Source of the DNA: Candidatus Altimarinota bacterium
Lineage (GTDB): Bacteria > Patescibacteriota > Gracilibacteria > JBDHUY01
NCBI GenBank assembly: GCA_039809385.1
Contig: JBDHUY010000001.1
Location: 32,001 to 96,000 of the forward strand
DNA length: 64,000 nt
Reading direction: 5' to 3'
The position numbers were made by a program, and so were the translations under genes. Below, piece after piece: positions 1 through 64,000 of this stretch. The notes under the pieces are model-generated. The model worked only from the letters and a program-made list of their open reading frames with translations, was not told where the DNA came from and searched no databases. How positions within the stretch are numbered: position 1 is the stretch's first letter; the number at the start of each line of letters is the position of its first letter.

Positions 1-95
1 ATCGCCTCCGGATCGGCTTGCTGTATCAGCGCGGAGATGCGGGACAGTGTCGCTGCGCGCCAGTCGGACGGAATGGTTGTTGTAGCTTTTTTCAT
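1..95 (-). CDS. DUF1801/YdhG-like protein, N-terminal part (runs off window edge)
   Basis: ATG at 95 reads MKKATTTIPSDWRAATLSRISALIQQADPEA, matching the DWR..TL..I..LI..ADP start of YdhG/DUF1801 proteins. Not in the ORF track. Confidence 0.7.
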   Translation of the reverse strand, partial: MKKATTTIPSDWRAATLSRISALIQQADPEA

Positions 96-100
96 AGTTT

Positions 101-418
101 CTATGATTTCGATTTCTTGTTTCGTTTATCCAGTATTCCTCGCACCGACGGACTGATGGCTTTGTCTTTACGGTGAATACAGCCCAGCCAGCAGCACGGC
201 CGACGCATGCCTTCTTTGAGTTCCGATACAACCCGTCCGACGTGCTCGGCTCGTGTTTCCGCCTTCTTGGGGTACTCCACCCAGCAGATCCACTCGTTGC
301 GCGCGAGCGGTGTCAGGTCCTCCCATAGGACAAGAGCCGCTTTGTCAGAGGTTAATGCTTTTTGTAGATCGGCTGGCATGTTGTGCACCGTACCGGCTGA
401 AATGGATTTTGTAGTCAT
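101..418 (-). CDS. YdeI/OmpD-associated family protein
   Basis: PADLQKAL..WEDLTPLARNEWICWV..KKAETR..G.RRPCCW pattern. Confidence 0.85.
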   Translation of the reverse strand: MTTKSISAGTVHNMPADLQKALTSDKAALVLWEDLTPLARNEWICWVEYPKKAETRAEHVGRVVSELKEGMRRPCCWLGCIHRKDKAISPSVRGILDKRNKKSKS

Positions 419-564
419 ACCGTTAGTATAAAGTTTTTCTGGGTACAGTTAAACAGAAAATTTTTCTCGAAATTGTCTCAATACCTGCTTCAGAGTTATC
501 TCTGTGATCACACGTTGCTATTTGCTTTTATATGAAGGTCCCAACTCCATCGAGAAAACCAATG

Positions 565-592
565 GTTCAGGTTCTTTCAGAAATCTGAACCC
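565..592. repeat. REP-like imperfect palindrome
   Basis: GGTTCAGGTTCT-TTC-AGAAATCTGAACC, just past the stop of 618..1211. Confidence 0.5.
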
Positions 593-617
593 GCAGAGGG
601 GTCTTACTTATACGCAA

Positions 618-1211
618 TTATTTCAGCTTATGTTTTAGCCTCTCGTTCAAGCTATCTAAAATTCGAGGTCCAATATCGATTACCCATTGTGTCGCACGAT
701 GATCTAATTCCTCTCCATGTGCTGCCCTATTTAACGTTACAATCATATCAGCCAAAGCAGCCCGTTCTTGGTTTGAAATAATATCTTTTTGATGTAAGTC
801 ACGCATTAGGAAGGAGACCCCACCTTGTCTCTTTGAACTAATACCATTTTGTTCTGCAAGTGCACGGAGACTCTTTTCTATTTCAATTCGCAAAACTACT
901 AGAGCAAGGCTTGGGTCGGATTCTGCAAAATCTAGAAAAGCATATTCAGTTGTTATTTTTCTATTAGTTTCATTAATAAGACCTGCATTTTGGGCTTCCC
1001 GTTTTACACGCTCCAAATCTTGGAACTCAAGCTTTAGACCACCAGGAAATTCAAGGGATTTGAACAATGGTGCTAACCATGGCACTACTGCAACTATGAC
1101 CAAAGTTAAAGTGATTGCATCAATCTTGAGATCAGGCCAAATTATATGGACAGTAGCAATGGCTATTGCAGCAAGGGTGATTGATATTTGAACTTTTATA
1201 GCACTTTTCAT
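618..1211 (-). CDS. Membrane-anchored hypothetical protein (DUF4145/HEPN-like C-terminus)
   Basis: Two N-terminal hydrophobic helices, FKSLEFPGGLKLEF, and a C-terminal LNRAAHG (Rx4H-like) motif. AT-rich. Confidence 0.6.
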   Translation of the reverse strand: MKSAIKVQISITLAAIAIATVHIIWPDLKIDAITLTLVIVAVVPWLAPLFKSLEFPGGLKLEFQDLERVKREAQNAGLINETNRKITTEYAFLDFAESDPSLALVVLRIEIEKSLRALAEQNGISSKRQGGVSFLMRDLHQKDIISNQERAALADMIVTLNRAAHGEELDHRATQWVIDIGPRILDSLNERLKHKLK

Positions 1212-1349
1212 CTAAACCAGATTTTATTAAGGCTAAAAAATTTACGCTAACTCATTTTTCATGCGAAGTATATTCGTAATACCCCATATCTGTCCAACCG
1301 ATAGGCGGAAAACGTATCAAAAAAGTATGATTTCAAGTTTTTCTTTTTA

Positions 1350-1996
1350 CTATTCAGTCTCCGCCTCCCACGCTTGCAACGGTGGCCCACCACGGTTGTA
1401 GGCGGTTTCATCAATAACTGCTAAGTAATCAAAGTCGGTAAAACTCTGCGCCGTGAGCGGAAAGTAGGTCGGGTTCTTCTGGCTGCCCGAGCGAATGGGA
1501 AGAGTGGCAATTTCGGAAGCAGCCAATCTTTTTCCCTGATAGGTAGGAATAAATCGGATTGGCCCTGGTGTTGCCGTCAATTGAGCTTCCAGCGTTCCGG
1601 CTTCGGGCGTCCCGATGCCATTGTCATCCGAAGTACCGAGGGCAGTACCGATTACAGCATACCGTTTTCCCAGCATTTCATGCAGCTGCGATCCAGCCGG
1701 CCACCACGTTATCAGTTCGTGGCCCAGTTGCCATTGAGCCTTTCCTTTTTTCAGATGACTGTTGTGCGCAAAAGCAAAAACTTTTCCTCTCTCCTGCTCG
1801 CGGGACACGATGTAGAGGAGATTATCCGCCTGCAGCATATCGCGAATCCCCAGGCGCTCGGCATAGGTAGTCGTTTTAGCCATCGAAGCGTGGAAGTCGA
1901 GGAGTCCCCGCGCGACTCTCGCATATTGCAGGGCCTCCGAAAAACGATCCCGACCGGTCTGGGCGATCAGCTCGGGACGACGGATCTCCAATTCCT
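1350..1996 (-). pseudogene. Erythromycin esterase (Ere)-like gene, 3' half only
   Basis: RD.LQADNL..I...E..RGKVFAFAHNSHL and G..L...LG.RYAVIG motifs. The homology begins exactly at the edge of the 97-bp repeat, and the ORF-track start (2027) lies inside that repeat. Confidence 0.75.
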
Positions 1997-2093
1997 CCTC
2001 TGGTTCCAAGTTGCACTTGGAACCCAACTGTTATGCGCATAACCACCGTTTGTGTGCCAAAACATCGCAGTTCCAGGTACAACCTGGAACTAG
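1997..2093. repeat. REPIN-like element, copy 1
   Basis: GGTTCCAAGTTGCACTTGGAACC ... GTTATGCGCATAAC ... AGTTCCAGGTACAACCTGGAACT: two inverted REP-like hairpins around a central palindrome. Near-identical to copies 2 and 3. Confidence 0.9.
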
Positions 2094-2146
2094 TATCAAG
2101 TAGTTTTGATTTGATATTAATTCGAACGAATAAACTGAGCTCTTTC

Positions 2147-2677
2147 TCACCTTACAAGACCATGAGCGATTTGCAATACCTGATTAGCAACTTCATTGAC
2201 TGGTCTATTTGTATCGACGGGAATTGCGCCCATTGCAAGCATCTCCTCCGCATAGGTTTCCGCACGTTTGATAATTTGCTGCATAACGTTTTTGTCCTTC
2301 CCGAAACTGTTATCGGTTCGGTCCTCGATCCGTTTGGTAAAAACAGCTGGGCTGCATTGAAGTAATATAATCTTATCGAAGAGAGGAAGTACCTCTGTTT
2401 CGTTAGTAGCCATCCCAAGTACAAAACCAATCGTATCTTGTGTATTAAGTAAGCGTTTCAGATAATCAACATCACACACCCAGTCATGTGCATCCACAAA
2501 TTCCTTGGTCATTTCAGCATCTTTACCGCCGTGCTTTTCTCCGGTCTTCTGATGAACCCATGAGCAGAGTCCATCAACCTCATCGATACTAATCGCGAGG
2601 TAACCTAGTCTGGTTAGCTCGTCTGCTAGAGTCGTTTTGCCAGTGCCAGAGACACCGGTAATGTAAATTTTTATCAT
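2147..2677 (-). CDS. AAA-family P-loop nucleoside/shikimate kinase-like protein
   Basis: N-terminal ITGVSGTGKTT Walker A motif and R...RTDNSFGK lid. Confidence 0.8.
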   Translation of the reverse strand: MIKIYITGVSGTGKTTLADELTRLGYLAISIDEVDGLCSWVHQKTGEKHGGKDAEMTKEFVDAHDWVCDVDYLKRLLNTQDTIGFVLGMATNETEVLPLFDKIILLQCSPAVFTKRIEDRTDNSFGKDKNVMQQIIKRAETYAEEMLAMGAIPVDTNRPVNEVANQVLQIAHGLVR

Positions 2678-2691
2678 GGATTTTTCTCGAG

Positions 2692-2774
2692 TTATGGGAA
2701 GGGATTTCGAGCCAATTTTATTTTGGTTTCTCGTATGGCCGCTTCAAGTATACCGATGTTTATATCTTTAACCT
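2692..2774 (-). pseudogene. 3' remnant of a probable DUF1801-type gene
   Basis: Reads VKDINIGILEAAIRETKIKLARNPFP* starting at the edge of repeat copy 2. Resembles DUF1801 C-termini (DINI.ILEAAIR). Confidence 0.5.
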
Positions 2775-2869
2775 CTCCGGTTCCAAGTTGCACTTGGAAC
2801 CCAACTGTTATGTGCATAACCACCGTTTAAGTGCCAAACATCGCAGTTCCAGGTACAACCTGGAACTAG
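2775..2869. repeat. REPIN-like element, copy 2
   Basis: Same sequence as 1997-2093 with a few substitutions (centre GTTATGTGCATAAC). Confidence 0.9.
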
Positions 2870-2886
2870 CCTAAAATATCCAAAAA

Positions 2887-3630
2887 TCAATTTATGATTT
2901 CTCCTTTGTTGTTTGCTAGCCGTTCCCGCCATTTTTGGCGTTCCTCGGGCGTAATTTTGACCCAATCGGTTGCTTCGCCGACGATCTTCAACGGTGCTTG
3001 CGAGCGATACGAGCGGGTCGGGTTTCCGGGAAAGTATTTGTTCGTCACGTTTGGATCATTTTCAAAACTATCTGTCGGCTCAACGATATACACACGTTCC
3101 GGCCCATCGCCCTTTGCCAACGCAGCAGCCAGTCCCGCCCCATTCACTTGGGCGGTAAAATAAATGTGATTCATCTTGAGGTCTGACTGGTAATTAGAAC
3201 TGCCCCCGGCTGTCAACAAATCTCCGACTTCCAAATCTGCCTTTGTTCCATGATAAAAAGGGCCTTGGTCGGAAGGGGTATCCTGAAACGAAGTGGCTAA
3301 GGAAGAATATCTTTTCGCTTTATCGGGATCACCCAGTTCTGCATAGCAGGTGGAGATGTCTGAATAAAGAGGAGGGAAAGCGCTTTGTACCGTGGAGTCA
3401 TTTATGTTTAATCCAAGCTGGAGAGTCGTCTCGAGCCATTGCAATCGGTCGGAAACATCGTTTTGAGATCGGGCGACATGATAGGCCGTAATGAATTTTT
3501 CAAAGTCGTAGGTCGCTTCATGCCAGGCTTGAAGAAACACCTTGCCCGCTTCTGCGGGTTTCCCTTGTTTTTCAATGGCTATGCCCTGAAGACAGAGTTG
3601 AACGATATGGTTGTTGGGGCTGAATTCCAT
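2887..3630 (-). CDS. arr: Rifampin ADP-ribosyltransferase with N-terminal TPR-like helical domain
   Basis: GPFYHGTKADL..GDLL, MNHIYFT and EPT..FENDPNVT.K.FPGNPTRSYRS..PL are Arr signatures. Likely start is MEFSP (3630). Confidence 0.9.
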   Translation of the reverse strand: MEFSPNNHIVQLCLQGIAIEKQGKPAEAGKVFLQAWHEATYDFEKFITAYHVARSQNDVSDRLQWLETTLQLGLNINDSTVQSAFPPLYSDISTCYAELGDPDKAKRYSSLATSFQDTPSDQGPFYHGTKADLEVGDLLTAGGSSNYQSDLKMNHIYFTAQVNGAGLAAALAKGDGPERVYIVEPTDSFENDPNVTNKYFPGNPTRSYRSQAPLKIVGEATDWVKITPEERQKWRERLANNKGEIIN

Positions 3631-3693
3631 GTTCTCAATGGATATGGGTAACAAGTTTTTCTGTGGGGCAGATTCTTTGATGTAAGGATTTCT

Positions 3694-4167
3694 TTACACA
3701 TCAGTTCCTGCCGTATTACCAAGTTCTTCGGCCAGCCCGATGAGAATGCCTTCTGGCCCACGGATATAGCAGAGCCGATAGATATCTTGGTAATTGACGA
3801 CTTCCCCAACCAGTTGGGCACCGTGTTTGCGGAGCCGGGCGAGGGTATCGTCGATATCCTCCACGGTGAACATGACACGTAGGTAGCCCAAAGCGTTCAC
3901 CGGGGCATGGCGGTGGTCAGAGATTACAGACGGAGCAAGGAATCGGGACAATTCAAGCCGGCTATGGCCGTCCGGGGTGATCATCATGGCAATCTCGACG
4001 CGCTGGTCGCCCAGTCCGGTGACGCGACCGGCCCATTCTCCTTCTACCATGGCTCGTCCTTCAAGCTTCAGCCCAAGCTCGGTGAAAAAAGAAATAGCCT
4101 GATCGAGATCTTCTACCACGATGCCGACGTTGTCCATCCTCTTCAGATTGGCTTCTCTTGACCTCAT
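3694..4167 (-). CDS. VOC/glyoxalase/bleomycin-resistance family protein
   Basis: LKRMDNVGIVV..L..AI.FF.ELGL ... YRLCYIRGPEGILIGLAEEL. Confidence 0.9.
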   Translation of the reverse strand: MRSREANLKRMDNVGIVVEDLDQAISFFTELGLKLEGRAMVEGEWAGRVTGLGDQRVEIAMMITPDGHSRLELSRFLAPSVISDHRHAPVNALGYLRVMFTVEDIDDTLARLRKHGAQLVGEVVNYQDIYRLCYIRGPEGILIGLAEELGNTAGTDV

Positions 4168-4177
4168 ATAGTTGTGC

Positions 4178-4265
4178 TTATTTGAATAAACTTTCAGCGA
4201 AAACACCCAACGCCGTAACGATTTTCACTACAACTTGGACACTCGCCTTCTTTTCTGGCGGTATA
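4178..4265 (-). pseudogene. 3' remnant of an XRE-family HTH gene
   Basis: Reads IPPEKKASVQVVVKIVTALGVFAESLFK* from the edge of repeat copy 3, resembling HTH_3 C-termini (PS.Q...KIA.ALGVS.E.L.K). Confidence 0.5.
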
Positions 4266-4362
4266 CCTCTGGTTCCAAGTTGCACTTGGAACCCAACTGT
4301 TATACACATAATCACCGTTTACGTGCTAAAACATCGTAGTTCCAGGTACAATCTGGAACTAG
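4266..4362. repeat. REPIN-like element, copy 3
   Basis: Same element, slightly more diverged (centre GTTATACACATAAT). Confidence 0.9.
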
Positions 4363-4391
4363 CATGAGCGATATCAAATCTTGCTTTATCT

Positions 4392-4814
4392 TTATGCTGG
4401 ATTGAATTCGACCGTCCACTCGATACCGTACTTGTCCCGAAACATGGCAAAGTAGGTACCCCACGGACTTTCCGCCATGGGCATTTCAACTGTCCCGCCC
4501 GCTGAGAGTCCGTTGAAAATCCTGTCTGCTTCTTCTTTGCTTTCTGCAGTAACGGCGATCTTGGATCTATTTTCGTTCTCGCTTACTCGTCCCATGCTCT
4601 CCGGAACGTCATTTGCGATAAGTAGGTTGTTGCCGATAGGCAGCGCAATGCGCAGTATTTTATTGGCTTCATTTTCGGGTACCGGAAACTCGGCGTTTGT
4701 GATGTCTTTGAAACGGGTAATACCGGCGAATTCGCCGCCGAAAACGGATTTGTAAAACGTAAACGCTTCTTCGGCATTTCCGTTGAAGTTAATGTAAGGG
4801 TTTATGGTTGTCAT
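4392..4814 (-). CDS. VOC family protein, PhnB/YjdN type
   Basis: INPYINFNGNAEEAF.FYKSVFGGE ... LSAGGTVEMP...SPWG.YF.MF.DKYGIEW. Confidence 0.9.
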   Translation of the reverse strand: MTTINPYINFNGNAEEAFTFYKSVFGGEFAGITRFKDITNAEFPVPENEANKILRIALPIGNNLLIANDVPESMGRVSENENRSKIAVTAESKEEADRIFNGLSAGGTVEMPMAESPWGTYFAMFRDKYGIEWTVEFNPA

Positions 4815-4889
4815 AATGAGTTTGGTTAATTCATACTACGTACTCTAGCAATTCCTATGGTCGATTTCAATTTTTCGTTTTATTTCAGA

Positions 4890-5477
4890 TTATTTTGATC
4901 CAATCGGTATTGTCACAATTCTCTCAAAATAGAATTCGTCATTCGGGACGGCATACTCAATCGAACCACATTGAAATGCACCTTCCGGAACGCTCCCTTG
5001 CAACTCTTTCAGCAACTCCGTTGTGCGTTCTACCGTAATAAACTCTGCGATAGTCATGTGCGGCGCACGATCTTTTCGTGTCAACGGATTGCCCCTAAAC
5101 AGCGAAGTCGAGTGAATTACATGACGCAGGTCAAAGAACTCTTTTTCGGGAGTAATGGTATAACAAACTCCGGGATAAGGAGGGAAACTTCGCAACGGTC
5201 CATATTGTATTTCAAATGGTTGGACACGAGACAAAGCTTCTTTCAATTCTACAAGTTGTTCATCGGTCAATGGGCCGGTGAGAGGTTCGCTCAAACTAAT
5301 GTGTGCCTGGCAATAATCGGCAGATGTTGGGTCGAACTCCCGCCTCAATTCGTCTACGGGTTCGACAACCCCGTTGGGGGGAAAAATATAAAAGGCGCCG
5401 TATCGATACTCAAATTGCCACTCTTCCCAATTCTCAGTGTTCTGCTCGTATTCAATCTTGTGAAAATTATTCATCAT
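4890..5477 (-). CDS. 2H phosphoesterase / 2'-5' RNA ligase family protein
   Basis: Two Hx(S/T) motifs: AHISL and PHMTI. Confidence 0.8.
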   Translation of the reverse strand: MMNNFHKIEYEQNTENWEEWQFEYRYGAFYIFPPNGVVEPVDELRREFDPTSADYCQAHISLSEPLTGPLTDEQLVELKEALSRVQPFEIQYGPLRSFPPYPGVCYTITPEKEFFDLRHVIHSTSLFRGNPLTRKDRAPHMTIAEFITVERTTELLKELQGSVPEGAFQCGSIEYAVPNDEFYFERIVTIPIGSK

Positions 5478-5556
5478 ATGATTAGGGCAAGAGTTCTTCG
5501 ATAAAAACAGATTGAATTTTTCGACAAAGAATGGCTGGCGAGCCGGGGCGGGGTGG

Positions 5557-5583
5557 CAAGACCGGTGCCATCAGCCACTCGAC
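5557..5583 (-). pseudogene. Duplicated 5' fragment of tRNA-Ser (D-arm to anticodon loop)
   Basis: GTCGAGTGGCTGATGGCACCGGTCTTG versus tRNA GCCGAGTGGTTGATGGCACCGGTCTTG (2 mismatches in 27 nt). Confidence 0.8.
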
Positions 5584-5590
5584 TTCTTGC

Positions 5591-5678
5591 TGGCGGAGAG
5601 GACAGGATTCGAACCTGCGGTACCTTGCGGTACTCCGGTTTTCAAGACCGGTGCCATCAACCACTCGGCCACCTCTCC
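5591..5678 (-). tRNA. tRNA-Ser(TGA)
   Basis: GGAGAGG acceptor stem, CCGGT-CT-TGA-AA-ACCGG anticodon arm, long variable arm GTACC-GCAA-GGTAC, GGTTCGAATCC T-arm, encoded CCA. Confidence 0.97.
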
Positions 5679-5727
5679 CCACACAACAAACCAGTAGTTT
5701 CAAGTATAAAGCATACCAACGGTTTGT

Positions 5728-6447
5728 CTAGCGGGAAACATCGGAATCAGAAGCCACTTGCAATAATGGAATAATAACGGACAAAACCGATGGGTCGTTG
5801 CCGATGAAATCGCGCAGCGCCTCGTTCATGTTTGGCAATGTCACAACATGAAAATATAACGTACGTAACAAATGGATGGTGCCGAGCATGACCACCAGGG
5901 AAGGCATTGTATGCGATACGGCGTTAGAGAATTCCTCGCCGGATACCTCAATGAAAAGAACACAGGCAACCATGTGCATAAATCCAAGAGACAAATTTCC
6001 CACCTTACACCAATAATTCGCGGCAACCTCAAAGCCGTATTCCGCGCAAAAACGTACAAAAGATTCATCGTGAAAACGCAAATTCTGATAGATACGCTTA
6101 TATACCTCCAGGCGATCAACCTTCCCATTCAGATAATATGGCAGTTCGTTCAAAACCGCTTGGACTTGTTTAGTATACAGAGACTCGGCATGCCGCAGAT
6201 ATGAAACTCGAACTTCTGAAATCCGGCCAGAAGTACAGGAGATGTGTTGAAGAAGAGTCACAAAACGATTCCGCAGGGAAAAGAAGAGAGGCAAAAGATC
6301 CGCTTTTCGGGTTAACAAAGATTCGCGAGCTAGAACCGAAGCAAAACGTCCTTCAAACAATGCCGCGTGTGAAGAGAGATCCTCTACCACCCGGAGGTCA
6401 TCGTCAGATTCCGAAAAACGTTCGGGCGACAAGACCGGAAAATCCAT
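5728..6447 (-). CDS. Hypothetical protein with two C-terminal TM helices
   Basis: 239-aa ORF from MDFPVLSP, divergent from lysS. No recognised motif. Confidence 0.6.
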   Translation of the reverse strand: MDFPVLSPERFSESDDDLRVVEDLSSHAALFEGRFASVLARESLLTRKADLLPLFFSLRNRFVTLLQHISCTSGRISEVRVSYLRHAESLYTKQVQAVLNELPYYLNGKVDRLEVYKRIYQNLRFHDESFVRFCAEYGFEVAANYWCKVGNLSLGFMHMVACVLFIEVSGEEFSNAVSHTMPSLVVMLGTIHLLRTLYFHVVTLPNMNEALRDFIGNDPSVLSVIIPLLQVASDSDVSR

Positions 6448-6599
6448 AGACAAATGATATGGTACGGCAAGAGTGTACTGTACCCAAAAAATTCCGTGAA
6501 GCGAAAAATCAGCAAAATTGCTCGCCTTGGGGCAAAAAATATTTATAATAAGACCGATTTGGTTCCCGTTTATTTTCACGATTATCTTTAAAAAACTGT

Positions 6600-8090
6600 A
6601 TGACCACCGACCGAGACGAACGCAGCGTGCGCATCGCAAAAATGCAGAAACTGCGCGAAAACGGCATCAATCCCTATCCGGAAAAATTCGATAAAACGCA
6701 TACGTTAGCCGAGTGTCCGGGACTTCCCGAAGGCACTCCCGTCAAAATCGCCGGACGGATCGTGTTATCGCGGGACATGGGCAAAATCATCTTTGCCCAT
6801 CTGCTCGACGAAACCGGCAAACTACAGATCGCCCTCAGCATCGACCACAGCGGTCAGGAACAGCTGGATTTTTTTCTGACCTACTTCGATCTGGGCGATT
6901 TCATCGGGGTCGAGGGCGAACGATTCACCACCAAAAAAGGCGAAGCCTCGATTCTGGTAAAAAAAGTAACTTTTCTGGGAAAAGCGCTGCGTCCGCTTCC
7001 CGAGAAATTTCACGGCCTGCAGGATAAAGAAACCAAATATCGCCAGCGGTATCTTGATTTGATCACCGACGACGAAACCCGCCGGCGGTTTCAGTTTCGC
7101 GGCCGCTTTATCAAAGCGCTGCGCGATTTCTACGAACAGGAAGGTTTTGTGGAAGTAGAAACCAGCATCTTGTGCAACTCCCCTAGCGGTGCTCTTGCCA
7201 AGCCGTTTTCCACGCATCATAACAGTCTCGATCTGGATGTTTTCTTACGCATTGCCCTGGAAATCCCGCTGAAAGAACTCGTGATCGGCGGTTACGAAAA
7301 AGTCTTCGAGATTGGTAAATGTTTCCGCAACGAAGGCATGGATCCCTCGCATCTGCAGGAGTTTACCATGCTGGAACACTATGCGGCCTACTGGAACTAT
7401 GAAGATAACATGCGTTTTACCGAAAAGATGTTCGCCTACCTGCTCGAGAAAGTGACCGGGAGTCTAAAAGTGATGATCCCCGATCACGACGGCAATCTGA
7501 AAGAGGTCGATTTTACGCCCCCCTGGCCGATCGTGACTATGCGCGATCTGATCAAAACCGATAGCGGTATCGATATCAACGAGATCGAGAATGTCGAAGC
7601 GCTGCGAAGGGTTATCCGGGAAAAAGGGATCGACGTGGAAGAGATGGGAAACCTGGAATACGGCAACCTGGTCGACAGTTTGTACAAAAAAGTTTCGCGC
7701 CCCAAACTGGTCGGGCCTATGTTTATGATCGGGCATCCGATCGAGCTCTCGCCCTTGGCACGCAAAAATGATGATAATCCGCGCATCGTAGACCGTTTTC
7801 AACTCGTGGTGAACGGCTGGGAGATCGTGAATGCGTACAGCGAGCTGGTCGATCCGATCGACCAGGAAGAGCGTTTTGACCAGCAGTCTAAGGCCCGCGA
7901 AGGCGGCGACGCCGAAGCGCATGTCAAAGATAGTGACTACGTCAAAGCGATGGAATACGGTATGCCACCGATCTCTGGCTGGGGCATGGGCATCGACCGG
8001 ATCGTAGCACTGCTGACCCAGCAGGGAAATTTGCGCGATGTGGTTCTGTTTCCGCTGCTGAGACCGTTACAGGAAGAAGAGGAGGGATAA
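6600..8090 (+). CDS. lysS: Lysine--tRNA ligase (class II)
   Basis: KALRPLPEKFHGL.D.E.KYRQRYLDL, FRNEGMD..H..EFTMLE, YGMPP.SG.G.GIDR. Confidence 0.98.
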   Translation: MTTDRDERSVRIAKMQKLRENGINPYPEKFDKTHTLAECPGLPEGTPVKIAGRIVLSRDMGKIIFAHLLDETGKLQIALSIDHSGQEQLDFFLTYFDLGDFIGVEGERFTTKKGEASILVKKVTFLGKALRPLPEKFHGLQDKETKYRQRYLDLITDDETRRRFQFRGRFIKALRDFYEQEGFVEVETSILCNSPSGALAKPFSTHHNSLDLDVFLRIALEIPLKELVIGGYEKVFEIGKCFRNEGMDPSHLQEFTMLEHYAAYWNYEDNMRFTEKMFAYLLEKVTGSLKVMIPDHDGNLKEVDFTPPWPIVTMRDLIKTDSGIDINEIENVEALRRVIREKGIDVEEMGNLEYGNLVDSLYKKVSRPKLVGPMFMIGHPIELSPLARKNDDNPRIVDRFQLVVNGWEIVNAYSELVDPIDQEERFDQQSKAREGGDAEAHVKDSDYVKAMEYGMPPISGWGMGIDRIVALLTQQGNLRDVVLFPLLRPLQEEEEG

Positions 8091-8123
8091 CAATGTTTCT
8101 ATTGATTGATTTAATGAAATGAT

Positions 8124-8153
8124 GAGAGAGCAGGTTTTTGAAAACCTGTTCTC
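8124..8153. terminator. Hairpin after lysS
   Basis: AGAGAGCAGGTTTT-TG-AAAACCTGTTCTCT. Confidence 0.55.
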
Positions 8154-8309
8154 TGCATTTACTAGACCGGGAGTTCTACTACTTGCGCTGAACAATCTTA
8201 TAGACACTCTAGCTCTCGATCCGAATCCAATTTTTTGTAAGGAAAAGAGGAGCAACTAACGTGTGTAGTGCTCCTCAGTTTATCATCTCAGTGAGGATAG
8301 TTTACTTTT

Positions 8310-8711
8310 TTATAGGAATTTGGGGCGAAGAGTAGCTACTGGAGTATTTAAGTAGCTTATTAGCTCATCAACGGTACCAACAGGGATGTCAGCATATTCG
8401 ATGTTTATTATAAAGGGCCTAGAGTCAGTAACGTTTACAAGGAAAACGTTACTTGTAGTTAGCTGAAAGTCATTATCTTCTTGTACGTTATTAGTTAGGG
8501 ATTGAACCTGTGCTATGGACAAATCATATGGCTCCAAAGTTATCCTAGGACAACTTGTAGAAGTTCCTTTAAAGGAAATTACAAAAAGGTTTCCTCCTAC
8601 ATCAAATCTCGCTTCGGTCAAAACCAAATTGAGATTGTGATATTTGATATTCAGAATTTGTCGCAAAGCATTTAAGACATGTGCACAAACAATAAACATG
8701 AGACTCTCCAT
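8310..8711 (-). CDS. Hypothetical protein (AT-rich orphan)
   Basis: 133-aa ORF with no recognised motif. Confidence 0.45.
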   Translation of the reverse strand: MESLMFIVCAHVLNALRQILNIKYHNLNLVLTEARFDVGGNLFVISFKGTSTSCPRITLEPYDLSIAQVQSLTNNVQEDNDFQLTTSNVFLVNVTDSRPFIINIEYADIPVGTVDELISYLNTPVATLRPKFL

Positions 8712-8920
8712 ATTTTTTTAAAGTATTATCTCCTCATAGGGAGATGACCCCAGTACAAAAGTAAGCTGCCAGATTAAGGATACTCAATCGACAACAGACA
8801 GAAATTATACCGGGATAACTCCCTATGCTGAAACCAATTGTCAAAGAACGACAGATATATATCTGCTGTAGTATTCCCTACAGTATCTCCGTAGCAAATA
8901 GGCTAGCCTTCAATATCGAC

Positions 8921-9754
8921 CTACGCTCGTTTCAGAACTTTCCCGAGCAAGGCGAAAAAGGCTGAAACATATTCTCCGAAAGACTTTTTCGCTTTTCCCA
9001 AATAATCAACTTTTACCTGAAAAGTAACGTGATGTTCGCTATATTCATTTGCGATTACCTTCACGCCGACAATCTTTCCATCCGAAAGTTGAATTTTCTT
9101 ATCAATATCACTTTTCGCATATCCGAAATCTATAGAAACGTTATCCAAAATGAGGGGGCCCGAAAGGACTGTAAACTCTACAGAACGGTTTTGAGCATTC
9201 AGAGTATGTTCCTCACTCCCACAGCGAATTTTTACACTACTACGATCAAAGGTTTCAACCGTTTCCGACTGTTTGGAAGCAACATTTGATGGAAGATTCG
9301 GTTGGTTTGAAGGAGCAGCCGGAGTCGAGGCGCTCGGCTGAGAAGGTCTTTCCGAAACAGTATTACCTGGATTTGAAGCGAGCTGATTATTTCTAAGCTC
9401 TTCTTCTTGTCGCTGTCTTACACCCGCCAGAATTTCACCTATAGGAAGAGCATCCACCGATGTTTTATTTCCTTGTCCCCCTTCCAGTCCCGGGAGGGGT
9501 GCAGTCTCATTACCTCTAGAAGTATCTACTGTATCCTTCAGTCTCATCCGTTCAGCTTCAATAGCCTCGGCAATCTCAGATGAATTTAATTCATTAACCG
9601 ATGTCCGATTGGCGTCATCACCTTCTAATCCAGGTAATTGGCTTGTCTCTCGGGACGTTCCCACCAAGTTCTGCGTTCCCTTGTCACCCTGCCCCGGCTC
9701 TTGCGATAAATCCCTTTCTGGTCCTTTTCTAAATCCTGCTGCCATATGATACAT
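8921..9754 (-). CDS. Hypothetical protein, disordered N-terminus with internal duplication
   Basis: Two LPGLEG..NxTSV repeats, a Ser/Pro linker and a beta-rich C-terminal domain. Confidence 0.65.
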   Translation of the reverse strand: MYHMAAGFRKGPERDLSQEPGQGDKGTQNLVGTSRETSQLPGLEGDDANRTSVNELNSSEIAEAIEAERMRLKDTVDTSRGNETAPLPGLEGGQGNKTSVDALPIGEILAGVRQRQEEELRNNQLASNPGNTVSERPSQPSASTPAAPSNQPNLPSNVASKQSETVETFDRSSVKIRCGSEEHTLNAQNRSVEFTVLSGPLILDNVSIDFGYAKSDIDKKIQLSDGKIVGVKVIANEYSEHHVTFQVKVDYLGKAKKSFGEYVSAFFALLGKVLKRA

Positions 9755-9932
9755 ATAAGAATAAAATGTCTCATCCTGAAATCGTAAACCGTACTTTACA
9801 TAACCGGACGAGACCAGAATATACTCGCCACCGCAGAGATTGTAAAGAGTACTTTACGATTTGTGAGAAAAATCACGACAGCTAACAACCCTCCTCATAC
9901 TCGAGCGGGTTTAAAGATCGCAAAAAAGAAAA

Positions 9933-10163
9933 TCAGCTTTCCACTTCGACTGCTTTATTTTCAGATTCGGAAATTGTCCCGGTTGGGTTATTCCAGAATA
10001 AAAGCTGATTCACTTTTTCCACAACGGCATCCACCACCCCAAACGTGCAAAAGATCAAAGCGCCGTACGCTACCTCATATACCTCCTCGATCCGATCAGC
10101 CATTCTCGGCTGCCGCGCAGAGGGAATAAAATATTCAGAATGTTCAATTTTTTCCAAAGCCAT
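9933..10163 (-). CDS. Small hypothetical protein
   Basis: 76-aa ORF co-oriented downstream of murA. Confidence 0.45.
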   Translation of the reverse strand: MALEKIEHSEYFIPSARQPRMADRIEEVYEVAYGALIFCTFGVVDAVVEKVNQLLFWNNPTGTISESENKAVEVES

Positions 10164-10249
10164 ATGTTATAGAAACATCAAAAAAACAATATGCATCTTT
10201 CTCTATCCCCATTCATAATTCATAATTAATCCTTCATAATTTGTATCCG

Positions 10250-11512
10250 CTACTCTACCCGCCGGATATGCGCCCCCAAGGCGCGCAGTTTTTCTTCAAA
10301 CCGCTCGTAGCCCCGGTCGATATACAGCACGTTACTGATCTCTGTCTCGCCTTTGGCCATCAGTGCCGCCAGCACCGTCGCCGTACCGGCGCGCAAGTCC
10401 AGACTCGCCACCGGCACACCTCGCAGTTTGGTCGGACCAACGACGATCGCCTGATGGGGATTCAGGATCTCCACACGAGCTCCCATTTTTTCCAACTCGA
10501 ACAGGTAGTTGAGCCGTCCCTCAAAGAGCGTTTCATGGATCTTCGTAATACCCTCGCACTGGGTCAGCAGTACCGCAAAAGGCGCCTGCAGGTCCGTGGG
10601 AAAACCGGGATAGGTGCGCGATTCGATTTTTTTCAGAGCGGAAAGATGTTCGGAAGGGAAAACGGTGGTACGATCCTCGCCCACGTCAAACCGTACGCCG
10701 ATCTCTTCGAGTTTCTGGAAAAAAGCGTCCAGGTGAGAAGGATCGAAATGAGTCACGGTAACGGTTCCGCCGGTGAGAATTCCGGCCAGGAGAAACGTCC
10801 CGGCCTCCAGGTAATCGGAAACGACGGTATGTTCTATCTCGCCGTTCAGTTGCGCAACTCCGTTGATGGTCAGGTTGTGGGTCCCGACACCTTCGATACG
10901 TGCGCCGGCTTGGTTTAAAAAACGACACAAATCTTCTACGTGCGGTTCGCAGGCGGCCAGGCGAATATGCGTGGTGCCTTGGGCCAGAACCGCGGCCATG
11001 ACGGCATTTTCGGTCCCCGTGACCGAGATTTCGGACATGATGATTTTGTTGCCGGTGAGTCCCTGGGGAGCGCTCACGCGAATCGCCTGCTCTTCTTCGG
11101 TCGTAACTGCGCCCAGTTTGGCAAAGGCGTTCAGATGGCTGTCGATCGGTCGTTTACCGATCACGCAGCCGCCGGGCATGGTGAGCGTCACTGCTCCGAA
11201 GCGCCCCAGCAGCGGGCCGGCGAAGAGCAGAGAAGCGCGCATCTTGCGGGCTTTTTCAGACATGAGATCGGTGGAGTTGACGGCGCTGCAATCGATCGTG
11301 GCTGTATTATTTTCAAACTCGACCGTCGCCCCCAGATGCCGGAGCAGATCGAGCGTCGTTTTCACGTCTTCGATATCGGGGACATTGGTCAGCACCACCT
11401 TCCCCTTGATCAGCAGCGTCGCGCAGAGAATCGGCAACGCCGCGTTTTTGCTTCCTGAAATGGCTACTTCGCCATTCAACACATGACCGCCCTCGACCAG
11501 AAATTTGCTCAT
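10250..11512 (-). CDS. murA: UDP-N-acetylglucosamine 1-carboxyvinyltransferase
   Basis: SGSKNAALPIL, MRAS, PGGCVIGKRPID, YPGFPTDLQ, DLRAG, IDRGYE. Confidence 0.98.
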   Translation of the reverse strand: MSKFLVEGGHVLNGEVAISGSKNAALPILCATLLIKGKVVLTNVPDIEDVKTTLDLLRHLGATVEFENNTATIDCSAVNSTDLMSEKARKMRASLLFAGPLLGRFGAVTLTMPGGCVIGKRPIDSHLNAFAKLGAVTTEEEQAIRVSAPQGLTGNKIIMSEISVTGTENAVMAAVLAQGTTHIRLAACEPHVEDLCRFLNQAGARIEGVGTHNLTINGVAQLNGEIEHTVVSDYLEAGTFLLAGILTGGTVTVTHFDPSHLDAFFQKLEEIGVRFDVGEDRTTVFPSEHLSALKKIESRTYPGFPTDLQAPFAVLLTQCEGITKIHETLFEGRLNYLFELEKMGARVEILNPHQAIVVGPTKLRGVPVASLDLRAGTATVLAALMAKGETEISNVLYIDRGYERFEEKLRALGAHIRRVE

Positions 11513-11587
11513 AGAAAAAAGAGTTACTACCCAAACGGGGGTATTGTAGGGAAAGTGGGGGGAGAAAACAAGAGCGTTATGGATGGC

Positions 11588-13425
11588 TTATGATTTGAAG
11601 TTTTTATGCAGTGAAACAATATTCAAATCGGCATTCAACGTGATTTTTAAAAAGAAATCCGATTCTTTTCCTACGCAACTGATTTCAAAATCTTTGCCTG
11701 TACGTTGTTGAACAAGCTTTATAAGAGGCAGGACGATTTTGCCCTGCATTTCATTTTTGCTTATAGAGTAAGCGGAACGAGGTAAGTCACGGTTACGTAT
11801 CTCATGTTGATCATTTTCAAGTAAGGCATTGAGCAAGGTCACGGTAGCCGTTTGGGAGTGTAGATCTTTACTGGAAACAGATTCACCGGCAATATACATT
11901 TTTTGATCAATCGTATCGAGAACGATATCACATTTCTTTTTTAAAGCTGCTACTTTGTCCAGAGAAATGAGGCTAGAACTTTTTTGATGCATTTCAAACG
12001 TGACAGCTCGCACAGATACGGAATTTACGAATCGTGAAAGGATATTTTCCTCGACATGCTGTTCAACGACGACGCCATCCGAACCGTAACCGTCCTTCCA
12101 ACTGAGATACGTCACATAGCTCTCTGGAAATTCTTCCTGTAGCCGTGGTTCTAGATTTTCAATCGTAGTTCTTTTCGTATTGGTAGGAGTCACAATACCA
12201 ATTGAGCCGCCCAGAGACATATCTTGAAGAGAAAAAACGGCATAGTTAGGGAGAGAACCTCGGATAGATAGAAAATCGATTATTCTGTTTATAAAATCTG
12301 AAAAATATGTTGTTTGCAAAGGGCCACCTGTAAGAGTGAAGTGTCTTTTTTCATTAGTTCGATAAACATCATAACCTGAGTTTCATTATATCCATTCATC
12401 AAGATCTTATGTAGCTGGTCAAATATGAGGAGTGAGGCTATACTTGATACCTCAACTATTCTTTTATGTAAACTTTCCGGTGACATAACCAGATTTTCAA
12501 AAAACTCAGGGACAACTTTCTTAGCCTGAATGTCTTTTTCAAAAAAGTCCCGGACTACGGAATTTAACTTTTCTAAAGTATCATCATAGTGAACTGTTTT
12601 TTGACTTTTAAATTTATTTATTAAGCCTTTACCGGAAAAAATTATAGCCACATCTATTGGCCATAGTATATTTCCGTCTATATCTGGAAATAAATCCCTA
12701 GAATCATACCCCAGGCAAGATACATCTTGTATTGCATGAAAATTCTCTTTATACAAATCATAATCTACATTCGTTACCGTCTTATCGGGCAGATAAATGA
12801 TAGGATACCCACTGGAAGCCAAACCAGAAAAAGCTCCTCCACCCCAAGTAATCCCTCGGGCAATAATATGATTAATTTTCCACGCTAAGAGAAAAACGTT
12901 TTGAAACTCCTGATCACTAGATTCAAGAAGAAATTTGGGAGAAAATGTTTTCCACTCACGGAGTTGATCTGTCTTTTGAGTTCCAAAAAACAAGCCTAAT
13001 ACTACGGACAAGCCCGCAGAGAAGGCACCTTGATGATTCAAGTCATGATCAAATGGAAGCTCTGCTAAGCAATGAATCAAAGCACCTTTACGATTCAAAG
13101 ACTTTGCGTTCTTAAAATAGGCGGTTAGATAATGTACGAGTTCCTCAACTTCAAGAATATATTGGGAAATAGATTCGCTAATAAATTTATTCTGAAGAAA
13201 AGAAAATACAGGGGTAGTTCCGAATTCGATCTTGCCAGTCTCGGTATATTCAATTCCAAGATATATCTTAAGGGGTAATTTTTGTTTAATAACAATTCCC
13301 TTATAATAAACACTATTTGCCGTCATCCAGTCGAACATGAGAGGGCAAGAGACCACAATCGAACACTTAGAGAAAAACTCCTGATACGCTTCACTATAAT
13401 TTTGATGAAGGTAGCTACTATTCAT
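11588..13425 (-). pseudogene. GHMP-kinase-like N-terminal domain plus C-terminal winged-helix protein, split by a 1-nt frameshift
   Basis: ORFs 12289..13425 and 11588..12319 overlap. Adding one A to the A6 run (plus-strand T6 at 12346-12351) fuses them as ..ELMKKRHFTLTGGPLQTTYF.. into about 612 aa. The family assignment is by recollection of a CPR protein family. Confidence 0.6.
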
Positions 13426-13496
13426 AGTTCTATTTTATCTATAGATGATCATAATTGCACTAAATTCAATATTGCAAAAAATAGAAACAGCCTCGA

Positions 13497-14195
13497 TTAA
13501 TCACTCTCACTGTAAGCAATTGCACAGACCTTTCTCGCAAGGATATCCAGTGAGTCATACAAAAGGACAGAAAACATATGATTATTTAAAACCAAAGGAA
13601 GCTCAGTACAACCTAAAACGATACCTTCAGCACCAGAAGCCACCAATTGATCCACAAGCTGATTCAAAAACCGCTTTTGTTCTTCTGTTATAGTACCCGC
13701 TATAATCGACATAATCACCTGTGACAGGATTTTTCGTTCCGATACTGAAGGTATGAGACTCATTATTCCGTTTTTGCCCAAAGTCTCTTGATATATTCCT
13801 GATTCCAAAAGAGTATTGGATCCAAGTATACCGACTTTATGCTTTTTGTCATTGACAATCTGTTCTGCAACAGAATCAATGATTGATAAAAATGGGATGG
13901 AAACGTCCTTAGTATATTCGGACAAAAAAAGATGCATCGTATTGCATACTAGTGTCAAAATATCTGCTCCCGCATTTTGCAGTGCTTTAGCTTCACAGGT
14001 CACCATATCAACAGCTATATTTTGAGCCCCATTATCAGAAATCAAATCGGGAACCGGAAGATTACTGATAATCAAATGTGGAAAATCAGCATTTGCAAAT
14101 GCACAATAAGAACTTTGACTATGAAATAGTACTCGTTCATAAAATTTCAAACTTGCTTGAGGGCCCATTCCACCTAGCACTCCAATCGTTTTCAT
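13497..14195 (-). CDS. Asp/Glu racemase-family amino-acid racemase (RacX/YgeA type)
   Basis: MKTIGVLGGMGPQAS..FY with both catalytic Cys motifs, CNTMH and LGCTELPL. Confidence 0.93.
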   Translation of the reverse strand: MKTIGVLGGMGPQASLKFYERVLFHSQSSYCAFANADFPHLIISNLPVPDLISDNGAQNIAVDMVTCEAKALQNAGADILTLVCNTMHLFLSEYTKDVSIPFLSIIDSVAEQIVNDKKHKVGILGSNTLLESGIYQETLGKNGIMSLIPSVSERKILSQVIMSIIAGTITEEQKRFLNQLVDQLVASGAEGIVLGCTELPLVLNNHMFSVLLYDSLDILARKVCAIAYSESD

Positions 14196-14233
14196 AATGA
14201 TACTGTATTAGGGAAATTATAAATAGCTCAGCA

Positions 14234-15244
14234 CTACATATTTGCAGGGTAAATATCAGATAATCGTTCAGGAGTAAGTCCACATGAAATTAATGCTCCA
14301 ATATCATTTCTGATAGGGCCATCTTTTATTACTTGTAATCCATCCTGATATGCCTTCTTAAAGTCGGCATGACAGAATAAATCTCCCTGCGAAGGATAGG
14401 AGTAATAGGTCGGTCTTGAACCGAGTGAAGTGAGCAGAGGAATTATCGGGTGCGAACTACTTGTATCAGCAGCCTGAGACAATAGCTTAAAAAAAGGTTT
14501 TTCTCCTTCACCTCCAATGGGCATAAGTAGCTCAGGGGATGTTGGAAGATTAGAGCTAAAAGGATATTCAGTCGCGACACCACCGTTGTAGACAACATTA
14601 GCCGCAGCATACACATGATATTGATCCCCACTATTAGAATGGCGCGATTCACTGCGATTGAATACGTCGCTCAAAAGATTTTGCTCTATTAAAGATCTAA
14701 TTCTACCAGCCTCCGATAGTATAGTATTGATTAGACCGGCAGGTTGTTCTTGATGAAAAAAACATAAAACATGATCAGCAATATCCGGGTATAGGTCGAA
14801 GATAAAATTCTTAATATAATTTTCCATCTGTTGAGCATATTCTTGAGCTCTTGCGTAATCTAACTTATTCGTTTTGATAATAAAATCCGTTGCTTGATAG
14901 ATCAGGTAGTAGGGGGCTTCGTTGAGTCTTTTCTTAATACCCCTCAATATTTCCAAACCTGGCAGCAAAAGAGCCGGTAGCCGAACAGGCAGATTTGAGC
15001 AATCCTTAGGCAATCCTAAACCGCTGGTAAGGTAAATATTCGAAAGAGTAATTTTCTTATCGACCAACCTACGGGCCATATTATGAAGAATTGCCCCATG
15101 TTGTTCTGAACAAACAAAGCGTAATGGACCAATTGAGCTAAATGGTATTTTACGACCTAAAAGATAGGCTTGGATTTCATTGCCATTTAGTGCACGGTTA
15201 TTTTGTTCTAGATGATAATCAGATTGATTGTTTATAAAATTCAT
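14234..15244 (-). CDS. Uncharacterised 336-aa protein, possible class Ic aaRS/CDPS-like Rossmann fold
   Basis: Start ATG at 15244 (MNFINNQ), just after the attenuator hairpin. Motif order is IYLTSGLGLP / LIYQATD / YAAANVVY / LMPIGGEGEKPFF. No HIGH or KMSKS motif and no Trp. The ORF is solid; the fold is inference. Confidence 0.6.
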   Translation of the reverse strand: MNFINNQSDYHLEQNNRALNGNEIQAYLLGRKIPFSSIGPLRFVCSEQHGAILHNMARRLVDKKITLSNIYLTSGLGLPKDCSNLPVRLPALLLPGLEILRGIKKRLNEAPYYLIYQATDFIIKTNKLDYARAQEYAQQMENYIKNFIFDLYPDIADHVLCFFHQEQPAGLINTILSEAGRIRSLIEQNLLSDVFNRSESRHSNSGDQYHVYAAANVVYNGGVATEYPFSSNLPTSPELLMPIGGEGEKPFFKLLSQAADTSSSHPIIPLLTSLGSRPTYYSYPSQGDLFCHADFKKAYQDGLQVIKDGPIRNDIGALISCGLTPERLSDIYPANM

Positions 15245-15264
15245 AGAAATAAGACAATAATAAG

Positions 15265-15310
15265 AAGAACTAAATATCTCCTGGTTGCCCAGCAGATATT
15301 GAAAGTTCTT
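15265..15310 (-). terminator. Attenuator 3:4 hairpin
   Basis: AAGAACT-ttc-AATATCT-g-CTGG-GCAA-CCAG-g-AGATATT-t-AGTTCTT followed by a U-rich tail, 20 nt before the ATG. Confidence 0.8.
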
Positions 15311-15330
15311 TAGAAAGATTTCAAAAACGA

Positions 15331-15414
15331 TCAGCATCTACTGTGCATGGTTGATTGCTGCCACCAATGGAAAAAAAGTAGCTGAAACGATAAGGAACAA
15401 ATGTACGAATTCAT
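15331..15414 (-). CDS. Trp-Trp leader peptide (trpL-like)
   Basis: MNSYICSLSFQLLFFHWWQQSTMHSRC*, with tandem TGG TGG at 15361-15366. Below the ORF-track size cutoff. Confidence 0.8.
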   Translation of the reverse strand: MNSYICSLSFQLLFFHWWQQSTMHSRC

Positions 15415-15483
15415 AAAAAGAGGAATCCTTTTTTTCATATATCAAGTGAGTTCATTTTTGCTAGAATAGCAGTTTTCATGAAT

Positions 15484-15750
15484 CTACCTCTTCAACAACC
15501 TCCCCACCACCCCGCTGCCATATTTCAGCTCATGACTCCCACGCGTCACCGTAGCGACTCCGCACTGGAGCCGTTCGGCGATCTCGCGATGAGGAGTCCC
15601 TTGGAGCAGCAAGGAAAAAATCTCGATCCGTTCTGCCACCGCCTCGATCTCCTGCTCCGTCAGCAAATCCTCGACCAGCCCTTTCATCGCCGGTAATGTT
15701 TTAGCCCTAAGCAGCAGCTTAGCCACCTTGGCAGCATCGGAAGATTTCAT
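15484..15750 (-). CDS. trpR: Trp repressor family protein
   Basis: LLTEQE...VAERIEI..LL.QG..HREIA..L.CGVATVTRGS.ELK parallels E. coli TrpR LLTPDE..R..SQREL..GIATITRGS..LK. Confidence 0.88.
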   Translation of the reverse strand: MKSSDAAKVAKLLLRAKTLPAMKGLVEDLLTEQEIEAVAERIEIFSLLLQGTPHREIAERLQCGVATVTRGSHELKYGSGVVGRLLKR

Positions 15751-15769
15751 AAAACCGAGGAAAAAGAAC

Positions 15770-15805
15770 GTACTCGTATACTAGTACATAGAACTTCGAA
15801 GTCAA
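15770..15805 (-). promoter_or_regulatory. TrpR operator overlapping a sigma70 promoter
   Basis: GTACTCGTATACTAGTAC (15770-15787) matches the symmetric Trp box GTACTAGTTAACTAGTAC at 15 of 18 positions. On the minus strand, TTGACT (15800-15805)-N16-TAGTAT (15778-15783). Confidence 0.85.
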
Positions 15806-15852
15806 GAAAAATAAAACATTCGGACAGAATGCGGGAACGTTTGGGGGAACCT

Positions 15853-16058
15853 AGGGAATACACAAATGCCTATCCTTTCTGCATTATGAACCTAATAGAC
15901 TTTCGACTGCTTCCTGGGGCAGACACATAGGTCTGCGCCCTACATTGGGGAATGACTGGAAAATACACAAACGCCTACCGCCCCTCCGCTTTATAGACTT
16001 TATGAACTTTACGGACTTTCGACTATTCCCCGGGCAGACACATGGGTCCGCACCCTAC
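15853..16058. repeat. Tandem pair of ~95-bp units, each ending in a GTAG-type REP
   Basis: GGGCAGACACATAGGTCTGCGCCCTAC (15917-15943) and GGGCAGACACATGGGTCCGCACCCTAC (16032-16058), each preceded by AATACACAAA.GCCTA ... GACTTTCGACT. Confidence 0.8.
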
Positions 16059-16079
16059 TACAGGAACACCTGGGTCCCA

Positions 16080-17426
16080 TTATTCGTCGTACACCCGCTG
16101 CGTCTCCATATCGTAAAACCGCATCTCTTCCTTTTTAAACATCAGTTCCACGCGACCGGTCGGTCCGTTACGATGCTTGCGGATATAGATATCGGTAATC
16201 CCCTTACGAGTGCTGTCTTCCTCGTAATAATCTTCGCGGTACATCATCAGCACGACGTCGGCGTCCTGCTCGATCGAACCCGATTCGCGCAAATCAGCCA
16301 GAATCGGAATCTTGCCCGGACGGTTCTCGACCGCGCGGGAAAGCTGGGAGAGCGCGATAACAGGCACCGCCAGTTCGCGCGCCAGCGCTTTGAGAGAACG
16401 CGAAATTTCGGAAATTTCCTGAACCCGGTTGTTGGGATTGTTGCCGGAAATAAGCTGCAGGTAATCGATAATGATCAGATCGAGTCCGTGCTCGATCTGG
16501 AGACGTCGGGCCTTGGATTTGATTTCCATCACCGAGAACGCGGCCGAATCGTCGATAAAGATACGCGAGGAAGCCAGTTCGTCCATGACCTGTCCCAGCC
16601 GCGAAAAATCGTCGTCGGAGAGCTCTCCGCGATGCAGTTTCCACGAGTCGACCCTGAGCAGCGAGGCAAACATACGATCGACCAGCTGTTCTTTGGACAT
16701 TTCGAGCGAAAAGATCCCCACGGTCTTTTTGGCGCCGATTCCGATATTCTGGGCAAAATTGAGCGCGAACGAAGTTTTTCCCATACTGGGACGGGCTGCC
16801 ACGATAATCAGGTCGCCGCGTTTGAAACCGCTAAGCGCCTTATTCAGCGTGGCGAAACCGGTCGGGATGCCCCTGACCTGCGATTTGTCCTCGGTATCGT
16901 GCAGTTCGGCAAATTCCTCGTAGCGCTGCCGCAGAATATCCTTGATATGGATAAACTGGTTTTTGATAAACGTCTGGGTGACGTTAAACAGCGACTTCTC
17001 GGCTTCGTCCAAGAGATGTTCGATCTCCTGGTCTTCCTGAAAGCCGAGCTGGGCAATCTTCGAACCCGAGGAGATCAGTTTACGTAAGGTAGACTTGGTT
17101 TTGATGATCAGGGCGTACTCCACCAGATGGGAGGTCGTGGCGACATAGGTCGTCAATTCGGCGATATACGTCTGCCCGCCGACCGTTTCAAGCTGTTTGT
17201 TGTTTTTCAGTTCTTCGGTCACGGTAAGCAAATCGATGGGTACCCGTCGGTCATACAATGTCAGCATGGCCCCGAAAATCAGCTGGTGGGCGTCGGCATA
17301 AAAGTCTTCGGCTTTGACCACGTCGGCCACATTGATCATGGCGTCTTTTTCGATCAGGATCCCCCCCAGAACGCTGCGTTCGGCTTCATCGCTGTGGGGC
17401 GGAATGCGGGAAGTGATGTCGGACAT
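16080..17426 (-). CDS. dnaB: Replicative DNA helicase
   Basis: PPHS.EAE.SVLG, AARPSMGKT, FSLEMS, IDYLQL, LSQLSR, DLRESGSIEQDAD, KHRNGPTG. Confidence 0.98.
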   Translation of the reverse strand: MSDITSRIPPHSDEAERSVLGGILIEKDAMINVADVVKAEDFYADAHQLIFGAMLTLYDRRVPIDLLTVTEELKNNKQLETVGGQTYIAELTTYVATTSHLVEYALIIKTKSTLRKLISSGSKIAQLGFQEDQEIEHLLDEAEKSLFNVTQTFIKNQFIHIKDILRQRYEEFAELHDTEDKSQVRGIPTGFATLNKALSGFKRGDLIIVAARPSMGKTSFALNFAQNIGIGAKKTVGIFSLEMSKEQLVDRMFASLLRVDSWKLHRGELSDDDFSRLGQVMDELASSRIFIDDSAAFSVMEIKSKARRLQIEHGLDLIIIDYLQLISGNNPNNRVQEISEISRSLKALARELAVPVIALSQLSRAVENRPGKIPILADLRESGSIEQDADVVLMMYREDYYEEDSTRKGITDIYIRKHRNGPTGRVELMFKKEEMRFYDMETQRVYDE

Positions 17427-17656
17427 AGATAGAAAAAAGCTAAAAAACTTGTGCTAAGCGTAGCGAACGCATCAAAAGTTAAATCTGGAAGGCAAAACTT
17501 CTTGAGCATCCCGAGGATCCTTCATCGGGCGCTCTCTCTTTCAAAAGGAAGCTCAAGAAAGCCATCCTTACCCCAAGATACTTCTCATTTTCTGCCAAAG
17601 CAGAGTAAGTGTAACCAAAAGTAACAAAAAGGCAAATGGGAAAAGCAGGTGGCTTT

Positions 17657-18130
17657 TTAGAGCGAAAAATCCACCGTATCGCCTACGCCAATCCTCATCG
17701 TATCGGAGATACCGCCATTCAGTTCTAAGACATACTGCACCGCACTCCGGGACGGATAGCCGCCACACGGATCAGCTTGACAAGGAAGAGCATTCTTCTG
17801 AATGGATATGATTTTCTTATCCGCCGAAATAAACACCATATCCAGTGGGATACGCGTATTTTTCATCCAAAACGAGACCGGCTGGGCTTTTTCAAACACA
17901 AACAGCATCCCCTGATTCTCGGGCAGCTCATTCCGGTACATTAACCCTTTTTCGCGTTCAAAAACCGTATCGGCGATCTCTACCTGAAAGTCGAGTTTTT
18001 CAGTCATAGTCTGGATACGTAACGAGACAAGATTCTCTCCGGAATTTGGGTCGCGCGGCGCGGTCGTAGAGGCGCACGCAGGGAGGAGAAGCACCACTGT
18101 CAGAGCAAACCCAAGCAGTTTTAAACGCAT
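17657..18130 (-). CDS. DUF192 family lipoprotein
   Basis: EIADT..ER.KGLMYR, GMLFVF, FWMKNT.IPLDM.F, VLELNGG; lipobox LLLPAC. Confidence 0.92.
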   Translation of the reverse strand: MRLKLLGFALTVVLLLPACASTTAPRDPNSGENLVSLRIQTMTEKLDFQVEIADTVFEREKGLMYRNELPENQGMLFVFEKAQPVSFWMKNTRIPLDMVFISADKKIISIQKNALPCQADPCGGYPSRSAVQYVLELNGGISDTMRIGVGDTVDFSL

Positions 18131-18214
18131 ACAAAGCGCTGTTACAAATAAGATCAGCTCGATTGAGCGACAACCGCTTCTCATGGTACAATAAAAAGAC
18201 TATCCTCTCAACGC

Positions 18215-21205
18215 ATGATTTTTTACCAGGCTTCTGTTACCGAGATCCTCACCCAGCTAAAAACCGATCCCTTGAAGGGACTGGATGAAACGGAGATACC
18301 AAAAAGACAGGCAGAAAACGGTCTGAACATCATAAAAACCGTTTCCAAACGCAGCGGAATACGCATTTTTCTGCAACAATTCGCAGACCTGCTGGTTATG
18401 TTGCTGATCGTCGCCGGATTGATTGCCCTCTACTTGGGAGAATATCGCGATACGGTCATCATGTTTCTAATTGTGGCGATCAACGCACTAATCGGTTTTT
18501 TTCAAGAATACAAAGCTGAACGGATCGTAGAATCACTGAAAAACCTGGTTAAGAAACAGACCCGGGTCATTCGTAACGGACACGAATATGAAATATCGAC
18601 CGATCAGCTCGTCCCGGGAGATATCGTCTTGCTGGAAGAAGGGGTGGGTGTAGGCGCCGATATGCGGCTGCTGGAGACCGAAAGTTTTGCCACAAATGAT
18701 TTTATTTTGACCGGAGAGTCTGACCCGCAACCCAAAGAAAGTTCGCTAACCATCACCGAAACCACACCGGTCACCGACCAGAATAATTGCGTTTTTACCG
18801 GAGTAACCGTGGCGCGGGGTTTTGCCAAAGGCGTGGTCTTTGCTACCGGCATGCAGACTGAAATTGGCAAAATTGCCGAACACACTGAAAATATACAAAA
18901 TACCTCTTCGCCCCTGCAACGAGAGATCGGCATGCTGGCCAAAACCATTACCTGGATGGCGGGCGTTCTGACGATCATGCTCTTTTTGGTACAGATCCTG
19001 ATTATGAAGGGAGGAATAGAAAGCGCCTTTATCTTTGCGATCGGCATCGCGGTATCGATGGTACCGCAGGGATTACCCGCCCAGATCAGCGTGGCGTTGT
19101 CACTCGGCACCGGGCGGATGGCCAGACAACGAGCCGTGGTCAAAAAACTCTCGGCCATCGAAACCCTCGGCTGCGCCACGGTGATCGCTACCGACAAAAC
19201 CGGAACGATCACCAAAAATGAGATGAGCATCGTTTCGATATATATAAACGGTACTATCTTTAGCGTCACGGGCAGCGGCTACGCCCCACAGGGCGAGATA
19301 GTTGATGCAGATGGCAAAACTTATACGAAAGAACGTCTCCAAGATCTGAAAGTATTTTTCCTGGACGGCTATCTGGCCTCTACCGGCCGCGTCAATCCGC
19401 CGGATACCGAACATGCCACCTGGTATCCGCTCGGCGATCCTACCGAAGCGGCATTCGCCACGTTGGCCATGAAAGCCGGCTACGAGCTGGGCGAGGTAGA
19501 AAAAGAGTATCCGAAAGTAAGAGTCTTTCCGTTCGATTCCCAGCGCAAGCGCATGACGGTATTGCGGGAACATACCGGCAAACATATTGCCTTTTTAAAA
19601 GGAGGGATCGAATCCATCCTGGAAGTTTCCAACCAGCTGATCCAGAACAATACCGTCAGACCGCTCAACGACGAGGACCGAAAAAGGCTCTTGGAACTAG
19701 TCAAAACCTATGCCGCCGAAGGCAAACGCGTCATCGCCCTTGCCTATCGAGATATGGGGGAAAGAGCGACCAGCCAGCATTCCTCCTCCCTGGCAAGGGA
19801 GGAGCCAGAGGAGGGTCAGGAAAGATCGAATCAAGAAGCTAGAATCAAGAAGCCAGAATCTGGGGAAGAAGAATCTGCTCCGTCAGGAGGGTGGTCCGCC
19901 GCAGCGGACCGAGGTGTGAACCTGGAAAACAAGTACCAACCTCTTACAAAACACCCTGAAGACAGTACCCCGCTAGATAGTAGATGCCAGATACTAGATA
20001 CTTCTCCCGACTCCCCTCTCCCAACTCCGTTCTCCCAACTCCCCACCGCAGAAATCGAACAAGCAGTCACCTTCGCCGGATTTGCCGTCATGCAGGACCC
20101 GCCCCACGAGGAAGTGCGTCCGGCGCTGCGCGAAGCTTTTGCCGCGTCGTTAAAAATAGTCATGATTACCGGCGACAATGCCGTGACTGCCAAGGCGATT
20201 GCCAATGAGATTGGGATGACGGCAGAAGGAAACACGATCCCTACGGTCGTAAACGGTGACGAACTAAAAGCTATGTCCGACCCGGAAGTCGGAAGATTTT
20301 TGGAACGGCGCGCTATCATCTTTTCACGCGTTTCCCCCGACGACAAATTACGGATCGTTTCTTTGTTGAGGGAAAGAGGCGAGATCGTGGCAGTGACCGG
20401 TGACGGGGTCAACGATACTCTCTCGCTCAAACAAGCTGATATCGGCGTAGCCATGGGGCAAAAAGGCGCGGAGGTCGCCAAAGAAGCGGCCGATATGGTG
20501 CTCCTGGACGATAATTTTTCGACCATCGTGGTCGCCATCCGCGAAGGGCGTACCATCTACAAAAACCTGGAAAAGACCATTCTCGCTACTCTCTGCGCCA
20601 ACTTCGGCGAACTTACCTGCGTACTGCTGGGATTTATCGGAACCGCATTTTTCGAGCTGCCCATGGCGATTCTGGCGATCCAGATCCTCTCGGTAGATCT
20701 GATCGGGGAAGTACTGCCCCTGACAATGCTCACCTTTGATCCGCCCGAAGCGGCTTTGATGAAAAGAGCGCCCCGCGATGTAAAAAGCCACATTGTCACG
20801 CAGAAAAGATTGAAAGGGATCATCTTTTCCGGATTTCTCATTGGTCTTTTGGCGTTTCTCAGCTTTCTGGCAGTGTATCACTGGAATACGTTCGACGGAA
20901 CGAATCTGACAGCCCGGGCCCAGACCGCGGCGTATGTCAGCATTGTGTTTATCCAGCTGACGAATATCATGTCGAGTCGCAGCGGGAAACCGATCTGGAA
21001 CAAATACTTTTTCTCGAACACCAAGCTACTCCTCAGCCTTCTGATCTCCATCGTATTTGTGCTCGTAATCGTCTATGTTCCGCTGGTAAACGCCTTCCTG
21101 CATACCGCTCCCCTGCTGTGGCAAGACTGGCTCTATCCGGTGGGCGGGGCGTTCGTGTTGCTCGTACTGAACGAGTTTGTTAAAACCAGATCCAAGAGAG
21201 AATAG
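18215..21205 (+). CDS. Cation-transporting P-type ATPase (P2A/PacL-like) with a repeat-derived insertion
   Basis: LTGES, DKTGTIT, FDS.RKRM, MITGD, TGDGVND, DIGVAMG. Confidence 0.96.
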   Translation: MIFYQASVTEILTQLKTDPLKGLDETEIPKRQAENGLNIIKTVSKRSGIRIFLQQFADLLVMLLIVAGLIALYLGEYRDTVIMFLIVAINALIGFFQEYKAERIVESLKNLVKKQTRVIRNGHEYEISTDQLVPGDIVLLEEGVGVGADMRLLETESFATNDFILTGESDPQPKESSLTITETTPVTDQNNCVFTGVTVARGFAKGVVFATGMQTEIGKIAEHTENIQNTSSPLQREIGMLAKTITWMAGVLTIMLFLVQILIMKGGIESAFIFAIGIAVSMVPQGLPAQISVALSLGTGRMARQRAVVKKLSAIETLGCATVIATDKTGTITKNEMSIVSIYINGTIFSVTGSGYAPQGEIVDADGKTYTKERLQDLKVFFLDGYLASTGRVNPPDTEHATWYPLGDPTEAAFATLAMKAGYELGEVEKEYPKVRVFPFDSQRKRMTVLREHTGKHIAFLKGGIESILEVSNQLIQNNTVRPLNDEDRKRLLELVKTYAAEGKRVIALAYRDMGERATSQHSSSLAREEPEEGQERSNQEARIKKPESGEEESAPSGGWSAAADRGVNLENKYQPLTKHPEDSTPLDSRCQILDTSPDSPLPTPFSQLPTAEIEQAVTFAGFAVMQDPPHEEVRPALREAFAASLKIVMITGDNAVTAKAIANEIGMTAEGNTIPTVVNGDELKAMSDPEVGRFLERRAIIFSRVSPDDKLRIVSLLRERGEIVAVTGDGVNDTLSLKQADIGVAMGQKGAEVAKEAADMVLLDDNFSTIVVAIREGRTIYKNLEKTILATLCANFGELTCVLLGFIGTAFFELPMAILAIQILSVDLIGEVLPLTMLTFDPPEAALMKRAPRDVKSHIVTQKRLKGIIFSGFLIGLLAFLSFLAVYHWNTFDGTNLTARAQTAAYVSIVFIQLTNIMSSRSGKPIWNKYFFSNTKLLLSLLISIVFVLVIVYVPLVNAFLHTAPLLWQDWLYPVGGAFVLLVLNEFVKTRSKRE
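19757..20050. repeat. In-frame composite repeat insertion in the ATPase gene
   Basis: 294 nt between LAYRDM and EIEQAVTFAG, built from REP-like hairpins and degenerate 7-mer arrays. Confidence 0.75.
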
Positions 21206-21396
21206 TATTTAGTATTTAGTATTTAGTATGGGAACACTTCCTGCAGATTGTCTAAGGATTATGCGTAGTACGTGATTTTCCGTGTTTCTTTCCCCATTGC
21301 TCTGTCCCCGCTGTTCGCTGTAAGCTGACCGCTGTCAGCCTATCCCCTCTGATTCTCCTCCGTTCTCCCCACTCCCTTCTCCTAACTCCCCTCCCC
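21203..21396. repeat. Heptamer tandem arrays
   Basis: About four TAGTATT units at the ATPase stop, then GCTGxxx and CTCCxxx degenerate 7-mers. Confidence 0.7.
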
Positions 21397-22665
21397 ATGT
21401 ACTTCTCCCAAGACTTCATGTTCCACTTTCTCATCGCCCTGACACTGGGAGCTCTGATCGGAACGCAGCGCGAACGTGTCCAACAGCAACTGAAGATCCA
21501 GGAATTTGGCGGGATACGCTCTTTTATGTTTATCGCCATGACCGGTTTTTTATCCGGATATTTGGGGAATCTGCTCTATACCTGGTTTATTGCGGTGATA
21601 TTTGTCGTCTTGAGCGCGCTCGTTTTGGTAGGGCATGTCTATAAATCGTTCCGCGAGGAAAAACCCGGTATTACTTCGGAGCTGGGCGCTATCATGACCT
21701 TTCTGGTGGGAATTTTGTGTTTCGAGAACTATCAGATCGGCATCCTGGTAGGCATTATCACCGCGTTAATCCTATCGGTCAAAGAACCGCTGCATAATTT
21801 TGTGAATAAAATTCGGGACGAGGAATTCACCGCGACACTGGAGTTTGCACTGTTAGCATTTGTCATTTTACCGCTGCTACCAAACCGGACGATCGATCCG
21901 TGGCAAATAATTAATCCGTATGAAATATGGCTTTTGGTGATTTTTATGCTGGCGATCAGCTTTATCGGCTATATTTTGAATCGGGTATTAGGACCGCAAA
22001 AGGGAGTTGTATTAACCGGAATCGTGGGCGGTATCGTTTCCAGTACCGCCGTGACGCAGGCCATGTCGGAGAAAAGTAAACTCGGTACCAAGTACCATAA
22101 GGCGTTGGTGGGGGCGACGATTGCCGCCAGCCTGATCATGCTGGTTCGCGTCCTGGTCGTTACCGGAAGTCTGAACAGCAATCTCTTACCCGAACTTGTC
22201 TGGCCGATAGGAGCCATGTTACTGGTAACCGGAATACAGATGATTATCAAACTATTTTTAGCTCGTAAAGAACTTGGAGAGAAAAATGAAGCGGACACGG
22301 CTTTTATCAAAGAAAGTCCTTTTAAACTTATGCCGGCTATCAAATTCGGGATATTTTTTATGGCGATCCTGATCATCAGCGAACTTGCCAAGAGATACCT
22401 CGGGACCGGCGGTATTTATCTGACAGCCATGGTAACGGGACTGGCCGATGTAGATGCGTTTATGCTGTCAATGATCAAAATTTCGCTCAGCGACCCCGGC
22501 TTTAGCTCGACGGCAGCCCAAGGTATAACGGTTGCGGTAGTATCAAACATGATTGTCAAAGGCAGTATCCCCTTTTTCTTTGGGCACCGTTCGTTCGCGG
22601 TACAGATCGGCCGGGCATTCGCCCTTATTGTAGCGGTTGGATTGGTAGTAGCATTCTTGTTGTAG
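21397..22665 (+). CDS. MgtC/SapB family DUF4010 membrane protein
   Basis: LGALIG.QRE, GGIRSF, PGITSE, LPLLPN..IDPW..INPY, GGIVSSTAVT, GLADVDA. Confidence 0.92.
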   Translation: MYFSQDFMFHFLIALTLGALIGTQRERVQQQLKIQEFGGIRSFMFIAMTGFLSGYLGNLLYTWFIAVIFVVLSALVLVGHVYKSFREEKPGITSELGAIMTFLVGILCFENYQIGILVGIITALILSVKEPLHNFVNKIRDEEFTATLEFALLAFVILPLLPNRTIDPWQIINPYEIWLLVIFMLAISFIGYILNRVLGPQKGVVLTGIVGGIVSSTAVTQAMSEKSKLGTKYHKALVGATIAASLIMLVRVLVVTGSLNSNLLPELVWPIGAMLLVTGIQMIIKLFLARKELGEKNEADTAFIKESPFKLMPAIKFGIFFMAILIISELAKRYLGTGGIYLTAMVTGLADVDAFMLSMIKISLSDPGFSSTAAQGITVAVVSNMIVKGSIPFFFGHRSFAVQIGRAFALIVAVGLVVAFLL

Positions 22666-22816
22666 ATGATAAAAAACGGAGAGAGGAATGCCGGTTTTGA
22701 TCTGAAAGAGAACGGACTTTTGACTTTTGCGCTTTGAATTTTTATAATACCACCAGGCTTTATTTTTCAAAAAAACGTCCCAAAACAGGAATACAATATT
22801 TTTTAAAACCAATTCT

Positions 22817-23539
22817 ATGTCGTACTTGTCCCAACTCGCGCTTTTGAAAGAAATGCTGGAAAGCTGCGAGAGTAGCTTGCGTAGCGCCAAGCAATTGCTC
22901 AATGAGTTATCTCCGGGACAAAGCGCGCGGACCAATTATGGCAAAATAGCCGAAACGTTACCCGACATGACCGAGAATTTCGACGGACGTTCCAAAGTAG
23001 TGGAAGGTATTTTCGACGGACAGAATATGCACGGCAAAGATAAGAATATGTACCCGGTGCCTTCCAACTATGCCAGCAAATCCAAGCTGGTCGCCGGGGA
23101 CGTCCTGAAGCTGACGATCGCCGATAACGGTTCTTTCATTTACAAACAGATCGGCCCCGTCGAACGCAAACACATCATCGGCACGCTTATGTTCGATAAC
23201 GGAAAATACAAAGTATTGGCCGGCGGCAAAGCTTACAACGTGCTGACCGCTTCGGTAACGTACTATAAAGGCGAACCCGGCGACCAGGTCAGCCTGATCG
23301 TATCGGTTCCGGACGAAAGCGAATGGGCAGCCATCGACGCGGTCATTCCCCAGCACAAAGTAGGGGAAGCAGCTTCCGCCGCCGCAATGGATTTTTCGGG
23401 GGACGCTCTTTCCTTTGACGAAGACAATCCCGAAAACGGGGAGAGCGAAGAAACCGCAGAAAAACCTAAGAAGGCTAAAAGTACTGCTAAATCGCGCAAA
23501 AAAAGCGCAGGCGACGACTTCGAGAATCTGGATGTGTAG
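22817..23539 (+). CDS. Conserved CPR-type hypothetical protein
   Basis: EGIFDGQNM, YPVPSNYASKSKLV.GD.LKLTI..NGSF.YKQIGPVERK, acidic tail. Confidence 0.85.
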   Translation: MSYLSQLALLKEMLESCESSLRSAKQLLNELSPGQSARTNYGKIAETLPDMTENFDGRSKVVEGIFDGQNMHGKDKNMYPVPSNYASKSKLVAGDVLKLTIADNGSFIYKQIGPVERKHIIGTLMFDNGKYKVLAGGKAYNVLTASVTYYKGEPGDQVSLIVSVPDESEWAAIDAVIPQHKVGEAASAAAMDFSGDALSFDEDNPENGESEETAEKPKKAKSTAKSRKKSAGDDFENLDV

Positions 23540-23739
23540 GGAACAGTGCGGAGTTTAGAGATCGGAGCAGGAAGCTTCTTTGCAGGAAAGATAGATATTT
23601 CCTGTCTTTCTTTTGATAATGTATAACGTATTATGTATAAGGTATGAAGTATCTGGTGTGAAGTTTCTATGCTTCACTTCAACATAAAAGCAATTCATAA
23701 TTCAGCATTTATCATTTATACGTTGTCTCCCTTTCCCTG

Positions 23740-24759
23740 ATGTCCTCCTTTTCCTGGCAAAACCAGCCGCGCCCCATGATCGTGATGGCTCCCATGGACG
23801 GCTATACCGACAGCGCCATGCGCCAACTCGTCAAAACGATCGAACCACGGACGATCTGCTTTACCGAATTTTTGAGCAGCGATTACTTTTTTCATAAACC
23901 CAAGGAAGCTAAAGGACTGCTGTTTGCCGACAAGGAAAAGGAGTACCCGCTGATCGTACAATTATTTGGGAAAGAGCCCGAACACTTTGCGGTGGCAGCC
24001 AGAATAGCCCAGGAGGAAGGGGCGGCCGGGATCGATATCAACATGGGCTGCCCGGCCAAAAAGGTAGTCAACAGCATGCACGGTGCGTATTTGATGACGA
24101 ACGTCGAGTTGGGCTGCCGGATCATCGAGGCCGTCAAAAAAGTGGTAACCATTCCGGTATCGGTCAAGACCCGTCGGGGCTGGAGCGACGACAAGAATCT
24201 GATCCCGTTCGTTACCCAACTCATCGAAGCCGGCATTGACCTGATCACCATTCACGGACGCACCTATAATCAGGCTTTTAGCGGAGAAGCAGACTGGTCG
24301 GCCATTCACCGGCTCAAAGCGGCCGTATCGATCCCGGTCATTGGAAATGGGGATATAAAAGACGCGGCATCTGCCAAAGCCCGGCTCGGGCCGTTGGATG
24401 GCATGATGGTGGGACGCGGCTGTATGGGCAATCCTTGGGTGTTTAAAGAACTGGCCAGCTGCTTCTACGATCAAGCCGAGTGGAATCCGCAGAGCATTAC
24501 TCTGCTGGAGAGACTGGACACGATGCTGCTACATGCTTCCCTGCTGGTACAAACCAAAGGACTCGAACGGGGCATCATGGAAAGCCGCAAACATATGGCT
24601 TCCTACATCCGCGGCATTCCCGGAGCGGCCGAGTTCAGAAACCGCCTGGTACGGATCCAGGGCCTTCCCGAACTGGAACAGATTTTGAGCGAAATACGTT
24701 CACTAAATTCTTCTGCCCCCGACATACAGGAACTCTCGGTTCTGACAGTGTCGGCATAA
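23740..24759 (+). CDS. dusB: tRNA-dihydrouridine synthase
   Basis: MAPMDGYTD, VQLFG, IDINMGCPAKKV, SVKTR, TIHGRT, IGNGDI, MVGRG. Confidence 0.95.
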   Translation: MSSFSWQNQPRPMIVMAPMDGYTDSAMRQLVKTIEPRTICFTEFLSSDYFFHKPKEAKGLLFADKEKEYPLIVQLFGKEPEHFAVAARIAQEEGAAGIDINMGCPAKKVVNSMHGAYLMTNVELGCRIIEAVKKVVTIPVSVKTRRGWSDDKNLIPFVTQLIEAGIDLITIHGRTYNQAFSGEADWSAIHRLKAAVSIPVIGNGDIKDAASAKARLGPLDGMMVGRGCMGNPWVFKELASCFYDQAEWNPQSITLLERLDTMLLHASLLVQTKGLERGIMESRKHMASYIRGIPGAAEFRNRLVRIQGLPELEQILSEIRSLNSSAPDIQELSVLTVSA

Positions 24760-24819
24760 AAGCAATTTATAAAAGTATATACCATACATATACTACTCAT
24801 AGTATGTAATATTTTGTAT

Positions 24820-25128
24820 ATGCCGCCTCAACCTACAGCTTCCACGGTCGTTTTTACCGTCAAGACTCAAAGAACCACCTATCAGAGGGTAAAAAAAATT
24901 GCGCATGGACTGGGGTTTTCATCAAACAGTATTATGTACGCTTTCCTTTTGCAGCTCATTCTGGAAAAAAGATTGGATGTACCGTTAGAAAAAGATTATG
25001 CATATCCCCAGGACATAATTGAAAAGCTCGACCAAGAAAATGAAAGGCTCAAGCGCAAAGTTATCAATGGCAGGATAACAACATACACGAATAGCAAAAC
25101 CTTGCGAAAAGATTCACTAAAAGACTAG
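24820..25128 (+). CDS. RelB/DinJ-like antitoxin
   Basis: RHH-like N-terminus (KKIA..LG.S...I...FL.Q), directly upstream of a YafQ-like gene; upstream palindrome ATACTA-CTCA-TAGTAT. Confidence 0.7.
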   Translation: MPPQPTASTVVFTVKTQRTTYQRVKKIAHGLGFSSNSIMYAFLLQLILEKRLDVPLEKDYAYPQDIIEKLDQENERLKRKVINGRITTYTNSKTLRKDSLKD

Positions 25129-25134
25129 GAGAAT

Positions 25135-25410
25135 ATGTTACGGCTCGCCTATAGCAGCAGATTTAAAAAGGATTATAAACGATTTCAACATAATTCAGAT
25201 CTTCTGGCTGAGATTGATAAGGTAATCGTTCTGCTATTATCCGAGGCTCTCATTCCCGAAAAATACCAGGGCCATCCGCTCAAAGGGAGTAAAGCGGGAC
25301 TGAAAGACTGTCATATTCGTCCGGATATCGTTTTATTATAGGGAAGAGACAAAGATGTCCGGCTTATCACGCTTCATCGAATAGGATCGCATACTCATTT
25401 GAGTCTGTAA
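25135..25410 (+). pseudogene. yafQ: YafQ-family mRNA interferase with an in-frame TAG
   Basis: YSSRFKKDYK, HPLKG, DCHIRPD.VLL* then GRDKDVRLITLHRIGSHTHLSL continues in frame after the TAG at 25339-25341. Confidence 0.85.
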
Positions 25411-25441
25411 AAGAATCGAGAAGTTTTTTAGGAATTCATAC

Positions 25442-25473
25442 AAAAAAGCAGAGTCTTGCAAACTCTGCTTTTT
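25442..25473. terminator. Bidirectional intrinsic terminator
   Basis: AAAAAAGCAGAGT-CTTGCAA-ACTCTGCTTTTT between convergent genes. Confidence 0.8.
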
Positions 25474-25504
25474 AGAAAAATCGTTAACAGTTTAAGAAAA
25501 AATA

Positions 25505-25930
25505 CTATTTTTTAGGCATTTTTTTCATCATCGCCATCGCGGCGATATTGCCGACCAAGAGCAACACAGCTCCTACCCAACCTACATAATATCCCGAAGA
25601 CATTCCGTTAATTCCCAACAGCTTGGAAGCGGCATCATCGGCCGGTATATAGGCAGTATACAGGAAGATAAAACCAACCAGAGCAAAGAGAATCGAGAGA
25701 ACCAGAAGACCTTTCATGGCTTTCATGCCGGCAACCAGGACGACAATCAGCGATAGAATTCCCAGCCACATAGCAATGCTCATTTTATTGCTGACCAGAT
25801 CCAAAGCAGGTTTCACAAAAGCCGCAGTATCGCCACTTATGCTCACCCAGCTGATGAAACCGGATACGATCAACAAAACCGCCCCCAGGGCTGACACGAG
25901 GATAGCCGGGTGCTTCGTGGAAGAAGTCAT
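25505..25930 (-). CDS. 4-TM membrane protein
   Basis: Four hydrophobic helices. Confidence 0.8.
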   Translation of the reverse strand: MTSSTKHPAILVSALGAVLLIVSGFISWVSISGDTAAFVKPALDLVSNKMSIAMWLGILSLIVVLVAGMKAMKGLLVLSILFALVGFIFLYTAYIPADDAASKLLGINGMSSGYYVGWVGAVLLLVGNIAAMAMMKKMPKK

Positions 25931-26088
25931 ACGGAAAAAGATAAGAAGATAAAACTGTTTGGATCATAGCATCCGTTGGGGCAAAATCAATCGTTTTTCT
26001 CATTGTATAGCCAGCTTTACATATCGGGCCCGAAACAACAAAACGAGTCTTTTGGATAAGAGACTGGTTCACTGTAATACATCCATTT

Positions 26089-26832
26089 TTACTCTTTGGA
26101 TGACTTTTTCGCTACCTTTGCTGGAAGCAATAAATCCGCAATTTCTTTTTGGGACAACTCCCGATACTGACCGCTGGGCAAATCACCCAAACGCAAAGAG
26201 TCGATGCGAACGCGCCGCAAGGACAAGACACGATACCCGAAATGCTGAAACATCCGTCGCACTTCACGTTTCTGACCTTCATGCAGAACGACCCCGACCA
26301 GCGTTTTATGCGCTTCCTGCTGAAGTATGGTAACCTTGGCAGGAGCCGAGATCAGATCGGGGGTTTTCAAGCCTTGTTCAAGCTTTTGTCGATGTTCTAA
26401 AAGAAGGTTACCTCCGATCAAAACAATATATTCTTTCTCCACCTCGAATTTCGGATGGGTCAAGCGGTACGCCAGATCGCCATTATCTGTCATGAGAAGT
26501 AGCCCCTCAGTCAGATAATCCAGCCGTCCCACCGGAAAAAGATTTCTAAAAGAAGCAGGCAATAACGCATACACGGTTTTACGCTTCTGCGGATCAAAGC
26601 GCGTCGTGACTACTTCAAGGGGCTTATTCAACATGATCGTACGCGAGGGGGAAGATGCTACGGTTATAATTTTCCCCTGATAAACAACGCGATCCGTCTC
26701 CGGCTCAACCGACATGCCCAGCTCGGCGGCCCTCCCATTTACCGAAATCAGACCTTCTTCAATGAGTATCTCGGCTTTTCGTCGCGATACGCCGAGACAG
26801 TCTCGCAAATACTTTTGTAAACGAAGCGACAT
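26089..26832 (-). CDS. RsuA/RluB-family rRNA pseudouridine synthase
   Basis: S4 domain RLQKYL..SRRKAE, LNKP, PVGRLDY.TEGLLL, HPKFEVEKEY. Confidence 0.95.
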   Translation of the reverse strand: MSLRLQKYLRDCLGVSRRKAEILIEEGLISVNGRAAELGMSVEPETDRVVYQGKIITVASSPSRTIMLNKPLEVVTTRFDPQKRKTVYALLPASFRNLFPVGRLDYLTEGLLLMTDNGDLAYRLTHPKFEVEKEYIVLIGGNLLLEHRQKLEQGLKTPDLISAPAKVTILQQEAHKTLVGVVLHEGQKREVRRMFQHFGYRVLSLRRVRIDSLRLGDLPSGQYRELSQKEIADLLLPAKVAKKSSKE

Positions 26833-26960
26833 AGTTAGGTCGGGAGACCGGAGAAGGGAGTTAGGGAAGAAAGAGAATAGAGCTTACAGTCAACAGCTGA
26901 CAGCAAGGCAAAAGTGAGGAATAAGGGCTGACTGCTGTTAGCTGAAGGCTGTTTGCTCTT

Positions 26961-28514
26961 CTACGGCAAGTAGGTCGCATAATCCGGGCCGATCACGATT
27001 TCGATCTCCGGTTCGGTCGGCTGAAGTACCGGCTGGTTTTTATTGCCGTTAAGAACCGGATCAAGAACAGCATCGCGGCGCAAAACGACTTCTCCCCGCA
27101 AAAAAGTTTGTAAAACTTCCTGGGTTACTTTATGCTCGTTTTCGCCTCTGACATAGATTTTGGTCGCGGTATTTTTTTCGTTAGTTTTCAGATTGGAGAC
27201 ATCGCCAACTGTAAAACCGTAGCGGGAAAGTTTGTTCTTAAGCTGATTGCCCAATCCGGTAACTTTGGTTCCGTTGGTAATTTTCAAAGGAATTTTTTCG
27301 ATCAGCATTTCCTGATAGGTGGACAAAATATCCGCCAGGCGGCGAATTTCGGTATAATATTCCGGAGAGGAAGCCGTGCCGCCATTTGGAATAAGCACGG
27401 ATGCGCCTCCGGTCAGGCTGCGATCGGGGGTATACAAGAATCCTCCCACACTAGTACTGTCGTCGGAGAGACCGACGCTCAAAATATTCTGGGAAGGAAT
27501 GTCTTTGGCGATACTGGCGGTACGAATCGCTTCTCCGACATTGATATCGGTTTCGAGATTGTCGATCACAGCGTAATAAAGCTGCTTCAATAACGTAGGA
27601 TTGGTGAGATAATTTTCTTTGAGCGCTTTGGCTTTGAGCGCCGAGATAACGAGTTGCTGGCGGCGGGCACGGTCAAAATCCGAGGTCGAATGGCGGCTGC
27701 GTACGTATTTGAGAGCGGTATCTCCGTCCATATGCTGCGGGCCTTTTTCGACTTTGAATATTTCGTTACGAATAAATACCCCGTTACTGTCTTCCAGCGG
27801 GTACGAAGTATCTACCAGCCGTTCGGGGACGTCGATATCGATCCCTCCCATAATATCGACCACTTCGCGAAACCCCTGGAAATTTACTTTGGCATAGTAT
27901 TGGATATCCAGCCCGGTAATCTTTTTAGCCAATTCCTGCATAGAAGTAATGGCTTCTTCGTGACCACTGTGTCTTTTTACATAATCATACAGCGAGTTGA
28001 TCCGGTCGGTATAGCGGGGGGTGATTTTCACATACAGATCGCGCGGGATCGAAAACAGCGACACCGTTTTTTTAGTATGATCCAGGGACGCGATCATAAT
28101 CGAATCGGTCAGGTCGGGCCCGTCGTGTAACCCTCCTCCTACGCCCAGAAACAAAACATTGGTACGCCCGAAACTGTCGGTTTTAAGATCTTCGCCGAAA
28201 AACGTATTGACGATGTTGGGAATACTGAAATCGAACTTTAGATCGCTGGCCAGCTGATAGCCCAGAAAAGCGCCCCAGGCAATCACGGCAGTCCCGGCCA
28301 GAGCGATCGTATAGCGAAAAATCGTTTTAATCAGCGTATACGGATGCTTAGCGGCTCCGACGCCGGTTTTGGACATAATCTCTTTGGTCTTTTCAAAAAA
28401 ATCGCGGGTCTTTCCCACGGCGGCTTTGGTTTTGTGCAAAGCAGCTTTGGTGGTAGCCTTTAGCTCTTGCACGACCTTGTTCTGTTCTTTTATCTTGCGA
28501 GCTTTGAATTCCAT
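26961..28514 (-). CDS. LCP (LytR-CpsA-Psr) family protein with LytR C-terminal domain
   Basis: TM helix, NVLFLG, TDSIMIAS, SIPRDLYV, ALKYVRSRH.TSDFDRARRQQ, NGT...GLG, IVIGPDY. Confidence 0.93.
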   Translation of the reverse strand: MEFKARKIKEQNKVVQELKATTKAALHKTKAAVGKTRDFFEKTKEIMSKTGVGAAKHPYTLIKTIFRYTIALAGTAVIAWGAFLGYQLASDLKFDFSIPNIVNTFFGEDLKTDSFGRTNVLFLGVGGGLHDGPDLTDSIMIASLDHTKKTVSLFSIPRDLYVKITPRYTDRINSLYDYVKRHSGHEEAITSMQELAKKITGLDIQYYAKVNFQGFREVVDIMGGIDIDVPERLVDTSYPLEDSNGVFIRNEIFKVEKGPQHMDGDTALKYVRSRHSTSDFDRARRQQLVISALKAKALKENYLTNPTLLKQLYYAVIDNLETDINVGEAIRTASIAKDIPSQNILSVGLSDDSTSVGGFLYTPDRSLTGGASVLIPNGGTASSPEYYTEIRRLADILSTYQEMLIEKIPLKITNGTKVTGLGNQLKNKLSRYGFTVGDVSNLKTNEKNTATKIYVRGENEHKVTQEVLQTFLRGEVVLRRDAVLDPVLNGNKNQPVLQPTEPEIEIVIGPDYATYLP

Positions 28515-28724
28515 GAAGAAAAGAATCTAAACCGGGGTAACAGATGAGAGGGAGCATCTGTTCGGCGAAAATATGATACTTTGTTTATTTTTTATCTTTT
28601 GTTTAGACCATTGATGTATCGTACGATGCACAAACGACGTTCTTATTGTACGAATTTTAACGGGGAAAAAAAGATTTTGTGATCGAAAAATGAAAAACTT
28701 ACTTTGGTACGAACTTACTTGCCT

Positions 28725-30278
28725 ATGAAACCATCGCAGACCCCGAGATATTTTACACAATCATCGCTGATACAGTTGGGAGCAATCTCGTATACGCTGG
28801 GAATTGCGGTCGGGTTCTTTGTTTCCTGCTCAACCGCACTGGTTTTGGTAGCAACGTGCTGCATTGTAGTAGTGTCATGTGTGTGGAGAGATATGCGGAT
28901 CATAGCAGGAACGGCAATTTTGCTGGCACTGCCGCTGTGCGGAATGATCCGTACCGGCATGGTGCTGGCGCCCCCGCTACAAAACCAGATTGCTTATTAC
29001 AACGGCACACATGCGACTGTCCGGGGCATTATCGCCGTTCCCCCCGATATCCGGGAGGATAAAACACTGCTCACGATTGAAACCGAACGTATCGTATGGC
29101 AAAACCGGGAAGAGACGGTAAGCGGAAAAGTACTGATTCAAACCGGACGCTATTTCGAGGGCGGCTATGGCGACCGGATCAGTGTGAAAGGCCGACTAGC
29201 CACACCACCCGAATTTCCGGATTTTTCGTATAAGAACTATCTGGCTAAGGAAAATATAGGAACGATGATCGAATCGACAAGCGTAAACATTGAAGCATCC
29301 CGCCAAGGCAGCCTTTTTTTCGAATATCTCTATGCAATACGGAAGAGTTTGGAAAACCGCATCAATCTGATCCTGCCCGAACCGCACAGTTCGCTGATGA
29401 GCGGGATTCTGCTGGGAGTACGGCGCAATATTCCCGAGAGATTCTTATCAGATCTTCAGACAACCGGTTTAACTCACATGATCGCGCTGTCCGGATTTAA
29501 TATTACGATTCTCATAACATTTATCGCCGGCGGTCTGCTCAAACGGGCCCGGCCGTTGCTGCGGTATGGCGGAGCGATGGTCATTATTGTGATATTTACG
29601 CTGATGGTGGGCGCCGGACCTTCGATCTTGCGCGCTGCGATCATGGGATTACTGGGGCTTTTGGCGCTGTGGCACGGGCGGACCGCACAGATATTGACGA
29701 TGCTGTTATTGACCTTGGCGGTGATGGTGACTCTGGAGCCGCGTTCGCTCCTCTACGATGTGGGTTTTCAGCTTTCGTTTCTCGCCACGCTGGGTCTGAT
29801 TTTGCTGACCAAACCGCTGGAACCGTTCTTTTCAAAGTTGCCGGAACGATTGGGGATCCGGGAAACCCTCCTGTCTACGTTTGCCGCGCAGATCATGGTG
29901 TTGCCGATCTTGTTTGGCAACTTTGGGCAGGTGTCGCTTATTTCACCCTTGAGCAATCTGGTCGTTCTATGGATCATTCCGCTGACAATGCTGTTGGGAA
30001 GCGCGGCGCTGTTTATCGCCTTTATTCCGCTGGTCGGGATACTGATCGCCAAAATAATAGGATTTGGCTGCTGGTTGTGTTTAACCTATGTAATTCTAGT
30101 GATTCAAGGATTGGCCAAAGTCCCATTGGCTGCGCTGCCGATCACCTGGTGGCGCGACTGGATGAGCTGGCTCTTTTATCTCGTTCTGGCTGCTGAACTA
30201 TGGCGGCGACAGAGGCAAGACAGAAAGAAAGAGAATACCGAAAAGGTACAAACAAGCGCAGCAGAAACAGGCCCATAA
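28725..30278 (+). CDS. comEC: ComEC/Rec2 competence protein (no MBL domain)
   Basis: GILLG, TGLTHMIALSGFNI, PSILRAAIMG, DVGFQLSFLAT. Confidence 0.95.
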   Translation: MKPSQTPRYFTQSSLIQLGAISYTLGIAVGFFVSCSTALVLVATCCIVVVSCVWRDMRIIAGTAILLALPLCGMIRTGMVLAPPLQNQIAYYNGTHATVRGIIAVPPDIREDKTLLTIETERIVWQNREETVSGKVLIQTGRYFEGGYGDRISVKGRLATPPEFPDFSYKNYLAKENIGTMIESTSVNIEASRQGSLFFEYLYAIRKSLENRINLILPEPHSSLMSGILLGVRRNIPERFLSDLQTTGLTHMIALSGFNITILITFIAGGLLKRARPLLRYGGAMVIIVIFTLMVGAGPSILRAAIMGLLGLLALWHGRTAQILTMLLLTLAVMVTLEPRSLLYDVGFQLSFLATLGLILLTKPLEPFFSKLPERLGIRETLLSTFAAQIMVLPILFGNFGQVSLISPLSNLVVLWIIPLTMLLGSAALFIAFIPLVGILIAKIIGFGCWLCLTYVILVIQGLAKVPLAALPITWWRDWMSWLFYLVLAAELWRRQRQDRKKENTEKVQTSAAETGP

Positions 30279-30338
30279 GTTTTCCAGAGTGAACCAGTTC
30301 TTTTCATTGCAAACAAGAGAAAATGATGATTGCCTCTT

Positions 30339-30629
30339 TTACTTCCTTGTTCTTTTAAGAGCTTCTTCATAAATCTTGCCATCCTTGCGCTTTCCTATTG
30401 CTATGACAACTACCGTGAGTTTTCCTCGATAAACTGTGTATACAACACGATATATGCTAATCTTGAGTTTGAAATAACCAGTAAGATTACCCCGTAACGG
30501 CTTTCCATATTCCAAGGGATTAGCGCTCAATTTTCCCTCAAGGATTTTTTGAAGCCACAATGCTGTATTTTTTCCCAATGAAGAAAGATCTGTATATGCC
30601 TCTTTTGTTAAAATAACGTTATAGATCAT
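30339..30629 (-). CDS. relE: RelE/ParE family toxin
   Basis: NPLEYGKPLRGNL.GYFKLKI..YRVVY...V.VIAIGKR.D..IY. Confidence 0.9.
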   Translation of the reverse strand: MIYNVILTKEAYTDLSSLGKNTALWLQKILEGKLSANPLEYGKPLRGNLTGYFKLKISIYRVVYTVYRGKLTVVVIAIGKRKDGKIYEEALKRTRK

Positions 30630-30913
30630 GGTTCATCGGGTAAAGCCTCGAGCATTTTTTGTACCTCTGCGCTGGAGTATACGACGTTCGACGGATTTTT
30701 GATCCGTTCTTTGACGATTTCGGTCAGCCAGGCATCTTCGGCTTCTTCGTCGTCCTGGTACAACTCCAGGGGAAAAGGAATGCCCTTATGGCTGATAACG
30801 GCTTTGACAAAGATATGCATGCCGGAGGATATGTCCAGACCTAATCGATTCAAAATAGCGGCAAATTTTTCTTTATCTTCTTTCTTGATACGACTTTGAA
30901 TGAGAGAAGTCAT
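30626..30913 (-). CDS. RelB/DinJ antitoxin
   Basis: IQSRI...DKE....IL..LGLD.S...IF.KAV....GIPF.L; ATGA overlap with the toxin gene. Confidence 0.88.
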   Translation of the reverse strand: MTSLIQSRIKKEDKEKFAAILNRLGLDISSGMHIFVKAVISHKGIPFPLELYQDDEEAEDAWLTEIVKERIKNPSNVVYSSAEVQKMLEALPDEP

Positions 30914-30917
30914 ATTA

Positions 30918-30968
30918 TGTATGACAAAAGAAATAGAATCGATGTAATTATAATGAATCTGTCATACA
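30918..30968. promoter_or_regulatory. Probable TA autoregulatory inverted repeat
   Basis: TGTATGACA-N33-TGTCATACA just upstream of the antitoxin ATG. Confidence 0.55.
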
Positions 30969-31102
30969 AAAACAAACGGATATTAAAGAAATCCGTAACT
31001 CCAAAAAAGCGCGTTGACGTTTGACCATCAGCGTTTAACAATACCAGTCCACTGATTATTCCTTCCAACTTTAGGGACTTTATAGACTGTTAACTATCCC
31101 TC

Positions 31103-33016
31103 CTACCCCACCACCTGCAGCTGCCAGAAGCGGGCATACAATCCTTGCCGCTCAAGCAATTGAGCATGCGTACCACTTTCAATAATCTGTCCCTGATCGA
31201 TAATATAAATCTGGTCGGCTTTGGCCGCGGTCGTCATCTTATGCGTAATGATGAAAACCTTTTTGCCTCTCGTATGCGCCTGCTCTTTCAGCAATTCGAT
31301 CACCGCCGCCTCGTGCTCGGCATCCAACTGGTTGGTACCTTCGTCGAAAATCAGCAGATCGCGATCCTGTAATATCGTCCGGGCGATTGCCAGAAGCTGG
31401 TTTTGACCGGCCGAGAGACGTAGATTTTCCCCGACCAACGTATCCAGCCGATCTTGGGCTCTTTCGATAAAATCCCGCATATACAGGCGATCCAGCAACC
31501 CCCAGATCACGGTCTCTTCGACCGGGCGAGTGAATCCTAACAACAGATTCTCCCGCACCGAAAAATTCTCGAGAATCACCGGCTCCTGCGTAATGATTGA
31601 AATCATAGCGCGTAGCTGATCCGGGGCACAATCGGCATATCCGACTTTGCCATACCGAATCGTTCCGGAAACCATGTCGTAATTTTTCATCATCAGATGC
31701 GTGGCCGTAGTTTTACCGGAACCGTTACGTCCGACCAATGCCGTGACCCGCTCCGGAACAATTTCAAACGAAACATCGCGCAGTACTTCCTTGGGAAACT
31801 CTTCAGCATCGTCCAGTAATTTTTTCCAGGCTTTATTTTCTTCCGACATATAGCGATAGAACTTGGTTTTCCGTTCCAAACGCTCGGATTTGCCGATCAG
31901 GTGGCGCAAATATTTCTTCTCGTCCTCGTGGAGCGGCGGATAGAAAAAACGGATATTCTCAAACACCAGCGGTCCGGAAAAAGATCCGGTATAGAGCTTA
32001 GAAGGAAGCTTGTAACGGGGACGCATCGTCAGGAAAAAACCGATCCGCGACCATTCGATCCCGATTTCGTACCAGTCCCGTAATAACCCGATGATTTGAT
32101 CGAAGATTCCTTTTATTTGACGGGCATAGAGCAAGAGCATGGTGTAGTCGCCGATCGAAATCTTCCCGTCCAGCACGCTCATGCCGGCAAAAATAGCAGT
32201 CAACCAGTCGGGCAGATTCTGAATAAACCATTCCAGCATCCTGCCCTTGTTTTCGTACCGTTTTTCTTCCATCTTAAGCCCAAAATACCGTTTCTGGACG
32301 CTCCGGTATTCGCTGACGACGCTATCCTGAGCGCGCATCATCAGGAGTTTATGATAATTGCGTAAGAGCTGGTACCATAAATCGGACATTTTTGTCCGCA
32401 CATTTTCGCTGGTGACACGAAACTGGTTTTGGAGTTTCAAACGGCGCCGGGCGTACCAGGCCTGGATCAGGCTGGCGAGCAAAATGACAGCAAAGACCCG
32501 CAGATCGAGGAATGCCACAATCGGCAAAATGCCAAAGACCTGGATAAACCGTTTTACCGCATTTACGATAAAATACAGACTCCGGTCGAAAATATATTGA
32601 AGACTGAACAGACTGTAATAGATCCGGCGATTGGCGTTATTATCGAGAAATCCGGCGTCAAATGTCTGCAGACGGTCAAACAGGAACTTTTCAGTACCGT
32701 TTTGAACATCGTAGCGAAAATGTTCGCGGATATGATCATTGAGAGTTTCCATAATCCTCGACACCATTTCGGAGACGGCCGCCACAACAATAACCAGCAC
32801 AAACAAGAACAGCGGGCTTCCGGAAATAATCCCGAGAAACGAGGTGTGCTGCTTTTCCAGCTGATCGATCTGCAGTTTGGTGAAATAGGGTACCAATACG
32901 GCCAGAACCGCCTGAAGTACTTCAAACGACAAAATAATCCACAAAGTCGTTTTGTGACGTTTATACATGGTAGCAATGAGAGAGCCCAGATCTTTATGTC
33001 CGGAAAATAGTTTCAT
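31103..33016 (-). CDS. ABC exporter, fused permease/ATPase
   Basis: TM domain, GRNGSGKTT, LSAGQNQ, LLIFDEGT, ITHK; extra helical insertion before Walker A. Confidence 0.92.
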   Translation of the reverse strand: MKLFSGHKDLGSLIATMYKRHKTTLWIILSFEVLQAVLAVLVPYFTKLQIDQLEKQHTSFLGIISGSPLFLFVLVIVVAAVSEMVSRIMETLNDHIREHFRYDVQNGTEKFLFDRLQTFDAGFLDNNANRRIYYSLFSLQYIFDRSLYFIVNAVKRFIQVFGILPIVAFLDLRVFAVILLASLIQAWYARRRLKLQNQFRVTSENVRTKMSDLWYQLLRNYHKLLMMRAQDSVVSEYRSVQKRYFGLKMEEKRYENKGRMLEWFIQNLPDWLTAIFAGMSVLDGKISIGDYTMLLLYARQIKGIFDQIIGLLRDWYEIGIEWSRIGFFLTMRPRYKLPSKLYTGSFSGPLVFENIRFFYPPLHEDEKKYLRHLIGKSERLERKTKFYRYMSEENKAWKKLLDDAEEFPKEVLRDVSFEIVPERVTALVGRNGSGKTTATHLMMKNYDMVSGTIRYGKVGYADCAPDQLRAMISIITQEPVILENFSVRENLLLGFTRPVEETVIWGLLDRLYMRDFIERAQDRLDTLVGENLRLSAGQNQLLAIARTILQDRDLLIFDEGTNQLDAEHEAAVIELLKEQAHTRGKKVFIITHKMTTAAKADQIYIIDQGQIIESGTHAQLLERQGLYARFWQLQVVG

Positions 33017-33178
33017 AAGAACCTAGTGTCAGTGCAATGTAACTCGCCAACATACATTAATACTACATCTGAAACATTAAACTGGGAGCAGGGTTTGCGG
33101 TTTGAATATTGGTATTTCGAATTTATTTAGGATTTTTGTCATCATTACGCTACGTTGTAGAACTAATTTTTCCTAATA

Positions 33179-33892
33179 CTAGTGTGGCTCTTTTACGTTC
33201 AGAATGTCATACGCAACCGGATAGATCAGTTCCTCCCACAACGCATATTCTTTTCCGGAAGGGTGCAGCCCGTCCGCGGCCATCAGATCCGGAGAATCTT
33301 TCATCCCTTGGGTTAGCGCATAGATATCGACCACCGGAATATTTCGTATGTGCGCTTCATCTTTGATAACTTGATTGAAGGAATCAATATCTGCCGGAGT
33401 CGTCGGCCCGGAGTACTGGAATCCGGTCGGAGTAACCGAATAGTCGGGAATAGTAATAACGATAAAATTCTCTTTGCGGGGAAGTTGCGCAAGCACCCGG
33501 TCCATGATCTGAGCCAATCTGGTTCTGAACGTTGTCGCATCGACACCCTGTACATAATCATTGACCCCGATCAGCAACGTGGCAAAAGTAGGGTCAAGAT
33601 CTTCAAACAGGGGTAATTCCCGATCCAGCACGTCCTGCGTGGTCCAACCAGTACGAGACGGGTTGGCCACGAGTTCGATAGCGATATTGTTCTGCTGCAA
33701 ATGTTCGGTTAAGATCACCGGCCAAGATTCTGCAGGAGAGACGCCCTGCCCGATGGTATAGGAGTCGCCCAGCGCGACATACCGGATTGTAGTGAATTGC
33801 GGATTCTGGTACAGCATAGGCTGTTTCTGAGACAGGAAAAATGAAAGCAGGCTACCGATACTAAGCAGGATAATCGCTAATTTGAGAGTCAT
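33179..33892 (-). CDS. SGNH/GDSL hydrolase with signal anchor
   Basis: ALGDSYTIG, GWTT, IGVND, DGLHPS. Confidence 0.93.
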   Translation of the reverse strand: MTLKLAIILLSIGSLLSFFLSQKQPMLYQNPQFTTIRYVALGDSYTIGQGVSPAESWPVILTEHLQQNNIAIELVANPSRTGWTTQDVLDRELPLFEDLDPTFATLLIGVNDYVQGVDATTFRTRLAQIMDRVLAQLPRKENFIVITIPDYSVTPTGFQYSGPTTPADIDSFNQVIKDEAHIRNIPVVDIYALTQGMKDSPDLMAADGLHPSGKEYALWEELIYPVAYDILNVKEPH

Positions 33893-34006
33893 GTGAACCA
33901 GGTAAATAATCTTATCAGATACCAGAATAAGTTCAAAATTACCAAATGCAAGTGTGTAATGGTATATTCTGGCCAGACCTCAAGGCAGAGATATGCAAAC
34001 TGAGGT

Positions 34007-34062
34007 TTGACAAATATGAATTATTTTACATATAATTTGTATGTATTATTATGCATACAAAT
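34007..34062 (+). promoter_or_regulatory. Sigma70 promoter and operator of the mazEF-like module
   Basis: TTGACA (34007)-N18-TATAAT (34031), overlapped by ATTTGTATG-N10-CATACAAAT. Confidence 0.75.
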
Positions 34063-34064
34063 CC

Positions 34065-34304
34065 ATGGCTATTCCAAACGAGATACGTCGAAAAAGGCTC
34101 TCTATAACTATTTCACCACAAGGAGAAGAACTGTTAACAGAACTACAGCAAAAGTCAAAAGTCAGTAAAAGCGTACTGGTTGAAGAAGCAATACGATATT
34201 TTGCCTTGGCGCAACTTGACCGTGATACAAAGATACTAAGTACCTTAAACTTCAGCGATCTGCCAACAGAAACCGAATGGCTCCAAGTTCAATCTCAATG
34301 GTAA
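34065..34304 (+). CDS. RHH antitoxin
   Basis: RKRLSITIS....ELL..L......SKS.LVEEAIR ribbon-helix-helix, upstream of a PemK toxin. Confidence 0.8.
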   Translation: MAIPNEIRRKRLSITISPQGEELLTELQQKSKVSKSVLVEEAIRYFALAQLDRDTKILSTLNFSDLPTETEWLQVQSQW

Positions 34305-34320
34305 ACCCATAGTATAGGAT

Positions 34321-34650
34321 ATGCATCAAGGAGATATATTCTGGGCGGATTTGAATCCGGTAAAAGGGCATGAACAAGCTGGTATTCGTCCAGTCATGGT
34401 GATTCAAAACGACATTCTGAATCAGAACCTGACTACGACGGTGATCGTACCGTTAACCACCAATTTGAAAGCCAAAGGGTTGATGACCACCTACTTCTTA
34501 CCGAAAAGCGTTTCAAGACTCCCGTATGACAGTGTGGCTTTGCTCTATCAGGTACGTACAGTGGATCAAAACCGACTCCAAACAAAAGTCGGCTCTCTCA
34601 AGAAAGAAGAGTTTCATGAGTTAAAAAGGCAGTTCCTATTCGTTTTTTAG
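34321..34650 (+). CDS. mazF: PemK/MazF toxin
   Basis: GDIFWADLNPVKGHEQAGIRPV.VIQND..N, VPLTT, QVRTVD..RL. Confidence 0.93.
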   Translation: MHQGDIFWADLNPVKGHEQAGIRPVMVIQNDILNQNLTTTVIVPLTTNLKAKGLMTTYFLPKSVSRLPYDSVALLYQVRTVDQNRLQTKVGSLKKEEFHELKRQFLFVF

Positions 34651-36420
34651 TTCCTCGACCACCCGAATCCCCAGCTCTTTGAGCTGCGCATCGGTCACTG
34701 TGCCCGGAGCTCCCAGCATGACATCCTGGGCTTTGCCGTTTTTGGGGAAAGCGATGACTTCGCGGATCGATTGTTCGCCCAAAAAGACCATCAGCATGCG
34801 GTCGATGCCGGGAGCAAAGCCGCCGTGGGGCGGACAGCCGTATTCAAAGGCTTTGATCATGTGTCCGAACTTTTCGTTTACTTCCTCTTTGGTATAACCG
34901 ACGATCTCGAAGGCCTTATACATAATCTCGGGATCGTGATTACGGATAGCTCCGGAAGACAACTCGAGACCGTTCGCCACGATATCGTACTGATAGGCCA
35001 AGATTGAGAGCGGATCTTGCGTATTGAGAGCTTCCAGTCCCCCCTGCGGCATCGAAAAAGGGTTGTGGCAGAAATCGACTTTTTTCTGCTCGTCGTTCCA
35101 TTCGTAAAACGGGAAATCCTTGATCCAGCACCATGCTACTTCATCCGGGGTACGTAGGCCGAGGTGATCGCCCAGAAAGAGTCGGAGCTTCCCCAGACTT
35201 TCGGCCACGATCTTCTCACTGTCGGCGCCGAAAAAGACGACGTCGCCGGTTTGTGCATTCATTTTTTTAGTAATCGCCTCAATTTCTTCGGAAGTCATAA
35301 ATTTGGTCAGCGGCGATTTGATCCCTTCGGCATCATACCAGAAGTAGGCTAATCCCTTGGCTCCCCATTCTTTTACCATCGGTACGAGCTTATTCTCGAT
35401 AAATGAGCGGGGTTGGGAGGCAAAGCCGGGTACATTGATCGCCCTAACCACGCCTTTGTTGCTCACCGTGTCGGCAAATACTTTGAAACCGCTGGTTTTG
35501 ACCAGGTCGGAGATATCGACTATAGGCAACCCGAAGCGCAAATCGGGCCGGTCGGTACCGTACTGTTCCATCGCTTCTTTGTAGGTCAGGCGGGGAAACG
35601 GGGCCGGAAATTTTACTTTTTTATGAGCTACTTGTTCGGTGAGATAGACGAAGAGGGGTTCCATGGTGTTCCAGACATCTTCCTGGGTGACAAAGCTCAT
35701 TTCAAGGTCAAGCTGGTAGAATTCGCCGGGAGAGCGGTCTGCCCGCGGATCTTCGTCGCGAAAACAGGGCGCAATTTGGAAATATTTATCGAATCCTGCC
35801 ACCATGAGTAGCTGTTTGAACTGCTGCGGGGCTTGCGGAAGAGCATAAAATTTACCCTTGTGAATACGGCTCGGCACCAAATAGTCGCGGGCTCCTTCGG
35901 GAGAACTGTTGGCCAGAATGGGAGTAGTGATTTCGACAAAACCGTTCTGGTCCATCCACTTGCGGATAGCCAGGATCATGGTGTGGCGGAAAATGATATG
36001 ATCCTGGATTTTCTTACGCCGAAGGTCGAGAAAGCGGTATTCCAGGCGCAGGTCTTCGTGAACCTTTTCGCCCTGATCTAGCTCGAACGGAAGGGCTTTG
36101 GCTTTTGACAAAAGGGTACAGCTGTCAACCACTACTTCAATCTCACCTGTTTCCAGATTAGGGTTGGTCAAACCTTCACCCCGTTTTCGAACGATACCTT
36201 TTACCGCGACGACAAATTCGCTGCGTAGTTGTTGAGCAAGAGCATGAGCTTCTGCACTATGTTCGGGATCGAACACTACTTGGGTGAGACCGTAACGATC
36301 ACGTAAATCGACAAAGATAACCCCGCCGTGATCGCGGGCGCTGTTGACCCAACCGGCCAGCTGGACGGTTTGACCAACATGTTCTGAACGGAGTTCTCCG
36401 GAGGTGTGCGTGCGGTGCAT
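34636..36420 (-). CDS. aspS: Aspartate--tRNA ligase (probably non-discriminating)
   Basis: RDHGGVIFVDLRDRYG (His31-type), PEGARDYLVPSR, LPQAPQQFKQLLM, FRDEDPRADR, PPHGG.A.GIDR; gatB is in the window. Confidence 0.98.
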   Translation of the reverse strand: MHRTHTSGELRSEHVGQTVQLAGWVNSARDHGGVIFVDLRDRYGLTQVVFDPEHSAEAHALAQQLRSEFVVAVKGIVRKRGEGLTNPNLETGEIEVVVDSCTLLSKAKALPFELDQGEKVHEDLRLEYRFLDLRRKKIQDHIIFRHTMILAIRKWMDQNGFVEITTPILANSSPEGARDYLVPSRIHKGKFYALPQAPQQFKQLLMVAGFDKYFQIAPCFRDEDPRADRSPGEFYQLDLEMSFVTQEDVWNTMEPLFVYLTEQVAHKKVKFPAPFPRLTYKEAMEQYGTDRPDLRFGLPIVDISDLVKTSGFKVFADTVSNKGVVRAINVPGFASQPRSFIENKLVPMVKEWGAKGLAYFWYDAEGIKSPLTKFMTSEEIEAITKKMNAQTGDVVFFGADSEKIVAESLGKLRLFLGDHLGLRTPDEVAWCWIKDFPFYEWNDEQKKVDFCHNPFSMPQGGLEALNTQDPLSILAYQYDIVANGLELSSGAIRNHDPEIMYKAFEIVGYTKEEVNEKFGHMIKAFEYGCPPHGGFAPGIDRMLMVFLGEQSIREVIAFPKNGKAQDVMLGAPGTVTDAQLKELGIRVVEELKNE

Positions 36421-36645
36421 AAATGTAATTATGAATTATTTAATGATGGCTAGAGAAATTACTTGATGCTTTACAACTTTATGAACTTTATAGACTTTAT
36501 AACTTTTCAATTAACGCCCCATATTTTACGTATTCCCTTCTTTTTGTGCAAATCTGAATGATTCTGATACTATATTTTATTTTTTTTATTGACTTCTTGA
36601 AAAATGCGAATAAAGTTAGCAAAATCTTAGATTAAGGTGAATGTA

Positions 36646-37197
36646 ATGAACATGAAACACACTACTCAAATCCACTCGCACCATATCCTCAACGAGCGGT
36701 CTGAAAATATTGATAATCCATTGGTTCCCGAGGCAGTAAAGATCTTAAATTTGCTTGAGAAAAACAAAGAGCATTTCTCGATGGAATTCATTCTTCGAGT
36801 TCTGGAATTCAAATCGACATGCGAACAAGGTATGGTAAAAAATGAAATCCAACAACAGATTGCTCGTATTCGCGACGAGATTCGAGCAGGAAGGCTGGAT
36901 CTGTCTTCTCAGTTCGGAGTTACACATACAGTATTAACACCTAAAGAACTGCCGGAGACCGAATCACCACTCTCCATGTTACGAAAAGCAGTAACAGAGG
37001 CCATGAAACTCGCTGAAGGAGGAACTATTTATCAAGGAAAAATCCATGAACCATTAGAACTCGGAAAAGAAGGAGAAATACAAAAGATAAAAGACTCTGC
37101 CAAACTGATTGTCTTCAAGTTTTGGGCTAAACGCTATATCAAAAACCTGGAGCATGCCGGAGAAGAAAAGATCCAGGAAGGGAAGCTGACAGTATAA
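36646..37197 (+). CDS. Hypothetical protein
   Basis: Helical, charged ORF with no recognised motif. Confidence 0.6.
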   Translation: MNMKHTTQIHSHHILNERSENIDNPLVPEAVKILNLLEKNKEHFSMEFILRVLEFKSTCEQGMVKNEIQQQIARIRDEIRAGRLDLSSQFGVTHTVLTPKELPETESPLSMLRKAVTEAMKLAEGGTIYQGKIHEPLELGKEGEIQKIKDSAKLIVFKFWAKRYIKNLEHAGEEKIQEGKLTV

Positions 37198-37290
37198 AAA
37201 TTTGTAAATTCTGAGAAAATACCCCGTTCCGCAGTTGACCGGACAAGCAATAGCCCTTAGGATGGGGATGTTTTTTTAGCAGAGATCCCT

Positions 37291-38961
37291 ATGAAGCCCC
37301 TTCCCGCCAAAGTCTGGAACATTCGCGATACGACCTCCCTCCCTGTCCACGAGAAACTACTGGCTGGCCGTGGGATATCGTTTGATCAGATGGAGAGTTT
37401 TCTCAAACCGTCGCTGGACGAGCTTAGTTCGCCAGCTATGTTTCGCGATATGTCAAAAAGTATCGAGCGAATAGAGCAAGCGATTAACCAAAAAGAACGC
37501 ATCATCGTATTCGGCGATTACGACGTCGACGGAGTGAGCGGCTCGGCTATTTTGGTCAGAACCTTGCTCAAACTCGGAGCCTACGTTTCTTACCGCCTCC
37601 CCCACCGGGTCAACGACGGCTACGGCCTCAAAAATTATCTCATCGACGAAATCGCCGAAACCGGCGCCACCGTCTTGATTACCGTCGACAACGGCATTTC
37701 CGCCCGGAATGAAATTGCTTATGCGCAAGAACAAGGCATCGACGTCATTATTACCGATCATCACTCGGTTCCGCCCGACCTCCCGCCCGCCTTTGCCATT
37801 TTGCACCCTAAACTGGAGACCGAAACCTACCCGTTCAAAGATCTCTCGGGCAGCGGTGTCGCATTTATGTTTGCCCGCGGACTGCTCGAGCATTTTTTGG
37901 GAGAAGCGGGATCCGTATTTTGGCTACAGATGATCGATCTGGCCTCGTTGGGAACAGTCGCGGACTGCGTGCCGTTGGTCGGAGAGAATCGTATCATCGT
38001 TCACTACGGACTCAAACAACTCGCTCAAACCACGCATATCGGTCTCCAGCATCTGATGAATCTGGCCCAGGTCAATTTGCGCGAAATAGACTCCCATACC
38101 ATCGGATTTTTAATCGGACCAAGGTTAAACGCCGGCGGACGTATGGACACCGCGATCGACTCGTTGCACCTCTTTTTATACGGTGAGGAAAAGAGTCGGG
38201 AAGTAGCCCAAAAACTGCACGACCTGAATATCAAACGCCAGCAGGAGACTGAGAAAATAGTACAGGAAGCCATGCAAAGGCTGGAACACGAAAATACCGA
38301 GCATATCATCGTGCTGGAAGGAGACTGGCACCTGGGCATCATCGGCATCGTGGCAGCCAAACTGGCCGATAAATACCATGTTCCGGCTTTTGTGCTGGGA
38401 CGTAAACGTGACGAATACGTGGCCTCGTGCCGCAACGAAGGCCAAACCAATATCATCGAACTGATCCGGCATTTCAAAGAATACTTCACCCATTTCGGCG
38501 GACACGAGGGCGCGGCGGGATTTAGCATACAAGAGGATAAACTGCCCGATTTTAAAGCCCGCATTCAGGCTTTTGTCGCCGAGAAAAACGCTACTACGAC
38601 CAAAACGATTCCGGTCGAGATCGAAACATTCGTCCTAGGATCGGATCTCTCCTGGGATCTGTATAGTTTCATGGAAAAGCTGGGACCGTTCGGGGAAGGG
38701 AATCCTAAACCTCTACTGGCGCTGGAACAAGCTACGATCAAAGAAATACGTACCGTGGGAAGCAAGAACCAGCATCTGAAACTGGTACTGGAACACGAGC
38801 ACCGCAGCTTTCATGCCATCGGTTTTTCCCTGGGGGAAGTATGGGCACCCGTTTTACAAAAAAACGATTCAATCGACGTCGCCTTTGAGGTCGAGAAAAA
38901 TACGTTTAACGGGAATACCAACCTTTCCCTGGTGGTACGAGACATACGTCGGAAGACCTAA
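37291..38961 (+). CDS. recJ: ssDNA-specific exonuclease
   Basis: GDYDVDG, ITVDNGI, ITDHH, LGTVAD, IGPRLNAGGR, FGGH..AAG, PFGEGNP. Confidence 0.97.
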   Translation: MKPLPAKVWNIRDTTSLPVHEKLLAGRGISFDQMESFLKPSLDELSSPAMFRDMSKSIERIEQAINQKERIIVFGDYDVDGVSGSAILVRTLLKLGAYVSYRLPHRVNDGYGLKNYLIDEIAETGATVLITVDNGISARNEIAYAQEQGIDVIITDHHSVPPDLPPAFAILHPKLETETYPFKDLSGSGVAFMFARGLLEHFLGEAGSVFWLQMIDLASLGTVADCVPLVGENRIIVHYGLKQLAQTTHIGLQHLMNLAQVNLREIDSHTIGFLIGPRLNAGGRMDTAIDSLHLFLYGEEKSREVAQKLHDLNIKRQQETEKIVQEAMQRLEHENTEHIIVLEGDWHLGIIGIVAAKLADKYHVPAFVLGRKRDEYVASCRNEGQTNIIELIRHFKEYFTHFGGHEGAAGFSIQEDKLPDFKARIQAFVAEKNATTTKTIPVEIETFVLGSDLSWDLYSFMEKLGPFGEGNPKPLLALEQATIKEIRTVGSKNQHLKLVLEHEHRSFHAIGFSLGEVWAPVLQKNDSIDVAFEVEKNTFNGNTNLSLVVRDIRRKT

Positions 38962-39003
38962 AAGAAAATTTGAACCCCGGGCTGCCCCTTGTCTCATGTA
39001 CCT

Positions 39004-39146
39004 GTCATGCTGGCCCTGCCCAGCATCCGAAAACGCACGAAGCGTATCAATCACGCTCAGTGAGGAATAAGCTATTAAACTGACAGGACAGTGGATTCAT
39101 GCTTGTTCTAACCATATTCGGACTCCGGACAAGCCGGAGTGGCAGA
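39004..39146. repeat. REP-like doublet
   Basis: GTCATGCTGG-CCCTG-CCCAGCATC ... ACTCCGG-ACAAG-CCGGAGT hairpins between recJ and pheS. Confidence 0.55.
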
Positions 39147-39216
39147 CAAGAGTATGACACAATCTCCTTGTTATTGGCGCCCCGGGTGATTAGAATAAAC
39201 CGTGTAACATTTTTCT

Positions 39217-40224
39217 ATGACAAATTCCCCTCAATCACTGCGCCAAGAGTTTCAGGACGAACTGCAACACACGGATTCCGCTCCAGCCTTGCTAGAACTG
39301 GAGAAAAAGTTCCTCGGGCGCAGCGGTAAGATCAACGACCTGTTCGAAATCATGAAAACGTTGCCGGTCGAAGAAAAAAAGACCTTCGGACAGACGATCA
39401 ACGTACTGAAAAAAGAACTCGAAGCAGCTCTCGCCCAAAAAAAATCTTCATTGGGTAGAGAGAGCCGCGAAGCGCTCGACGTTACTTTGTCGATGAAATC
39501 GGAATATACGGGCAATATCCATCCCGTCAGCCTGGTCAATCAGGAGATCGAAGATATTTTCGTCTCGATGGGATTCGAGGTATGGGACGGCCCGGAAGTC
39601 GATACTGAGTACTATAATTTCGAAACGCTGAATGTTCCCAAACACCATCCGGCCCGTGATATGCAGGACACGTTCTACCTGGCCCAGCCTGGCTATGTGC
39701 TGAGAACTCAAACCTCGAATATGCAGAATCGGGTGATGAGAAGCAAAAAACCACCCATACGAGCCATCGTACCGGGCAAAGTTTTCCGCAACGAAGCCAC
39801 CGATGCACGCCATGAACTGGCCTTTCATCAGGTGGAAGGCATTCTGGTCGACAAAAATACCTCGCTGGCCCACATGCGCTATGTGATCGATGCATTTTTA
39901 AAGAAGCTCTTCAAACGCGACGTGGTAACCCGGTTACGTCCCGGTTATTTTCCCTTCGTTGAACCCGGACTGGAGCTTGACTTCTCGTGTCTGGTGTGCG
40001 ATGCCAAAGGCTGCCGGGTTTGCAAACACACCGGCTGGCTCGAATTTATGGGCTGCGGAATGATTCATCCGTATGTGCTCAAAGAAGCCGGCATCGATCC
40101 AGACGAATATTCCGGGTTCGCCTTCGGGTTCGGTCTGACCCGCCTGGTCATGATGCTCTATAAAATCGAAGACGTCCGTCTGTTTCATAGCGGCGACATA
40201 CGATTTCTGGAACAGTTCCGTTAG
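39217..40224 (+). CDS. pheS: Phenylalanine--tRNA ligase alpha subunit
   Basis: HPARDMQDTFY, LRTQTS, FHQVEG, RPGYFPFVEP, C..C...GC.VCK.TGWLE, GFAFGFG. Confidence 0.98.
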   Translation: MTNSPQSLRQEFQDELQHTDSAPALLELEKKFLGRSGKINDLFEIMKTLPVEEKKTFGQTINVLKKELEAALAQKKSSLGRESREALDVTLSMKSEYTGNIHPVSLVNQEIEDIFVSMGFEVWDGPEVDTEYYNFETLNVPKHHPARDMQDTFYLAQPGYVLRTQTSNMQNRVMRSKKPPIRAIVPGKVFRNEATDARHELAFHQVEGILVDKNTSLAHMRYVIDAFLKKLFKRDVVTRLRPGYFPFVEPGLELDFSCLVCDAKGCRVCKHTGWLEFMGCGMIHPYVLKEAGIDPDEYSGFAFGFGLTRLVMMLYKIEDVRLFHSGDIRFLEQFR

Positions 40225-40263
40225 TTTTCACCGAAATTAACTGTCGGTAATGCTTCTCTTCCT

Positions 40264-40923
40264 ATGAATTCTGATCCGTACGCCAAGAGAATTCTTTGTT
40301 ACGGCGATTCCAATACCTGGGGGTACGATGCCGAACACGATCGTCGTTTTGGAGCAGACATACGCTGGACCGGAAAACTGCAAATGCTCCTGGGTCAGGA
40401 TTTTGAGATCATCGAGGAAGGATTGAACGGAAGAACTACGGTAGTCCAGCATGATCGCAACAGCTGGAAAACCGGAAAAACCTATCTGCCACCCTGTCTG
40501 GAAACGCATAATCCGCTGGATTTGGTTATTTTCATGCTGGGCACCAACGATCTCGCCCAGAAATACGACCGGACATTGCCACAGGTTGTCCTGGGAATGC
40601 AGGAACTGATTGAGATGACCTATAAATATGCTTACACACGCGCACAAAAAAGCGTCCCCGTCGTCATTATTCCTCCACCGTTGATCGACGATACTCAAAC
40701 CTCAGCTGCCGAGAAGTTTCCTCAGGGAAGCCAACGATCTGAAGATATTAGACCTTTGTATAAAAGACTATGCGAAGAGACACATTGTCTGTTTTTAAAT
40801 ATAAACCCGCCTCTTGTATCCGGCAGCTTTGATGGATATCATTTAGACGAACGCAGTCATGCGCAACTGGCCCAAGCCGTTTTTGATTTTATCCTTCCTC
40901 TTTTTACTCTACCTTCAGTATGA
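40264..40923 (+). CDS. SGNH/GDSL hydrolase
   Basis: ILCYGDSNTWG, EEGLNGRTT, MLGTND, DGYHL. Confidence 0.93.
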   Translation: MNSDPYAKRILCYGDSNTWGYDAEHDRRFGADIRWTGKLQMLLGQDFEIIEEGLNGRTTVVQHDRNSWKTGKTYLPPCLETHNPLDLVIFMLGTNDLAQKYDRTLPQVVLGMQELIEMTYKYAYTRAQKSVPVVIIPPPLIDDTQTSAAEKFPQGSQRSEDIRPLYKRLCEETHCLFLNINPPLVSGSFDGYHLDERSHAQLAQAVFDFILPLFTLPSV

Positions 40924-41093
40924 ACAACAAAGAACTTGTCCGCGCCCAGGCTCTGGTCTTTTTGGAAGAATATGCCCATACGCTTGAAATGGAAGCCAAG
41001 CGTGAAATAAATCCCGAACGAAAGCAAGGACTCACCGCGAAAACGACCGAAGTCCGTTCTGTCTCCCAGTCTATCAATATGTACTTGCAATAA
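40920..41093 (+). pseudogene. Small helical protein, apparently frameshifted
   Basis: MNNKELVRAQALV, then in the -1 frame LEEYAHTLEMEAKREINPERKQGLTAKTTEVRSVSQSINMYLQ*. The break is at a T4 run near 40960. Confidence 0.45.
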
Positions 41094-41095
41094 AT

Positions 41096-42914
41096 CTAGT
41101 ACATCGTTTTCAAATAACAGCCTTCGCAGTATACCTTTTCGGAGCGGGACGGAGCATAGGTTGTTTCAAAAGAAACGGAACACCTTTCCGTATGCTGTTG
41201 GTGCTGCGGATCGGTGCAATCGCACTGGCGCGGCCATAACGTACGCGGATTGCGTAAAAGCATGCGATCCCGGTGGCGCTGATCATGATGCTTGCGGGGG
41301 ATGGGCAACCGGTTCTCTCGATAAAATCTGAGTTCGGGTTTGATGATTTTAAATAGTTTTCCACTCACCTCGCAGGTAAGAGCCCAATTCACGATCTCGT
41401 CGGGAATATCGTCAATATTGTCGGGCAATTTTTTCATCTGTTCGGCGGTAATGGCCTTTTCCATAACTGGCAGAGGCGCTTCGTACTCCGACCAGTTGAA
41501 GGGACCGTGTAGAGACGCCCGGCCATGGCGGGGCGTCTCTACGGGATCGACAGATTGAGGTTTTGCTATACCCAAGGCCTCTTCCCGGGTTAACGGAAAA
41601 TATTCCTGCGCTACGGTTTCATTATATCCGTAGGGAGAATAGACATTGGGAAAGAATTGCCCCCATTCCGGCAGTTGCGCATCCGAAGAAGGCCTCTGCA
41701 TGAGTTCGATCAATTTTGGTACCAGCTCTTCGTACTGTTCTTTCGTATATTGTTTGTTAAAAATGCAGTACTGTTTGTTTTTGAGTCCCACGCACGCAAA
41801 ACAATTCGTACAATTCATGCAATGATCCACGTAATAGGAATATTTACAGCCATAACTGATCAGCGTAAAAGCCGAATGGTAGGCTTGTTCTCCCCCGCTG
41901 ACCACTTCGTAGCACAGCTCCATGTTTCCCCAGGCAAAGACCTCCTGACAATCCTTGCTTTGAGCAAACCAGGTACAGTTTTTGCTGTCCTGTACGTCAT
42001 ACGTATCGAAACAGTTTTTACAATTTTTGGTATTCCATAAAAAATCGCCGCTGCTCTCTTCGTTCTTCTCCCCGCTAACGAATTTGCGCGGATATCCGGC
42101 TTTCAAACTCTCGAATCGACGGCGCATAGCCTGAATCTTTTCGTAGGAGCCGGTAAAAAGTCCGGCTTTTACTTTGAGAAATTCTTCTTTGCTCAGCTGT
42201 TTATTCAAAAAACAATATTGCTTCTGACGCAACCCCACGCAAGCGATCGAGTCCGAGACCGAGCGGCAATCGTATAAAAAAGCGCTGTCCCGGCACAGCT
42301 GAGAGCCTTGGGAAAAGAAGAGGTTGTAGCACTGATCGATATCGACACACTCATAGCAGCCGTTCGACTTGAGACAAAAGAAGCAGTCCATACAGCCGTA
42401 CGATTCGTTGGTATAGGCGCTGTAGGAACAGTTCTCGTCATTGATCGCGCCAAAGACCAGATAACAGTTTTTCATATTGCCAGCGCAGTTAACATACACC
42501 GAGTTTTCCAGAGTATCGTCGGAGAAATTGGCAGTATGAGTACGGGGAACCACTTTTTGCAGATCGTACATCTGGTCGAATATCCCCTTATTCCACTCAA
42601 TCCCGCGACCATATACGATCGCGTCGAAATCGTCTTTCCACCATTCGGCATTGGCATAGACCAGGAAACGGGTACCGGGTGGAAACATGCTCACCAGGTC
42701 CTGACCGGTTTTATCGCATTTGCGCGAGTAAATCGTCCGTTCGTTGCGGAACGCGTAGCGTTTTTGCTGGCGACATTGCATGCACAAAGACGGCGGCGGA
42801 ATAGTATAAGGTTTTTCCCTGAAAAACGGGCGATACTTTCTGATAAAAAGCCAGATCTTCGTCCTCCACGAGGAAGACAGAATGACAGACGGCACAATTT
42901 TTGGAGAAAGACAT
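41096..42914 (-). pseudogene. CPR-type Cys-rich repeat / zinc-ribbon protein with a 1-nt frameshift near 42812
   Basis: MSFSKNCAVCHSVFLVEDEDLAFYQKVSPVFQGK (one frame) joins YTIPPPSLCMQCRQQKRYAFRNER (+1 frame). Many CY/CF repeats; ends VYCEGCYLKTMY. Confidence 0.8.
41509..41542. repeat. GTAG-type REP palindrome inside the coding sequence
   Basis: GTAGAGACGCCC-GGCCATGGCG-GGGCGTCTCTAC, translated as VETPRHGRASL. Confidence 0.85.
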
Positions 42915-43139
42915 ATTTATAAAATGAAAAGTTAAAAGTGCAAAATCTAAGAGTGAGGGACATACTGCCATGTTTCGGCAACTTTGAACTTTACACTTTG
43001 CATTTTGCACTCTTCTACCAACCAGAATGACACCCTCTCAAGAGATTGTCTATAAACTTTAGAAAGTAAAATAAATAGACTCTTTTTTTTCTTTTATTTA
43101 TAATGAAAGAAGCTGCCGTTATTTTTCCGACAACATACT

Positions 43140-43916
43140 ATGCTTGAACACCTTCTATCGCGACTGGGGTTGGGAATGAAAGAAATACAGGTCTATCTTT
43201 GCATCGTGGAACACGGCAAGATCAGCCATGCCGACATCGGCAAGGCCACGGGAATCAAACGCAGTACGGTTTACGGCCTGGCCGATACTCTGAGAGCTCG
43301 TGGACTGGTGGAGATCGATCAAGGCAACACGCCAGCTTATCTATTTCCTCTGCCGTTCCGGCAGCTTCAGGAAATCGTGAAGAAAGAAGAAGAGCAGCTA
43401 AAAAACAAGAAACTGGTGATCGAGGAAATCGGTAAAACATTGGATACAATGCAGAAAAACAAAAATTATTCGGTGCCGAAAATGCGGTTTATCGACGAGA
43501 AACATTTTCGGGATTTTCTCTTTAACGAAGGAGAGAAATGGCTGACAAATCATGATCCCGAGGGGAAGCACTGGTGGGGTTTTCAGGATCACAGTTTCGT
43601 GGAACACTACGAAGACTGGATCGAATGGACATGGACCGTGATGGATTCCGATACGAAAGCCTATTTGTTTAGTAATGCGTCGAGTATAGAAAAACGTTTG
43701 AAAAAAAAGTACTACGCGTCGCGTCGCAATATATTTTTCTGGCAAAAAAAGACCGACTTTACCGGTTCGCTGTGGGCGATCGGCGACGATATTGCCCTGG
43801 TCATGACTCGGCAACGACCGCATTATATGGTAGTGATCCACGACGAAGTCCTGGCCCATAACGTACGCGAGTTTTTCAAAAACGTCTGGCGCGAGATTGT
43901 CGGCGAAACGGTTTAG
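43140..43916 (+). CDS. TrmB-family HTH transcriptional regulator
   Basis: L..LGL..KE..VYL......I.K.TGIKRSTVY....L...GLV, PKMRF, PLD-like C-terminal domain. Confidence 0.9.
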   Translation: MLEHLLSRLGLGMKEIQVYLCIVEHGKISHADIGKATGIKRSTVYGLADTLRARGLVEIDQGNTPAYLFPLPFRQLQEIVKKEEEQLKNKKLVIEEIGKTLDTMQKNKNYSVPKMRFIDEKHFRDFLFNEGEKWLTNHDPEGKHWWGFQDHSFVEHYEDWIEWTWTVMDSDTKAYLFSNASSIEKRLKKKYYASRRNIFFWQKKTDFTGSLWAIGDDIALVMTRQRPHYMVVIHDEVLAHNVREFFKNVWREIVGETV

Positions 43917-44115
43917 AGAGTGTCTGAAAAGTCTTCAAGCGGCTGAGTTTGTCATCCGCCGCGGCAGATCCGGGTACATTGGTACAATGGTGAACGAGAG
44001 TAATGTTCGCTATATGGGTTACCGGAGAAATGTGACCGTTTCTTCTTGTATCTAGTTACCGTAAAGAGTCTTAGATGATGGACGGGGCATCGATATACAC
44101 TTTTCAGAGGTCTCT
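43917..44115. mobile_element. MITE-like element (~200 bp)
   Basis: Terminal inverted repeats AGAGTGTCTGAAAAGT ... ACTTTTCAGAGGTCTCT; non-coding interior with REP-like hairpins. Confidence 0.6.
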
Positions 44116-44127
44116 CAGAGAGAGGCT

Positions 44128-44601
44128 TTATAAATCAGAAGCAGGCTTGTTTTCCGATTTATTCTTTTCAGCCTCTTCGGCCAGTTCGATATAGATCATC
44201 GGATAGGTTTTTTCTTTGGGATTGTCGGGAGACAAAACCAGCTGTTTGGATTGTTCGTATAAGTGGGGATAGGCGCCCCCAATGTTCGAGTATTCTTTCA
44301 GAAAAAATTCCTGATTTGCAAGAAGTGCTAAATAGCGTTGTAAATATGCAGTATGGCGTTGTAAAAGAACAGAGAATTGATCATTATTTTTCATTATCTG
44401 AGCATCTTCAGTACTCGATCCATAGGCATTATGCAAAGAAGTCATGAAATGACCAGCGATATCCTGAAAAGTAGAACCGGTGCAACAGTATGTTTTCATT
44501 CCGCGATACCAGGAAAGAAAAACAGCATACCATGCTCTCATGGCTTTATCGTATTCTTGCTCGTCCGAATTTGACTGCAGTCCATCCGGATTTAGTACCA
44601 T
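44128..44601 (-). CDS. Hypothetical protein
   Basis: 157-aa ORF with uncertain start. Confidence 0.5.
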   Translation of the reverse strand: MVLNPDGLQSNSDEQEYDKAMRAWYAVFLSWYRGMKTYCCTGSTFQDIAGHFMTSLHNAYGSSTEDAQIMKNNDQFSVLLQRHTAYLQRYLALLANQEFFLKEYSNIGGAYPHLYEQSKQLVLSPDNPKEKTYPMIYIELAEEAEKNKSENKPASDL

Positions 44602-44776
44602 AAAGTTGCTATTTTCAATATTGGCACCATCCTACTCTTACTCGCAAAAAAGAAAAGAGAAAACAACAAAAATAAGTGACAGTATTTGCTATCAATTTCA
44701 AATAAGACAGTACATTTTTGTATTAAAAGAACTCCGAGATACCTTGGAGTTCTTTTACATGAAATGAAACTATACA

Positions 44777-46174
44777 TTATAATTCAAAACTCTCCCCTCT
44801 CATCGGCATATACACATCCGCGATCCCCAGTTCTTTTTCGATCGAAGCTTTGAGCGGTTCCATCTGGGAGGGTTCGCCGTGGACCAGAAAGACTTTCTTA
44901 ACCCCTTGAACGTGCGACAGCCATTCCAAAATATCGTCTTTGTCGGCATGCGCGCTAAACGAATTCAATACCCGCACTTCGGCTTTCACTTCGTGTTCTA
45001 CCCGAAAAATGCGAACCCGTTGCGCTTTTTCGACCAAATGACGCCCCAGTGTGCCTTCGGCCTGGTAGCCGATGATCAAAATGATATTCCGGGGATCTTC
45101 GATATTATTGGCAATGTGGTGACGGATCCGTCCCGCCTCGCACATACCCGATGACGAGATAATGATGCACGTCCCCTCGCGGCCGTTCAGTCCTTTGGAT
45201 TCATCCGTCGAAGTAACAAATTTGAGCCGTCCGAAACCGAACGGATTATCCTGATGCTGCAGGAAGGTCAGGAACGTTTCCTGATCGTAACTTTCGGGAT
45301 GCATCTTAAATACCTGCGTAATATTCATCGACAGGGGACTATCCACAAAAATCGGAATATCCGGAATTCTGTTTTGATCCCGCAGCGTATGCAGAAGATA
45401 AATGACCTCTTGCGTACGTTCAAGTGAAAACGCCGGAATAATAATCTTACCTTGACGGGCAAAAGCATCATTGACCGCTTTTTCAACATCGGTCATCATG
45501 TTGGGAACCGGGTCGTGGCGACGGTTGCCGTACGTACTCTCGATGATAACGTAATCGGCCTTGTCGATATACGTCGGATCGCGCAGGATCGGCAGATTTT
45601 TGCGTCCCAGATCCCCGGTAAAGAGCAGTTGCCGGTTGGTTCCGTTTTCGTGTACATAGAGAGAAACGATCGCCGATCCCAGGACATGCCCGGCATCGAA
45701 AAAATCGACCGTCACCTGATCGTCGATATGGTGCGGATGGCGATAATTGTAAGAAACGAACCGGTCCATTGTGGCGGGAATATCGTTGACTGTATAGAGC
45801 GGCTCGCCAAACTGTTTTTCCTCCTCGATATCGTGACGACCGGCGTATGTGAAATCGAGTTCCTGAATATGGGCGCTATCCATGAGCATAGCGCTGCACA
45901 GATCGCGGGTAGCCGCCGTCGCATGGATCTCGCCCGCAAAACCGTTTTTGACAAAATAGGGCAGTAATCCGGTATGGTCGATATGCGCGTGCGAGACAAT
46001 AATCTCTTTTATCTGATTGGGAGGAATTAGAAATTCGCGGTTTTTACGTTCAAGCTCGGGACTCTTGTGTCCCTGTCCCAGACCGCAATCGAGCAAATAA
46101 TTCGTACCGCCAACCGTAACAACGTGTTTTGACCCTGTTACTTCCTGCGCCGCCCCCCAGAAGGTAAGTTTCAT
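44777..46174 (-). CDS. MBL-fold beta-CASP RNA-processing exonuclease
   Basis: GAAQEVTGS, SHAHIDHTG, DAGHVLGS, FTGDLG, ESTYG, SGMCEAGRI.HH, FSAHAD, LVHGE. Confidence 0.95.
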   Translation of the reverse strand: MKLTFWGAAQEVTGSKHVVTVGGTNYLLDCGLGQGHKSPELERKNREFLIPPNQIKEIIVSHAHIDHTGLLPYFVKNGFAGEIHATAATRDLCSAMLMDSAHIQELDFTYAGRHDIEEEKQFGEPLYTVNDIPATMDRFVSYNYRHPHHIDDQVTVDFFDAGHVLGSAIVSLYVHENGTNRQLLFTGDLGRKNLPILRDPTYIDKADYVIIESTYGNRRHDPVPNMMTDVEKAVNDAFARQGKIIIPAFSLERTQEVIYLLHTLRDQNRIPDIPIFVDSPLSMNITQVFKMHPESYDQETFLTFLQHQDNPFGFGRLKFVTSTDESKGLNGREGTCIIISSSGMCEAGRIRHHIANNIEDPRNIILIIGYQAEGTLGRHLVEKAQRVRIFRVEHEVKAEVRVLNSFSAHADKDDILEWLSHVQGVKKVFLVHGEPSQMEPLKASIEKELGIADVYMPMRGESFEL

Positions 46175-46310
46175 AGAAGAATTGGATATCTTATATAGTA
46201 TTGTATAAAAAAATTTAATCAGATTAGTATATCATACTCGAAACAAAAATCCTATACTTGCCATTGTCGTAAAGAAAAAATACTATACTACAATCTTTTT
46301 GAATCATACC

Positions 46311-46973
46311 ATGATACCGGAAATTCCTCGAGATAACGCGCTTGGTTCTTCTCTGAAGCCTGCAGCTACGCTTAAAGCTACCGCAGGTCAAATTCTCTAC
46401 GCCAAACAGCTCTTATCGGATATCGAACGTTTTTTTCAGGATATTGCACAATCCATCTACGTACTGTTGGCCGAAAAAACTGAAAAAAATATGCCAAGCC
46501 GGGAGGTTCTCCATACGATTATCCAAGAGCTACAGTACATCAGAAAGGAGGCCGAGATTTGTCTGAGATTTCCGGAAGGCACAAAATTGGTGGTTGATCA
46601 GAAGATTATACAAATAAAAAAGAGACTTTCAAAAAATAAGGTATTGGTAAGACTACTAAATGATGAAGATCGGGTGTATCAAGAACGCACATATACCTAC
46701 TGGTACCTCATGCAATTTTCCGTCCCGTATTTTCCTCCGTCGAAATCGAAAGATGCTGCCTTGGCAGATGAAGATTGGCTTTTTTGCATACTGACAGTCG
46801 GAACCAGGATTATTTGGAAAAACCGCGGCTGGAGGATCCTCAGCATCTCGGGAGAGGCGCAAACAGCCAAAATTATGCTGGAAGACACGAGAGCATATAA
46901 AGGAAACAACAACATGGAAATTTCATTCAGAGAATTGAAGCATAACGCGACATTATCGAAAAGACAGGGATAA
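46311..46973 (+). CDS. Hypothetical protein
   Basis: Helical N-terminal half and SH3-like beta C-terminal end; no family recognised. Confidence 0.6.
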   Translation: MIPEIPRDNALGSSLKPAATLKATAGQILYAKQLLSDIERFFQDIAQSIYVLLAEKTEKNMPSREVLHTIIQELQYIRKEAEICLRFPEGTKLVVDQKIIQIKKRLSKNKVLVRLLNDEDRVYQERTYTYWYLMQFSVPYFPPSKSKDAALADEDWLFCILTVGTRIIWKNRGWRILSISGEAQTAKIMLEDTRAYKGNNNMEISFRELKHNATLSKRQG

Positions 46974-47094
46974 AAATATATTTTTCTACATTTCTTGATT
47001 TTTTCAAGAAAAGGCTCTTTCCCAAGTGATGTATTTTTGGTATACTTCTTTGATTATCAGGAGAAATATACCCGTAAAAACAAACACCACCGCC

Positions 47095-49755
47095 ATGCGT
47101 CGCCTCATTCAAAAAATAACGATTTTTGGCTTCATATTACAGATATTGGCAGTTTCTATCGGCCCGACAACCGCTCATGCTCTGGACCAGATCCTGGCCA
47201 GTTGCCTGGACAGCGTAGCCGGTTACAGCACGCTCTGCAAAACTTCGATCACCGCGCCCAATACCGAAGTTACATTCAAAGTTACTAAACCCGACGGCAG
47301 TGTACTGCGTTTTCCAGGGATAACCGATGTAGAAGGGGTAGCCAAAACTGATCTAAACTACTTTCATACGAAGACCGCCGGAACATACAAAGTAGGTGCC
47401 TATTTTGCCGGGTACGACGAGCCCGAAGATCTGGAAGAAAGCAGTTTCCGAATTTTCCCAGATACAGTTTCGCCCTCCGCTTCTACCGTTTCAGGCGATA
47501 AACTGACTGCCACCGCTAACAACAGAGACACTATTTATATAAGCGTCCTGCTCAAAGACCAGTACGGGAATCCGATCAAAGATCACAGTGTAGACCTGAT
47601 TTCGAGCCGTCTCGAAGATACCATCGCCCCCGTGGCCACCAGCCTCACCGATGCCGACGGCAAAGTAAGTTTTAAAGTGACCAGCAAGAGCGCGGGCGTT
47701 TCGACTTATATCGCCAAAGACACTACCGTAAGCGGAGTAACTGTACAAGAGCGGGTCAAGATTTCATGGCACGCCGCTACCTCAAGTGCTCCTTCTGTCA
47801 CGACAACTTCAACGTCCAGCAATTTCTTGAAGGCCGATCTGTTGGGAACTCCCGCGGCGTTCGGGGGGCCGGCTTCGACGTTTAACATTACCGTACCCGA
47901 CAAAGTACAGATAAACAGTCCCTTTGACGTGACCGTCCAGGTTTTGGACAGCACCGGCAGTCCGGCTCTGGCCTACCGGGGTACGGTTTTTTTCTCTTCA
48001 CCGACCGACGCCAATGCCGATCTGCCGCTCCCGAACGAAGGCTATGCCTTCAAAGGAACCGACGAGAACGCCTCGCATACCTTTGCCAAAGCCGTCACGT
48101 TCAAACAGAGCGGAACCCAGCGTCTGGTTGTTACGGATGTCGATAATCCTCAACTGGAATCAGAGAAGTTTATAACCGTCGTTAACCAGCTGGACAATAG
48201 TGGTTCGGGAAATAGTAACGGCAATAAAAGTATTACGCTCGTATCGCCTTCGGACGGGAGTACGTACGGCGAAGGGAAAATCGAAATTATCGGCAAAATA
48301 AAGCCCGCCACGATCACTACCTTCAAGGTCTATGACGGACAGGTAGAATTGGGCGAAGACGAAACGGACGAGGAAGGGAATTTTACGTTTGAGGCCAAAG
48401 GATTGTCCGACGGCAAACACAGCTTTAAAGTGGCCGCATTCGACAGCTCCGAGGTAAAGACCGCCGAATCGCCCGAAGTAATCGTGTTCGTCGATACAAA
48501 ATCGGCTATCTTACAAGAATTGGAGTTCGATCCGGCCAATACTATACAGGCCAAATCCGCCGTCAAAGTCCGGCTGGTTTCCGAACCCAAGCTGCGGACC
48601 GTCAGGGTCATCGTGGATGGAGTAGCCAGCGATCTAACCGAAGAGATCAATACGCCCGGGACCTATACCGGCACGATTACGGCCCCGGCCAAAGAAGGAG
48701 AATATCCGGTAAAGGTTTCACTCATCAACGGCTTTGATAAAGAATCTACTCCCAGCACGAACAAAAAACTGGTTATTACCAAAGGAGCAGCTTCGGCAGA
48801 TCTGCGGATCACAAATTTGAAAGCAACGGCAGGATCCAAAGACAACAGTGTGGATCTAACCTGGGACATAAGCGATACCAGCCAGGTCAAAGGCTATACG
48901 ATCGCTTACGATACTAACCCGATCACACTCTCCAAACAGGTAAGTTCGGGCGATACAAGCCCCAAATATAGCGTGGAGAATCTCGAAGCCGGAAAAACCT
49001 ATTATTTTGCGGTTTCCGCAATCGATCAAAACAATGCTGCCGGTCCGCAGAGCGACATTATACCGGGCAGCGTGAAAGCCGCTGCAACCAGCATCGAGAA
49101 CCTGAAGGGTCAGAGCGGCGACGGAAAAGTAACGTTTACCTGGGATAAGGTTAACAATGCAGCCGTAGTCAAATACCGCTTCCAGTACGGACTGCGCAGC
49201 GGCGAATATCTGGAAAGCGTCGTCACCAGGGATAATCAAACCAATTGGTATATTCCGGATCTGATCAACGGCGTAGCGTATTATTTTAAACTCGAAGCAC
49301 TCGACGCCAATAATCAAGTCGTGCTTGCTTCCGAGGAAATAAGCGCGATTCCGGGAAACGGAGATACGCGGCCGTCGGCGCCGACTTGCAGTCCCGCAGA
49401 CGTGGGGAATTTACGCATCCTGACTCGGGGCAAGGAAAGAATTCTAGCTTGGGATAGCCAAGCAAGCGTGACGAATTATCGGGTTTACTCGGGAACGCAG
49501 GAAGAAGTCTTTAATCTGCCGACCCGGGATGTTCAGGAGCCGTTTTTCGTGATCCCGTTTCTGGACAAAAGCGTTCCGAATTACTATTTTGCGGTAAAAG
49601 CGCTCTGCAACACCGGTACCGAGCTTCACGAAAGCGCCAATTTCAGCAATATTCTCAAAGTCCAGAGCGGGCCTGAAGTATGGCTGATTCTGGCACTGTC
49701 GGGAGTAGGCGTGATCCTGTTACGTCGTTTGCGCAAAAAACGCTCCGAGACGTAA
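47095..49755 (+). CDS. Surface protein with Ig-like (Big_1) and fibronectin type III domains
   Basis: Signal peptide, LKDQYGNPI, TDADGKVSF, LTW...Y.V.NLEAGKTYYFAVSA, C-terminal SGPE plus TM helix and basic tail. Confidence 0.88.
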   Translation: MRRLIQKITIFGFILQILAVSIGPTTAHALDQILASCLDSVAGYSTLCKTSITAPNTEVTFKVTKPDGSVLRFPGITDVEGVAKTDLNYFHTKTAGTYKVGAYFAGYDEPEDLEESSFRIFPDTVSPSASTVSGDKLTATANNRDTIYISVLLKDQYGNPIKDHSVDLISSRLEDTIAPVATSLTDADGKVSFKVTSKSAGVSTYIAKDTTVSGVTVQERVKISWHAATSSAPSVTTTSTSSNFLKADLLGTPAAFGGPASTFNITVPDKVQINSPFDVTVQVLDSTGSPALAYRGTVFFSSPTDANADLPLPNEGYAFKGTDENASHTFAKAVTFKQSGTQRLVVTDVDNPQLESEKFITVVNQLDNSGSGNSNGNKSITLVSPSDGSTYGEGKIEIIGKIKPATITTFKVYDGQVELGEDETDEEGNFTFEAKGLSDGKHSFKVAAFDSSEVKTAESPEVIVFVDTKSAILQELEFDPANTIQAKSAVKVRLVSEPKLRTVRVIVDGVASDLTEEINTPGTYTGTITAPAKEGEYPVKVSLINGFDKESTPSTNKKLVITKGAASADLRITNLKATAGSKDNSVDLTWDISDTSQVKGYTIAYDTNPITLSKQVSSGDTSPKYSVENLEAGKTYYFAVSAIDQNNAAGPQSDIIPGSVKAAATSIENLKGQSGDGKVTFTWDKVNNAAVVKYRFQYGLRSGEYLESVVTRDNQTNWYIPDLINGVAYYFKLEALDANNQVVLASEEISAIPGNGDTRPSAPTCSPADVGNLRILTRGKERILAWDSQASVTNYRVYSGTQEEVFNLPTRDVQEPFFVIPFLDKSVPNYYFAVKALCNTGTELHESANFSNILKVQSGPEVWLILALSGVGVILLRRLRKKRSET

Positions 49756-50159
49756 GATACTCATGGATATTCTATAGAAAAGATCGATCGTGCTTTTGTT
49801 TGTTTTTGCGCAATGGGGCAAGGGAGTCGGCTTTGCCAACTTATTGTGATCGTTTTATCGATTGCCCGGTACGCTATGACGATAAAAAAAGACCATCATA
49901 ATTGCCAAAACGACATTTACGACGTCAAGGAAGCATAAAATATGTCTTAGATATCTGTCTGTTCAAAAGTAAGATGTATGACAATATTCATTGTCATATT
50001 CTATTCAAGCGAAATCGATAAAAATAACCATGGGAAGAATATGTTTAAAGAATGGTTTTATAACAATAACAGCAATGCGTTGACTTAAAGAAAGTTTTTT
50101 TGATCTACTTGACTTTTATTCTCAAAGCGGTAGAATGCCAAGTGCATTTTTGCATTTTT

Positions 50160-51398
50160 ATGGATTACTCGGAGCCTCCCCCGGGGGGCGATACCAAACG
50201 GTCGGCGGGATTAAAACGGTCTTATCTGAAAAACGAGCTTTACCGCAAGTTTAGAGATAAATCTCTGCATGTCGGAATCTTAGGGAATATTTATTCTCCA
50301 TCTTCCACCACACTGGTAGAAGGGGATTTAAGCAGTACTACCGAACGGATCAGTCAGACACTCGAAGGGCTGGGATTCAAGACGACCATCTTTGACATGA
50401 ATCGCCGCAACGAAGCGATTCTACAGCTGATGGAAAAACCGGTGGATATCGTATTTAACGTGTGCGAACGTATCAATAACAACAGTTTGCTCGAACCGCA
50501 CAGCGCGGCCCTGCTGGATATTTTGCAAATCCCCTATACCGGCTCCAATCCGCAAACACTGGCCCTGTCGATCGATAAGATCCGGGTTAAGAAATTGCTT
50601 TCATATCATGGCGTTCCGACGCCGGCGTACGATTATTTCTACTCGATGGACGACAAGTTCGAAGTGGAGTTAAAATTTCCGATGATCGTCAAACCGGCCA
50701 ATACCGACAACAGTATCGGTATTACCAACGATTCGGTAGTACGGAATAAAAAGGAGTTGAAAAAACAGATGGAAAAAGTAATTCTGGATTTGAAACGTCC
50801 GGCGCTGGTAGAAGAGTATATCGAAGGGGACGAGATCGATATCTCGATTCTGGGAAACGAAGAGAATCTTACGGTGTTGCCATTGTCGCGTTCCTCGTTT
50901 GATCGTTTGCCTGCAGGGTTGTGGCATATCTTTCCCTTCGAAGCCAAATGGGGAGAAAATACCGACGAGGTGTATCATGGCGATTATGACAAGATCGATG
51001 TAGAGCGTCCGGCCAAACTACCGCAAAAACTGACCGACTATATCAAAAAAGTAGCGGTGCATACGTACAATATTCTGGACTGTCACGACTATGGCCGGAT
51101 CGAGGCCCGTCTGGACAAGGACGGCAATCCGTATATTCTCGAGCTGAACCCGAATCCGTCGATCAATTACGGCTATGCGGTACCAAGTTGCGCCGAACTT
51201 ATGGGAATGAATTACGAACAATTTCTATCGCGGATTCTGGAGCTGGCGATTATCCGCTATATCACCAATCCGCCGTACTACCATCTGCAGGTACCCGATC
51301 CGGGTATCCGCCGCAAAGAAAATCTGATCGAAATGCTGCGCCTGCGTTTTCCGTCGCTGCCCAAGATGCAGCTGAATCAGATGATGAAGCTGGTGTAA
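50160..51398 (+). CDS. D-Ala--D-Ala ligase-like ATP-grasp protein
   Basis: DIVFNVCE, IPYTGS, DK...K, FPMIVKP...D.SIGI, LVEEYIEG.E, DYGRI..RLD, ELNPNP. Lacks the canonical GGxSxEH motif. Confidence 0.88.
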   Translation: MDYSEPPPGGDTKRSAGLKRSYLKNELYRKFRDKSLHVGILGNIYSPSSTTLVEGDLSSTTERISQTLEGLGFKTTIFDMNRRNEAILQLMEKPVDIVFNVCERINNNSLLEPHSAALLDILQIPYTGSNPQTLALSIDKIRVKKLLSYHGVPTPAYDYFYSMDDKFEVELKFPMIVKPANTDNSIGITNDSVVRNKKELKKQMEKVILDLKRPALVEEYIEGDEIDISILGNEENLTVLPLSRSSFDRLPAGLWHIFPFEAKWGENTDEVYHGDYDKIDVERPAKLPQKLTDYIKKVAVHTYNILDCHDYGRIEARLDKDGNPYILELNPNPSINYGYAVPSCAELMGMNYEQFLSRILELAIIRYITNPPYYHLQVPDPGIRRKENLIEMLRLRFPSLPKMQLNQMMKLV

Positions 51399-51467
51399 GT
51401 AATTTACACGCCCCCTCAACCGCTGTACAATAGCAACAACTTTAGTTGTTATTGTTTTCTTTTTTCT

Positions 51468-54400
51468 ATGCGTCTCTCTTTCCGGATTCGCAACGGATTC
51501 GTTACGCTTTTAGCTTTCTGTATCGGCATTTCGCTATTTTCTTCGGCCAGCGCGGCAGCACCAAAAGTCAGAGTAGCCGCAACCGAAGTACCAGCCATAG
51601 CAGTCACCGAGCAGGATATCGATAAACGTATCGCGCAGGTCGAAGCATTGCTGAAGCTTCAGGAACATAATGCGATTCTGGAAACCGAACTGGCGATGCT
51701 GCGCCATAGGCAAGGAAGTACGACCAACGAAAATAGCGCGGTCGGTTCCGTGAGAAGATCGTTCTCCGCGCTGCAATACGATCAGAATCCCCTTGAAACA
51801 GACTCGCAGCAGGACTTTGCCGGGAGTCTGGAGCTTTTGACCGGCGACAAAGCCATCGACGAGAGTCTGCAGCTGGGTTCGATCGGGATAGAGCGGGACG
51901 ATCCGGATTTGCGACTCCTGGAACAAACAAAAACAGCAATAGAACGTTATAAAACTCTCACGGGAGCATATCCGGGTCAGTTGACGGATTTCGACTATCT
52001 GGAAAACCAGTATGACCGAGAGCTATGGGTAAATGGACAATATCAAAAAATATCGTCTTTGTCTGAGAAGTTTTTATACATCACCGAGCCGGAAGGTTTT
52101 ACAAACTATTGTGCCGAATGGAAATACAAAAACCGAGATCCAAACAAGATGTGCCTCTATGCACCTGACGGTTTCGGGGCATACGATATTCCTGAATCCA
52201 AAGAACTGGGAGACGCTTCGTGCTATCCGGGTGTCGGAAAATATGCAATGTGCATCAATTTGATTATAGATAAGAAGTATGAGAAAGAAGCAAAAAATCT
52301 AATATCTGGACTGATTACCTCCGAAGAGATTACGAAATATAAAATAGAGCTGTCAGACAGCGGAAAAACATTTACCCTTGCCGATATTACCCCCTTGGAA
52401 ATCAAATCGCATCCGTGGGAGAAAATGCTGAGGGACAAAGAAGTGAAAAATTTGGATATTGCTCGACTGGTTCCTAACGATACGCTGTTTCTGCATTTTA
52501 ACCGCTGGCGCGATTTTGACAAACTGGACACGATTTTACGCGAAACGCTGGAGCCGTATAAAAGCATCGTCGGTATCGATACATCACTCTCAATCGGGGA
52601 TGCACTTAAAGAGCGATTCGGTATCGAGAATACTGCGCTGATAGAGCATCAAGAAGTGTCCGTTATCTCAGAAGATTTTGACTTTCTGCACCATAATTCA
52701 ATAGCGCTCATCATCGCACGTCCATCACCGGCAGCACCCAATACATACTCATCCGATTTTGAGACCCGAGTTGCTCCCAACATGAATCAACACAAACTTG
52801 TATCCAGGAATATCGGAGAATATACAGTTATCAGTAATTCCCAAGCGCTCCTCGATAAGATTGAAAAAACCTACGAAAATCGACAAACCAGCCTCTACGA
52901 ATCGAAAGATTTTCAATATACCCTCGCGGTTTTGGAACCCAGGAGAGAAGGTATGATCTACTTCAGCGAAAACCTGATCCGCAAACTCACCGGTCCGCAA
53001 TATCGCATCAATACCGAACGACGCAATACGGTTGTGAATGCGCTCATTCACCTCCAGTATATCGTATTCGCCTATCGTGATATTACGGGTAAATGGCCTG
53101 TATCTTTCAATCAGATTGCCCAAGAGAGATACATGCGACTTGAGGGCATAAAAAACGTCGAACAATATAGTATCTTGGAAAACGGGATGGTCGAAAACGC
53201 TATATGGGGCAGCCTCTATAACCTGAAGCCGGTCGAGAGCGTAGCCATGGGTAGCATTACAAGTTCCGAGAAACATCGCTACGAGAATTTTCGGGACGGC
53301 TACGAACGCTACTGGCGGGAGTTTATCGATCCTGTCGGTATCGGCCTGACACTGGGCGACCAGATCATGCTGCATACGATCATTCTGCCATTAATCGATG
53401 AAAGCCAATATAACTGGATCAAAGACGTTTTCGGCGGAGAACCGATCGAGTTTGATTTCGTAAAGAGCCCCGACCGTAGCGCGGCACTTCAATTTATCGG
53501 AAAATGGGATTTTGATCAGGTGCTTTATTCAATGGAGATCAACAACGAAAAGGTTCGTCATTCTGATCTGAATGATGAGATCAGAATGTCAGACGTAAAC
53601 AGAATACAAGACTTCGTAAGGTATTTTATTAACGCAAACAATAGCATTCCGGCATGTAAGAATCATACTCGGTATTGTACTTTCTCAAATAATGCTGATG
53701 GCATTGAAAATGACGACTATACGAGTCTAAAACTAGAAAAGACTATTCTTGATCCTGAAGATAACCTACCCTATTGGTATGCTCCCTTAGAAGGTACAGA
53801 CTATATAATCTTTGCCCAGAGAAACAGCACAAACAAAGGGGTTTCTATTCATAACGGGTTCATACTGGTCGGAAAAAGTAATGGGAATATGGAAAAGATA
53901 TTTGACTCTTTGAATGTCGTAAAACGCACCCGAAAACTAATAGTAGAGCTTTCTGAAAGCGAAAAACGCGCCAAAATCATTCAGCACTCAAAGGATATGA
54001 TAAAAAAAGAGCTGGGAATCACCGGGGAGAGCGACATTCTGGATTTCATGAACAACGAAATCATGGTCGGGATTGGCGAGAAAAACGAATTTGAAATCGA
54101 AAATATCCAGAATCTGGACCTCTGGATCGGCGTGGAATTGAAAGATACGCAAAAGGCCAAAGATTTCATGACCGCGGTGTGGCGCAAATTCAGTAGTGAG
54201 CGCAGCGGACGGAACGCTTTAGACCCCCTGTCGGCCGTTACACCCCTCTCTCCGTTCAGTTTATTCAGCGTGAATACCGACAGCCCGCTTAAGAATGTGT
54301 ACAACAATACCGAGTATTACATTCTTCCCACGGGTTTCGTGAACCTGTATTACTTCTATCTGAACAACCGCATGTATATCACCCTCAGTCAGGCCACGAT

Positions 54401-55142
54401 GAACCGGATCATCGACGACAGTGTAACCGGGAAAAATGCCTCTTTCCCGGTACCATTGCGCCGTTCGCTGGACTATGTCGGAGACAAACACAACATCATG
54501 GCTCTGGCCGACCTGTCCAATTTACAATTATGGACTGAGCAGTTTCTGTCTGAAAGCGACTACTGGCTGTATGAACGTTTCATGAACCATAAAGCTTATT
54601 TTAACGAAGTTCTGACGCTGGCAAAGATACTGCCCGGGTCAGCAGGAAATGCAGAGAATACCGCAACATACTTCAAACATATTCCTACCGCGCTGCTTTC
54701 GGGAACGTACGAAATCAAAGATGATCAGGTTTCTCTCTCTACAGAAGGAAAAAGTTATCCAATCGATACCATACGTCCTTTGCGTTCCTACTACCACACC
54801 CAGCCAGTACCGCCAGGAAGCGATATCGATTTCGACGAGATCGCCGACTCACTCAAAAAGAATTATCGTCCTGGTGAGCAGCTTCAAAAACTCGGCACGT
54901 TCGCGGTCGGATTCGGATTTTTGGAAGACGGATTGAATATCCGCCTCGCCCTGAGTAATCCAGAGCAAACCGAAGCGGATCAGCGTTTTGGCGCGGGAAA
55001 TACGGGTACCTCCAACCCGATCGTTTCGGCGGCTACCTCCATGAATATTACCCAAAAGATCGGGATCGTTCTGATCGTACTGGTATTAGCGCTAATCGTG
55101 GTGATCGTGCTCAGGAAGTACCAGTATCGGGAGAAGAAGTAA
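51468..55142 (+). CDS. Large secreted, C-terminally anchored protein with pilin-like segments
   Basis: Signal peptide, C-terminal TM helix with basic tail, and three Y..x.G.(Y/W)P-like helix-end motifs. Confidence 0.8.
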   Translation: MRLSFRIRNGFVTLLAFCIGISLFSSASAAAPKVRVAATEVPAIAVTEQDIDKRIAQVEALLKLQEHNAILETELAMLRHRQGSTTNENSAVGSVRRSFSALQYDQNPLETDSQQDFAGSLELLTGDKAIDESLQLGSIGIERDDPDLRLLEQTKTAIERYKTLTGAYPGQLTDFDYLENQYDRELWVNGQYQKISSLSEKFLYITEPEGFTNYCAEWKYKNRDPNKMCLYAPDGFGAYDIPESKELGDASCYPGVGKYAMCINLIIDKKYEKEAKNLISGLITSEEITKYKIELSDSGKTFTLADITPLEIKSHPWEKMLRDKEVKNLDIARLVPNDTLFLHFNRWRDFDKLDTILRETLEPYKSIVGIDTSLSIGDALKERFGIENTALIEHQEVSVISEDFDFLHHNSIALIIARPSPAAPNTYSSDFETRVAPNMNQHKLVSRNIGEYTVISNSQALLDKIEKTYENRQTSLYESKDFQYTLAVLEPRREGMIYFSENLIRKLTGPQYRINTERRNTVVNALIHLQYIVFAYRDITGKWPVSFNQIAQERYMRLEGIKNVEQYSILENGMVENAIWGSLYNLKPVESVAMGSITSSEKHRYENFRDGYERYWREFIDPVGIGLTLGDQIMLHTIILPLIDESQYNWIKDVFGGEPIEFDFVKSPDRSAALQFIGKWDFDQVLYSMEINNEKVRHSDLNDEIRMSDVNRIQDFVRYFINANNSIPACKNHTRYCTFSNNADGIENDDYTSLKLEKTILDPEDNLPYWYAPLEGTDYIIFAQRNSTNKGVSIHNGFILVGKSNGNMEKIFDSLNVVKRTRKLIVELSESEKRAKIIQHSKDMIKKELGITGESDILDFMNNEIMVGIGEKNEFEIENIQNLDLWIGVELKDTQKAKDFMTAVWRKFSSERSGRNALDPLSAVTPLSPFSLFSVNTDSPLKNVYNNTEYYILPTGFVNLYYFYLNNRMYITLSQATMNRIIDDSVTGKNASFPVPLRRSLDYVGDKHNIMALADLSNLQLWTEQFLSESDYWLYERFMNHKAYFNEVLTLAKILPGSAGNAENTATYFKHIPTALLSGTYEIKDDQVSLSTEGKSYPIDTIRPLRSYYHTQPVPPGSDIDFDEIADSLKKNYRPGEQLQKLGTFAVGFGFLEDGLNIRLALSNPEQTEADQRFGAGNTGTSNPIVSAATSMNITQKIGIVLIVLVLALIVVIVLRKYQYREKK

Positions 55143-55157
55143 TAGAACTATCCAGAG

Positions 55158-56585
55158 TTATGCCTGCAATAATTTCAACAAAATTTCATTCACCACGCCC
55201 GGATTCACCTTGCCACCGGATTTTTTCATAACCGCGCCGACCAGCGCACCGAAGACCTTGGTTTTCCCAGCGCGGTAGTCGGCCACGACGCTTTCGTTTT
55301 CGGCCAGAACCTCCCGGCATACAACCTCGATCGCTCCGGTATCGTTCACCTGCTTCACTCCCAAACGAGTGACGACCTCCCCCACCGTGCCTCCATGCAG
55401 GTACAGTTCTTCCAGCACGGTTTTCAAAGCGCTCATCGACAAATCGCCGGCATTGACCAACCGGATCAATTCGGCGATCTGTTCGGGTGAAATCGAGATA
55501 TCCGCAATAGTTTTATGGTCTTTGTTTACATGAGCCAATAGAGCGCTCAAGATCACATTGGCAGCTTTCGCGGCATCGTTCGTCACTGCCACCACTTGCT
55601 CGAAGAAATCGGACAACGCCATATCGGCCGTCAGAGTACGGGCATCGTCTTCTTTGAGCCCCAACTCCGACACATAGCGCTGTCGTTTGGCAGTAGGAAG
55701 CTCGGGGAGTTCGCGCCTGATCTGTTCGATCATATCCGGTGTTACCGTAATGGGCGGTAAGTCCGGCTCGGGAAAATAGCGATAATCGTGCGCTTCCTCT
55801 TTGCTGCGCTGGGAAACCGAGATCCCCTGATCGTCGTCCCAGCCGCGCGTTTCTTGTACGATTTTTTCTCCGTCGCGCAATCGTTCGGCCTGCCGTTTCA
55901 TTTCATAGGAGATCGCCCGTTCGACCGCCGAAAAAGAGTTCATGTTCTTCAATTCGACCTTCGTCCCGAATTCGGCCTGTCCGACGGGACGCAGCGAAAT
56001 ATTCACATCGCAGCGCATTTCGCCTTTCTCCATATCGGCATTCCCGGCTCCTACGTAGCGGGCAATCTGCTGGAATTCTTTCAGAAACGCCGAAACTTCT
56101 TCTTTGGAACGAAAATCGGGCTCGGTTACCATTTCGGCCAGCGGCGCGCCGGCACGGTTTAGATCGACGAATGTTTTTCCGTGTTCGTGTACAAGTTTCC
56201 CGGCGTCTTCTTCCAAATGCAACCGATGAATACGAATAGCTTTCGATTTCCCATCGATGACGAGATTTACCAATCCGCCCAAGGAAATCGGCTGATCATA
56301 CTGAGAGATCTGATACCCTTTGGGCAAATCGGGATAGAAATAATTTTTTCGGTCGAATTTGCTGAACGGCTGAATCGTTCCGCCCAGTGCCAGCGAAAGG
56401 CGTATACCGGCACGAATGGCGGCGGCGTTTACCACCGGCAACGTACCGGGAAATCCCATACATACGGGACAGACTGCCATGTTCGGTTCGGCACCAAATA
56501 CCTGGTTATCGCACGCGCAAAACATTTTGCTCGCGGTTTTTAATTTGAGATGAATTTCCAGACCGATCACCGTTTCGAAGTCCAT
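55158..56585 (-). CDS. gatB: Asp-tRNA(Asn)/Glu-tRNA(Gln) amidotransferase subunit B
   Basis: VIGLEIH, FDRKNYFYPDLPKGYQISQ, HLEEDAGK, RCDVNIS, DYRYFPEPDL. Confidence 0.98.
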   Translation of the reverse strand: MDFETVIGLEIHLKLKTASKMFCACDNQVFGAEPNMAVCPVCMGFPGTLPVVNAAAIRAGIRLSLALGGTIQPFSKFDRKNYFYPDLPKGYQISQYDQPISLGGLVNLVIDGKSKAIRIHRLHLEEDAGKLVHEHGKTFVDLNRAGAPLAEMVTEPDFRSKEEVSAFLKEFQQIARYVGAGNADMEKGEMRCDVNISLRPVGQAEFGTKVELKNMNSFSAVERAISYEMKRQAERLRDGEKIVQETRGWDDDQGISVSQRSKEEAHDYRYFPEPDLPPITVTPDMIEQIRRELPELPTAKRQRYVSELGLKEDDARTLTADMALSDFFEQVVAVTNDAAKAANVILSALLAHVNKDHKTIADISISPEQIAELIRLVNAGDLSMSALKTVLEELYLHGGTVGEVVTRLGVKQVNDTGAIEVVCREVLAENESVVADYRAGKTKVFGALVGAVMKKSGGKVNPGVVNEILLKLLQA

Positions 56586-56807
56586 AAAATATTCGTTACT
56601 GAATATGAGGAATATTAATATTTTCTATGCCAATGAAATGCAGCTTCCCAAAACTCAAAATCGACATACCAAAGTTCAAACGATCTTGCTCACAAAAGGA
56701 TTGTAGAAGAGTTTTTCTCAAAATTAAAGATTATTTTAGGTTTGGGTCTTGTTTTCAAAATAACCAGAGGTTATGATCGAGCCATACAATATTCAATCAC
56801 AGCATCT

Positions 56808-57047
56808 ATGACTACCGAAAAAGAAAGGTTCGAAGTTTTAATGGAGCAGGTAATGGATATGTTCAAGGCCTTGGCTGAAGGACAAGATGCTATGAGTGAT
56901 CGGCTGGAGCGAGTTGAACAAAGACTCGAAAGATTGGAAAAAATCTATACCAAGATCTTACCTATGGAGTTGACCATTCAAGAACATTCGCACATCTTGA
57001 TTGACCATAGGAAAAAACTGAGATTTCTTGAGAAAAAAGCAGTCTAA
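56808..57047 (+). CDS. Small coiled-coil protein
   Basis: FEVLMEQV...FKALAEG....DRLERVEQRLERLE. Confidence 0.7.
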   Translation: MTTEKERFEVLMEQVMDMFKALAEGQDAMSDRLERVEQRLERLEKIYTKILPMELTIQEHSHILIDHRKKLRFLEKKAV

Positions 57048-57454
57048 ATTGGAATCCCCATTTCCCGTAAAAAGCGCTCTGTCATATTGCGAATTTTCCG
57101 CGACTCGTCGACAGAAACCATGGCATTGATTTCATGGGCAATCTGGTTCCGTTTTTTATGGATAAACCACAGATCGTCGACCGCGAGTCGTTTTTCGCGC
57201 GCTAATTTCTTCGTTTTTACCGCAAAATTGCCCTTGTAGCCGGAGCGGCTCAAGACCTGATCGATCAGTTTATCCATTTCCAGCACCTGCAAGCGGAAGT
57301 CATCCATTGCCGTGATCTGCTTCCAGGATTTTTGCACAAAATCGACCAGTACCCGTTTTTTGTTCCTCGTATAACGCCAGATGGCCACCAGAAGAACAAT
57401 GTCGAAAAGAACGAATCCGACGATCGCCACAATAACAATGACGGACCAATTCAT
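57044..57454 (-). CDS. Membrane-anchored CPR-type hypothetical protein
   Basis: N-terminal TM helix; DKL.D.VL...GY.G; W..HK.RN.IAHE. Confidence 0.8.
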   Translation of the reverse strand: MNWSVIVIVAIVGFVLFDIVLLVAIWRYTRNKKRVLVDFVQKSWKQITAMDDFRLQVLEMDKLIDQVLSRSGYKGNFAVKTKKLAREKRLAVDDLWFIHKKRNQIAHEINAMVSVDESRKIRNMTERFLREMGIPI

Positions 57455-57542
57455 AAAAAGATAGGAGACGAAATGATCAGCTATGTATTACAACAAGTTT
57501 CTACTAATTTCCATAAGTCTCAATAAGTATAGAATCTTCTCC

Positions 57543-58142
57543 CTACTCATCCACCGGCACCGACACGCCATGTTTTTCAATATGCCGCTTGATAATACCG
57601 GTCAGAATATCTTTGAGGGCTTCCTCATCCTGAAATTTCTGCGACGAATTCAGCTTTTCCTGAATCGTGGCAATATCGCTGGCGGCCTGTTTAGGATTGA
57701 CAATGCTCACGATACTATCAACGCCTCCGGCCTGCTGAATGTGTAACGTTCCATAATTGAGCAGGGACTGAAAAACACCGTTATACGAATGACTCACCTG
57801 TTCGATACGGGCATACTCGCTGCGCTGGGCGGAACGTTTGAAAAAACCGTCCCAGCGGATATCCAGGATCGCCATATTGGTCAATATCCACACATCCAGA
57901 TACCAGTTGAAAAAAGCGTAAAAGAATTTGGCCACCGCGTAGAGAGCGAAAAGGAAGAAAAGCCCAAAAATGAATGGATACGGAAATACAAAATAGACTG
58001 TACCCGGAATAATCACAAAGAAAAAAAGAATTCTCAGAGAACGCTTTAGGATCGCCATCCAGTGGCGATGAATCGTAGTAATGATTTCCTCCCCTTCTTC
58101 CAGGTACCCCCGGAAAAAGCGCTGTGATATCTTTTGAAGCAT
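57543..58142 (-). CDS. Bacterial PH-domain membrane protein
   Basis: L..GEE....I.RHW, two TM helices, WY.DVWILTN, Q.LLNYGTL.IQ.AG. Confidence 0.85.
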   Translation of the reverse strand: MLQKISQRFFRGYLEEGEEIITTIHRHWMAILKRSLRILFFFVIIPGTVYFVFPYPFIFGLFFLFALYAVAKFFYAFFNWYLDVWILTNMAILDIRWDGFFKRSAQRSEYARIEQVSHSYNGVFQSLLNYGTLHIQQAGGVDSIVSIVNPKQAASDIATIQEKLNSSQKFQDEEALKDILTGIIKRHIEKHGVSVPVDE

Positions 58143-58317
58143 AAAAAAACATTGCGTCTTCAGCATAGGGAAGAGCATGAGGTTGTGCAAGATGAATCAC
58201 AAAGTTCAAATGCCAAAGCACAAAACCAAAACGATTCTCAAAAATCTGTGCTACAAGATTTGATATTTGGATTTTGAACTTTGATATTTTGTTTTATACC
58301 CTTTGGAATGTCGCATT

Positions 58318-59424
58318 TCAAAGGACACATTCTTTCAGCGACTTCGGCGTCTTGCACAGAGATATCGCGCCCTTATCCGTAACAAGACACGTATCTTCGA
58401 TCCGAAATCCGATTTTTCCCGGATAGTAGATGCCCGGTTCTACCGTAACGATCATATTGGGTTGCCAAATATCCCGATTTTTTGTTGAAAGAAACGGCAG
58501 CTCGTGAACATCCAGACCGACGCCATGCCCCAAGGAATGCATCAGATTTTTCAAAGGAAACCGCGTCGCGTACAATGCCTCGAATTCGCGCATCGTCTCG
58601 TCAATGCTCCTCCCTGGCTGAATCATTTTTATTGTTCTCCGTTGAATGTGCAATAATTGCTCATACATGATCTGCCACTCGGGACGAGGTTTACCGAAAA
58701 ATAGAACTCGGGTCATATCGCTCTGATATCCGTCATACTCCACCCCGATATCAAACAGGATCACATCACCTGTTTGCAACTTCCGCGATCCGGTCAGCAT
58801 ATAGTGAGGATAGGAAGCTCCGTCGTTCAGGGCGATAATGGGATCGAACGAAAGTTTTAAAACACCTTTGCGCGCGGCTAGGGTGCGAAACAAACGCTGC
58901 AGATCAAGCTCGGTCATACCCCCAGTTATTTCTTCCTTCATCTGCTCGAATATCCGGTCAGTTAGCGCACAGGCTTTTTTTATTTTTACGATTTCGTCAC
59001 GCGACTTGATCAGACGACTTTGTTCGGCAAAACCCGCCAGGGGTACAAATTCTCTTTTTTGACTTCCTTTGAGCGTTGAAAGATTCTTTTTAAGAACCGT
59101 CAGAACAGGATTGTCGATATGCGCCGCTTCGAAGCCAATACGACTTGCTTTCTGCTGGTCGAGCATTGTAGAAATTTCCGCAAAACCGGGACCGAACGGT
59201 CGGACCAGAAGATTCCGCATGCGTTTCTTAGCTAGTTCGATATAACGCCCGTCCAGAAACAGACAGGTAGCTTTGGGCGTGATCAAAAAAATGCCTTCGG
59301 ACGAATCAAATCCGGTCAGATAAAAACGGTTCTTCTGAGCGCGGATCAGCACCGCATCGAGTTTTTTTTCACGCAGCATTTTGCGCAAAAAAGCCAATTT
59401 AGTGCTTATATCAGCTATTTTCAT
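58318..59424 (-). CDS. Xaa-Pro aminopeptidase (M24)
   Basis: YLTGF, R.IKS..EI, SF.PI, DIGV.Y.GY.SDMTR, HSLGHGVGLDVHELP, TVEPGIY, RIED. Confidence 0.95.
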   Translation of the reverse strand: MKIADISTKLAFLRKMLREKKLDAVLIRAQKNRFYLTGFDSSEGIFLITPKATCLFLDGRYIELAKKRMRNLLVRPFGPGFAEISTMLDQQKASRIGFEAAHIDNPVLTVLKKNLSTLKGSQKREFVPLAGFAEQSRLIKSRDEIVKIKKACALTDRIFEQMKEEITGGMTELDLQRLFRTLAARKGVLKLSFDPIIALNDGASYPHYMLTGSRKLQTGDVILFDIGVEYDGYQSDMTRVLFFGKPRPEWQIMYEQLLHIQRRTIKMIQPGRSIDETMREFEALYATRFPLKNLMHSLGHGVGLDVHELPFLSTKNRDIWQPNMIVTVEPGIYYPGKIGFRIEDTCLVTDKGAISLCKTPKSLKECVL

Positions 59425-59685
59425 ACTAAGAATAAGTAAGGGGAATGAAAAATGGAAGGAATCTAAATCGGTTTGTATCCTCACGCCGTATAGAACTAAC
59501 GGTATAATGAAACGCAAAAAGATTATCCTTCCTTCTTATATTGTTTTTGATTTTTGTCCTTCACCCTCCGATTGCATTCATGCTTCGTCATTGGTACTTC
59601 GCACCTCCTCGTCCGTGTCTTCGAGGCTCACACCCCGTCTCGCTCTGCAATCCACCCCTCTCAAGAGGGGATTTACCTAGATTCT

Positions 59686-60126
<441 letters not shown>

Positions 60127-60314
60127 AGAAAGAAATAGCAAATATCACATGGTTCTCTTTGTAGTGAAATTTGGTTATAAAACGTATGTACGAGACTCTT
60201 CCTCTTCGCTATCGCTCAGAGTCAGAGTGACCGCAGAAGGACAACCAATTTCCATAAATTTCTAAGAATTTCCCTATCTCCCTGATTGCTGGCCACTGTT
60301 CGCTGACCGCCAAC

Positions 60315-60340
60315 AGGCAGACACGTAGGTCTGCCTCTAC
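60315..60340. repeat. GTAG-type REP overlapping a stop codon
   Basis: AGGCAGAC-ACGTAG-GTCTGCCTCTAC, same family as the REPs at 15917 and 16032. Confidence 0.8.
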
Positions 60341-62097
60341 GAGCGACTTCCCTCTTCCTCCACCGCGCTCTGCTGACGCCATAAGGCGTAATAGAGACCG
60401 CGTTGCTCCAGAAGCGCGTCATGGTTGCCCTGTTCGATAAGTTTGCCTTTTTCCAGCACAAAAATCTTCTGGGCATGAACCACGGTTGACAAACGGTGTG
60501 CTACCATAACAGTCATGAGCTGGGGGTGCATTTTATTGATTTCCCGGATAGTTTGAGTGATATCCCTTTCCGTCAGAGAATCCAGACTGCTGGTCGCTTC
60601 GTCGAAGATGATCAGCTCGGGCTGGCGTAGCAAAGCGCGGGCAATCGCCAGACGCTGGCGTTCACCGCCAGATATTTTGATCCCGCCTTCTCCGATCTTC
60701 GTATCCAATCCTTTCCCACCACGTTCGATGATCGGCAAAGCGGAAGCGGCTTTCAGCACTTTCAAACAATCTTCGTCACTCGCATCGGGTCGTACGAAAA
60801 GCAGGTTTTCGCGGATGGTCCCGGCAAACAACTGAGTCTCTTGCGAGACAAACCCTATTTTTTTGCGAAAATCGGCATAATCGATTTCAAGACTGTCGAT
60901 ATCATTTACGGCCAATTTCCCGGCCGTAGGCTGATACAAACCGACCAGCAATTTGACCAGCGTGGTTTTTCCGCTTCCGCTGGGTCCGACAAAGGCAACG
61001 GTTTCGCCTCCTTTAATTGCCAGAGTAATTCCCGAAACCGCCGGACGTTCGATTCCCTCGTAAGAGAAGTCTACATTTTGAAACGTAATCTCGGAAAGAG
61101 TCTCGATTTTTTTGGCATTCACGGGCAGCTTCTCTGGTTCAATGGAGAGAATCTTGTCTAACTGTTCGAGACTGGCGCGGGTTTCCTGATACTGATTGGC
61201 AATATTTCCAAATTCGGATAGCGGAGTAAAAATAAAGAAGGAATACACATAGAGACTGAAAAATTCTCCAAATGTAATAGATCCCTGAAAAATCAGCCAG
61301 AGCATCAATAAGAGTAACAGTGACCGCATCGCGTTGATCGTGGTACCCTGGATAAAACTCAAAATCCGGATCATGCGCAGTTTTTTCAGCTCCAGAGACA
61401 GAATTTTTTCATTCACGTCGTTCAGATGGTTGATCTCTTGTTTTTCGAGTCCCAGACTTTTTACCAGTTCAACGTTACGCAAGGTTTCGGTAGTCGATCC
61501 GGCCAATTCGGCCGTCTGTACCACGATCGTGCGCTGGGCCGCTTTAATCCGGCGACTGATCATAAAGGTACTGACACCCAGAATCGGAATGATCAGAGTA
61601 TAGACCAGGCCCACAATCCAGTTCACCAGAAATGCATAAACGAGCACAAACAGTATTCCAACCAGTGACAGAAAGATGCTGTTGACGAAGTTGGAGATCA
61701 GCATCTGCGAATCGTTGCGGGCTTTCTGCAGTTTTTGCAAAAGTTCTCCGGAACGCTGGTCTTCGAACACGCTATAGGAAAGAGAGAAGGCGTGTTTGAT
61801 ACTGTCCTGATAGAGCTGGGCGCCGACCCGCTGGCTCATACTATTGACGAAATAGTCTTGAAAATTCTTGGCGACGCGAGAGACGAAGGCTACGCCCACC
61901 GAAGCCAGGAGCAACAGCAAAATGCCGGTCAGGTACTCCTGCTGGGTCAGCTGGTCGAACCGGCTGGCATAATTGTCGACGATGATCCGGAAGATCTGCG
62001 GATCGAGCAAGGAAAAGACCTGATTGATCGCAGCCAAAATCAATGCCCCGACGAGCATCCCTCTGTGTCGTTTGATGTAGCCCAGTAACAATTGCAT
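60337..62097 (-). CDS. ABC exporter, fused permease/ATPase
   Basis: TM domain, GPSGSGKTT, ISGGERQRLAIARA, IIFDEATSSLD, VAHRLST. Confidence 0.95.
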   Translation of the reverse strand: MQLLLGYIKRHRGMLVGALILAAINQVFSLLDPQIFRIIVDNYASRFDQLTQQEYLTGILLLLLASVGVAFVSRVAKNFQDYFVNSMSQRVGAQLYQDSIKHAFSLSYSVFEDQRSGELLQKLQKARNDSQMLISNFVNSIFLSLVGILFVLVYAFLVNWIVGLVYTLIIPILGVSTFMISRRIKAAQRTIVVQTAELAGSTTETLRNVELVKSLGLEKQEINHLNDVNEKILSLELKKLRMIRILSFIQGTTINAMRSLLLLLMLWLIFQGSITFGEFFSLYVYSFFIFTPLSEFGNIANQYQETRASLEQLDKILSIEPEKLPVNAKKIETLSEITFQNVDFSYEGIERPAVSGITLAIKGGETVAFVGPSGSGKTTLVKLLVGLYQPTAGKLAVNDIDSLEIDYADFRKKIGFVSQETQLFAGTIRENLLFVRPDASDEDCLKVLKAASALPIIERGGKGLDTKIGEGGIKISGGERQRLAIARALLRQPELIIFDEATSSLDSLTERDITQTIREINKMHPQLMTVMVAHRLSTVVHAQKIFVLEKGKLIEQGNHDALLEQRGLYYALWRQQSAVEEEGSRS

Positions 62098-62241
62098 AGG
62101 ATAAATGTAAAAAGAAAAATAAGAGCAACGCACACGATTATACTCGATCCAAAGGGGGGCGACAATGCCGAACTTTTTTCGGCTTGATTTCACCAAAATT
62201 CAGTATACAATACGTGCCTGTTGTTTTTATGCATTCTCCTT

Positions 62242-63228
62242 ATGTCTCCAGAAGATAGTATCAAAATGGACAAAACGGATTCGAGGTTAAATAAAGAACA
62301 GCTCACAGAAAATCCAGAACAAATCGCTGCTATAGAAAGATTGACACAATATTTACAAACACAGTTTTTTATAACGGTTGATCTGGCAGAAGTTGACCCG
62401 GAAGATCTCAATTTGGAGAGAAATAACCTGCCGGATCGGGTCCGGGATATGATGCATATCATTAGTTTTAACCGTACAGAAATTATAGATTGGGTGACAA
62501 CCGGTCATAATTTTGAAAGCGCCAAGATAAGGGAAGAGAGAGAGAATCCCGATTCGTTGGATAAAACCGCAGCGATAAGGAACCTTTTATCGAAGGAAGA
62601 TAAGCTGTTGCTACTAAGGGTGCTACAAGATTGCATCAAAGCTACCGAAACGCTATGGGGACATCTTAAACATGTCTACGAGAATACGCTTGATCCTGAC
62701 GATGAAGCGGAAGGAGAAGTACACAATCCGTCGACGATGAGGTGGCATCGCGTATGGCAGGAAATTGTCCTTAGAGGGTCGCACTGCGCACAGCTCAGTA
62801 AAGATCTTGCTGCAGCTTTCGAATCCAAGAAAGACCTGCTAGAATCTCCGGAAGAGTCCAAAGAATTCCTCATCAATTATTCGCGTAAATACACCAAGAA
62901 TCGGGAGCTGAAAGATCCTCGCTTTCTGGGAGGCATGTTTCTGTATTTATATGGGACCGAAGAGTTCTACGAGATGTTGAAAAACTCCAAGGTATCTACC
63001 GAAGAAGCGGTAAAATTCTTCCGTTCTTTCCTGAGCGCCGCCTTGTACGAAGGAAGCACGTTGGTAAGTATCCATGTCCGCGAAACGAACAAAGAGATCA
63101 ATTTCGATCCTCTGAAAGACCGGCTCTATAAAATCGACCATCTGCATGAAGCACTCTACACGCTGAGCTTCACACTCATGAAATTCATCGCCATTATCGA
63201 GCTGATCAAAGACGAGAATAAGGATTAA
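62242..63228 (+). CDS. Hypothetical protein
   Basis: 328-aa acidic helical ORF; no family recognised. Confidence 0.7.
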   Translation: MSPEDSIKMDKTDSRLNKEQLTENPEQIAAIERLTQYLQTQFFITVDLAEVDPEDLNLERNNLPDRVRDMMHIISFNRTEIIDWVTTGHNFESAKIREERENPDSLDKTAAIRNLLSKEDKLLLLRVLQDCIKATETLWGHLKHVYENTLDPDDEAEGEVHNPSTMRWHRVWQEIVLRGSHCAQLSKDLAAAFESKKDLLESPEESKEFLINYSRKYTKNRELKDPRFLGGMFLYLYGTEEFYEMLKNSKVSTEEAVKFFRSFLSAALYEGSTLVSIHVRETNKEINFDPLKDRLYKIDHLHEALYTLSFTLMKFIAIIELIKDENKD

Positions 63229-63252
63229 TTTTAGACAAAAATCTATACAAAA

Positions 63253-63284
63253 ACAGGAGTAAGTTAGCAAAAACTTATTCCTGT
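63253..63284. terminator. Hairpin between convergent genes
   Basis: ACAGGAGTAAGTT-AGCAAA-AACTTATTCCTGT. Confidence 0.6.
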
Positions 63285-63311
63285 ATTATCGTAATTGGTA
63301 GTTACGAAAGA

Positions 63312-63542
63312 CTAGGCAGCTAGCTTATCTTGTCTATGCTCCCCTGTATTGTTAAGGGGGAATTTATATTTAGCCTGCATAGCATGTAGTGTAGCAGATA
63401 CAGCCTCTTCTCCGACAACACCTTTATCTGTTTCCATTCCAGGCTTCTGGATGTCGGTTTTGCCGCTATTTTGAAATATTTCCTGTTCTGGTATGCCTTC
63501 AAAAGGTCCCTGTCCTTCTTCCAAGTCGAGAAATGTTGCCAT
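63312..63542 (-). CDS. Small hypothetical protein
   Basis: 76-aa ORF with ATG start. Confidence 0.45.
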   Translation of the reverse strand: MATFLDLEEGQGPFEGIPEQEIFQNSGKTDIQKPGMETDKGVVGEEAVSATLHAMQAKYKFPLNNTGEHRQDKLAA

Positions 63543-63781
63543 AGTTTTATAGATAGATAGTGAATAAGTTCAATTTCATTTTAGCCCCAACGAGGCAATT
63601 GTCAATTTATCTTCATTTACAAGAAAAAAGACATTTCATCCACAAATCATCATTCCCGTCCGTACCGGCACGGGCGGACATAATCCGTCATTCATAAATT
63701 CATGCATTCCCGATTGTTTCTCGCAACAAAGCATGCTATGATCCGACACGATATTTTATTTCACCCTCTCCCCGCATCCCC

Positions 63782-64000
63782 ATGCATTTTCTCAAACGCG
63801 TCGTCTGTTTGTCCCTGCTCTTGACGATGGGAAATTCCCTTCTCGCCCCTGCTGCTCTGGCATTTACCCCTTCCCAGCAGCTGATCGGCAGTATCGTGAA
63901 GATCTACGGACAAGTATACGACCCCGAAACCGACACATACGAAGATACGGTTTTTGGCTCGGGTTTTTTCGTCGAAAACACCAACGACCGGATCGTGACC
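63782..64000 (+). CDS. Secreted trypsin-like (S1) serine protease, 5' part
   Basis: Signal peptide, then SIVKI ... FGSGFFV ... IVT. Runs off the window edge. Confidence 0.7.
   Translation, partial: MHFLKRVVCLSLLLTMGNSLLAPAALAFTPSQQLIGSIVKIYGQVYDPETDTYEDTVFGSGFFVENTNDRIVT

Follow-up and report, generated by a model that had tools for sequence, protein, structure and literature searches.

REPINs in a run of resistance-type accessory genes beside tRNA-Ser of a Patescibacteria-type genome, one of them abutting a truncated erythromycin-esterase gene

The accessory gene run and its three repeats

In the window (the whole stretch of 64,000 nucleotides that was analysed) a tRNA-Ser(tga) gene on the minus strand (5591-5678; Rfam RF00005, 63.4 bits) forms the upstream border of a run of accessory genes. 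All ORFs from 5477 to 101 are encoded on the minus strand, so the co-orientation stated in the first-pass annotation is correct. The first gene below the tRNA encodes a 2H phosphoesterase of the 2'-5' RNA ligase superfamily (4890-5477; PF13563). It is followed by a complete VOC-fold gene of the 3-dmu-9_3-mt type (4392-4814; Glyoxalase/VOC family), whose DNA is 77% identical to that of a gene of class genome G008 and 69% identical to that of a gene of G019, and by another VOC gene, VOC1, with a glyoxalase-bleomycin-resistance fold (3694-4167; PF00903, PF13669), which starts at ATG 4167 or ATG 4137. The next gene encodes an Arr (rifampin ADP-ribosyltransferase) homologue (2887-3654; NF033144 143.3 bits, cut-off 130) in which PF12120 matches residues 133-231 with 152 bits, downstream of an N-terminal extension of about 130 amino acids. 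A complete P-loop gene of nucleoside/nucleotide-kinase type (2147-2677) covers AAA_18 profile positions 1-127 of 128; a search of 300 class genomes (E<=1e-5) yielded no homologue. The run ends with the 3' half of an erythromycin-esterase (Ere) family gene (1350-1996) and, downstream of this fragment, an unknown ORF of low GC content (618-1211) and a YdeI/OmdA gene (101-418; OmdA/YdeI family). The detox/resistance character ascribed to this cargo earlier agrees with the families assigned here (OmdA/YdeI, Erythro_esteras, AAA_18, Arr-ms, two Glyoxalase/VOC and 2H phosphoesterase).

Three repeats of 96-97 nt each, designated w1 (1997-2093; nhmmer E 1.1e-32), w2 (2774-2869) and w3 (4266-4362), are found within the run, all on the plus strand. 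Their right (R) ends are located 53 nt past the stop codon of the kinase gene, 17 nt past that of Arr and 29 nt past that of VOC gene 4392-4814, respectively, and the genes upstream of the repeats have complete 3' ends. The left (L) ends adjoin the Ere fragment (w1) and two short open stretches, stub B (w2) and stub C (w3). All three repeats share one polarity: the R side faces the end of an intact gene, and the L side faces a headless gene, putative for w2 and w3. Pairwise identities among them are 91/97, 89/97 and 86/97 (89-94%) and the first 38 nt are without differences, whereas identity to any other copy in the genome is at most 83%. The earlier description of near-identical repeats in one orientation after stop codons is accurate in each of these respects.

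Each repeat consists of two inverted 10-bp REP hairpins, with stems of 10 bp and loops of 3 nt. In w1 the L-REP hairpin is GGTTCCAAGT/ACTTGGAACC and the R-REP hairpin is AGTTCCAGGT/ACCTGGAACT, terminating in CTAG, with an imperfect hairpin in the middle. The termini are inverted relative to each other (CTGGTTCCAAGT... and ...ACCTGGAACTAG), and the sequence at each of the three L junctions is ...CCTCTGG or ...CCTCTCCGG. The repeat folds into three local hairpins; the DNA fold of w1 has an energy of -24 kcal/mol and a z score of -6.3, with 0 of 200 shuffles folding equally well, and the z scores of w2 and w3 are -6.3 and -4.8. On the coding strand the first hairpin together with a T-run looks like a terminator.

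The RAYT on contig C2 and the REPIN family

The first-pass annotation reported no recombinase within the window, which is true, and predicted a RAYT flanked by the same REP. Such a gene is located on contig C2 (139991-140566). It scores 101.5 bits with NF047646 (NCBIfam; cut-off 80), its translation contains the motifs NHIHF (HIH) and YIHQNP, and its closest relatives carry the names RayT or REP-associated tyrosine transposase; with Pfam Y1_Tnp it matches only weakly (21.5 bits, cut-off 23). Four matches to the RAYT model were obtained in the genome, the other three below the cut-off with 48.4, 33.5 (internal stop) and 20.5 bits, and the C2 gene is the sole bona fide RAYT, a single-copy transposase. 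On its upstream side there are three REPINs and an L-type REP directly 5' of the gene, and on its downstream side an R-type REP overlapping the 3' end of the gene and one further copy. The final 51 nt of the RAYT gene region match the right half of the REPIN at 86%. With this hairpin anatomy and a RAYT bracketed by the same REPs, w1-w3 are true REPINs (inverted REP doublets), as had been proposed.

The REPIN family comprises 15 places in the genome at E<0.01 (nhmmer), of which about 7 are intact with both hairpins and about 8 are decayed or partial; contig C1 holds none beyond w1-w3. Resistance-type accessory genes adjoin 7 of the 10 places outside the RAYT locus. Four copies on contig C4, at two accessory-gene loci, are all intergenic. 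Those at C4:100115-100213 and C4:100791-100877 lie between genes that are both complete, and the latter is separated by 93 nt (100878-100970), with no gene remnant in the gap, from a complete gene. The REPINs at C5, C7 and C2:66057 also occupy ordinary intergenic DNA with complete genes on either side. Dispersal over ordinary intergenic sites with no truncations, which would speak against the gene-capture array proposed in the first-pass annotation, is thus the pattern of the C4, C5, C7 and C2:66057 copies, but not of w1, where Ere is truncated. The REP was found in only three of the GTDB representative genomes, with a single match in each.

The available sections of the descriptions of REPIN-RAYT systems (Bertels & Rainey 2011, PMC3116915) and of the E. 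coli REPtron (Ton-Hoang et al. 2012, PMC3333891) agree with the present family in the two inverted REP hairpins of an element of about 97 nt, in the single RAYT, which has HUH and Tyr motifs and lies between REPs of the same kind, and in the location of most copies directly downstream of genes. The present family differs in the very low number of copies, compared with hundreds in those descriptions, in its Patescibacteria-type host and in the homology of the right half of the REPIN to the RAYT gene at its 3' end. It also differs in that three copies adjoin a truncated gene or gene-like stubs, a type of junction that was not found in those sections. IS200/IS605 elements and their MITEs are similar in having a Y1 HUH transposase, subterminal hairpins and a short element that resembles the transposase unit minus the gene; here, the transposase is single-copy and scores as a RAYT equivalog, and no TnpB accessory gene was seen at the locus.

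A resemblance to integron cassettes is seen in the co-oriented, promoterless-looking small genes of resistance type, with a structured repeat of about 100 nt behind each of them. An attC site is a single imperfect hairpin with the R''/R' core sites RYYYAAC...GTTRRRY at its ends. The REPIN forms three local hairpins instead of one long bulged attC hairpin, the core site pair is absent from the repeat ends on either strand, and the repeat belongs to the REP family that flanks the RAYT. No integron integrase (IntI) was found in the genome; the better of its two tyrosine recombinases is Xer-like (TIGR02249 134.2 bits, cut-off 265). That the run is an integron remnant, an attC cluster without integrase (CALIN), is accordingly regarded as extremely improbable.

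The junctions at the left ends

The Ere fragment is an open frame of about 215 of about 440 codons with a TGA stop, cut off at the L end of w1. It corresponds to positions 149-358 of 358 of the Pfam profile PF05139 (Erythro_esteras), so that the domain is not full-length, and to residues 222-436 of a 439-aa protein (P0002) at 77% identity; the nearest full-length relatives have 430-445 aa. The homology sets in at the REPIN edge (1997), to within a few nucleotides. Across w1 lies the 3' end of the kinase gene and not the missing Ere half, so that w1 is not a simple insertion into Ere, and the N-terminal half was not found in the 95%-complete assembly. Judged from the sequence, the Ere gene has lost its front half at the L edge of w1, and this is the only solid truncation of the three. 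The headless Ere half, joined through the repeat to an intact gene end, had been noted correctly.

The headless genes reported at the other two repeats are less certain. Stub B (about 2692-2775, minus strand) leads away from the L end of w2 as an open frame of 27 codons with a stop, and is possibly the C-terminal remnant of a DUF1801 protein; stub C (about 4178-4267, minus strand) leads away from the L end of w3 as an open frame of 28-29 codons with a stop, and may derive from a small XRE-type HTH protein, of which it would represent the last helix plus the tail. No match was obtained for the stubs in Pfam even at E<=10 or in a word search of 5.8 billion proteins, and the best E in 200 class genomes was 0.36. 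HMMs of the DUF1801 C-terminus and of XRE were built from relatives' proteins and compared with a background of 32,296 peptides (25-60 aa) from the six-frame translation of this genome. Stub B scored 5.2 bits with the former, equalled by 23 of the 32,296 peptides (nominal p about 7e-4), and stub C 7.2 bits with the latter at profile positions 36-57, equalled by 6 of the 32,296 (nominal p about 2e-4); both counts include the stubs, and the families were picked after the fact, so that the p values overstate the support. These scores are only suggestive of stubs B and C being the ends of decapitated genes. No promoter-like site was found in either stub interval, which also favours gene ends. Given the similar gap of 93 nt at C4:100791-100877, the distances from REPIN to start codon, about 96-98 nt, may be those of ordinary 5' regions.

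All three junctions could have arisen by coincidence, from plain intergenic REPINs, with the stubs as chance frames in normal 5' regions and an Ere gene cut by an unrelated deletion, the REPIN landing on the scar later. This is consistent with the lack of a significant match for either stub, with the similar distance of 93 nt before the intact gene on C4 and with the usual position of REPs directly downstream of genes in the available part of PMC3116915. It would require the insertion to strike the scar exactly, in a spacer of at least 53 nt, given how close to the REPIN edge the Ere homology starts. In addition, the stubs rank in the top 0.02-0.07% of short peptides for the families named for them, and both end shortly before the following start codon (stub B 14 nt ahead of the kinase ATG, stub C 10 nt ahead of ATG 4167). 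Coincidence is considered unlikely, but deserves to be kept in mind.

The source is a metagenome-type assembly in 26 contigs, and a switch of assembler path at near-identical copies might have produced false junctions, in particular with an opening 38 nt identical in all three; the Logan contigs also end inside w1 and w3. The junctions were compared with contigs from four runs (two to three studies) at a low depth of 2-6. Separate contigs link the truncated gene and the stubs to the L-REP, and the REPIN interior to the upstream gene: the Ere-to-REPIN junction was reproduced in X1 record 2, that of kinase, stub B and REPIN in X1 record 3 and that of stub C and REPIN in X1 record 4, and w3 is entered from each side by X1 records 4 and 5. 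In a second study, contig X5 record 13 covers 2715-3013 without differences, spanning the whole of w2 and both flanks. Path switching may also swap flanks, but cannot yield a headless Ere against a REPIN. An assembly artefact is therefore very improbable. The same contigs showed no joint unexplained by other REPIN copies, and neither a different order of the units nor an empty site or a circle junction, which at this depth is weak evidence.

Origin of the junctions

The first-pass annotation interpreted the run as captured fragments joined by REP-end recombination, analogous to an integron. Units consisting of a 3' stub, one or more whole genes and a REPIN would have been added to a resident REPIN at its L end, integron-like but without integrase, after excision by RAYT-type cleavage and with strand transfer. 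The shared polarity of w1-w3 fits such an array, as do their mutual similarity, as if copied locally, the many resistance-type neighbours of the family and the RAYT strand transfer documented in vitro in the part of PMC3333891 available. No unit was found elsewhere, reordered or circular in the data searched, and the REPINs of the C4 island are flanked by complete genes on both sides. The GC content shifts from gene to gene inside the proposed units, at borders without a REPIN. It is 0.531 in the YdeI/OmdA gene and 0.387 in the ORF at 618-1211, neither of which is bordered by a REPIN. The kinase is foreign to the class and its donor would be without this REP; units of a gene with its own repeat are unparsimonious because a foreign donor would not carry a lineage-specific REPIN. 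Capture as originally proposed is accordingly improbable, and neither the joining of captured fragments nor the integron analogy, with no integrase, alternative order or circles found, is supported.

A more specific version makes the L end of the REPIN an active joining site, at which RAYT strand transfer to arbitrary CT sites in single-stranded DNA would stitch foreign gene fragments behind resident REPINs and delete others, giving a primitive integrase-free array of resistance-type cassettes in a CPR bacterium. This is rated as slightly more doubtful still. One-ended rolling-circle capture by ISCR/IS91 elements is comparable in its HUH chemistry and, in this idea, in the joining of arbitrary neighbouring DNA when an element end is misrecognised. 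The transposases of ISCR/IS91 are of the Y2 type; a search with PF04986 (Y2_Tnp) gave no match in the genome, but the control search also matched 0 of 14 genomes.

The preferred account, held with modest confidence, sees w1-w3 as ordinary REPINs in an accessory island that is decaying beside tRNA-Ser. In this account DNA has been deleted up to their L ends, and the locus is not a cassette-capture device. The REPINs would be non-autonomous, MITE-like derivatives of the single RAYT (HUH/Y1) element on C2, placed just after complete genes in a run of horizontally acquired detox/resistance-type genes beside the tRNA gene. Their L end corresponds to the REP directly upstream of the RAYT gene and would act as a DNA breakpoint, at which the formerly adjoining intergenic DNA and the 5' part of the next gene were deleted. 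The loss at the L end is evident for Ere and only suggested for the two short stubs, and its attribution to a deletion is drawn from the present arrangement; the searches turned up neither an ancestral allele without the deletion nor an excision product or a strain variant. The lack of a significant database match for stubs B and C, and the 93-nt gap before the complete gene at C4:100791-100877, count against a deletion at w2 and w3.

The deletion might have arisen in two ways. The RAYT may cut at a CT beside the L-REP and rejoin further along the same strand, giving an adjacent deletion. According to the available part of PMC3333891, the E. coli TnpA-REP shows little cleavage specificity apart from a CT dinucleotide and is capable of strand transfer in vitro. 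An adjacent deletion by a RAYT is not reported in the sections of the literature available. Alternatively, two REPINs in direct orientation may have recombined with removal of the DNA between them. This is disfavoured because it would need REPINs within genes, which are rare in the systems described in the available part of PMC3116915. The available part of Tobes & Pareja (2006, PMC1525189) describes REPs as hot spots of IS insertion and rearrangement. The preference for REP ends in breakage and joining is similar here, but no IS is inserted and the junction partner is the interior of a gene.

The locus as it stands represents a known kind of system, REPIN-RAYT, with an unusual junction pattern, of which a single junction in a single genome is solid. 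The usual picture of REPINs is one of harmless extragenic passengers. At this locus the loss of half a gene coincides to the base with one REPIN end, and possibly three ends mark such losses. Should this hold more widely, RAYT/REP ends would give rise to adjacent deletions, with a bearing on how resistance-type accessory genes turn over in wastewater communities and on genome streamlining in ultrasmall Patescibacteria, in which RAYT-family genes are common: a match above the curated cut-off was found in 66 of 301 class genomes.

Gene order below the tRNA-Ser

The window covers C1:32001-96000 of an assembly that comprises 1.87 Mb in 26 contigs and is 95% complete. A tRNA-Ser(tga) gene at 5591-5678 on the minus strand is the upstream border of a run of ORFs that, down to position 101, all lie on the minus strand. 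In transcription order, these are a 2H phosphoesterase (4890-5477), a VOC gene (4392-4814), repeat w3 (4266-4362), a 28-codon open frame designated stub C, a second VOC gene (3694-4167), Arr (2887-3654), repeat w2 (2774-2869), the 27-codon open frame stub B, a P-loop kinase (2147-2677), repeat w1 (1997-2093), a fragment of an erythromycin-esterase-family gene (Ere, 1350-1996), an unassigned ORF (618-1211) and YdeI/OmdA (101-418). The family names rest on profile matches.

The Arr homologue has 255 amino acids, of which only residues 133-231 form the Arr domain; the N-terminal extension of about 130 amino acids has no family match. The ORF at 618-1211 encodes 197 amino acids with a hydrophobic N-terminus and a weak HEPN hint (E 0.027). 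With a GC content of 0.387 and a GC3 of 0.268, compared with a GC of 0.53-0.55 in the neighbouring genes, and no repeat at its borders, it looks like a separate acquisition. After 10 nt, the intact tRNA is followed at 5557-5581 by a 25-nt copy (96%) of its segment from the D-arm to the anticodon loop (5643-5667). This resembles a second tRNA-Ser in tandem of which only the 5' half is left, broken within the anticodon loop where the accessory run begins; a search of the genome for the corresponding 3' half gave nothing. The co-oriented accessory run extends at least 12 kb past the start of the window. YdeI is followed directly downstream by two DUF1801-family genes, at C1:31763-32056 (reaching into window positions 1-56) and C1:30297-30605, and a third is found at C4:81690-81956. 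TGA is a stop codon in this genome, and Ere ends at a TGA where its homologues end. In-frame TGA codons within HTH_3 or RAYT matches in some genomes of the class (e.g. G022, G034, G053, G098) suggest that the class contains TGA-recoded lineages.

The repeats and their transposase

The three repeats have pairwise identities of 91/97, 89/97 and 86/97. As single-stranded DNA, each of them forms three hairpins. The L-REP is a terminal 10-bp stem with a 3-nt loop (GGTTCCAAGT/ACTTGGAACC), the central hairpin is weaker than the end hairpins, and the R-REP is a second 10-bp stem (AGTTCCAGGT/ACCTGGAACT) followed by CTAG. Fold z-scores are -6.3, -6.3 and -4.8 for w1, w2 and w3, and none of 200 shuffles folded equally well. 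The ends repeat each other in inverted orientation, which makes the element a REP doublet. No Rfam family was found for it. The repeats are almost certainly REPINs.

The copy number in the genome is very low. A search with a profile of the three copies gave 15 places at E<0.01: three in the window, five around C2:139.6-140.8 kb, four on C4 and the remainder as weak single copies on C2, C5 and C7. No further copy was found on C1 at this threshold, including the 32 kb upstream of the window. Seven of the ten places outside the transposase locus adjoin resistance-type accessory genes, two of these loci being beside tRNA genes, an association that may reflect mere insertion tolerance of such regions.

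The five copies on C2 lie around an ORF (C2:139991-140566) with a score of 101.5 bits against the NCBIfam model NF047646 for the REP-associated tyrosine transposase, RAYT (cut-off 80). Its translation contains the HIH and YIHQNP motifs, and of the genome's four Y1-like matches no other exceeds the cut-off; a second, divergent Y1/RAYT-like ORF at C9:93384-94124 (L120) reaches 47.9 bits. The search for a RAYT flanked by the same REP, proposed in the first-pass annotation, was thus positive. The gene has an L-type REP immediately 5' of it and shares its last codons with an R-type REP, and the right half of the REPIN matches the last 51 nt of the RAYT gene region at 86%, so that on sequence comparison the REPIN looks like a RAYT element minus the gene. 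RAYT-family genes are common in the class: matches exceed the cut-off in 66 of 301 genomes and reach E<=1e-5 in 163 of them, this genome included. Several relatives have RAYT-domain matches within open frames as long as 950-1797 amino acids (e.g. G131:C3:26486-26935, G016:C1:200725-201144 and G163:C28:3381-3878), candidates for fusions of a RAYT domain to a very large protein.

In every respect that could be tested, the window element agrees with REPIN-RAYT systems. It is a known type of element in a Patescibacteria-type host, with an unusual association with gene truncation; among the matches listed, no paper names REPIN-RAYT systems in Patescibacteria. Unlike integrons, the locus has no IntI (the integron-integrase model TIGR02249 gives 134 bits against a cut-off of 265), and the repeat folds as three hairpins rather than as an attC-like single hairpin. 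The integron reading was rejected on these two grounds. A search for an IS91-type Y2 transposase had no match in this genome, nor in any of 14 control genomes.

Junctions at the two repeat ends

The genes whose stop codons come 53, 17 and 29 nt ahead of the R ends of w1, w2 and w3 are complete, with profile coverage extending to their C-termini. On the coding strand a T-run follows the R-REP hairpin, called terminator-like for w1 and w3; promoter and terminator scans as a whole were not above shuffles (10 vs 9.2 and 9 vs 7.5).

At the L end of w1, Ere homology starts at the repeat edge. The fragment corresponds to residues 222-436 of a 439-residue homologue (P0002, 77% identity) and to positions 149-358 of 358 in the Pfam profile, and no N-terminal half was found anywhere in the 95% complete assembly. 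Simple insertion of w1 into Ere is ruled out because the 3' flank of the kinase lies across the repeat. The truncation junction between Ere and w1 is solid, and here the earlier claim that a repeat joins an intact gene end to a headless gene holds.

The same annotation read stubs B and C as DUF1801 and XRE gene tails, which could not be established. Neither stub had a match in Pfam at E<=10. In a six-frame search of 200 genomes of the class the best foreign match of stub B had E 0.36 and was not at a DUF1801 C-terminus, and its 43-amino-acid read-through ORF had no match in a collection of 5.8 billion proteins. HMMs built from relatives (C-termini of 16 DUF1801 proteins and 14 small XRE proteins) were used to score the genome's complete set of 54,349 six-frame peptides, unfiltered. 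Stub B obtained 5.2 bits, with VKDINIGILEAAIRETK aligned to the conserved '..leDldLdvLkkli..' block, and stub C 7.2 bits, with ASVQVVVKIVTALGVFAESLFK aligned to the last HTH helix and tail. Among the 32,296 peptides of 25-60 amino acids, 23 and 6 respectively scored equally well or better, the stubs counted in. Because the families had been named after looking, these scores are hints, not proof. Real gene ends are favoured by the stubs stopping 14 (B) and 10 nt (C) ahead of the next start codon, and by the lack of a promoter-like site in either interval. Against this, a REPIN on C4 precedes a complete VOC gene by 93 nt, and the interval holds nothing gene-like.

The junctions recur in Logan contigs of public sequencing runs. 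An activated-sludge run, X1, reproduces four: Ere to L-REP (record 2, 1583-2026), kinase-stub B to L-REP (record 3), Arr-VOC-stub C to L-REP (record 4) and the w3 interior to VOC (record 5). Record 13 of run X5, from a different study, covers w2 and both flanks at 2715-3013 with no difference. Contigs from X5, X6 and X9 cover the region in part only, and no alternative arrangement was seen in the four runs. An assembly artefact is very unlikely, as path switching could swap flanks but cannot put a headless gene against a REPIN. Two X1 joints that go back (2093>1998 and 4307>2059) are not circle junctions; they come from a record with the letters of another REPIN copy.

Capture or deletion

The locus had been proposed to consist of captured units (3' stub, whole gene or genes and REPIN) assembled as an integron analogue without an integrase. 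The L ends are very unlikely to be capture sites, and the proposal was not borne out: movement of units was not seen. Neither another unit order, an empty site nor a relative carrying the island was found among 40 relatives, database contigs, the four runs and three tRNA-Ser loci. Against the 40 relatives, the 5.7-kb DNA matched only in the tRNA, one VOC gene and YdeI, and there was no synteny around the tRNA-Ser in the three relatives examined. The exact REP pattern occurs in three GTDB contigs and two metagenome contigs, each with a single distant copy. No kinase homologue was found in 300 genomes of the class, and those in plasmids have less than 30% identity (13 records). With the kinase foreign to the class and the REP lineage-specific, units of a gene plus its own REPIN need extra steps. 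GC also shifts gene by gene inside the proposed units at borders without a REPIN (Ere 0.547, the unassigned ORF 0.387, YdeI 0.531).

REPINs at ordinary intergenic sites had been named as evidence against capture, and this pattern was found in part. Elsewhere in the genome the element does occupy such sites, which speaks against a dedicated capture array. Among them is a second accessory island at C4:99025-102043 (L008/L011), with the order ArsR-AHSA1-REPIN-VOC-REPIN-VOC-ANT(2'')-like and complete genes on both sides of its REPINs (profile coverage 3-120 of 121 and 3-113 of 116). In the window, Ere is truncated at the edge of w1.

On balance, the L ends are somewhat better read as deletion breakpoints. 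The uniform polarity, in which R-side genes are intact and L-side genes headless (solid for Ere, hints for stubs B and C), fits end-specific DNA loss beside the L-REP. The L junctions of w1-w3 all read CCTCTGG or CCTCTCCGG. In the available part of the source, E. coli TnpA-REP is described as cleaving with little specificity beyond CT and as carrying out strand transfer in vitro (PMC3333891). Cleavage by RAYT beside the L-REP followed by strand transfer would give an adjacent deletion; alternatively, recombination between two direct REPINs would yield the same product. The available parts of the literature examined contained no report of adjacent deletions made by RAYT.

In a further accessory-gene locus, at C4:44868-46594 (L007), a tRNA-Met(cat) is followed by one intact and one decayed REPIN and then by an APH-family kinase, the ATG of which overlaps the decayed copy.
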